A DNA stretch of 27,409 nt from Promethearchaeota archaeon (GTDB taxonomy: Archaea > Asgardarchaeota > Lokiarchaeia > Sigyniarchaeales > SOKP01), in assembly GCA_016926735.1 (NCBI GenBank), contig JAFGOA010000086.1, positions 1 to 27,409 of the forward strand, given 5' to 3'. The stretch's first letter is position 1, and each line of letters starts with the position of its first letter. Below are positions 1 through 27,409 of this stretch, piece after piece. The translations under genes and the position numbers were made by a program. The notes beneath the pieces are model-generated. The model had not been told where the DNA came from. It saw only the letters and a program-made list of their open reading frames with translations, and ran no database searches.

Positions 1-84
1 AATAACAGATATTATTAAAATAGAATTAGGACCAAAATTTTACAAAGGAGAAGAATTTAAATAAATATATTCTCCAATTTTTAC

Positions 85-405
85 TCAAATATATTTTAGC
101 TTAATTTTCTTTTTAAAATCAAGATAAATTTCATCATCCCTTACTATATATGCCATAGTAACTATTTTCTTTAAATTTTTTAAGAGAAGTATCTCTTTAG
201 GAATAGTACCAAATGCGTTCTCAACATTAAATAATTCTTTCAAATTTTTCAATTTTTCAATGGTTTTAGGAAGATTTTCAATATTATTACTTTCTATATT
301 AAGAATTTCTAGATTTTATAAGGTACATATGACTTCTGGAAAAAATTTAAAATAGTTATTGGAGAGATCAAGATATTTCATTTTTTTTAGATTTTGAAAA
401 AGCTT
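85..405 (-). pseudogene. Leucine-rich-repeat protein remnant (about 3 LRRs), 5'-truncated, with an in-frame stop
   Basis: Manual translation: KLFQNLKKMKYLDLSNNYFKFFPEVICTL*NLEILNIESNNIENLPKTIEKLKNLKELFNVENAFGTIPKEILLLKNLKKI...KYI*. The LxxLxLxxNxL/P repeats continue across a TAA at 316-318. Not in the ORF track. Confidence 0.8.
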
Positions 406-418
406 AGTTTTACAAGAC

Positions 419-1204
419 TTATGCTATAATTGAATCTTCTTTTATTCTTTCAGGAATGATATTCTTAAATACTAAAATATAGGATAACAATACATATAGT
501 CCAATAGAGAGACTATGTATAATAATTGTATTAAAAACATTTTGGCTTAATTGATATATAAAACCAAGGATAAATGCAGGAATAAATACAGAAAATATAG
601 TTTGGATTACATTTTTAAGAGATTTGATCGTTATATTTATAGTATGGAATATCCAAAAAATAACAGCTGTAATTATTGTACCTATTGAAAATGATAGAAA
701 AAGAATCATTATTTTTTGAGGGAATATATCCATAAACAAGCTCTGGATAAAACCCCTAAAAAAGAGTTCTTCACCCAAAGGAACCATAATAAAATAGACA
801 ATACAAGCATTAAGAAATTCTGATTTATCTTTTTTTGGTTTGATTATTAATAGGGATTCATTATATTTTATTACATAAAATAATTGTAAACATGTAAAAA
901 GACCAATTATAGAACCAAGTATTACAGAGTAAGGTAAAAAAAGAACAAAATTATCAAAATTAAATCCAAAGTGGATAAAATCACCTTTTCCAACGATAAG
1001 AACTCCAATAATGTAAAATGATACAAATATTCCTGCAATCAGATAAGAACAAAATAATGTTTTTTTAGGAGAATCTATAGCAAATTTATTTATCCATCTG
1101 GAAATTAATGTAAATAAAAATCCAGTTAATATAAGAAAGATTATTGCTATTACAATATTGAATATAACTTCAGATTGAATAGTTTCCATTAATTTTTTTA
1201 TCAA
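419..1204 (-). CDS. CPBP family (CAAX/Abi-type) intramembrane glutamic endopeptidase
   Basis: Multiple TM segments with the motifs EELFFRG, FWIFH and IIIHS (EExxxR, FxxxH, HxxxN-like). TTG start. Confidence 0.9.
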   Translation of the reverse strand: MIKKLMETIQSEVIFNIVIAIIFLILTGFLFTLISRWINKFAIDSPKKTLFCSYLIAGIFVSFYIIGVLIVGKGDFIHFGFNFDNFVLFLPYSVILGSIIGLFTCLQLFYVIKYNESLLIIKPKKDKSEFLNACIVYFIMVPLGEELFFRGFIQSLFMDIFPQKIMILFLSFSIGTIITAVIFWIFHTINITIKSLKNVIQTIFSVFIPAFILGFIYQLSQNVFNTIIIHSLSIGLYVLLSYILVFKNIIPERIKEDSIIA

Positions 1205-1463
1205 TTCTTTATATCTAAATAAGATTTCTTTTTTTTTTTAATCTAAGTATGATTTATTTCAGTTAACGGATCTGAATAATATAATACAAATTTTGAAGAA
1301 GTATGGGAATATCAGTTTATTTGGGGTGAGAGATTCAATAACAATCTACACTATAAATTATCATAAGGTAAAAAATATTATTATAAGCTAAAAAGAATTT
1401 AATAAAATTGATGCATTCAAGATTTATAATCCATTACTATAAATTATAGAATAAAAGATTAGT

Positions 1464-1976
1464 ATGAAAATAAAGAATTCTCAACTAAGATTAATCCAAG
1501 GAGATATAATTGAAGTTAATACTGATGCAATTGTTAATCCAGCAAATACTCATTTAATAATGGGAGGTGGTGTTGCCGGGGCGATTTTAAGGAAAGGAGG
1601 ATCTAAAATTCAAGAAGAAGCTAATCAAAAAGCTCCTATTTTAGTTGGACAAGCTGTTATAACGAATGGTGGAAATTTAAAAGCAAAACATATTATACAT
1701 GCTGTTGGTCCTAGATTGGGTGAAGGAAATGAAGAGATTAAATTAGAGAATGCCGTTTTGAATAGTCTTAATATTATGGATGAAAATAATCTGAAATCAA
1801 TTGCTTTTCCTGCTATTTCCACAGGAATATTTGGATATCCGATTGAAAAATGTGCGAAAATTATGATTTCTACCATAAAGAACTATTTAGAAAATAGACA
1901 GACTTCTATTGAACAAGTTATAATATGTTTATTTACTCAAGAAGATTTTAAAATATTTGAAGAATTTTTAATTTGA
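1464..1976 (+). CDS. Macro domain protein (MacroD/YmdB-like ADP-ribose or O-acetyl-ADP-ribose hydrolase)
   Basis: GDI, IVNPAN, GGGVAGAI, IIHAVGP and AFPAISTGIFGYP motifs. Confidence 0.95.
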   Translation: MKIKNSQLRLIQGDIIEVNTDAIVNPANTHLIMGGGVAGAILRKGGSKIQEEANQKAPILVGQAVITNGGNLKAKHIIHAVGPRLGEGNEEIKLENAVLNSLNIMDENNLKSIAFPAISTGIFGYPIEKCAKIMISTIKNYLENRQTSIEQVIICLFTQEDFKIFEEFLI

Positions 1977-2357
1977 TTAATTATTCATTTTACCATTATA
2001 ACTTTTTAAACGAATATAATTTTCAGAAAATTTAAGTTCAACGATATTTATCTATGATTGGTATTTATATTATATTTAAACTAATAGAATTATTCATCTA
2101 AATTTAAAAAGAGATTAAGCATAAATCATCAAAAATAGGATTTTTTTGGAAATTTGAATCAAATAAATTTTGAGGTCATCAAAAAAATAATAAGAATAAT
2201 AACTAATTTTTCTAATATTTATTTAGGTAATAAATGAATATCTCAAGATGTTTTATAGTATTTAAATATTGATCTCTAAATAGTTTTAATTAGCTAATAT
2301 ATTTTCTATCATTATAGAAAAGGTTTTTGGCTTCATATTTATAAAATATTATAACTG

Positions 2358-3179
2358 TTGATAATGAAAGAAGATTATAATTTAGAAAGCGGATTTTTTG
2401 AAGATGGACTTCCTTTTGTGCGAATTGGAAAAGGACCAAAGATCATCGTTAATATTGAAGGTTTAAGTTTTAATAATAATCCTCCTTCCGGTTTCGAATT
2501 AAAAGAATTTATAAAATCTATGGATATTTTCACTGAAAATTATACAATATATCTTGTTGGAAGAAAGCCAAACTCTCCCTTATATTATCCTTTTAAAAAA
2601 ATGGTTAACGATTATGCTAATATGATCCATCGAGAATTTAAAGAACCAATTAATGTTATGGGTGTCTCTACAGGAGGACATTTAGCTCAATTTTTAGCCG
2701 CAGAGCATCCTGATATCATTCAAAAATTAATAATTATATCAGCGGCTTTTCGCACAAGTGAAACCGGTTTAGAAATAGAAGAAAGGGCAGCAGAATATTT
2801 TAAACAAAAAAAATATTTTAAAACAATAGAAACGATATTCGAATTAATCATGACTTCCAAAATAATCAGATTTATTAGTAAAATAATTATTAGATTGTTT
2901 ATGAAAGATTTTTTTGGAGAAGTTAAATATCCAAATGATTTTTTGAATGAAATTCGTGCAGATAAAGAAATGAATAGTAAAGAAATACTACAAAATATTT
3001 TAGCTCCTACATTAATCATTTGTGGTGAATTAGATGGATGTTATGCAATTGAGGATGTAAAATATACAGCTGAAGGAATACCGAATGCAAAATTAATAAT
3101 ATATAAAGGGATTGGACATAATCTCGTAAGGAAGAAAAGAAAGCAACTGAAAAAAGATATATTAACATTTCTTGAATAG
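2358..3179 (+). CDS. Alpha/beta fold hydrolase
   Basis: GVSTGG nucleophile elbow, PTLIICGELD (Asp) and GIGH (His). Alternative ATG start at 2364. Confidence 0.9.
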   Translation: MIMKEDYNLESGFFEDGLPFVRIGKGPKIIVNIEGLSFNNNPPSGFELKEFIKSMDIFTENYTIYLVGRKPNSPLYYPFKKMVNDYANMIHREFKEPINVMGVSTGGHLAQFLAAEHPDIIQKLIIISAAFRTSETGLEIEERAAEYFKQKKYFKTIETIFELIMTSKIIRFISKIIIRLFMKDFFGEVKYPNDFLNEIRADKEMNSKEILQNILAPTLIICGELDGCYAIEDVKYTAEGIPNAKLIIYKGIGHNLVRKKRKQLKKDILTFLE

Positions 3180-3358
3180 TCTTTAAATATAAATAACTAC
3201 TTCAGTTTTTCTTAATTATGTGTTAAGTTAAAATTCTTCCAAAATTAAAGATTGTGTGAGAATTATTAGATTAAGATTTTATGAATGATTAGGATTAATT
3301 TTTAAAAAAAAAAGGGATTTTAAATAGAGTATTATTTATTTCTTTTGATTAATGTAAT

Positions 3359-6187
3359 CTAAGGTAATTCAATAAGACCAACATATGCTTGAGCTACTAA
3401 TAGTGCATCAATAATATTTATTGCACCATCATGATTTACATCAGCTTGTTCGGGATAAAATGATTGAGGATTCAAACCTACATAGTATTGTGCGATTAAT
3501 AATGCATCAATAATATCTACATTACCATCATGATTTACATCACCATTTTGCCATTCAGTAATAGATACTACAGTCACAGCAACAGAATCAGAATTTGTTT
3601 GACCATCAACATCAGACACAGTGCATATATAAGTATACGTACCTATTGAAAGCCCATCAACATTAATAGTTATAGAGTTTCCAGAGCTCCATGAACCAGA
3701 AGCAACTTGACTACCATCTCTTGTAATTGTATATGTTGTTGGATTGTCATCTGTAGCGATCCATGATAATGAATTTCCAGTTTCACCTTCTTGATATTCT
3801 ACATTTGCAGGTGAATTTATGGAAGGAATTTGGGTATCTTCTGCTTCTGCTACAACAAGTGCTAAATCAAATACAAGAGGCGAATTCCAATATATTGTAT
3901 GTTCACTTGAAGTCCAATCGGTATTGGTATTTGTATAGCATTTAGCATTAAATCTTGATGTCATTCGATTTTCATACATATTAGCACCACCTGGTAGAAT
4001 TCCTTTAGGTAATCCAGGTTTATTGTCAAGATTATAAATATTACTAAAGACAGCTGTTGTACTCTGTGTACCATAACCAGTAACCATGCATATTTGCATT
4101 GGATTTACACCTAAAATATAATTAAGATTTGATTTAACTATCTCAGAAACTTCAACATTATAATCATCTATTAAAATACTTCCAATTGCAATATCCATAG
4201 GAGTGTTTAAAATCATCATATTAGATCCCCACCAATATTGCCATGCTTCAAGTGAATTTTGCCAAGCTACCCTATTAGCTCTCTCAATATGAGTTCCGCG
4301 CCAATTTATAAATTTCGAGGTAAACCAATTAATAAATGTAGAATCTGGATTCTCAGAGCTCAAATATATCAATAATGCAGGAATTTCATTGTCACCAACA
4401 AAATGAGCACATTCAGGGTTATCTAAAGTGTCAGCAAATTGTTCATAATTATTGAGAAAATAATTATTATATACAAAATCTCCTGTAGCATAATAAAGAC
4501 AAGCAGCAGCAAACAATCTATCATCCCCATCATCTGAATCACCATATGGTCCTGAGGGAATTCCAATATAATTTGGATTATTTTCTAAATATGTCCAACC
4601 GAATTCTGCTGCATTAAGCATTTGATTTGCAAATGATTGATCATATTCCAAATAGAATTTATATGCTCGAGCTAAAATACCCACTGAATCTGCAGAAGAG
4701 GGCGTTGGTCGTACATTTATTTCTCCATTATCTCCAATATCTTTTATCGCTCGTGTTGAATCAGATGTATCATCGCCTATACTTTGAATACGATGATAAA
4801 AACCTCCACTATTCTCATCTTGACATTTTAATATGAACTCAAGTTCATGTCTTATCTCATCTAATAAATCTGGGATATTATTGCCGCTCTCTGGTATATT
4901 AAACTGATTATCTTGAAATTGTGATGGAAAAAGTTGATAAGCCCATAATAGATCTTGAATTGCTGTAGCGCCTGCATTCGTATATTTCCCAAAATCTCCT
5001 GCATCATACCATCCATTTGAAACATCTTTATATATATTTTGATATCCAGATTCTAATGGACAATTAAAATCATTAGAATGAAATGCTGTATGTGGATATT
5101 CAAGGGCATTTGTTGATATTAATTCTTCATTTGCTCTTTGATAATAAAAGTATCTAGCGGAATCTATTAATATATCATCATATATATCAGAACTGATAGT
5201 AAAAACAGGTGAATTATTAATTCCACTTGCTTGGACAGATATATAATAGTCACCTTCATCACTTAAAGCTGAAAAGTCTGCTCTTAATACTTTCTCTCCT
5301 GAGACCTCGGGATCATATTCAGAAACCAATGTAAGTGTTCCTGTAAATGACATTCTATTATCTATTGCATTTCTAACCTCAAAGATAGTACCAATATCAG
5401 CAGCTAATTCTTCTTCAAATCCACTTATTAAAGCATATTTTTCACCTTCAGGAACATATCCCACTTGATTTACTTTAATTGGTTCAAAGGATAATTCATT
5501 ATCAGGTGAAATTATATCTATATCATTGATCCAAAATTTTAATGGATTTGGGGGATAAATTGCAGGTCCTAATACTAAACATAAAATTTGATTAAGATTT
5601 ATTCCACTATCAAAATTAATTAGATTGTTTAAAGGAATTGTTACATGTTGCCACTCTGTTGTTAATGTAATATAATCTGTTATGGTTTTGGTTTGATCAA
5701 TGCTTTCCGTTCCCCTTTCATATACTTTATCTCTAACACCGATTATAAACTGTTCTCCTCCAGATGCACCCCTAATATTAAATTCTATTGTACCTCTTTC
5801 ATAATAAGGTTCAAGATTTATAGTTACCCATCCTGCTGGAGTAATTAATGCTGTCCACCATTCAGTTGATTGTTGAAGATTTACTCTCAAGGAAGGTTTT
5901 CCATTATAAGTCATTTCCCAATCTAATGGAAGAGAAGCTGAACTACTAGTCTCTAAATATCCGGAAGCATCACCAGCCCAACCTCCAGGATCAGTGTCCT
6001 CAAAAACTTGAAGTATCTGCAATTGTCGATATCCTTCTTCTGGAGAAGATTTTAAAGATATGCTATTTTTTGAGTCTATACTAATTGAATACATAAAGGA
6101 CATACTCATACTTAAAAAAAGAATCAAAATAAAGAAACTTAATTTTAATATTTCTTTATTTTTTAGATTATTATTTAATTTCAACAT
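3359..6187 (-). CDS. Secreted modular glycoside hydrolase family 9 (signal/TM - CBM30-like - CelD_N Ig - GH9 catalytic - Ig-like - type I-like dockerin)
   Basis: IKVNQVGY (Ig_CelD), YFYYQR, GWYDAGDFGKY (catalytic Asp pair) and SSEHTIYWNSPL (catalytic Glu). The N-terminal YNGKPSLRVNL..WW..GW..EFNIRG..RDKVYER..TTEWQHVTIPL segment resembles CBM30 of clostridial CelJ (from memory). C-terminal duplicated GDVNHDGNVDIIDALL / ADVNHDGAINIIDALL Ca-binding repeats. Confidence 0.93.
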   Translation of the reverse strand: MLKLNNNLKNKEILKLSFFILILFLSMSMSFMYSISIDSKNSISLKSSPEEGYRQLQILQVFEDTDPGGWAGDASGYLETSSSASLPLDWEMTYNGKPSLRVNLQQSTEWWTALITPAGWVTINLEPYYERGTIEFNIRGASGGEQFIIGVRDKVYERGTESIDQTKTITDYITLTTEWQHVTIPLNNLINFDSGINLNQILCLVLGPAIYPPNPLKFWINDIDIISPDNELSFEPIKVNQVGYVPEGEKYALISGFEEELAADIGTIFEVRNAIDNRMSFTGTLTLVSEYDPEVSGEKVLRADFSALSDEGDYYISVQASGINNSPVFTISSDIYDDILIDSARYFYYQRANEELISTNALEYPHTAFHSNDFNCPLESGYQNIYKDVSNGWYDAGDFGKYTNAGATAIQDLLWAYQLFPSQFQDNQFNIPESGNNIPDLLDEIRHELEFILKCQDENSGGFYHRIQSIGDDTSDSTRAIKDIGDNGEINVRPTPSSADSVGILARAYKFYLEYDQSFANQMLNAAEFGWTYLENNPNYIGIPSGPYGDSDDGDDRLFAAACLYYATGDFVYNNYFLNNYEQFADTLDNPECAHFVGDNEIPALLIYLSSENPDSTFINWFTSKFINWRGTHIERANRVAWQNSLEAWQYWWGSNMMILNTPMDIAIGSILIDDYNVEVSEIVKSNLNYILGVNPMQICMVTGYGTQSTTAVFSNIYNLDNKPGLPKGILPGGANMYENRMTSRFNAKCYTNTNTDWTSSEHTIYWNSPLVFDLALVVAEAEDTQIPSINSPANVEYQEGETGNSLSWIATDDNPTTYTITRDGSQVASGSWSSGNSITINVDGLSIGTYTYICTVSDVDGQTNSDSVAVTVVSITEWQNGDVNHDGNVDIIDALLIAQYYVGLNPQSFYPEQADVNHDGAINIIDALLVAQAYVGLIELP

Positions 6188-6910
6188 TTTTAATTCATTT
6201 TTTATTTTTCTTTTTAAAATAATTTCTAAAATAAGGATGTAAAATATACTAAATACAAAGTATATTATGTATTATAACTACAAAAATCGTATTTAAGCTT
6301 TTCCCAAATCTCCCATGACAAACTAGAAGAGTGATTTTTGAAGATATTTTCCTAAAAACATTAATATAATTAATTAAGATATTAAATAAATTAAATCATA
6401 TTATATAATCAATAGTTTACTAATATTTAATTCTTTTTTTTATTTAATGGATAGGTTATTAAGGGTTTTAGAATTCATCTAACATAATGATATTTATTCT
6501 CATATAAGAGAAGTTGCATGTGTACAAAATATTCAAAAATATTACATAATAATAACGATCAATGAAATTTGGTAAATTAATTGAAGGAATGATTGTGATA
6601 AATCAAATATTTTACCTTATAAAAATAGTTCGAAAACTACACCTCAAACCTTTTTAAATAGAAAAAAAAACTCAAATTAGAAGGAAAAATGTTATGGTTA
6701 TTAATTATAATCTATATAAAGAGTATTTTTTCTTCATTATCAAATATAAAAAGAGAATAACTAGTAATTTAATCCGAGAATAAAATTTTATGCAAAAAAA
6801 CCAATTTTCAATAATTTTGAATAGGGAATAAAAAATCACATCATTTCTAATCAAATAAAGGATTAAATACTGAAACAGCAAAAAATAGATATTAAAAGGT
6901 GTAAAAAAAA

Positions 6911-7090
6911 ATGCAAAAAGAATTAACAAAAGAAGAAATGGAAAAAATTAATGGTGAAGGAGGCGTAAGAATAATTTATACAAGTGGGAATGGAAATATT
7001 GTAATAAGCTATTTAGAATCAATTCAAAAATTCGTTTATGTTAATTTTTACACAGGACAGATAAAACTGATTGTGGAGCAGCATACATAG
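6911..7090 (+). CDS. Putative double-glycine-leader peptide precursor (bacteriocin-like), 59 aa; 3' end may be degraded
   Basis: MQKELTKEEMEKINGEGG-VRIIYTSGNGNIVISYLE... matches the ELxxEExxxIxGG-type leader. AGGTG SD-like site upstream. Immediately followed by a C39 remnant. Confidence 0.6.
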   Translation: MQKELTKEEMEKINGEGGVRIIYTSGNGNIVISYLESIQKFVYVNFYTGQIKLIVEQHT

Positions 7091-7347
7091 TAAGTATTAC
7101 CTTGCATTATGGATTAAAAAAACCTTTAACACAAATATTTGAACTTGCTAGAACAGATAAGAAAGGTATAGATATAATTGGTTTAATAAAATTAATAAAC
7201 TCATTAGGTTTTAATGCAAAATAAGTAAAAAAAGATCCCAGAGAACTTAATGAGACATTGGATTTACCAATAATTGATCATACTCTAAAAATTAAAATTA
7301 TTATTGCTGTTCCAACTGAGGGAATTATTAATATAACCTTCCCCTAA
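7038..7347 (+). pseudogene. Peptidase C39 domain remnant of a peptidase-containing ABC transporter (PCAT)
   Basis: MLIFTQ/(1-nt frameshift)/TDKTDCGAAYIVSITLHYGLKKPLTQIFELARTDKKGIDIIGLIKLINSLGFNAK*VKK...LPIIDH...KIIIAVPTEGII*. Shows the Q-x5-C-GAA, HYG, LGFxAK and LPxIxH motifs. In-frame TAA at 7222-7224, catalytic HYVV segment missing, no ABC domains follow. Confidence 0.85.
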
Positions 7348-7467
7348 ATTAGTGGGGAATTATTTGAAGAATAAATAGAATTTATATTTTATATTGTTAA
7401 GGATTAATGATACTCCATAATCATACTATTATTGAGAATTGACCAAAATTATTAAATTATTTAATTT

Positions 7468-7668
7468 TTAACATTTGTAATTTTTTTCTTCATTAATTGA
7501 ATTAGAACTCGATTCAGAATCAGTTTTTAATCCTTCAACTTCTATTGCATCGTCAATTAGCTTTGCCAATAATTCTTGTTTAGTAATTTTTTTTCCTTTT
7601 AGAATATAATGGGAAAGCAACTCGTCTAGTAATTTTTCATGTTTTTTATCGATTCTAAAGTTGCTCAT
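7468..7668 (-). CDS. Small putative DNA-binding protein (ribbon-helix-helix / VapB-like antitoxin), no adjacent toxin
   Basis: Short N-terminal strand (SNFRID) followed by two helices (KLLDELL...KKITKQELLAKLIDDA) and an acidic tail. Confidence 0.5.
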   Translation of the reverse strand: MSNFRIDKKHEKLLDELLSHYILKGKKITKQELLAKLIDDAIEVEGLKTDSESSSNSINEEKNYKC

Positions 7669-7877
7669 AGTAAAAATTCAGTATAATTTCTGTTTTTTAT
7701 TCAATAAACAATATTTTTTCTTAATAAATACTTTTTTAACCCTTTTTACTTGATTTTTTATAATTCAATAATTATGCACTTTACCAATAATTCATTTTAG
7801 TATTATTCCTTATTATAATTTATTAGTATCTTTTAAGATAAATTGAAAAATATTTTTGATAAATTAAGGTATGAAAT

Positions 7878-8282
7878 ATGGTAATATTAGGGTATTGTGG
7901 AGATCGATGTGATGTCTGTCCAAGATATATTGCAAGTCAAAAAAAAGGTATTGATGAATTGAAAAAAGTAGTAATATTATGGAAAAAAGCAGGATTTCGT
8001 AATGATATAGATAATCCAAATAATTTAATTTGTGATGGTTGTAATAAAGAAAAGGAATGTGCATATGATAATATTAAGCAATGTTGTATATCCAAAAATA
8101 TTGAAAATTGTGGTAATTGCAGAGATTATCCATGCATTTTAGTTATTAAAGCTTTTGAAAAAACAAGAGATATAGAAATAAAATGTTCTGAAATTTTAAA
8201 TCCAGATGACTTTAAAAGTTTAAAAACAGCATTTTTTCAAAAGAAAAAGTATCTAGATGATGAAAATAAAAAAAAGTTTTAG
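7878..8282 (+). CDS. DUF3795-like cysteine-rich metal-binding protein
   Basis: YCGDRCDVCP...CDGC...C...IKQCC...NCGNCRDYPC cysteine pattern. Confidence 0.85.
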   Translation: MVILGYCGDRCDVCPRYIASQKKGIDELKKVVILWKKAGFRNDIDNPNNLICDGCNKEKECAYDNIKQCCISKNIENCGNCRDYPCILVIKAFEKTRDIEIKCSEILNPDDFKSLKTAFFQKKKYLDDENKKKF

Positions 8283-8312
8283 GAGATGATTATATTAAAG
8301 AAAATAGTTGCT

Positions 8313-10616
8313 TTATCCAAATGTTTTCATTTTTGTAATTTCTGTTATATTCATTTTCTTTACCTTTCTAAATTGTAAAATCAACACGATAAACACAATA
8401 GCAAATATATTTAATCCAAAATAAATATAGCTTATTGGGTACATATAATATGAAATTCCCATCATTACATCACTCATCAAATCAAGCATTAAAATCGAAA
8501 TAATATTACCTAAAGAAATACCTATAGGGATCGAAATTACAAAATATAATAAAATTTCTTTGAGTATACTCTTTTTTATCTCAGAATTATATAATCCCAA
8601 TGCTTTCATATTAGCATAATCTTCAATGCGATATTCAATCAAATTTTTTACAATAATTCCAGAAATTAAAAGCCCAAATAAAGTAAAAATAATTCCAAAA
8701 GCAATAGTGAATAGATTAAACAATTCTGAAGACTCATTTAACATTTTTTCAACATCAACTTTTAGAATAACATTATCAACATACTCTAAATCCTCCACTT
8801 GAGCTAAAGCTTCAGAATTATTAGATGCAATTGTAAAATATACAGTATTTACCTTATTAGATTCTCCTAGAATTTTCTGAACACTCTCTAAATAGAAATA
8901 AATTGTACTTTCTGCAAAATCATTAACTACTCCCTTGATAGTGATTTTGTGTGACTCTAAAGATGTTTGATTTTTAACATAGATCGTTCCTCCTATCGCA
9001 AGGGAAAATTCTTTAAATATGTCTTTTGTTATATAACATTCTCCTTCATCTGTAATGGAACTACCACGTTCTAATTTAAAATTATGTAAGATCGAATCAT
9101 TTTCAAAAGCTATTACGCGTAAATATTCATTGAATTCACTTGTATTGTATTTATTAAATAAAATTCTATCTATTATTCCGAACTCATGATATTGTATACT
9201 TGAAAGATCGGTAAAATTATTATTTATAATATTTGTATCTTCATAATTCCATGTTGTTGCCATTCCATCCCATTTTTCAATCTGATTAACCTTATAATCC
9301 AGAGAATAGTTCACACTATCAGGTAAACTATAGGCGAATACTAGAAAACATGATGAAATAACTAACGCTAATGAAATAAATAATAAATGTATTTTTTTAC
9401 CAGAAATCCTTCTTATATTATAACTAGTAAATGGATGGATATTTTTCCTTATCTTTTTTATTATCTTTTCTATTAATGGTTCTTTCTCTAAAAATTTTGT
9501 TTCGTATTTTAATGATTGTTGTATATCCATTTTAAATGATTTCATAACAACTAAAAAAGTAATTAAAGTTGATAAAATAAGTGTTGCAATTCCTATAAAA
9601 AGAATATTCTGATATGAAAAGGACACACTGGGAAAAAATGGAATCCCAGTTAATGATGCAATAAATTGAGTAAAAGGGATACCTGATACAATACCTAGAA
9701 TTCCACCTAGTATTAAGGAAATTATAAATAATATTAGATTAAAAATCAAATAACTAAGAATAATTTCCTTTTTTGTTGCACCTAATCCTTGAAATACCGA
9801 GATTGATTTTAGATCGAATTCAATAAGGCGGTGCAATACTATAACGAGTACAAATAGAGACCCAATAATGAAAATCAAAGCGAAAATAAATAGAAATTGA
9901 CGATCTGATTTTTCATCCTCAATCATTATATTTATAAAAGGATTCTCTTTTTGACTAAGTATTTCTTGTATATATAATCCCAAATCTTCATTAATTTTTT
10001 CTTCAAATTCTTCTTGAGTTTTATCAGGATTTAATTTATAAAGAATTTCATTAATAAATGTTCCATTGTAGGGAATAAAATTATTATTCAAATAGTCCAA
10101 GCTAACATAAAGTATAGGAAAAGGTGTATAAGAAGGAAATGCTATGGATTCGATTAATGGAAAATACATAAATTCAGAGTTGAAACCAATATCTAGTATT
10201 TCTATATTCTTTTCTATTGATCCAAACTTAAGAGTTATATTTTCTCCTATTTTTATATTATGAGTACTTGCAAAAGCATATTCAAAACAATATTCATAAT
10301 CGAGTATTTCCTGCTTATTTTTATCAATTAGAGCATTAATATGGGATGTTTCAGAAGTATTCACTCCAACAATAAGACCATCATATTCATAACCTTTTAT
10401 GTCGTACTTCATATTCATAAATATTCTTAATTCATATTTATCCAAGTAATCTTTAGTAAGATTATTCAAAATCGGTTGGATTTCTGATATATTTGCTGGA
10501 TTTGTGTATATAAAACCGTCTGTAAAGTTAGTTAGTTTAATAGTCTCATCAAGTATTCTGTGTCTCGAATCTTGCATATCAAACATTAAACTTCCAAAAC
10601 CAATACTAAAAAGCAT
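8313..10616 (-). CDS. ABC transporter permease, FtsX/MacB-like with two FtsX domains; true start probably further upstream (~10703)
   Basis: Two extracytoplasmic domains each followed by 3 TMs, with GLGATKKEI and MKALGLYNSEI motifs. Lies directly downstream of a LolD-like ATPase. Confidence 0.9.
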   Translation of the reverse strand: MLFSIGFGSLMFDMQDSRHRILDETIKLTNFTDGFIYTNPANISEIQPILNNLTKDYLDKYELRIFMNMKYDIKGYEYDGLIVGVNTSETSHINALIDKNKQEILDYEYCFEYAFASTHNIKIGENITLKFGSIEKNIEILDIGFNSEFMYFPLIESIAFPSYTPFPILYVSLDYLNNNFIPYNGTFINEILYKLNPDKTQEEFEEKINEDLGLYIQEILSQKENPFINIMIEDEKSDRQFLFIFALIFIIGSLFVLVIVLHRLIEFDLKSISVFQGLGATKKEIILSYLIFNLILFIISLILGGILGIVSGIPFTQFIASLTGIPFFPSVSFSYQNILFIGIATLILSTLITFLVVMKSFKMDIQQSLKYETKFLEKEPLIEKIIKKIRKNIHPFTSYNIRRISGKKIHLLFISLALVISSCFLVFAYSLPDSVNYSLDYKVNQIEKWDGMATTWNYEDTNIINNNFTDLSSIQYHEFGIIDRILFNKYNTSEFNEYLRVIAFENDSILHNFKLERGSSITDEGECYITKDIFKEFSLAIGGTIYVKNQTSLESHKITIKGVVNDFAESTIYFYLESVQKILGESNKVNTVYFTIASNNSEALAQVEDLEYVDNVILKVDVEKMLNESSELFNLFTIAFGIIFTLFGLLISGIIVKNLIEYRIEDYANMKALGLYNSEIKKSILKEILLYFVISIPIGISLGNIISILMLDLMSDVMMGISYYMYPISYIYFGLNIFAIVFIVLILQFRKVKKMNITEITKMKTFG

Positions 10617-10714
10617 TAAGGCAATAATTGGTATAACTTTTCCTTTGTTTTTAGATATTGTCTTATAACCTTTTTTCCAAATAAACCAATTAGATTGTTT
10701 TATGACTCATCCCT

Positions 10715-11467
10715 CTATAATTTTTTATTTATATTATTCATATAAATGTCATGATGAGCTTTTTGTTCTTCTTTGATTAATGTTCCATCTCGAATATGTA
10801 TATGATTTTGAGCATATTTATCTGCCATATCTTCATCATGAGTAACAATAAGTATTGTTTTTCCATAATCTTCCGATAGTGATTTTAGTAGTTTATAAAT
10901 CTCATCACTCTTTTTAGTATCTAAATTTCCTGTAGGCTCATCCGCTAATATTAAAACAGGATCTTTGATTAAAGCCCTAGCTATTGCAACTCTCTGCTGT
11001 TCTCCGCCAGACATTTGATTAGGATAATGATTAACTTTATCAGCTAGCCCAAAATTTTCTAATAATTCCTTTGATTTTAATTTTGGATTCATAATCCCAG
11101 AGAAACGTGCTGCTAACTCTACATTTTCTAAAGCTGTTAAAATTGGTATTAAATTATAAAATTGAAAAATAATTCCTATTTTTTCTCTCCTATATTGAGT
11201 TAGTTCTTTTTTAGAAAATTCTGTGATATTTTTATATTTTCCATTGAATTTAATTAATATACTTCCTTTATCTGGAGAATCAAGACCACCCAACATATTT
11301 AATAAAGTTGTTTTACCACAACCAGAAGGTCCCAAGATCATTTTAAAAGCTCCCTTTTCGATAAAAAGGCTAATTCCATTTAAAGCACTATATTCAATAT
11401 TGCCTAGCTTGTATGTTTTATAAAGGTTTTCTACTTTAATTTGATTATTTTCATAATTGCTTTCCAT
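10715..11467 (-). CDS. ABC transporter ATP-binding protein, LolD/MacB-like
   Basis: Walker A GPSGCGKT, FQFYNL Q-loop, MSGGEQQRVAIARAL signature, ILADEPTGNLD and VTHD. Confidence 0.97.
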   Translation of the reverse strand: MESNYENNQIKVENLYKTYKLGNIEYSALNGISLFIEKGAFKMILGPSGCGKTTLLNMLGGLDSPDKGSILIKFNGKYKNITEFSKKELTQYRREKIGIIFQFYNLIPILTALENVELAARFSGIMNPKLKSKELLENFGLADKVNHYPNQMSGGEQQRVAIARALIKDPVLILADEPTGNLDTKKSDEIYKLLKSLSEDYGKTILIVTHDEDMADKYAQNHIHIRDGTLIKEEQKAHHDIYMNNINKKL

Positions 11468-11732
11468 TATAATTACCTCAATCTACAATTATATTAATTT
11501 TAGCATGGATTTATTAAAGGTAATCTTATGTAAAATTAGGCATGCCTAATTATATATTAATTTAATCTTCTATAAATACTTTTTGAAATTTTTTCTTCTT
11601 ATAATATTGAAATTATTAGATAATATTATAACAACAAGAAGAGGTGAAATCAATATTGTAAATTTTTTTTTGAAAAATTATATTATTGAATATTCGAAAA
11701 AATCAAGAATTAATCAACTCTATTTTTGAGAA

Positions 11733-12122
11733 TTAATCTTTAATTTGAAGCTCTAATTCTTTTATCCTATCTAACAATTGTTGATTTTTAATAAATTCTC
11801 TATGACTTAACTGATTTTGAATATTATTAATTACAGCTTCATACATATCTATTAGTTCTTTAAAATTTTCATTTTTTTTCTTTTTCTTATTTCTTTTTTC
11901 TACTCTTTTATTACTGATTGTTTGAATATCCTTAATAGAAAGTTTTAAGTTTATTTTTGATTTTAATTTGTTCTTTTCATTATCAGAAAGACATTTGAGA
12001 AAATTTCTTATTATATCTTTTAAAAATAGATCTGTCCTATTATAATAGGGATGCTCAAAGAGATATGTACATTTTTCTGTAAGAAATTCAGCAAAATCTT
12101 TTATTCTCAATAATAAAGACAC
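11733..12122 (-). CDS. Hypothetical protein with a C-terminal coiled coil
   Basis: 129-codon ORF with a GTG start, K/E-rich helical composition and no recognised motif. Confidence 0.55.
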   Translation of the reverse strand: MSLLLRIKDFAEFLTEKCTYLFEHPYYNRTDLFLKDIIRNFLKCLSDNEKNKLKSKINLKLSIKDIQTISNKRVEKRNKKKKKNENFKELIDMYEAVINNIQNQLSHREFIKNQQLLDRIKELELQIKD

Positions 12123-12327
12123 CTCTAAAATTTTATTCCTATAATAAAAGAGAAATTAGATATATATATAGATAAGTGAAAAAAATCATGATTTATTTGT
12201 ATAAATTAAAAAAACTTCAATGAATTTAATTAAATAAACATTTTCTCTATCTTAAGATGTTAAAAATCTTAATTATACTAGTAAACCCTATACTTAAACA
12301 ATAATAAATAAAATTTAAATCAATAAT

Positions 12328-12486
12328 TTATTTTTTAAGGCTTATTTTGTCGAATATTGCGCCAGTTTTTGTTATTAAGATAAGTTTACAATATTCTTTA
12401 GTTGTTATTCGTAATAAAATTGAATCTGAATTCCCGGTGACTTTGACAGATTTCCAATCTTGAAATTTTTCTGAAATTTTTTCCAT
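12328..12486 (-). CDS. Small hypothetical protein (52 aa), weakly AbrB/MazE-like
   Basis: MEKISEKFQDWKSVKVTGNSDSILLRITTKEYCKLILITKTGAIFDKISLKK*, with a GGGAG SD-like site just upstream. Not in the ORF track. Confidence 0.45.
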   Translation of the reverse strand: MEKISEKFQDWKSVKVTGNSDSILLRITTKEYCKLILITKTGAIFDKISLKK

Positions 12487-12675
12487 AAAACTCCCAACCT
12501 TAATATTATTTAATTATCATATAAACTCAATAATATAAAAAAGATATTTAGACCAATTTTTAAGGCTATTTAAGATATTATTATTTTAGCTTTTCTATTT
12601 ATAATCATAATTAAAAATCAACAGGTGAAAATTATTCCTTAAGCTTTTATAAATTTAATATTATTTTCTAATTAT

Positions 12676-14133
12676 CAGTACTTGATTATGATATAAAACA
12701 CCTCATCTTATTTATTTGTTGTTCCCGACAGAATTCTCTATGAGGAGGATCAAGTCCGACATAAGTTTGTAATAATTCAAAAAGAAATTTATGAAAAAAG
12801 ACACAAAAATACTTCATTGGTTCTTTTGGTTGCCATATTCTACTTTGGCGAAGAAAAAGATTCGCAAGTACCCAGAGGTTATATAAAAAAAGAGCAATAA
12901 TAAAGTAGAGATTTCTTACTTCTGCAAGTTTACTTGAGGTAAAAGTAAAAAATGGAATAACTTCTCGATATGATGTTTCTATCCGCCATCGCGTTCCATA
13001 ATCACCTCTTACTTTATAAAATCGATATTTTTTTTTATGAGTTGGAGCCGTAATCTTTCGATTTGTTGCGAGTACAAAAATCTCTGCTAATATTTTTGAG
13101 AGTTTTATCTCTGAGCGATTATATTTTGCTCGTAATCGATCAAATCGTAATTTCTTCTTTGCATAAAATCCTATCTTAAAATCAACATAAGAATATCCCT
13201 TTCCCTTTCCCTTAACATACTCGTCTTTCATTGTGTATTCTTGAACTCTTTTACGAGGATCTTTTAGAGCCACTTCTTTTAAAGCCCTCAACTTTTCTGA
13301 TTCTTTCACAGGGATGATATATGTAATTTGTTCTGAACGGAAGTATTTTATAATCGCTTTTGTATAGTATTCTTTATCTAAAACGGCCATCTCAATTATA
13401 AAACCCAATGATCTAAAGAATTCTACCATTTTTTGAATAAATTGCTCTTTATTCTTGCGAGATTCGACCATTTCAGAACCTATTTGAAATTCTCGTCCCT
13501 TGATAATAATGGCACAGGTATGCCAAAAATTCGCTTTTGTCGTGCCTTTTTCAGCTTTAATGCCAATTACATGAGAATCTTCTTTTTTTCCGTAATATAA
13601 TTTTTTCTTATAATCAAAAGCAATGTTAATTTTTTTGGGAAGGAGCCTTTTTTCAAGTAAATAGGAAATTATCTCTCTATTACGCTCGAGTAAGATGGTA
13701 TTTACTTCTTCTATTGAAAATTTACATGCATACTTTGTCATTTGAGAAGGATGAGGAAGAATTCGATTATATTTAATAAAAAATGAAAGATCATATTGTA
13801 AGATGGAATATAATTTATGCTCCAATATCTGAGAGCCTTGATTTGGACTATATCCAAATAGTGCATTGAGAAACATAATGATTGAAAATTCTTCACATCG
13901 ATGTTCTGTTCCATGACCTTCTAATGGCTTGGAAAAAGAACTTAAAAGAGGAATCACAATCTTTTTATAAAATATTTAGTCTATATTTAATTGGGAAAAA
14001 GAAGAAAACGGATTATTTGGTAAATAGTTTTTATATACGCTCATATATACTACTATCTTCTTTTTCCTTTAAAAATCTTCGAATACAAATGAAGACGTCC
14101 CACTTTATTTTTGTCGGTCGTGATTGAATACTG
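12676..14133 (-). mobile_element. Insertion sequence, ISH3/IS4-like DDE element, 1458 bp
   Basis: Imperfect 16-bp TIRs CAGTACTTGATTATGA (12676-12691) and the reverse complement of 14118-14133, CAGTATTCAATCACGA (11/16 identical). Perfect 5-bp target duplication ATTAT at 12671-12675 and 14134-14138. Single internal transposase. Confidence 0.92.
12686..13957 (-). CDS. DDE transposase, ISH3/IS4-like
   Basis: IAFD (D1), VLDKEYY (D2) and YGTRWRIETSYRE (Y-x2-R-W-x-IE, catalytic E). The stop codon lies inside the TIR. Confidence 0.92.
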   Translation of the reverse strand: MIPLLSSFSKPLEGHGTEHRCEEFSIIMFLNALFGYSPNQGSQILEHKLYSILQYDLSFFIKYNRILPHPSQMTKYACKFSIEEVNTILLERNREIISYLLEKRLLPKKINIAFDYKKKLYYGKKEDSHVIGIKAEKGTTKANFWHTCAIIIKGREFQIGSEMVESRKNKEQFIQKMVEFFRSLGFIIEMAVLDKEYYTKAIIKYFRSEQITYIIPVKESEKLRALKEVALKDPRKRVQEYTMKDEYVKGKGKGYSYVDFKIGFYAKKKLRFDRLRAKYNRSEIKLSKILAEIFVLATNRKITAPTHKKKYRFYKVRGDYGTRWRIETSYREVIPFFTFTSSKLAEVRNLYFIIALFLYNLWVLANLFLRQSRIWQPKEPMKYFCVFFHKFLFELLQTYVGLDPPHREFCREQQINKMRCFIS

Positions 14134-14165
14134 ATTATTAAAAAAAAAAATGAAGTCTATTAAAA

Positions 14166-16274
14166 ATGACAAATAGACAAGATAAAAAAGAAATTAATTT
14201 GCTAATTTCGTTAATCTTTGGATTATCTATTTTTGGATTAGGAATAAATAACATTTTATTAAATAATAATCACATTGTAATAGATAATCAAGAAGAACAA
14301 TTAATTTTTTCATCAGATTACTGGAATTTTTCAAATATTGAAATCTTGATATCAAATGACAACTGGTCTGAATCACTAGTCGATTGGATTCAAGTAAATA
14401 ACGGTACAAAAAATGATCCTCATATAATTGAAAACATAACAATAAATAAAGGCCATATTTTTGATGGACATTGTATAACAATTGAAAATTCGAAAGATTA
14501 TTTCGAGATTAGAAATTGTTCACTTCTCTATGCGGGAATATTAGATGATTCGGTTATTTTTCTTAAAAATTCATCAAATGGTATAATAAAAAATAATAGT
14601 TTAACTTATAATGAGGCACCAAGTATTCATTTAGTTAATAGTTCAAACATTACTATTTTTGATAATTTACTGGAAAATAATACTGATAATAGTATTTTTT
14701 TTGAGAAGAGTAGTAATAACTATATCGAAAATAACCTTATGATAAGGAATGAATATCAAATAGACATTGCGGAGAACTCAAATAATAATACGATTTTTAA
14801 TAACAGTTTAGGAGCATCACTTTATTTTGGAATTAGAGTATATGATAACTCTGAATATAATAATATCACCAACAATTTGATATATAATACTGGAATACAT
14901 AATGGAATTGAAATAAGTGAATCTAATTATAATGATATAATTGGGAATAATATAACTCTAGGTTTAACCGGTATTGAAATTTATGGTTCAAATCATACTA
15001 CATTTGAAAAGAATACAATAGCATATAATTTTGATTCAATTATAGTAAGTAAATATTATGATGTTTTTCCTGAGAATGTTATAATTAATAATAATACAAT
15101 CATTCAAGGTAACAAATTAAATATAATGTATACCAGAAATAGCATTATCTCAAATAATATTATATATGATATGTATTCATTTTCCTATCTTACAACCGTA
15201 CTTTTAGTAAGATTTTCTAATAACACTCAAATATTTGGAAATAGGATCAATTCTACTATGAAAAATGGTTTGGAACTCTATCATAGCAATAACATCACAA
15301 CATATAATAATACAATCTTTAATTCTAATAATGGAATAGAAATAATGAATTCAAATGGTTGTTTAATTAATGATACAACTATAAGTGAATGTAACATAGG
15401 AATATATCTTGAAGATGCAAACAACAACAATATAACCTATAATCTACTGAATTATAACAACTATAGCATTATAGCTCAAGGAAATAATAACAATAATTAT
15501 TTTGGAAATAACACTCGGTATACATTTTTAGAGCAAATTGGTATATACAATTTTAATATAATCCCATATGGGTTATCAGAATATAATCTTGATATTTCTT
15601 TCAATATAGTTGATGATACTGAAATATTGGCAGAAAGTTTATACTATAATCCCATAGATGTGGCTTTAGCTAATTCATTATTATTTATAGAGATCGAAAT
15701 AAATGAGACTGTCAATCTATTAGGAGACATAAATATAACCATAGATGGTCCTATAAATCTAAATCATACGAAGGGATGATATTTCAATGATTCAGCAAAT
15801 TTAGGCTTAGGTGCTTGGGAAGAAATTGAAATTAATGAAGTAAATGGAGATATTATTTTGTTGACAGATCATACTTCAATATTCGGAATAACAATAGATT
15901 CAATATTACCTACATGGTTCGGAACACCTTCAAATCAAGTAGTATTTTATGGAAATTCTTTTAGTTATGATATCAATGCTATAGATAATATAGGAATTCA
16001 TAACTATGTGATAAATGATACTAAACACTTTACAATTGATAATGATGGTACTATAACAAATCAAACAATATTAGAACAAGGAGATTATTGGATTATAGTT
16101 AGAGCTTATAATGAATACTATAATTACTGTGAAGAAATAATTAGAATTACAGTTACTGTGGACACGGGAGGAAAAGACAATAATATACCCGGATATGATT
16201 TAATAGTTATAGCTATTAGTTCATTTAATTTAATAATAGCTATAATGTTATTTAAAAAAAGAAAATTTAACTAA
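14166..16274 (+). pseudogene. Cell-surface right-handed beta-helix (NosD/CASH-repeat) protein with a C-terminal Ig-like domain and Loki-CTERM-like anchor, interrupted by an in-frame TGA at 15777-15779
   Basis: ORFs 14166-15779 and 15858-16274 are in the same frame and read continuously as ...HTKG*YFNDSANLGLGAWEEIE...LTDHTSIFG. N-terminal TM, NGTKNDPHIIENITI motif, many I..SxNNxIxxN repeats, and a C-terminal IPGYDL-TM-KKRKFN. Confidence 0.82.
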
Positions 16275-16815
16275 TATTTTTTTTTAATTTTTTATTAAAA
16301 TATTCATTTCTCAGAAGAGAATATTGTTTTAAATTACAATAGGAATCCCTACGTAAAACAGCTCCTCGAATAATACCTTCAAAAATGAACCCACATTTTT
16401 CCGCAACTCTTTGGGATGCTATATTATCAACATGTGCTCTTATTTCCAGTCTATTTACATCCTTCGCATTAAATAAATATTCGATAAACAATTCTAGAGC
16501 CTCCGTGGCTATTCCTTTCTTACGATTTTCCGTGCTAAATAATATTGCTCCGATTTCTAGAGCGCTAAAATATTTAATAGATTTAAAATAATTCACATAT
16601 CCTAAGATTGTATCCTCATTATCTACTATTAACATTCTGCCAAAATCTTCATTCCATATTCCAGTTTCATTAAACCATTTTTTTAATCCCGATTCAGATG
16701 TTATCTCCCATATATAATAATCCCCTCTATTTGATAAATCTGTATCCAAAATATGAAATTCTTCTAAGTCTTTTTCTCTAAATGTCCTCAAATTGATATT
16801 TTTACCTTTAATCAT
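16267..16815 (-). CDS. GNAT N-acetyltransferase, RimJ/RimL family
   Basis: LRTFREKD, EIG, RKKGIATEAL and NIASQRVAEKCGFIFEG motifs. Confidence 0.93.
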   Translation of the reverse strand: MIKGKNINLRTFREKDLEEFHILDTDLSNRGDYYIWEITSESGLKKWFNETGIWNEDFGRMLIVDNEDTILGYVNYFKSIKYFSALEIGAILFSTENRKKGIATEALELFIEYLFNAKDVNRLEIRAHVDNIASQRVAEKCGFIFEGIIRGAVLRRDSYCNLKQYSLLRNEYFNKKLKKNIS

Positions 16816-17136
16816 ATGATTATCACTTAATATTCTTTCAATTAATTTAACCTAATTATACGTTAATATTAAACTCAATTTGAATAAAATGAAGAATTAT
16901 ATAAAAATTATAAAGTATACAAATAGAAATTAAATATCAAATATTGAACTATCAAGCTCTGAGGAAGTGGATGATTGGTAGAATATGGAAAAACTAAAAA
17001 AAGAGATATTTCCAATATCATAATTTTGATTTCAAGGTATCATTAAATTTAAACCCTTATTTCATTTATAAGAAAAATAGTAAGATCTTAATTTAGACAT
17101 TTTAATCATTATTTTTAAAATAATCATTGATTTTAT

Positions 17137-18465
17137 ATGCCCTCAACATTAGAGAAAATAAGAATATTAGGATCAAATTCTAAATATGATATATGTGCCA
17201 GTACAGCTTCAAGTAGAACAAATAAATATCCCGAACTTTTTGGAAAATCTAAAAATTGGATAGGAGCAACTACAAGCGCGGGAATTTGTCATAGTTACAC
17301 GCCTGATGGAAGATGTATGAGTCTTTTCAAAACACTATTTACAAATAAATGTATTTATAGCTGTAAGTATTGCTTTTCACAGAGTTGTAAACAAAAATTA
17401 AGTTTTACCCCGGAAGAATATGCTCGTATATTCATGAAATTATATTCTATGAACGTAGTCGAAGGAGTTTTTATAACATCTGGGGTATGTGGTAGTGCAG
17501 ATGATACAACAGAAGAAATGTTAGAAGCAGTTCGACTTCTTAGATTTAAATATAAATTCCAAGGATATATTCATTTTAAATGTTTACCAGGTTTGAGTCA
17601 ACATTTACTTAAAGAAGCAATTTCTCTATCTGATAGAATTTCAGTCAATTCAGAAGCTTCCACTGCTAGCTTTCTGTCAGAAATTGCGGAACAGAAAGAT
17701 TTTAAAAATGACATTATTACTCGCCAACGATGGTTAAAACAAATACGAATAAAACATAATGAAGACGTGTTGAAAGAGCTTAAAGATAAGAAAAAAGAAT
17801 ATGAATTAAAGTACCAAGAAAAGATGATAAAAGAATATAATCAGAATGGTTATAAAAAATTTAGATGGGATGGAGCACCAATCCTTAATGGTGGTCAAAC
17901 CACTCAATTTGTAATAGGCGCTGCAGAAGGAGAAACTGATTTAGATTTATTAAATAGGATTGATTGGCAATATAAGGCTGTTGATATGAGACGTGCTTAT
18001 TTTTCAGCTTTTATACCACTAGAAGGTACCCCTTTAGCTAAAAGAAATGCTCCTCCTTTAGAAAGAGAGCATAGACTGTATCAAAGTGATTGGTTATTAA
18101 GAATTTATCATTATAAATTAAAAGATTTGAAAGATATTCTCACAGAGGAAGGGAATCTGCCTCATGGTGATCCAAAAATTCATTTTGCAAGACAATATTT
18201 TAAAAATCATAGCCCTATTGATCCTAATGAAGCTTCATACCAAGAATTACTCCGTGTTCCAGGAATTGGGCCGATTTCTGCCAAAAGAATTATTAACCTA
18301 CAAAAGCAAAATTATAGATTTCAACGAAGGATACAGCTTAAATCTGTAGGTGTTGTTTTAAAAAGAGCAGATCCTTTTCTTAAGATTGATGGACAAAATC
18401 AAATGACTCTTCAAAATTTTTTAAATGATGATAAAAATATATTATTTCAAGAAGGAATACAATGA
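17137..18465 (+). CDS. Putative DNA modification/repair radical SAM protein with a C-terminal helix-hairpin-helix (TIGR03916-like)
   Basis: KYDICAS, GICHSYTPDGRC, CIYSCKYC (CxxxCxxC), GYIHFK, GQTTQF, RAYFSAF, REHRLYQSDWLLRIY and LLRVPGIGPISAKRI (HhH). Confidence 0.93.
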   Translation: MPSTLEKIRILGSNSKYDICASTASSRTNKYPELFGKSKNWIGATTSAGICHSYTPDGRCMSLFKTLFTNKCIYSCKYCFSQSCKQKLSFTPEEYARIFMKLYSMNVVEGVFITSGVCGSADDTTEEMLEAVRLLRFKYKFQGYIHFKCLPGLSQHLLKEAISLSDRISVNSEASTASFLSEIAEQKDFKNDIITRQRWLKQIRIKHNEDVLKELKDKKKEYELKYQEKMIKEYNQNGYKKFRWDGAPILNGGQTTQFVIGAAEGETDLDLLNRIDWQYKAVDMRRAYFSAFIPLEGTPLAKRNAPPLEREHRLYQSDWLLRIYHYKLKDLKDILTEEGNLPHGDPKIHFARQYFKNHSPIDPNEASYQELLRVPGIGPISAKRIINLQKQNYRFQRRIQLKSVGVVLKRADPFLKIDGQNQMTLQNFLNDDKNILFQEGIQ

Positions 18466-19133
18466 ATTGTAATAATAATTATAAAGACCCTATGGAAGTT
18501 TTAGGAAGATCAAAGGGGCATTCTTATGAAGAATTAATTGAGAATTTACCAAGACATTATGAATTTAATCCTACTCTTTTACAACAAATTAAGAATATTC
18601 CAGAAGCCATTTTACGAAATCATGGTTCATCCATTGCAAAAAAGATCAATAGAATGGTAAAAGAAGTATTTAAAGAAGCCTATAGAGCAGAACAGTTTAC
18701 TCGTACTGAAATAAATAATAAAAGTGTCTTATATGGAGTTGTTTTACTTAAACATAAAGTAATTGATATTGTTCTTAAATATTTTCATAAAAGATGGCCC
18801 AATTGTGTGATCTGTTTATATAATGAATATAATCAAAAAACAGGAATTATAAATGAGGAAGGTATCATTCAAGAAGTAAAAGAACCGTTACAAAAAGTAA
18901 TAGATAGATTGAGTAAAAATCGTTCGATTTCTCCGTATTTTGAAGATATTGAATTTTCTAATGAAGAAATATTTGAAGCATTATATCAATCTCAAAACAT
19001 AACAGAAAGAGAAAATTTACGTTTTTTTAATAGTATGATTCCTAAAAATTGTTATAAATTACCAGGTATGAGAAAAGGGGTGGAAAAAAAATATAATAAT
19101 AAAAATAGAAAACTCGATGATTTTATCAAATAA
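18462..19133 (+). CDS. DUF4130 / TIGR03915-like partner of the radical SAM protein
   Basis: ATGA overlap with the radical SAM gene. Motifs VxKEAYRAEQFTR, H.V...YF.KR and YQSQNITERENLRFFNSMIPK fit the usual partner family. Confidence 0.8.
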   Translation: MNCNNNYKDPMEVLGRSKGHSYEELIENLPRHYEFNPTLLQQIKNIPEAILRNHGSSIAKKINRMVKEVFKEAYRAEQFTRTEINNKSVLYGVVLLKHKVIDIVLKYFHKRWPNCVICLYNEYNQKTGIINEEGIIQEVKEPLQKVIDRLSKNRSISPYFEDIEFSNEEIFEALYQSQNITERENLRFFNSMIPKNCYKLPGMRKGVEKKYNNKNRKLDDFIK

Positions 19134-19223
19134 ATCTACTACCTATTAATTCTCACTAAAAATTATTTTTAATTTTAAATCGAAATACATAACTTTTATC
19201 TTGTTTTATATCGTTGGAATAAA

Positions 19224-20102
19224 TCATTGATCTATTTTATCAGCAATAATATATACATGATATTCTGGTATGAGAGGTTCATCAATCCCAGCATAATTTG
19301 ACTCAATTATATCAAAACCACATTTTTTTAAGATAGTTTCCCATTCTTTCACTTTAAGAAAATTAAGAGGTATATTAATATCCTCACCTCCAATTACTCT
19401 ATTGTAAAACCAATCAAAAAAACTATTACTTACTTTTGCATCATCTTTATCAACATAAGCTTCCTTAATTATCAATCGTCGTTTTGTTAATCTAGAAGCT
19501 TCATTTAATAAAAACTCTGGATTATTAGAATGATGTAAAACAGTATGGAGGATTGTGGTATCTACTTCTTTATCTAATAAGGGGATTTTATTATTTGGAT
19601 TATATACAATTAATGGTAGATTTGTATTGTTATAATCTATTACATCAACAAGAATAACTTCTTTTCCTAATTGTTCTTTTATTTCTAGAGCTAATATACC
19701 ATTTCCTGCACCTAAATCTAGGATTTTCTCTCCTATGATATAATTTTTTAATTTTTCAAAATTTTTTTTTCCACATTCAAATTCAATAGGGTTGAGATCT
19801 TTTTCTTCATCTGCATGCCTATTAATGAATTTGCGTAATCTTTTTTCAATCTCTAAAAGTGTCTTTCTTTTTTTTATACCTTTAATTATAGTTCTATTTA
19901 CATAAATCCAAAAAATAGATCTTTTAAACAAATTTACTTTTCCATTTTTCAAAGATAATAATAATAACGATCGAATTTTTCTCCAATTATCTTTATCTTT
20001 CTTTGTTTTTTTTGAAAATATTTGAAATACTATATCTTGTATAATATCGAGATTATTTTCATCAATTAATTCATTAAAACCTATTAGTTTACCTAAAACC
20101 AT
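19224..20102 (-). CDS. Class I SAM-dependent methyltransferase
   Basis: ILDLGAGNG motif I, LVDV, IPL...VD, VLHH, and LLNEASR..K.RLIIKE. Confidence 0.9.
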   Translation of the reverse strand: MVLGKLIGFNELIDENNLDIIQDIVFQIFSKKTKKDKDNWRKIRSLLLLSLKNGKVNLFKRSIFWIYVNRTIIKGIKKRKTLLEIEKRLRKFINRHADEEKDLNPIEFECGKKNFEKLKNYIIGEKILDLGAGNGILALEIKEQLGKEVILVDVIDYNNTNLPLIVYNPNNKIPLLDKEVDTTILHTVLHHSNNPEFLLNEASRLTKRRLIIKEAYVDKDDAKVSNSFFDWFYNRVIGGEDINIPLNFLKVKEWETILKKCGFDIIESNYAGIDEPLIPEYHVYIIADKIDQ

Positions 20103-20135
20103 TTGTTTTTACTCCAAAAATTTATTCTTAAGTAA

Positions 20136-20178
20136 ATGAGTTTTTGCTCATTTATAAACTTTATGAGTAATTACTCAT
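20136..20178. promoter_or_regulatory. Two ATGAG-N6-CTCAT inverted repeats (putative TetR operators) flanking a TTTATAAA TATA box
   Basis: ATGAGtttttgCTCAT at 20136-20151 (extends to TAAATGAG/CTCATTTA) and the perfect palindrome ATGAGTAATTACTCAT at 20163-20178. TTTATAAA at 20151-20158. Located between divergent TetR and methyltransferase genes. Confidence 0.75.
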
Positions 20179-20189
20179 TAATTATATTT

Positions 20190-20813
20190 ATGAAAAAAGA
20201 TAAAAAATTTTTACGAAATAAACAAGAAAAAATTAATTTAATATATGAAACCTTCTTTAATCTTATTTTAAAGAAAGGATATCATAAAACCAGTACAAAT
20301 CATATAGCAAATTCAGCAGATATTAGTATAGGTACAATTTATAAGTATTTTCCCAAAGGCAAAGAGGATATTATTAGAAGATATTTTGAAACATCAATGG
20401 AAACTATGTTAAATAGAGAGGATTTATTTAATATTGATAATGATAATATCAAGGATTTTTTAAATAAGTTTATTTTGGATCTCTTTAAAAATCATGAAGC
20501 AAAGAAGGGATACAATCAAGCTTTTAGGTCAGCTATACAATCAGATAAAGCATTACTTCAAGCTCATAAAGAGAAATTGTTTATTATTTTCAAAAACTTA
20601 GCTCAATTATTAAGAGATAAAAATGAGAACTTTGGACAATTTCCCGAGGAAAAATTAATTGAAATATTTATATTTATATATAACTTACTCAATGGTATTT
20701 TGTACCATCACATTTCTGTAATGAAATTATTTGATTCTGATGAAAAATTAGTTGACTATCTTTCAAATATTGTAGCTTTTTCAATGAAATATTTAATTGA
20801 AAGTCAATATTAA
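20190..20813 (+). CDS. TetR/AcrR family transcriptional regulator
   Basis: KGYHKTSTNHIANSADISIGTIYKYFP.GKEDI HTH. The ATG at 20190 is preferred over 20136 because the upstream ATGs lie inside the operators. Confidence 0.93.
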   Translation: MKKDKKFLRNKQEKINLIYETFFNLILKKGYHKTSTNHIANSADISIGTIYKYFPKGKEDIIRRYFETSMETMLNREDLFNIDNDNIKDFLNKFILDLFKNHEAKKGYNQAFRSAIQSDKALLQAHKEKLFIIFKNLAQLLRDKNENFGQFPEEKLIEIFIFIYNLLNGILYHHISVMKLFDSDEKLVDYLSNIVAFSMKYLIESQY

Positions 20814-21093
20814 AAATGCAGCTATTTAAGAACCATGAAATCATAAGAAGGTTATTTTATTAAATTGGATTTTTTAGAAATAAAAAAGACATTTTAAGCT
20901 TAGAATGCCCTACAATATCAATTATAATTACTTTAGCAATATTTCTATTTGAAAAGTACCTATATCTCCTTTCTTTCTTTAATTTTCAAATGTTTATTCT
21001 TTATAATACTTAGTTTTTTATAAGGCTAAATCTTATTTCTGTTTAACATATTTAAAACTAAATATTAAAGATTACAATAAAAAGACTATTAAG

Positions 21094-21315
21094 ATGTCAA
21101 ATATAAAAAAATGGGAAGACTTAGATCATTGGGTTGAGATAGATCTTGATAAATGTGTAGGTGCTGGAGAATGTGTTGAAGTATGTCCTGCTGATGTATA
21201 TGAATTGAATAATGGAAAAGTCACCGCAGAAAATATTGGAGAATGCACAGATTGCTTAGCTTGCCAAGATGTTTGTCCAACAAATGCTATTTTAAGACAT
21301 TCAGCGTGGGATTAA
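21094..21315 (+). CDS. Dicluster ferredoxin (probably 3Fe-4S/4Fe-4S)
   Basis: CVGAGECVEVCP (second Cys replaced by Ala) and CTDCLACQDVCP. Confidence 0.92.
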   Translation: MSNIKKWEDLDHWVEIDLDKCVGAGECVEVCPADVYELNNGKVTAENIGECTDCLACQDVCPTNAILRHSAWD

Positions 21316-21478
21316 AAGAAACAATAAAAGATTAATAAAAACCTCATTAATTTAAATTTTCTATCAAATTTATTCCATCAGTTTTTTTTATTAATAAAAA
21401 TTAAATATTGATTCTTACATTTGGTGAATATTCTATATAAATTAAAAAAGAAAATAAACCAGAGGATTAAAGGATTTT

Positions 21479-21739
21479 ATGTCAGATTTAGAAATTTCAA
21501 AAGATATAAAAAAGAGAATTGAACTTGAAGCATATTATCTTTCTAAAAAGAATTTAACCTATAATGAATTATGTTGGATGTTAGCAGAGAAAATAATTCA
21601 ATCTCAAAGAGAACAAGTAGGAAGAATTGCAAAAGCAAAAATTCAAGAAAAAGCAGAAGAGATCTTTAATCATTCCTATAAATATGAAGATTTATGTTGG
21701 CAGATCGCTGAACTTATAGTAAAGGATGAAACTAAATGA
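21479..21739 (+). CDS. Hypothetical protein with two tandem DUF2934-like repeats
   Basis: I..EAYYLSKKNLTYNELCWMLAE / I.EKAEEIFNHSYKYEDLCWQIAE internal repeat. GAGG upstream. Confidence 0.75.
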   Translation: MSDLEISKDIKKRIELEAYYLSKKNLTYNELCWMLAEKIIQSQREQVGRIAKAKIQEKAEEIFNHSYKYEDLCWQIAELIVKDETK

Positions 21740-21952
21740 ATTAAATTACTTATCCCTTTTTTTTAAATTGAATCTAATATCCTAAGTTTTTTTACATTTT
21801 CTTTTGCCATATTATCGATTTTCAAAAATATTAAATATGATTTCTCTTATTTTGAATGTATCTAAGAAAAAAACCAATAATATAGCAAAAAGTATCGTTT
21901 TTTTATAATAATACTACAAAAAGGTATTAATTGAGAGAGTGAAAGATAAATT

Positions 21953-22168
21953 ATGGAGGTTATTCCTTTTAAAAAAGATATTCTTTTTTATTTAAGTAAG
22001 TTTATTGATGTAGATAAAAGTCAAAAAATCATCTATAATAATTATTATATCAAGGATTACGATTATGTTGTTAAAATTCCGTTTCCTACGATTGAAAAAG
22101 CTGATAATGATATAAAATTTGAGAAATTTGACCTTGTGAAATACACTTATCTACTCGATTATGAATAA
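21953..22168 (+). CDS. Hypothetical protein
   Basis: 71-codon ORF ending 11 bp before the next gene. No motif recognised. Confidence 0.55.
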   Translation: MEVIPFKKDILFYLSKFIDVDKSQKIIYNNYYIKDYDYVVKIPFPTIEKADNDIKFEKFDLVKYTYLLDYE

Positions 22169-22179
22169 AAGAATATAAC

Positions 22180-22542
22180 TTGAAAACATACTTTGAATGT
22201 AAAATGACTCAGAATAAAGAAGAAATACAGAGAGAATTGGAATGTTATACTAAAATTGTAAATCTTTTTTCAAATATAGATAAAGACCCAAATATAATCG
22301 AGCTTCATAAGGATAAAACAATCATAAAAATTATGAATTCATTAAAAAAACCTGAAAATGAAGATTGGTTAAAAAATGCATTAATAATTTTATTATCTCT
22401 TTTTGATGATACTCCTGCTGATTTATATAATAATCTTGGAATAAATGGAAAAAAGGTATCTAAAAAAGAAAAGAAGATCATTTTTTCAAAGATAAAAGAA
22501 GAATTCCTTTCAAAAGAAAAAAATGGAATATCAAATAAATAA
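22180..22542 (+). CDS. Hypothetical helical protein
   Basis: 120-codon ORF (TTG start, or ATG at 22204) with typical codon composition. No motif recognised. Confidence 0.7.
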   Translation: MKTYFECKMTQNKEEIQRELECYTKIVNLFSNIDKDPNIIELHKDKTIIKIMNSLKKPENEDWLKNALIILLSLFDDTPADLYNNLGINGKKVSKKEKKIIFSKIKEEFLSKEKNGISNK

Positions 22543-22618
22543 TTAAAAAAAAGCTAAAAAATCTGAAGAAAATATATAAAGAAATTATTTTAAAAAATAA
22601 AAAAATTAAATTAAAAAA

Positions 22619-22729
22619 TTATTTAAAAAGTTCATTTTCGATTTCTTCTACTAATTTAATCAAAGAATCTAAATTTTTATCAAAATCATTTAATTCTTTT
22701 TCAAACTCCTTATTCATTTTATAATTCAT
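22619..22729 (-). CDS. Small acidic amphipathic-helix protein (36 aa)
   Basis: MNYKMNKEFEKELNDFDKNLDSLIKLVEEIENELFK*, with heptad periodicity and an AAAAACTTATAAA BRE/TATA-like site about 50 bp upstream. Confidence 0.45.
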   Translation of the reverse strand: MNYKMNKEFEKELNDFDKNLDSLIKLVEEIENELFK

Positions 22730-22930
22730 CTTTTTGTCTTTTTGGTTTAAAAGATGAAATAATAATCTTAGTACCAATTTATAAGTTTTTATATTATTTC
22801 TATATATTCTTCTTTAGATCCTATGTTAATGAAAATTGGGAAAAAAAGGTAAATTGAATATCTATTTTAAATGAAAATTTAGTGAAGAAATTTAAATATC
22901 TTTAATCAAGATTGAATATAATATATATAT

Positions 22931-23425
22931 ATGGTATCATTTCATGACGCTATAATTGAATATCGGAACCAATTAAAGAAAGGGATAATTCAGAAAGCTT
23001 ATCGAGGATTAATGGAATATTTTGGATCGTTGAGATCTTATTTTAAAAATAAATATCCCGATTATGTTGTGTCTGGGAGTTTTTATTTTGGATATATGGA
23101 TATGACTTATTTTGCTGTTAATCCTCCTATACTAAAAGATCGAAAATTGAAAATTGCAATTGTTTTTTTACACGAGGAATTCAGGTTTGAAGTGTGGTTG
23201 GGAGGATATAATAAAACTATTCAGAAAGAATACTGGGATTTAGTCAGGGAAAGAGATTGGGATAAATATCACATTCCATCGAGTATAAAAGGAATTGATT
23301 CTATTGTGGAATATATTTTAGTTGATAATCCTGATTTTCGGGATTTAGATGCATTAACTGGGCAAATCGAAAGAGAAACAATTAATTTCATAAATGATGT
23401 TGAGGATTTCTTATCTCAATATTAA
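22931..23425 (+). CDS. Conserved hypothetical protein (resembles DUF7000 family)
   Basis: EYRNQLKKG.IQKAYRGLMEY...YFGYMDMTYF...LKIAIVFLH..FRFEVWL is recognised from memory as a widespread uncharacterised family. The family label is not verified. Confidence 0.75.
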   Translation: MVSFHDAIIEYRNQLKKGIIQKAYRGLMEYFGSLRSYFKNKYPDYVVSGSFYFGYMDMTYFAVNPPILKDRKLKIAIVFLHEEFRFEVWLGGYNKTIQKEYWDLVRERDWDKYHIPSSIKGIDSIVEYILVDNPDFRDLDALTGQIERETINFINDVEDFLSQY

Positions 23426-23457
23426 TATATTTCTTTTTCTCAATTTTTTAAGAATAA

Positions 23458-23895
23458 TCAAGGGTTCATTTGAAAAAAAGCCCAAGAGAAGATATAGATC
23501 GTTAATGAGTAAATTAAAATACCTACAACATTAGCAATAATCCCAATTATACAAAGTATAATTCCTACTTTCTTTGGTGTATTTTCAGCTTTTAATATAC
23601 CTAATATTCCAAAAATTAATCCAATTATATGAGAAGACACACCAAAAAACATTATAAAAATACTGCTAAGGTCAGCTTCATAACCTACATTTTTTCTTAA
23701 AAGATATACTATAAAACCAATAATTATTCCTACCGGTACTAAACTAAGTGATACTATTGAAAATTTAAAACTTTTTTTAGAATAAGAACCTATACCCTTT
23801 TTCATTGGAACAGCTTTTTGAATATTACTTCCACATAAAGGACAATATTTTTGACTTGTATCTTCTATATCTTCTCCACAATGTTCGCAATACAT
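23458..23895 (-). CDS. Zinc-ribbon membrane protein
   Basis: MYCEHCG...KYCPLCG N-terminus followed by three TM helices. Confidence 0.85.
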   Translation of the reverse strand: MYCEHCGEDIEDTSQKYCPLCGSNIQKAVPMKKGIGSYSKKSFKFSIVSLSLVPVGIIIGFIVYLLRKNVGYEADLSSIFIMFFGVSSHIIGLIFGILGILKAENTPKKVGIILCIIGIIANVVGILIYSLTIYIFSWAFFQMNP

Positions 23896-24141
23896 AATTT
23901 TTATTCGATCTAAAAATAAAATGATAGGTTTATATATTTAAAATAGGTGATAATATATTAATTTTGTTTATATTCCAATTCTTGATTTTTTTTATGGATT
24001 ATTTATTTTTAGAACACTTACTGGTATTTTAATATCGTTATTTATGTTAATTCATAGTTAATTACTATATACTTAAATTTGGACTTTTTTTTAAAAACTT
24101 TTAAAATAAAGATCTAATAATAATTTTTAGCGATCTTTTAA

Positions 24142-24345
24142 GGATTAGAGCGTTTGTATTCTATTAGAATTGCAGCTACACTTACAGGTGTTTGCTGTAA
24201 GATCTTGAGAAGATAGGATAAGAAAAGGGGATTTAATTATCATTTACCCTTAGGAATTAGGATAAGTAACTAATGGAAAATCAGAGAAATGGGAAATATC
24301 TTGGAATTATTTATAGCATAGAATTTTATATTCAGAGCGCAATGG
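24142..24345 (+). pseudogene. tnpA: Decayed IS607-family serine resolvase (TnpA) N-terminal fragment
   Basis: GLERLYSIRIAATLTGVCCKILRR*DKK.G is a MerR-like HTH with the conserved W replaced by TAG (24214-24216). After a frameshift, IIYSIEFY (24306-24329) differs from IIYSRVSS by one base at each of the four altered codons, at the expected spacing. Confidence 0.72.
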
Positions 24346-24425
24346 AAGAATCTTTCAAACTCTGGATAGTAATAACATTCTTCTCTTCTAAACTTTTTTT
24401 TTTCAAGGAAAAAATAAGATTTTTA

Positions 24426-24740
24426 ATGGAAAATAGATGCAAAATAACTGTTTTTTTAAAAAGGACCTATAATTGATTTTATTTAAGATTAATATATCTA
24501 TATATAATCTTTAATAGATCGAAGTCTTATAATCGGGGTTTGAATTTGAGGAAAATGCAGGATTCCTGACCATATATTACGAAATCCTTGATATAATGAA
24601 TATAAAATCTGCATATATATTCTATCCTTACAGAGATTAATTTTGGAGTCGAGGGGAATCGAATGAAAAATATATACATGGTATATACAGAACGTTAATT
24701 TTTTACCCTCAAGGTAAAAAAAATACTTTCCTCGATCTCT
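24426..24740. repeat. ~315-bp non-coding structured repeat, copy 1
   Basis: Aligns by eye to 27091-27409 in the same orientation, roughly 80% identical, nearly gapless, with shared hairpins. Confidence 0.9.
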
Positions 24741-25045
24741 AAGTCCAATAGAGTATAAAACTACAGTCATATCTCAGCATTTGGAAGAGAATATTACATA
24801 TTTGAGATAAAAAATCACATATAAATTGTATTTTTAATTCTCTTAGATTATTATTCAGAAATATATACAATTATTGATAACTAATCATTTAATTTTTTAA
24901 TTTTATGATATTTACCCATTTTTTCAATGCTTACTTTTAATTTTTTCTTGGATATGCCTTTTGAATTGGTTATTCTTAAAATTAATAAAGATGAAAATTT
25001 ATATTATTAATAAGAATGAATTAGAAAAATAAAAATTCATGAAAT

Positions 25046-25456
25046 ATGGATGAATTAAGAAAAAAAAGATATCGAGATAAAATTAATTATGTAACGGATT
25101 GTCTGAAATTATTATCAGTAAAACCAAAGAATGAATTAGAGAAATTTGGGATTTTTTATTTACTTCAAACCTCTATAGAGTCTATTATTGATTTAATTGC
25201 AATGTCTATTAAGGATTTAGGAATACCGATAAAAGATGATGAGAATAACATATTTGAATTTGTTAAAAAAAGAGAAATAAATCAAAAATTGGGAGAAGAC
25301 TTGAAAAAATTGAATGGTATGCGAAATATTATAGTCCATAGATACAATAGTATAGAAGAGGATATTATTTTAAACTCAGTTGTAGAGGCTAAAAATTTAT
25401 TAAAGAATTGGTTAAATATAATTGAAGAGTTGTTATTAGATTTTGATAAGGATTGA
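25046..25456 (+). CDS. hepT: HEPN (DUF86/HepT-like) ribonuclease toxin
   Basis: LQTSIESIIDL helix and the RNIIVHRY (R-x4-H-x-Y) active site. Overlaps the MNT gene. Confidence 0.9.
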   Translation: MDELRKKRYRDKINYVTDCLKLLSVKPKNELEKFGIFYLLQTSIESIIDLIAMSIKDLGIPIKDDENNIFEFVKKREINQKLGEDLKKLNGMRNIIVHRYNSIEEDIILNSVVEAKNLLKNWLNIIEELLLDFDKD

Positions 25457-25835
25457 AGAAATAAAGGAACGATTTAAATCAATAGCAAATAACCATGATA
25501 TTATTTTATATGGATCTGTAGTTAATAACAACAAACGACCGAATTCTGATATTGATATTGCTGTTATTTCATATCTAAAAAATAAAGAAGAATTAAAGAA
25601 ATTGCAATTTAATCTTTTTAGCTTAGCTTCTAGAAAATATGATATACGTGTATTTGAACTTTTACCAATATACATTCAGATCTCGATTATACAGAATTAT
25701 AAGGTGATTTTTGGCAATTTATTAGAAATTTCAGAATATTTTTATATTTATAGAAAGAAATGGGATGATTGTAAATATCGAATTCTTTCAAATCAATTTA
25801 AAAATTATCAAGAACGCCTCACACTAATGAAATAA
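25443..25835 (+). CDS. mntA: Minimal nucleotidyltransferase (MntA-like) antitoxin
   Basis: LYGS-x10-DID motif, third Asp in YDIRVF, and LP motif. TTG start overlapping the HEPN gene. Confidence 0.88.
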   Translation: MIRIEEIKERFKSIANNHDIILYGSVVNNNKRPNSDIDIAVISYLKNKEELKKLQFNLFSLASRKYDIRVFELLPIYIQISIIQNYKVIFGNLLEISEYFYIYRKKWDDCKYRILSNQFKNYQERLTLMK

Positions 25836-26053
25836 TTAGAAAATGTTCCAACAAAAAAAAATTACTCTCTTTTTTAATTCCCTTTGACAAAAAAAAATTT
25901 TAGATATCCTTTGGTCCATGATTTTAATTTATTAAAAAATAAATATAAAAAAATAAAAGTAACTCTGCATTACTAAAAAAAAAAAATAGTGAAAAATTGA
26001 AAGTAAAATTAGCAAAAATAAAAAAAAATAGAAACTTAAAGAAAAAAAAAAAA

Positions 26054-27001
26054 TTAGATATAATTACATCCAATATTGATTTGTGGATTTTGATCAAGTT
26101 CATGAATAATGGTTTTAATTAATATCCCAAACAAGTAAATACGTTCGGTTTTATTTTCATCACAATATTTCCGTGCAATTTTATATACATCATATGAGTC
26201 TTTAAGGGCGTTTCCAATTAGAGTTGGAGTTTTCATCATCAAAAGATAAAAGAAAAAGTGATGACTAAAAATACCTTCTTCTATTCCATTATAGTCTGTC
26301 ATCCAAGAAGAAAGAGATTTAGATGAAGTACTTATTACCATTACATTAGATCCTTTAAAATCATCAACAAAACCACCAGATTCACAAGATTCAACTAAAA
26401 TACTTATTGTTGCAGCTTCAAGTAGATCAATATATCGTACTAAATCACTTGAATATAAATTGTCTGAATCCTGATAATAGGTTGTATTTCCATTTAAACA
26501 TACACAAGAATCATCTATATCTTCGAGATACGCTCCATGTCCCCATAAAAAGAAAAATATATGGTCATTAGCATTTTCTATAGCATCTATTTCATCAAAT
26601 GTAATCCGTCCTTGAAAATTATCTTTATATTCGAGTATTAAATCATAATTACTTTCAGAAAAAGGATTATTTATATAGACTTTATACTTATCAATTGCTT
26701 TTTGATTTCCTGCATCAGATGCCCACATAAATACTGCAATTTTTCTTGTGGAATCATTTGGTGATTCTAAAGGTAAGATCGGCTCAGTGGGATTGGTATA
26801 TTCAGGATGATCAATAGGTAACTCTGAAGATATAGACAGCTCAGGGAGATTAGAATAGTCATTTTGTGGATCTTCAATAGATTCTGCTGAAAAATCTAAA
26901 GTACTATGGATGTTAGATGAAATTAAAAAAATTGCCATAAATATTGATAAAATCAAATAAGGATTTTTGGCTGATAATTTATTAGTTTTGATTTTTTGCA
27001 T
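26054..27001 (-). CDS. Secreted or membrane-anchored caspase-like cysteine peptidase (clan CD, C13/C14-like)
   Basis: N-terminal signal/TM, DHIFFFLWGHG (catalytic His-Gly), ILVESCESGGF (catalytic Cys) and G.FS..F helix. Confidence 0.85.
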   Translation of the reverse strand: MQKIKTNKLSAKNPYLILSIFMAIFLISSNIHSTLDFSAESIEDPQNDYSNLPELSISSELPIDHPEYTNPTEPILPLESPNDSTRKIAVFMWASDAGNQKAIDKYKVYINNPFSESNYDLILEYKDNFQGRITFDEIDAIENANDHIFFFLWGHGAYLEDIDDSCVCLNGNTTYYQDSDNLYSSDLVRYIDLLEAATISILVESCESGGFVDDFKGSNVMVISTSSKSLSSWMTDYNGIEEGIFSHHFFFYLLMMKTPTLIGNALKDSYDVYKIARKYCDENKTERIYLFGILIKTIIHELDQNPQINIGCNYI

Positions 27002-27090
27002 TTTTTATAAATAGCCTCATTATATTTATTTAGTCAAGGGTATATTATATATAAAGGTTTGAGGTGTACTTTTCGAACTATTTTTTTACT

Positions 27091-27409
27091 ATGGAAAATG
27101 GATGCAAAATAACGGTTTTTTTAAAAAAAAAAAACTATAATTTATTTTTTCCAAGATTAACTTATCTATATATATCATTTCTAATAGATAGAATTTACAT
27201 AATTGGTCATTAATATTAAGGAAAATATAGAATTCCTGACTATATGTTACAGAATCCTTGATATAACGAACATAGACTCTTCATATATACTCTAACTTTA
27301 CAGAAATTAACATTGGAGTCGTGGGGAATCGAACGACAAATATATACAGAGTATATACACCATGTTAATTTTTTACCTTCAGGGTAAAAAAATACTTTCC
27401 TCAGTCTCT
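27091..27409. repeat. ~315-bp non-coding structured repeat, copy 2 (runs off the window end)
   Basis: Direct-orientation homolog of 24426-24740. Confidence 0.9.

Follow-up and report, generated by a model that had tools for sequence, protein, structure and literature searches.

A non-coding repeat with a tRNA-Ala tail as a candidate junction module of a cassette island in an Asgard archaeon

Two similar stretches of DNA without a gene of their own stand near the end of a contig of a Promethearchaeota archaeon (JAFGOA010000086.1, assembly GCA_016926735.1), which raises the question of what kind of element has been repeated there. The initial annotation of the window (i.e. the whole 27,409-nt stretch of DNA analysed) described them as two ~315-nt copies of a multi-domain RNA under structural selection. 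A repeat search in the window indicates that 24426-24740 and 27091-27409 are homologous, with aligned segments 24426-24462/27091-27127 (95%), 24451-24506/27119-27174 (79%) and 24493-24722/27163-27392 (80%), the last of which is gapless over 230 nt. In a search of the own genome (hereafter G000), 27083-27409 was matched at 80% identity with an E-value of 8.8e-80, so the likeness of the two copies is far beyond chance. Both the ~80% identity and the gapless stretch of more than 200 nt described initially were therefore confirmed. The repeat is thus real, but its size and number had been underestimated: the unit runs from ~24398 to ~24865 and measures ~470-510 nt (~0.5 kb), copy 2 being truncated by the contig end, and five copies are present in G000 plus five in two sister species. 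The two window copies are arranged in tandem in the same orientation, with a spacing of 2,665-2,670 nt. Based on an exact contig-end overlap (40-mers tested; 87 nt by coordinates), contig C161 was joined to the reverse complement of C159, which adds three further copies in the same orientation. As the last 40 nt tested are identical to the end of the reverse-complemented C159, the window ends at an assembly break inside the repeat.

All copies are confined to one genus (61 related genomes searched; G001, G002 and G003 are relatives of G000, and C-numbers denote contigs). Within a genome, the copies are 70-84% alike, and two of the G000 copies have their closest counterparts in G003 (91% and 86%), so the array is old. 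Repeat positions are also conserved between G000 and G003. Paralogues share 88-92% identity in a centre of ~85 nt, which consists of a tRNA fragment and two palindromes (HP1 and HP2), compared to 67-76% in the arms. As stated initially, no shared open reading frame exists: every frame of all ten copies contains 2-17 stops. By blastn, no phage or plasmid sequence matched the element, and exact-pattern scans for a free or viral form retrieved neither viral contigs (0) nor metagenome contigs (0), while the scan of genome contigs matched only two G003 contigs.

Copy 1 opens with an X1 site (24398-24451, + strand; nhmmer family) composed of a degenerate box 1, box 2 (TTTTTAATGGAAAAT, 24420-24434, +) and a 14-nt core (TGCAAAATAACTGT, 24438-24451, +), following the general X1 plan of two ATGGAAAA boxes and then the core. 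Next comes the X2 arm (24452-24643, +; 68% to C218:1854-2091 by BLAST), the least conserved part of the repeat (67-75%), starting with a promoter-like GGACCTATAATT..AAGATTAA..TATATATA motif. It is followed by the last 21 nt of tRNA-Ala(GGC) on the minus strand (24644-24664; two mismatches when aligned to the C218 gene) and a linker (24665-24721) in which a pattern scan located both palindromes. These are HP1 (24671-24687; TATATAC-n3-GTATATA, with 7-bp arms and a 3-nt loop) and HP2 (24699-24721; TTTTTTACC-n5-GGTAAAAAA, with 9-bp arms and a 5-nt loop), the latter with T6-T7 runs on both strands. Both were found where the initial annotation had placed them in either copy, and in a pattern scan they are restricted to copies of the element, plus an HP2 after tRNA-Ser on C133. 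The Y arm (24722-24865, +; 75% to C133:6964-7164 by BLAST) closes the copy.

The cargo between the copies includes a HepT-like RNase (25046-25456, +; PF01934, E 1.9e-18) and its nucleotidyltransferase partner (25443-25835, +; PF01909, E 4.2e-12), a toxin-antitoxin pair. G003:C420 carries the Y arm and these two genes at 94.8% identity; beyond them the sequences differ, and the next gene of the window, encoding a 315-aa protein with a peptidase C13 (legumain/caspase-like) domain (26054-27001, -; PF01650, E 9.3e-8), is missing at the corresponding place. Ahead of copy 2, the motif M2 (27046-27088, +), a TATA-like box with a conserved 23-mer, stands in place of box 1. M2 has 22 copies in the genome at up to three mismatches, each preceded by TATAAA or TTAAAAA, and a reverse copy lies in the window at 6618-6660. 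Copy 2 itself consists of an X1 site (27091-27116, +) with box 2 and the core TGCAAAATAACGGT (27103-27116), an X2 arm (27117-27313, +; repeat search and alignments), the tRNA-Ala 3' fragment (27314-27334, -; one mismatch) and, up to the contig end (27335-27409), the linker with HP1 (27341-27357) and HP2 (27369-27391), followed by a Y arm cut off after 18 nt.

The invariant GGGGAAT, initially proposed as a possible pseudoknot partner of ATTCCT, is the reverse complement of the tRNA-Ala(GGC) T-arm, and a double change was observed in 0 of the 6 proposed pairs. All ten copies carry positions 53-73 of this tRNA in antisense. ARAGORN detected no genes in the window and placed the intact tRNA-Ala(GGC) gene at C218 c[2071,2144]. 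The copies are homologous to this locus over ~230 nt downstream of the gene and over its final 21 nt, and the homology breaks inside the T-stem at position 52/53. In a C161 copy, the gene end and 12 nt of flank are identical to C218 (33/33 nt). The fragment drifts among the copies by up to three mismatches in 21 nt and is, taken alone, 91% conserved. A split-tRNA or tRNA-like reading was rejected by eye, given that neither the 5' strand of the T-stem nor an acceptor partner is present. Synteny with G001 and G002 extends over the other flank of the intact gene (S8 peptidase, RpiA, PurE). On the 3' side of the gene, G000, G001 and G002 have unrelated DNA, and in G002 the order is Y arm, 1.8 kb, and an X arm abutting tRNA-Ala.

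An empty site is documented at tRNA-Ser(CGA), the sister island, rather than at tRNA-Ala. C133:6963-10602 is a 3.64-kb insertion in which an HP-like palindrome, HP2 and a Y arm directly follow the end of tRNA-Ser(CGA), while G001, G002 and G003 lack it and have the RagA gene ~20-75 nt after this tRNA. No repeat of the tRNA-Ser 3' end of at least 10 nt was found inside the C133 island. HP1-HP2 follows intact sense tRNAs at tRNA-Ser in G000 and at tRNA-Ala in G001:C88; in the junction copies, it adjoins the antisense fragment instead. A simple P-O-P' model fails to account for this sense versus antisense arrangement. A casposon-like TIR/TSD model, which would explain it, was rejected because the G000 copies are all co-oriented, without an inverted second end.

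Each repeat copy opens with a 57-nt X1 site, of which nhmmer identified 26 in the genome, all co-oriented. At least five other contigs likewise carry X1 arrays, the 14-nt core being tRNA-independent. Inverted arms measuring 6 nt or more were detected at 10 of the 26 sites (seven of these with a 6-nt spacer), compared to 60 of 1040 shuffles. The arms are 7 nt long, and the right arm is missing where the right flank is of the X2 or A type. Ordinary X1 units likewise end with the motif that opens X2, immediately ahead of cargo genes. Four repeat copies, the one on C161 among them, seem to be gene-less units between two X1 cores, the second, box-less core following the Y arm. The array cargo comprises HepT/MNT, PIN/MazE, VapBC, ParE, GNAT, catalase and P-type ATPase genes, which is typical island cargo, besides transporters, enzymes, stress and carbohydrate-active genes. 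Cargo units measure 2.7-5.8 kb, with genes on either strand.

The order of these units varies between relatives. Between G000 and G001, the neighbours differ for both a PIN cassette (89% identity) and a GH5 cassette (95%). Contig G003:C306 matches C161:2436-3898 (92%) and then continues in another junction copy, the switch lying inside TG(C/T)AAAATAACTGTTTT; G003:C420 and G003:C413 likewise change partner at the X1 core. All four placed switch points are thus in or at this core, with 13-17 nt of shared sequence, a length at which microhomology-mediated events could also explain the switches. By hand count, the three left-flank and three right-flank types at the core occur in 8 of 9 combinations.

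Recombinase genes were searched in the G000 assembly as given (238 contigs). Only one protein matched PF00589, encoded on C228 outside the array contigs and identified as XerA by NCBIfam (240 bits, cut-off 220); the integron-integrase model TIGR02249 gives it 85.6 bits against a cut-off of 265. Three small serine recombinases (PF00239) are located on other contigs, and the Y1 transposase family PF01797 had 0 matches in the genome. No recombinase was retrieved among the scanned array cargo ORFs, based on Pfam, permissive Pfam for ORFs lacking an assignment, and PHROGs. Each of the relatives encodes a single Xer-like protein, and two weak fragments were matched besides. Four sequencing runs showed neither an excised circle nor an alternative joint.

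Over the 35 pairs of the stems proposed initially, 90.8% are paired versus 90.7% in shuffles (275 of 500 being as high), and the covariation score is 0.070 versus 0.066 (170 of 500 being as high), on 9-10 copies and thus at low power. That stems are kept while loops vary holds for the two nearly invariant palindromes only and not for the other stems. Moreover, 6 of 7 pairs in HP1 and 6 of 9 in HP2 are invariant and therefore carry no covariation information. RNAalifold on nine copies predicts -18.6 kcal/mol with a covariation term of -0.71 for the plus strand and -11.9 kcal/mol with +1.37 for the minus strand, with compensatory changes in two pairs only on each. HP2 shows one compensatory change (ACC/GGT to ATC/GAT), and one G-U-compatible change is present on the plus strand. 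Single-sequence folding z-scores are -1.8 and -0.8. Rfam at gathering score had 0 matches in the whole window, and the best permissive match in 24300-24950 (E 0.69) is far below gathering and at chance level. No RNA runs on record are listed as containing 24200-25500, and two metatranscriptome runs of the source's study yielded 0 and 1 matching contigs, the latter with an 18-19-nt partial match. An omegaRNA-like scaffold also finds no support among the neighbouring ORFs, as Pfam revealed no TnpB, IscB or IS110-type gene beside any copy. The element is indeed repeated, non-coding and linked to mobile DNA, and one part of it, the ~85-nt block, is under constraint, whereas a multi-domain RNA under structural selection is not supported.

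With moderate confidence, the repeat can be regarded as a non-coding att-type junction module of an integrase-less, tRNA-anchored cassette island rather than as an RNA gene. Small integrase-less units would have been stacked serially through site-specific recombination at tRNA gene 3' ends, each integration regenerating the tRNA and leaving a displaced tRNA tail between the arms of the incoming and the resident unit. The co-oriented copies would then be P-core-P' junctions. The 14-nt X1 core that bounds each copy on its left might be a second exchange point, where units could be excised, re-ordered and swapped between arrays. The conserved 85-nt centre may be the binding place of the recombinase and its helpers, while HP2 (T-runs on both strands) probably acts as a transcription terminator between units as well. 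From the arrangement of the sequences, we infer that the recombination is site-specific and that the enzyme is either the host XerA or one supplied in trans by an element outside the assembly; the terminator role of HP2 and the promoter role of the motifs are likewise putative. The reading is favoured by the tRNA scar, the tandem co-oriented copies, the variable DNA beside tRNA-Ala, the empty tRNA-Ser site, the neighbour switches at X1, the conservation peak in the centre and the kind of cargo. Against it stand the failure to find an integrase gene, the missing repeat of the tRNA-Ser 3' end and the orientation of HP1-HP2 relative to the tRNA sequences. Recent movement of the junction module itself is without support, the copies being only 70-84% alike.

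Several properties would also fit a passive promoter/terminator 'insulator' block, duplicated with its neighbouring DNA and kept for isolating cassette transcription: the T6-T7 runs of HP2, the TATA-like X2-opening motif ending ordinary X1 units upstream of cargo genes, the M2 TATA-type motif ahead of three repeat copies, the absence of a recombinase in cis and the age of the copies. The tRNA fragment would then be an old functionless scar, and re-ordering the result of homologous or microhomology recombination between repeats. However, the 13-17 nt shared at the switch points are short for homologous recombination, and left and right flank types combine with little restriction at a single fixed core. 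Furthermore, the tRNA fragment (91%), dispensable for a terminator, belongs to the most conserved part, and the tRNA-Ser insertion lies exactly at the gene end. An insulator is rather unlikely.

Another possibility, though a distinctly improbable one, might be a cassette-borne ncRNA. The X2 motif or M2 would drive a ~200-300-nt plus-strand RNA, ending at the T-run before HP2 and carrying 21-33 nt antisense to the tRNA-Ala(GGC) 3' end and trailer, which might act on pre-tRNA-Ala or as a recombination guide like bridge or omega RNA. The TATA-like motifs upstream, the conserved 85-nt centre, the compensatory change in HP2, the G-U-compatible change on the plus strand and the four apparently gene-less copies with an X1 core at both ends agree with such an RNA. 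Yet covariation is no higher than in shuffles on either strand, the folding z-scores are weak, an Rfam match and nearby TnpB, IscB and IS110 genes are absent, and the tRNA fragment drifts as a scar would (up to 3/21 mismatches). A non-autonomous transposon end or MITE copying to new sites is very improbable and largely refuted. Such an element could well be multi-copy, non-coding, AT-rich and restricted to one genus, with assembly breaks at its copies. A search for MITE-type termini, however, revealed no terminal inverted repeats in the X/Y arms beyond AT-rich noise, the copies are 70-84% alike rather than near-identical, they are co-oriented in arrays instead of scattered, their positions are kept between G000 and G003, and the genome lacks a Y1 transposase.

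Beyond the att-type junction, it can be suggested, more tentatively, that this Loki-type Asgard genus runs an undescribed integron- or dif-module-like cassette system without an integron integrase. Exchange would take place at TGCAAAATAACTGT, after the two ATGGAAAA boxes, possibly by the sole tyrosine recombinase XerA. Arrays would be seeded at tRNA gene 3' ends. The 0.5-kb element would derive from the tRNA-Ala attachment site as a cassette without a gene, or as a cassette leader, and its transcription might still yield an RNA antisense to the 3' end of tRNA-Ala. As far as the cited parts of earlier reports go, described Asgard mobile elements are integrase-bearing with short attachment motifs, or attC-type integrons (PMC11529989, PMC9668308, PMC8813620). 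G000 carries a tRNA-anchored island and further arrays, with units between conserved non-coding sites and no dedicated recombinase found, and sister species differ in unit order exactly at the 14-nt core. If the exchange is site-specific, this would be a simple way for an Asgard lineage to capture genes, and one that can be tested. For annotation, long conserved non-coding repeats with a tRNA tail should be considered as a recombination junction before an RNA gene is assumed.

Guide or scaffold RNAs of mobile elements include the omega RNA of TnpB/IscB and the bridge RNA of IS110. Like these, the repeat is non-coding, a few hundred nt long, multi-copy and associated with mobile DNA; unlike them, it has no adjoining nuclease or recombinase gene, no covariation and no Rfam match. 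Integrons and CALINs, the latter being attC clusters without IntI, are further known systems, and archaeal ones are said to be enriched in Asgardarchaeota in the cited part of PMC9668308. Measured against that description, the arrays share co-oriented cassettes of one or two genes rich in toxin-antitoxin pairs, gene-less cassettes, an order that varies between relatives and breaks at a short conserved site and, with CALINs, the lack of an adjoining integrase. In contrast to integrons, IntI is absent (XerA scoring far below the integron-integrase cut-off), cassettes seem to bring their own promoter-like module, and cassette genes lie on either strand. By eye, rather than by model search, X1 differs from the attC described there in lacking R''/R' boxes and a 55-140-nt imperfect palindrome: no GTTRRRY box was seen in the X1 core on either strand, and the palindrome spacer is only 6 nt.

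According to the cited parts of PMC13141974, PMC6449649 and PMC12907356, the dif modules of Acinetobacter plasmids are Xer-dependent. The Xer/dif site is laid out as inverted arms around a 6-nt spacer (as outlined in PMC2958812 and PMC3646895), with arms of 11 nt (PMC2958812, same part) versus 7 nt in X1. Insofar as these accounts extend, the likeness lies in discrete accessory units, often toxin-antitoxin pairs, between short inverted-arm sites with a 6-nt spacer, in their shuffling between replicons and in the absence of a dedicated recombinase, a host Xer being presumed; here, XerA is the sole tyrosine recombinase. IMEX elements are a related Xer-dependent kind. The system would differ in being archaeal and chromosomal; it differs in having clear inverted arms at only 10 of 26 X1 sites and in the co-orientation of all X1 sites, whereas pdif sites alternate in orientation.

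Islands at tRNA and tmRNA genes arise by serial site-specific integration that displaces tRNA 3' fragments, as set out in the cited part of the Islander report (PMC4383910), and the tycheposon islands of Prochlorococcus are of the same kind (bioRxiv 10.1101/2020.12.28.424599, likewise in part). Within the range of those descriptions, the present island differs in its Asgard host, in a repeat of ~0.5 kb with long arms and two palindromes instead of a 20-40-nt tRNA piece, in that no integrase save XerA was found in the genome, in units of only 2.7-5.8 kb and in the second, tRNA-independent 14-nt X1 core on at least five further contigs. It resembles them in the partial tRNA 3' copy at unit boundaries, the intact tRNA at one end adjoining conserved core genes, the tandem stacking with older units pushed inward, the integrase-less remnants and extra partial tRNAs inside the island, and the accessory and defence-type cargo.

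The two stretches at 24426–24740 and 27091–27409 are true homologues. As proposed in the initial annotation, they are about 80% identical: a repeat search aligned 24493–24722 with 27163–27392 over 230 nt without gaps at 80% identity, together with a second block (24451–24506 and 27119–27174, 79%) and a third (24426–24462 and 27091–27127, 95%), and a search of the whole G000 assembly (3.88 Mb, 26% G+C, 238 contigs) matched 27083–27409 at 80% identity with an E value of 8.8e-80. The length of ~315 nt given previously is too short, as homology extends from ~24398 to ~24865, with copy 2 interrupted by the contig end. The window does hold two copies, yet G000 contains five full ones: C117:24398 and C117:27083 on the window contig, C161:5481–5895, C159:6116–5753 and C159:342–1. 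Partial relatives carry only the left arm (C218:1854–2091) or only the right arm (C133:6964–7164). Some match at E ≤ 0.001 was obtained in 13 of 61 genomes (G000, three of the same genus and the remainder from its family, order and class), while full-length copies are confined to the genus: G003, a close relative, has four, one of them truncated by the start of its contig, and G001 has a single copy. An exact-pattern scan of the genome collection hit the two G003 contigs and nothing else; no further copies were found by such a scan of viral and metagenome collections or by blastn against phages and plasmids. G000 is an archaeal, Asgard-like genome: 19 of the 52 predicted tRNAs contain introns, and genes for a Gtr1/RagA GTPase and for ribosomal protein S25e lie nearby.

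On the + strand, the repeat starts with X1 (~57 nt), in which two boxes, TTTTCCATGGAAAA-like and TTTTAATGGAAAAT, stand 21 nt apart and are followed by TGCAAAATAACTGT. Next come X2 (~190 nt), 21 nt that correspond to the tRNA-Ala(GGC) end in reverse complement, a 6-nt linker, the palindrome HP1 (TATATAC-n3-GTATATA), an 11-nt spacer, the palindrome HP2 (TTTTTTACC-n5-GGTAAAAAA) and, to its right, the Y arm (at least ~150 nt). Averaged over pairs of the ten copies, identity is 75% for X1, 75% and 67% for the two halves of X2, 91% for the tRNA fragment, 88% for linker, HP1 and spacer together, 92% for HP2, and 76% and 72% for the two halves of the Y arm. With central modules at 88–92% identity versus 67–76% in the arms, the 85-nt centre is under constraint while the arms drift. 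In four copies, a second core (the core being a 14-nt stretch at the right part of X1) stands after the Y arm, so these look like gene-less units of ~490–510 nt. The ATGs of the two X1 boxes are always 21 nt apart and in frame (e.g., C161:2395–2456; window 24398–24454), and could start a mini-ORF of 10–35 codons (MEK..LMENGCKITV..); this spacing may be due to coding, to chance or to the helical phasing of two boxes that bind protein. In a further element, M2, three copies of which directly precede X1 sites, a TATA-like box of the form TATAAA or TTAAAAA leads into the near-invariant 23-mer GGTTTGAGGTGTACTTTTCGAAC and then a T-run. M2 looks like the common promoter and operator of a regulon. Its 22 copies within 3 mismatches lie at window 27046–27088 (+) and 6618–6660 (−) and at 20 more places in G000, e.g., C1:16049, 18697, 22504 and 23279. 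A contig of an unrelated salt-marsh metagenome, with a small share of matching words, joins window 27091 to 24420 with 14 other letters between, i.e., the M2 side of copy 2 to X1 of copy 1, which may be another arrangement of the modules in a relative.

The initial annotation read the repeat as a structured RNA under selection. Its statement that the copies share no ORF holds, as every frame of every copy contains 2–17 stops; a 90-codon ORF at 24498–24770 (minus strand) is absent as an ORF from the other copies and gave no Pfam match. For nine copies, the RNAalifold energy of the + strand was −18.6 kcal/mol (324 columns; covariation term −0.71) and that of the − strand −11.9 kcal/mol (covariation term +1.37), with two compensatory pairs per strand. 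The five helices originally proposed were encoded as one 35-pair structure and compared with 500 shuffles: 90.8% of cells pair versus 90.7% in shuffles (275/500 as high), and the covariation score is 0.070 versus 0.066 (170/500 as high). Only for HP1 and HP2, which are nearly invariant (6/7 and 6/9 pairs never vary), does it hold that stems are kept; the covariation of the 35 pairs is no better than in shuffles. No double change was seen in the supposed GGGGAAT/ATTCCT pseudoknot, single-sequence folding gave z-scores of −1.8 and −0.8, and an Rfam search found nothing. Because tests on nine or ten sequences have low power, these folding, covariation and Rfam results mean no support for selected RNA structure rather than proof of its absence; an RNA gene is a reading that is not supported. 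The GGGGAAT motif itself, taken to be invariant, is instead the T-arm of tRNA-Ala(GGC) read backwards, because the homology to tRNA-Ala covers its last 21 nt.

The source of this fragment is found on C218, where ARAGORN calls an intact tRNA-Ala(GGC) (complement 2071–2144) which, by reading of the sequence, has the G3:U70 pair expected of tRNA-Ala. There, the left arm (M2, X1, X2) directly meets the 3' end of the gene. In the repeat copies, homology to C218 extends through the last 21 nt of the gene (positions 53–73) and then ends, with HP1 standing where the rest of the tRNA would be; C161 and C218 are identical over 33 nt, comprising 12 nt of flank and 21 nt of tRNA. A tRNA tail with homology broken within the gene classically marks site-specific tRNA-gene integration (Islander, PMC4383910; tycheposons, bioRxiv 10.1101/2020.12.28.424599). 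The far side of tRNA-Ala (S8 peptidase, DNA methylase, RpiA, PurE) is syntenic in G001 and G002, and the DNA on its 3' side differs among all three species. In G002, 1.8 kb separates a Y arm from an X arm that abuts tRNA-Ala, and G001 has HP1 and HP2 immediately after the intact gene. At G001:C88 (locus L077, 8360–8520), an intact tRNA-Ala(GGC) with an 18-nt insert in the D-arm region, miscalled as tRNA-Cys by ARAGORN, is directly followed by HP1, a second GTTCGATT motif and HP2, an order unlike that of the junction copies, as the full repeats are called here.

The cleanest case is tRNA-Ser(CGA) on C133, where a hairpin, HP2 and the Y arm directly follow the gene; next come the gene of a CitMHS transporter, an X1 site and, last, a PIN gene. 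This inserted island (C133:6963–10602) is absent from G003, G002 and G001, in which a RagA gene lies ~20–75 nt after tRNA-Ser. No copy of the tRNA-Ser end of at least 10 nt was found inside the island. On C30 (7243–7345), ARAGORN calls a second, intron-bearing tRNA-Ala(ggc) in G000; as its first ~20 nt are the same as in tRNA-Ser(CGA) of C133, this anticodon call may be wrong.

In the window, HepT/MNT and the gene of a C13-type peptidase lie between the two copies. The 3' ends of C161 and C159 are reverse-complementary (40-mers tested; 87 nt by coordinates), so C161 runs into reverse-complemented C159. On this scaffold, three copies point the same way, at calculated distances of ~4.3 and 5.8 kb; the DNA between them holds a PIN/MazE pair, unknown ORFs, a response regulator and a P-type ATPase. 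C117 and reverse-complemented C159 also share the same end sequence (last 40 nt tested; 64 nt by alignment reading), which is an assembly break inside the repeat. Window 21400–24400 (ferredoxin, DUF7000, zinc-ribbon protein) is split over three contigs in G003 and gives only 70–75% paralogue-like matches in G001 and G002; the variable region may therefore begin well left of the first copy.

X1 also occurs without the rest of the repeat and is a second boundary of wider use. In G000, iterated nhmmer searching located 26 X1 sites, with co-oriented arrays on C38, C85, C158, C161 and C168; such arrays are present in G001 too. The cargo between sites includes catalase, ferritin, GH5 cellulase with dockerin, GNAT, ParE, VapBC and PIN/MazE, as well as many unknowns. 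The units retain their sequence while their neighbours change. Thus a PIN unit (89% over 1,018 nt) belongs to the tRNA-Ser island in G000 but stands between other units in G001, and the GH5 unit (95% between G000 and G001) has different upstream units in each. This cellulase, with its Pfam dockerin domain, sits in the C38 array; in the window, a 942-aa ORF (3359–6187, −) has an internal repeat (3377–3450 / 3476–3549, 99-nt spacing) whose sequence, judged by eye, resembles paired dockerin calcium-binding repeats. On G001:C103 (locus L059, reverse strand, ~7930–10430), an insertion sequence (DDE_Tnp_1 transposase; multi-copy in G000 on C93, C147 and C213) lies within a cassette array, immediately behind an X1 site.

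Comparison with G003 places the switches at the core. G003:C306 follows C161:2436–3898 (92%) as far as TG(C/T)AAAATAACTGTTTT, within which it passes over to a junction copy; G003:C420 consists of Y arm and HepT/MNT (94.8%), then another scaffold part until GTAAAATAACTGT, where divergence starts; and G003:C413 departs from C161 at a box-less core after the Y arm. All four switch points that could be placed (4/4) are in or at the core. Core-like sites with ≤2 mismatches in G000 and 26 fetched stretches of G001–G003 amount to 88 matches, about half being chance hits inside unrelated sequence. Three left-flank kinds meet three right-flank kinds (Z, X2 and A): by hand count, two-box left flanks adjoin Z 26, X2 4 and A 4 times, M2 plus box 2 flanks 0, 2 and 1 times, and box-less flanks 4, 1 and 2 times, so that 8/9 combinations occur. 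A regex tally was off by a site or two, double-counting the C161/C159 overlap and missing two X2 flanks. As sites were searched by the core, its lack of variation is in part built into the search, which does not apply to the free assortment of flanks.

Regarding the enzyme, G000 encodes one PF00589 protein, which NCBIfam identifies as XerA (240 bits, cut-off 220) and which falls far short of the cut-off for integron integrases; each sister genome also has one XerA-like PF00589 protein. Three small serine recombinases are encoded on other contigs of G000; no Y1 transposase was found in G000 and no recombinase-like ORF among the array ORFs. Inverted arms of at least 6 nt occur in 10/26 X1 sites, 7 with a 6-nt spacer, versus 60/1,040 shuffles; arms of a second type, (C)GTGAAA...TTTCAC(G), are spaced differently. 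According to PMC2958812 and PMC3646895, XerA/dif sites have inverted arms around a 6-bp spacer and are cut at its borders. Given the sole PF00589 protein, the inverted arms of some X1 sites, and the precedent of bacterial dif modules, host XerA acting on X1 is a fair hypothesis and no more than that; it is just as possible that a virus or plasmid not included in the bin provides the enzyme in trans.

The anatomy, the tRNA origin, the insertion at tRNA-Ser, the variable islands and the switches at the core are observed, while we infer site-specific chemistry, the enzyme behind it and the direction of events. Units would enter by recombination at the end of a tRNA gene, which would rebuild the tRNA and leave the old tail behind between the arms. 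Repeated entry would then produce co-oriented P-core-P' junctions, i.e., the repeats in question, and exchange at the X1 core would re-order units and carry them into other arrays. HP2 has T-runs on both strands and is probably a transcriptional insulator as well. HP1-HP2 follows an intact sense tRNA at two loci and adjoins an antisense fragment in the junction copies, an order conflict for which this mechanism does not account.

No description of this module was found in the searched passages of the literature, which included PMC11529989. The islands resemble tRNA-anchored accretion islands, tycheposons and their remnants, as described in bioRxiv 10.1101/2020.12.28.424599, but the G000 island lacks the integrase of a classical integrative island. 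In their way of working, the arrays are like the integrons and CALINs outlined in PMC9668308, but with no IntI and, by eye, no attC they do not qualify as integrons. Host Xer use would parallel the bacterial dif modules of PMC13141974, PMC6449649 and PMC12907356. The repeat gives a moderately interesting view of cassette exchange in Asgard archaea.
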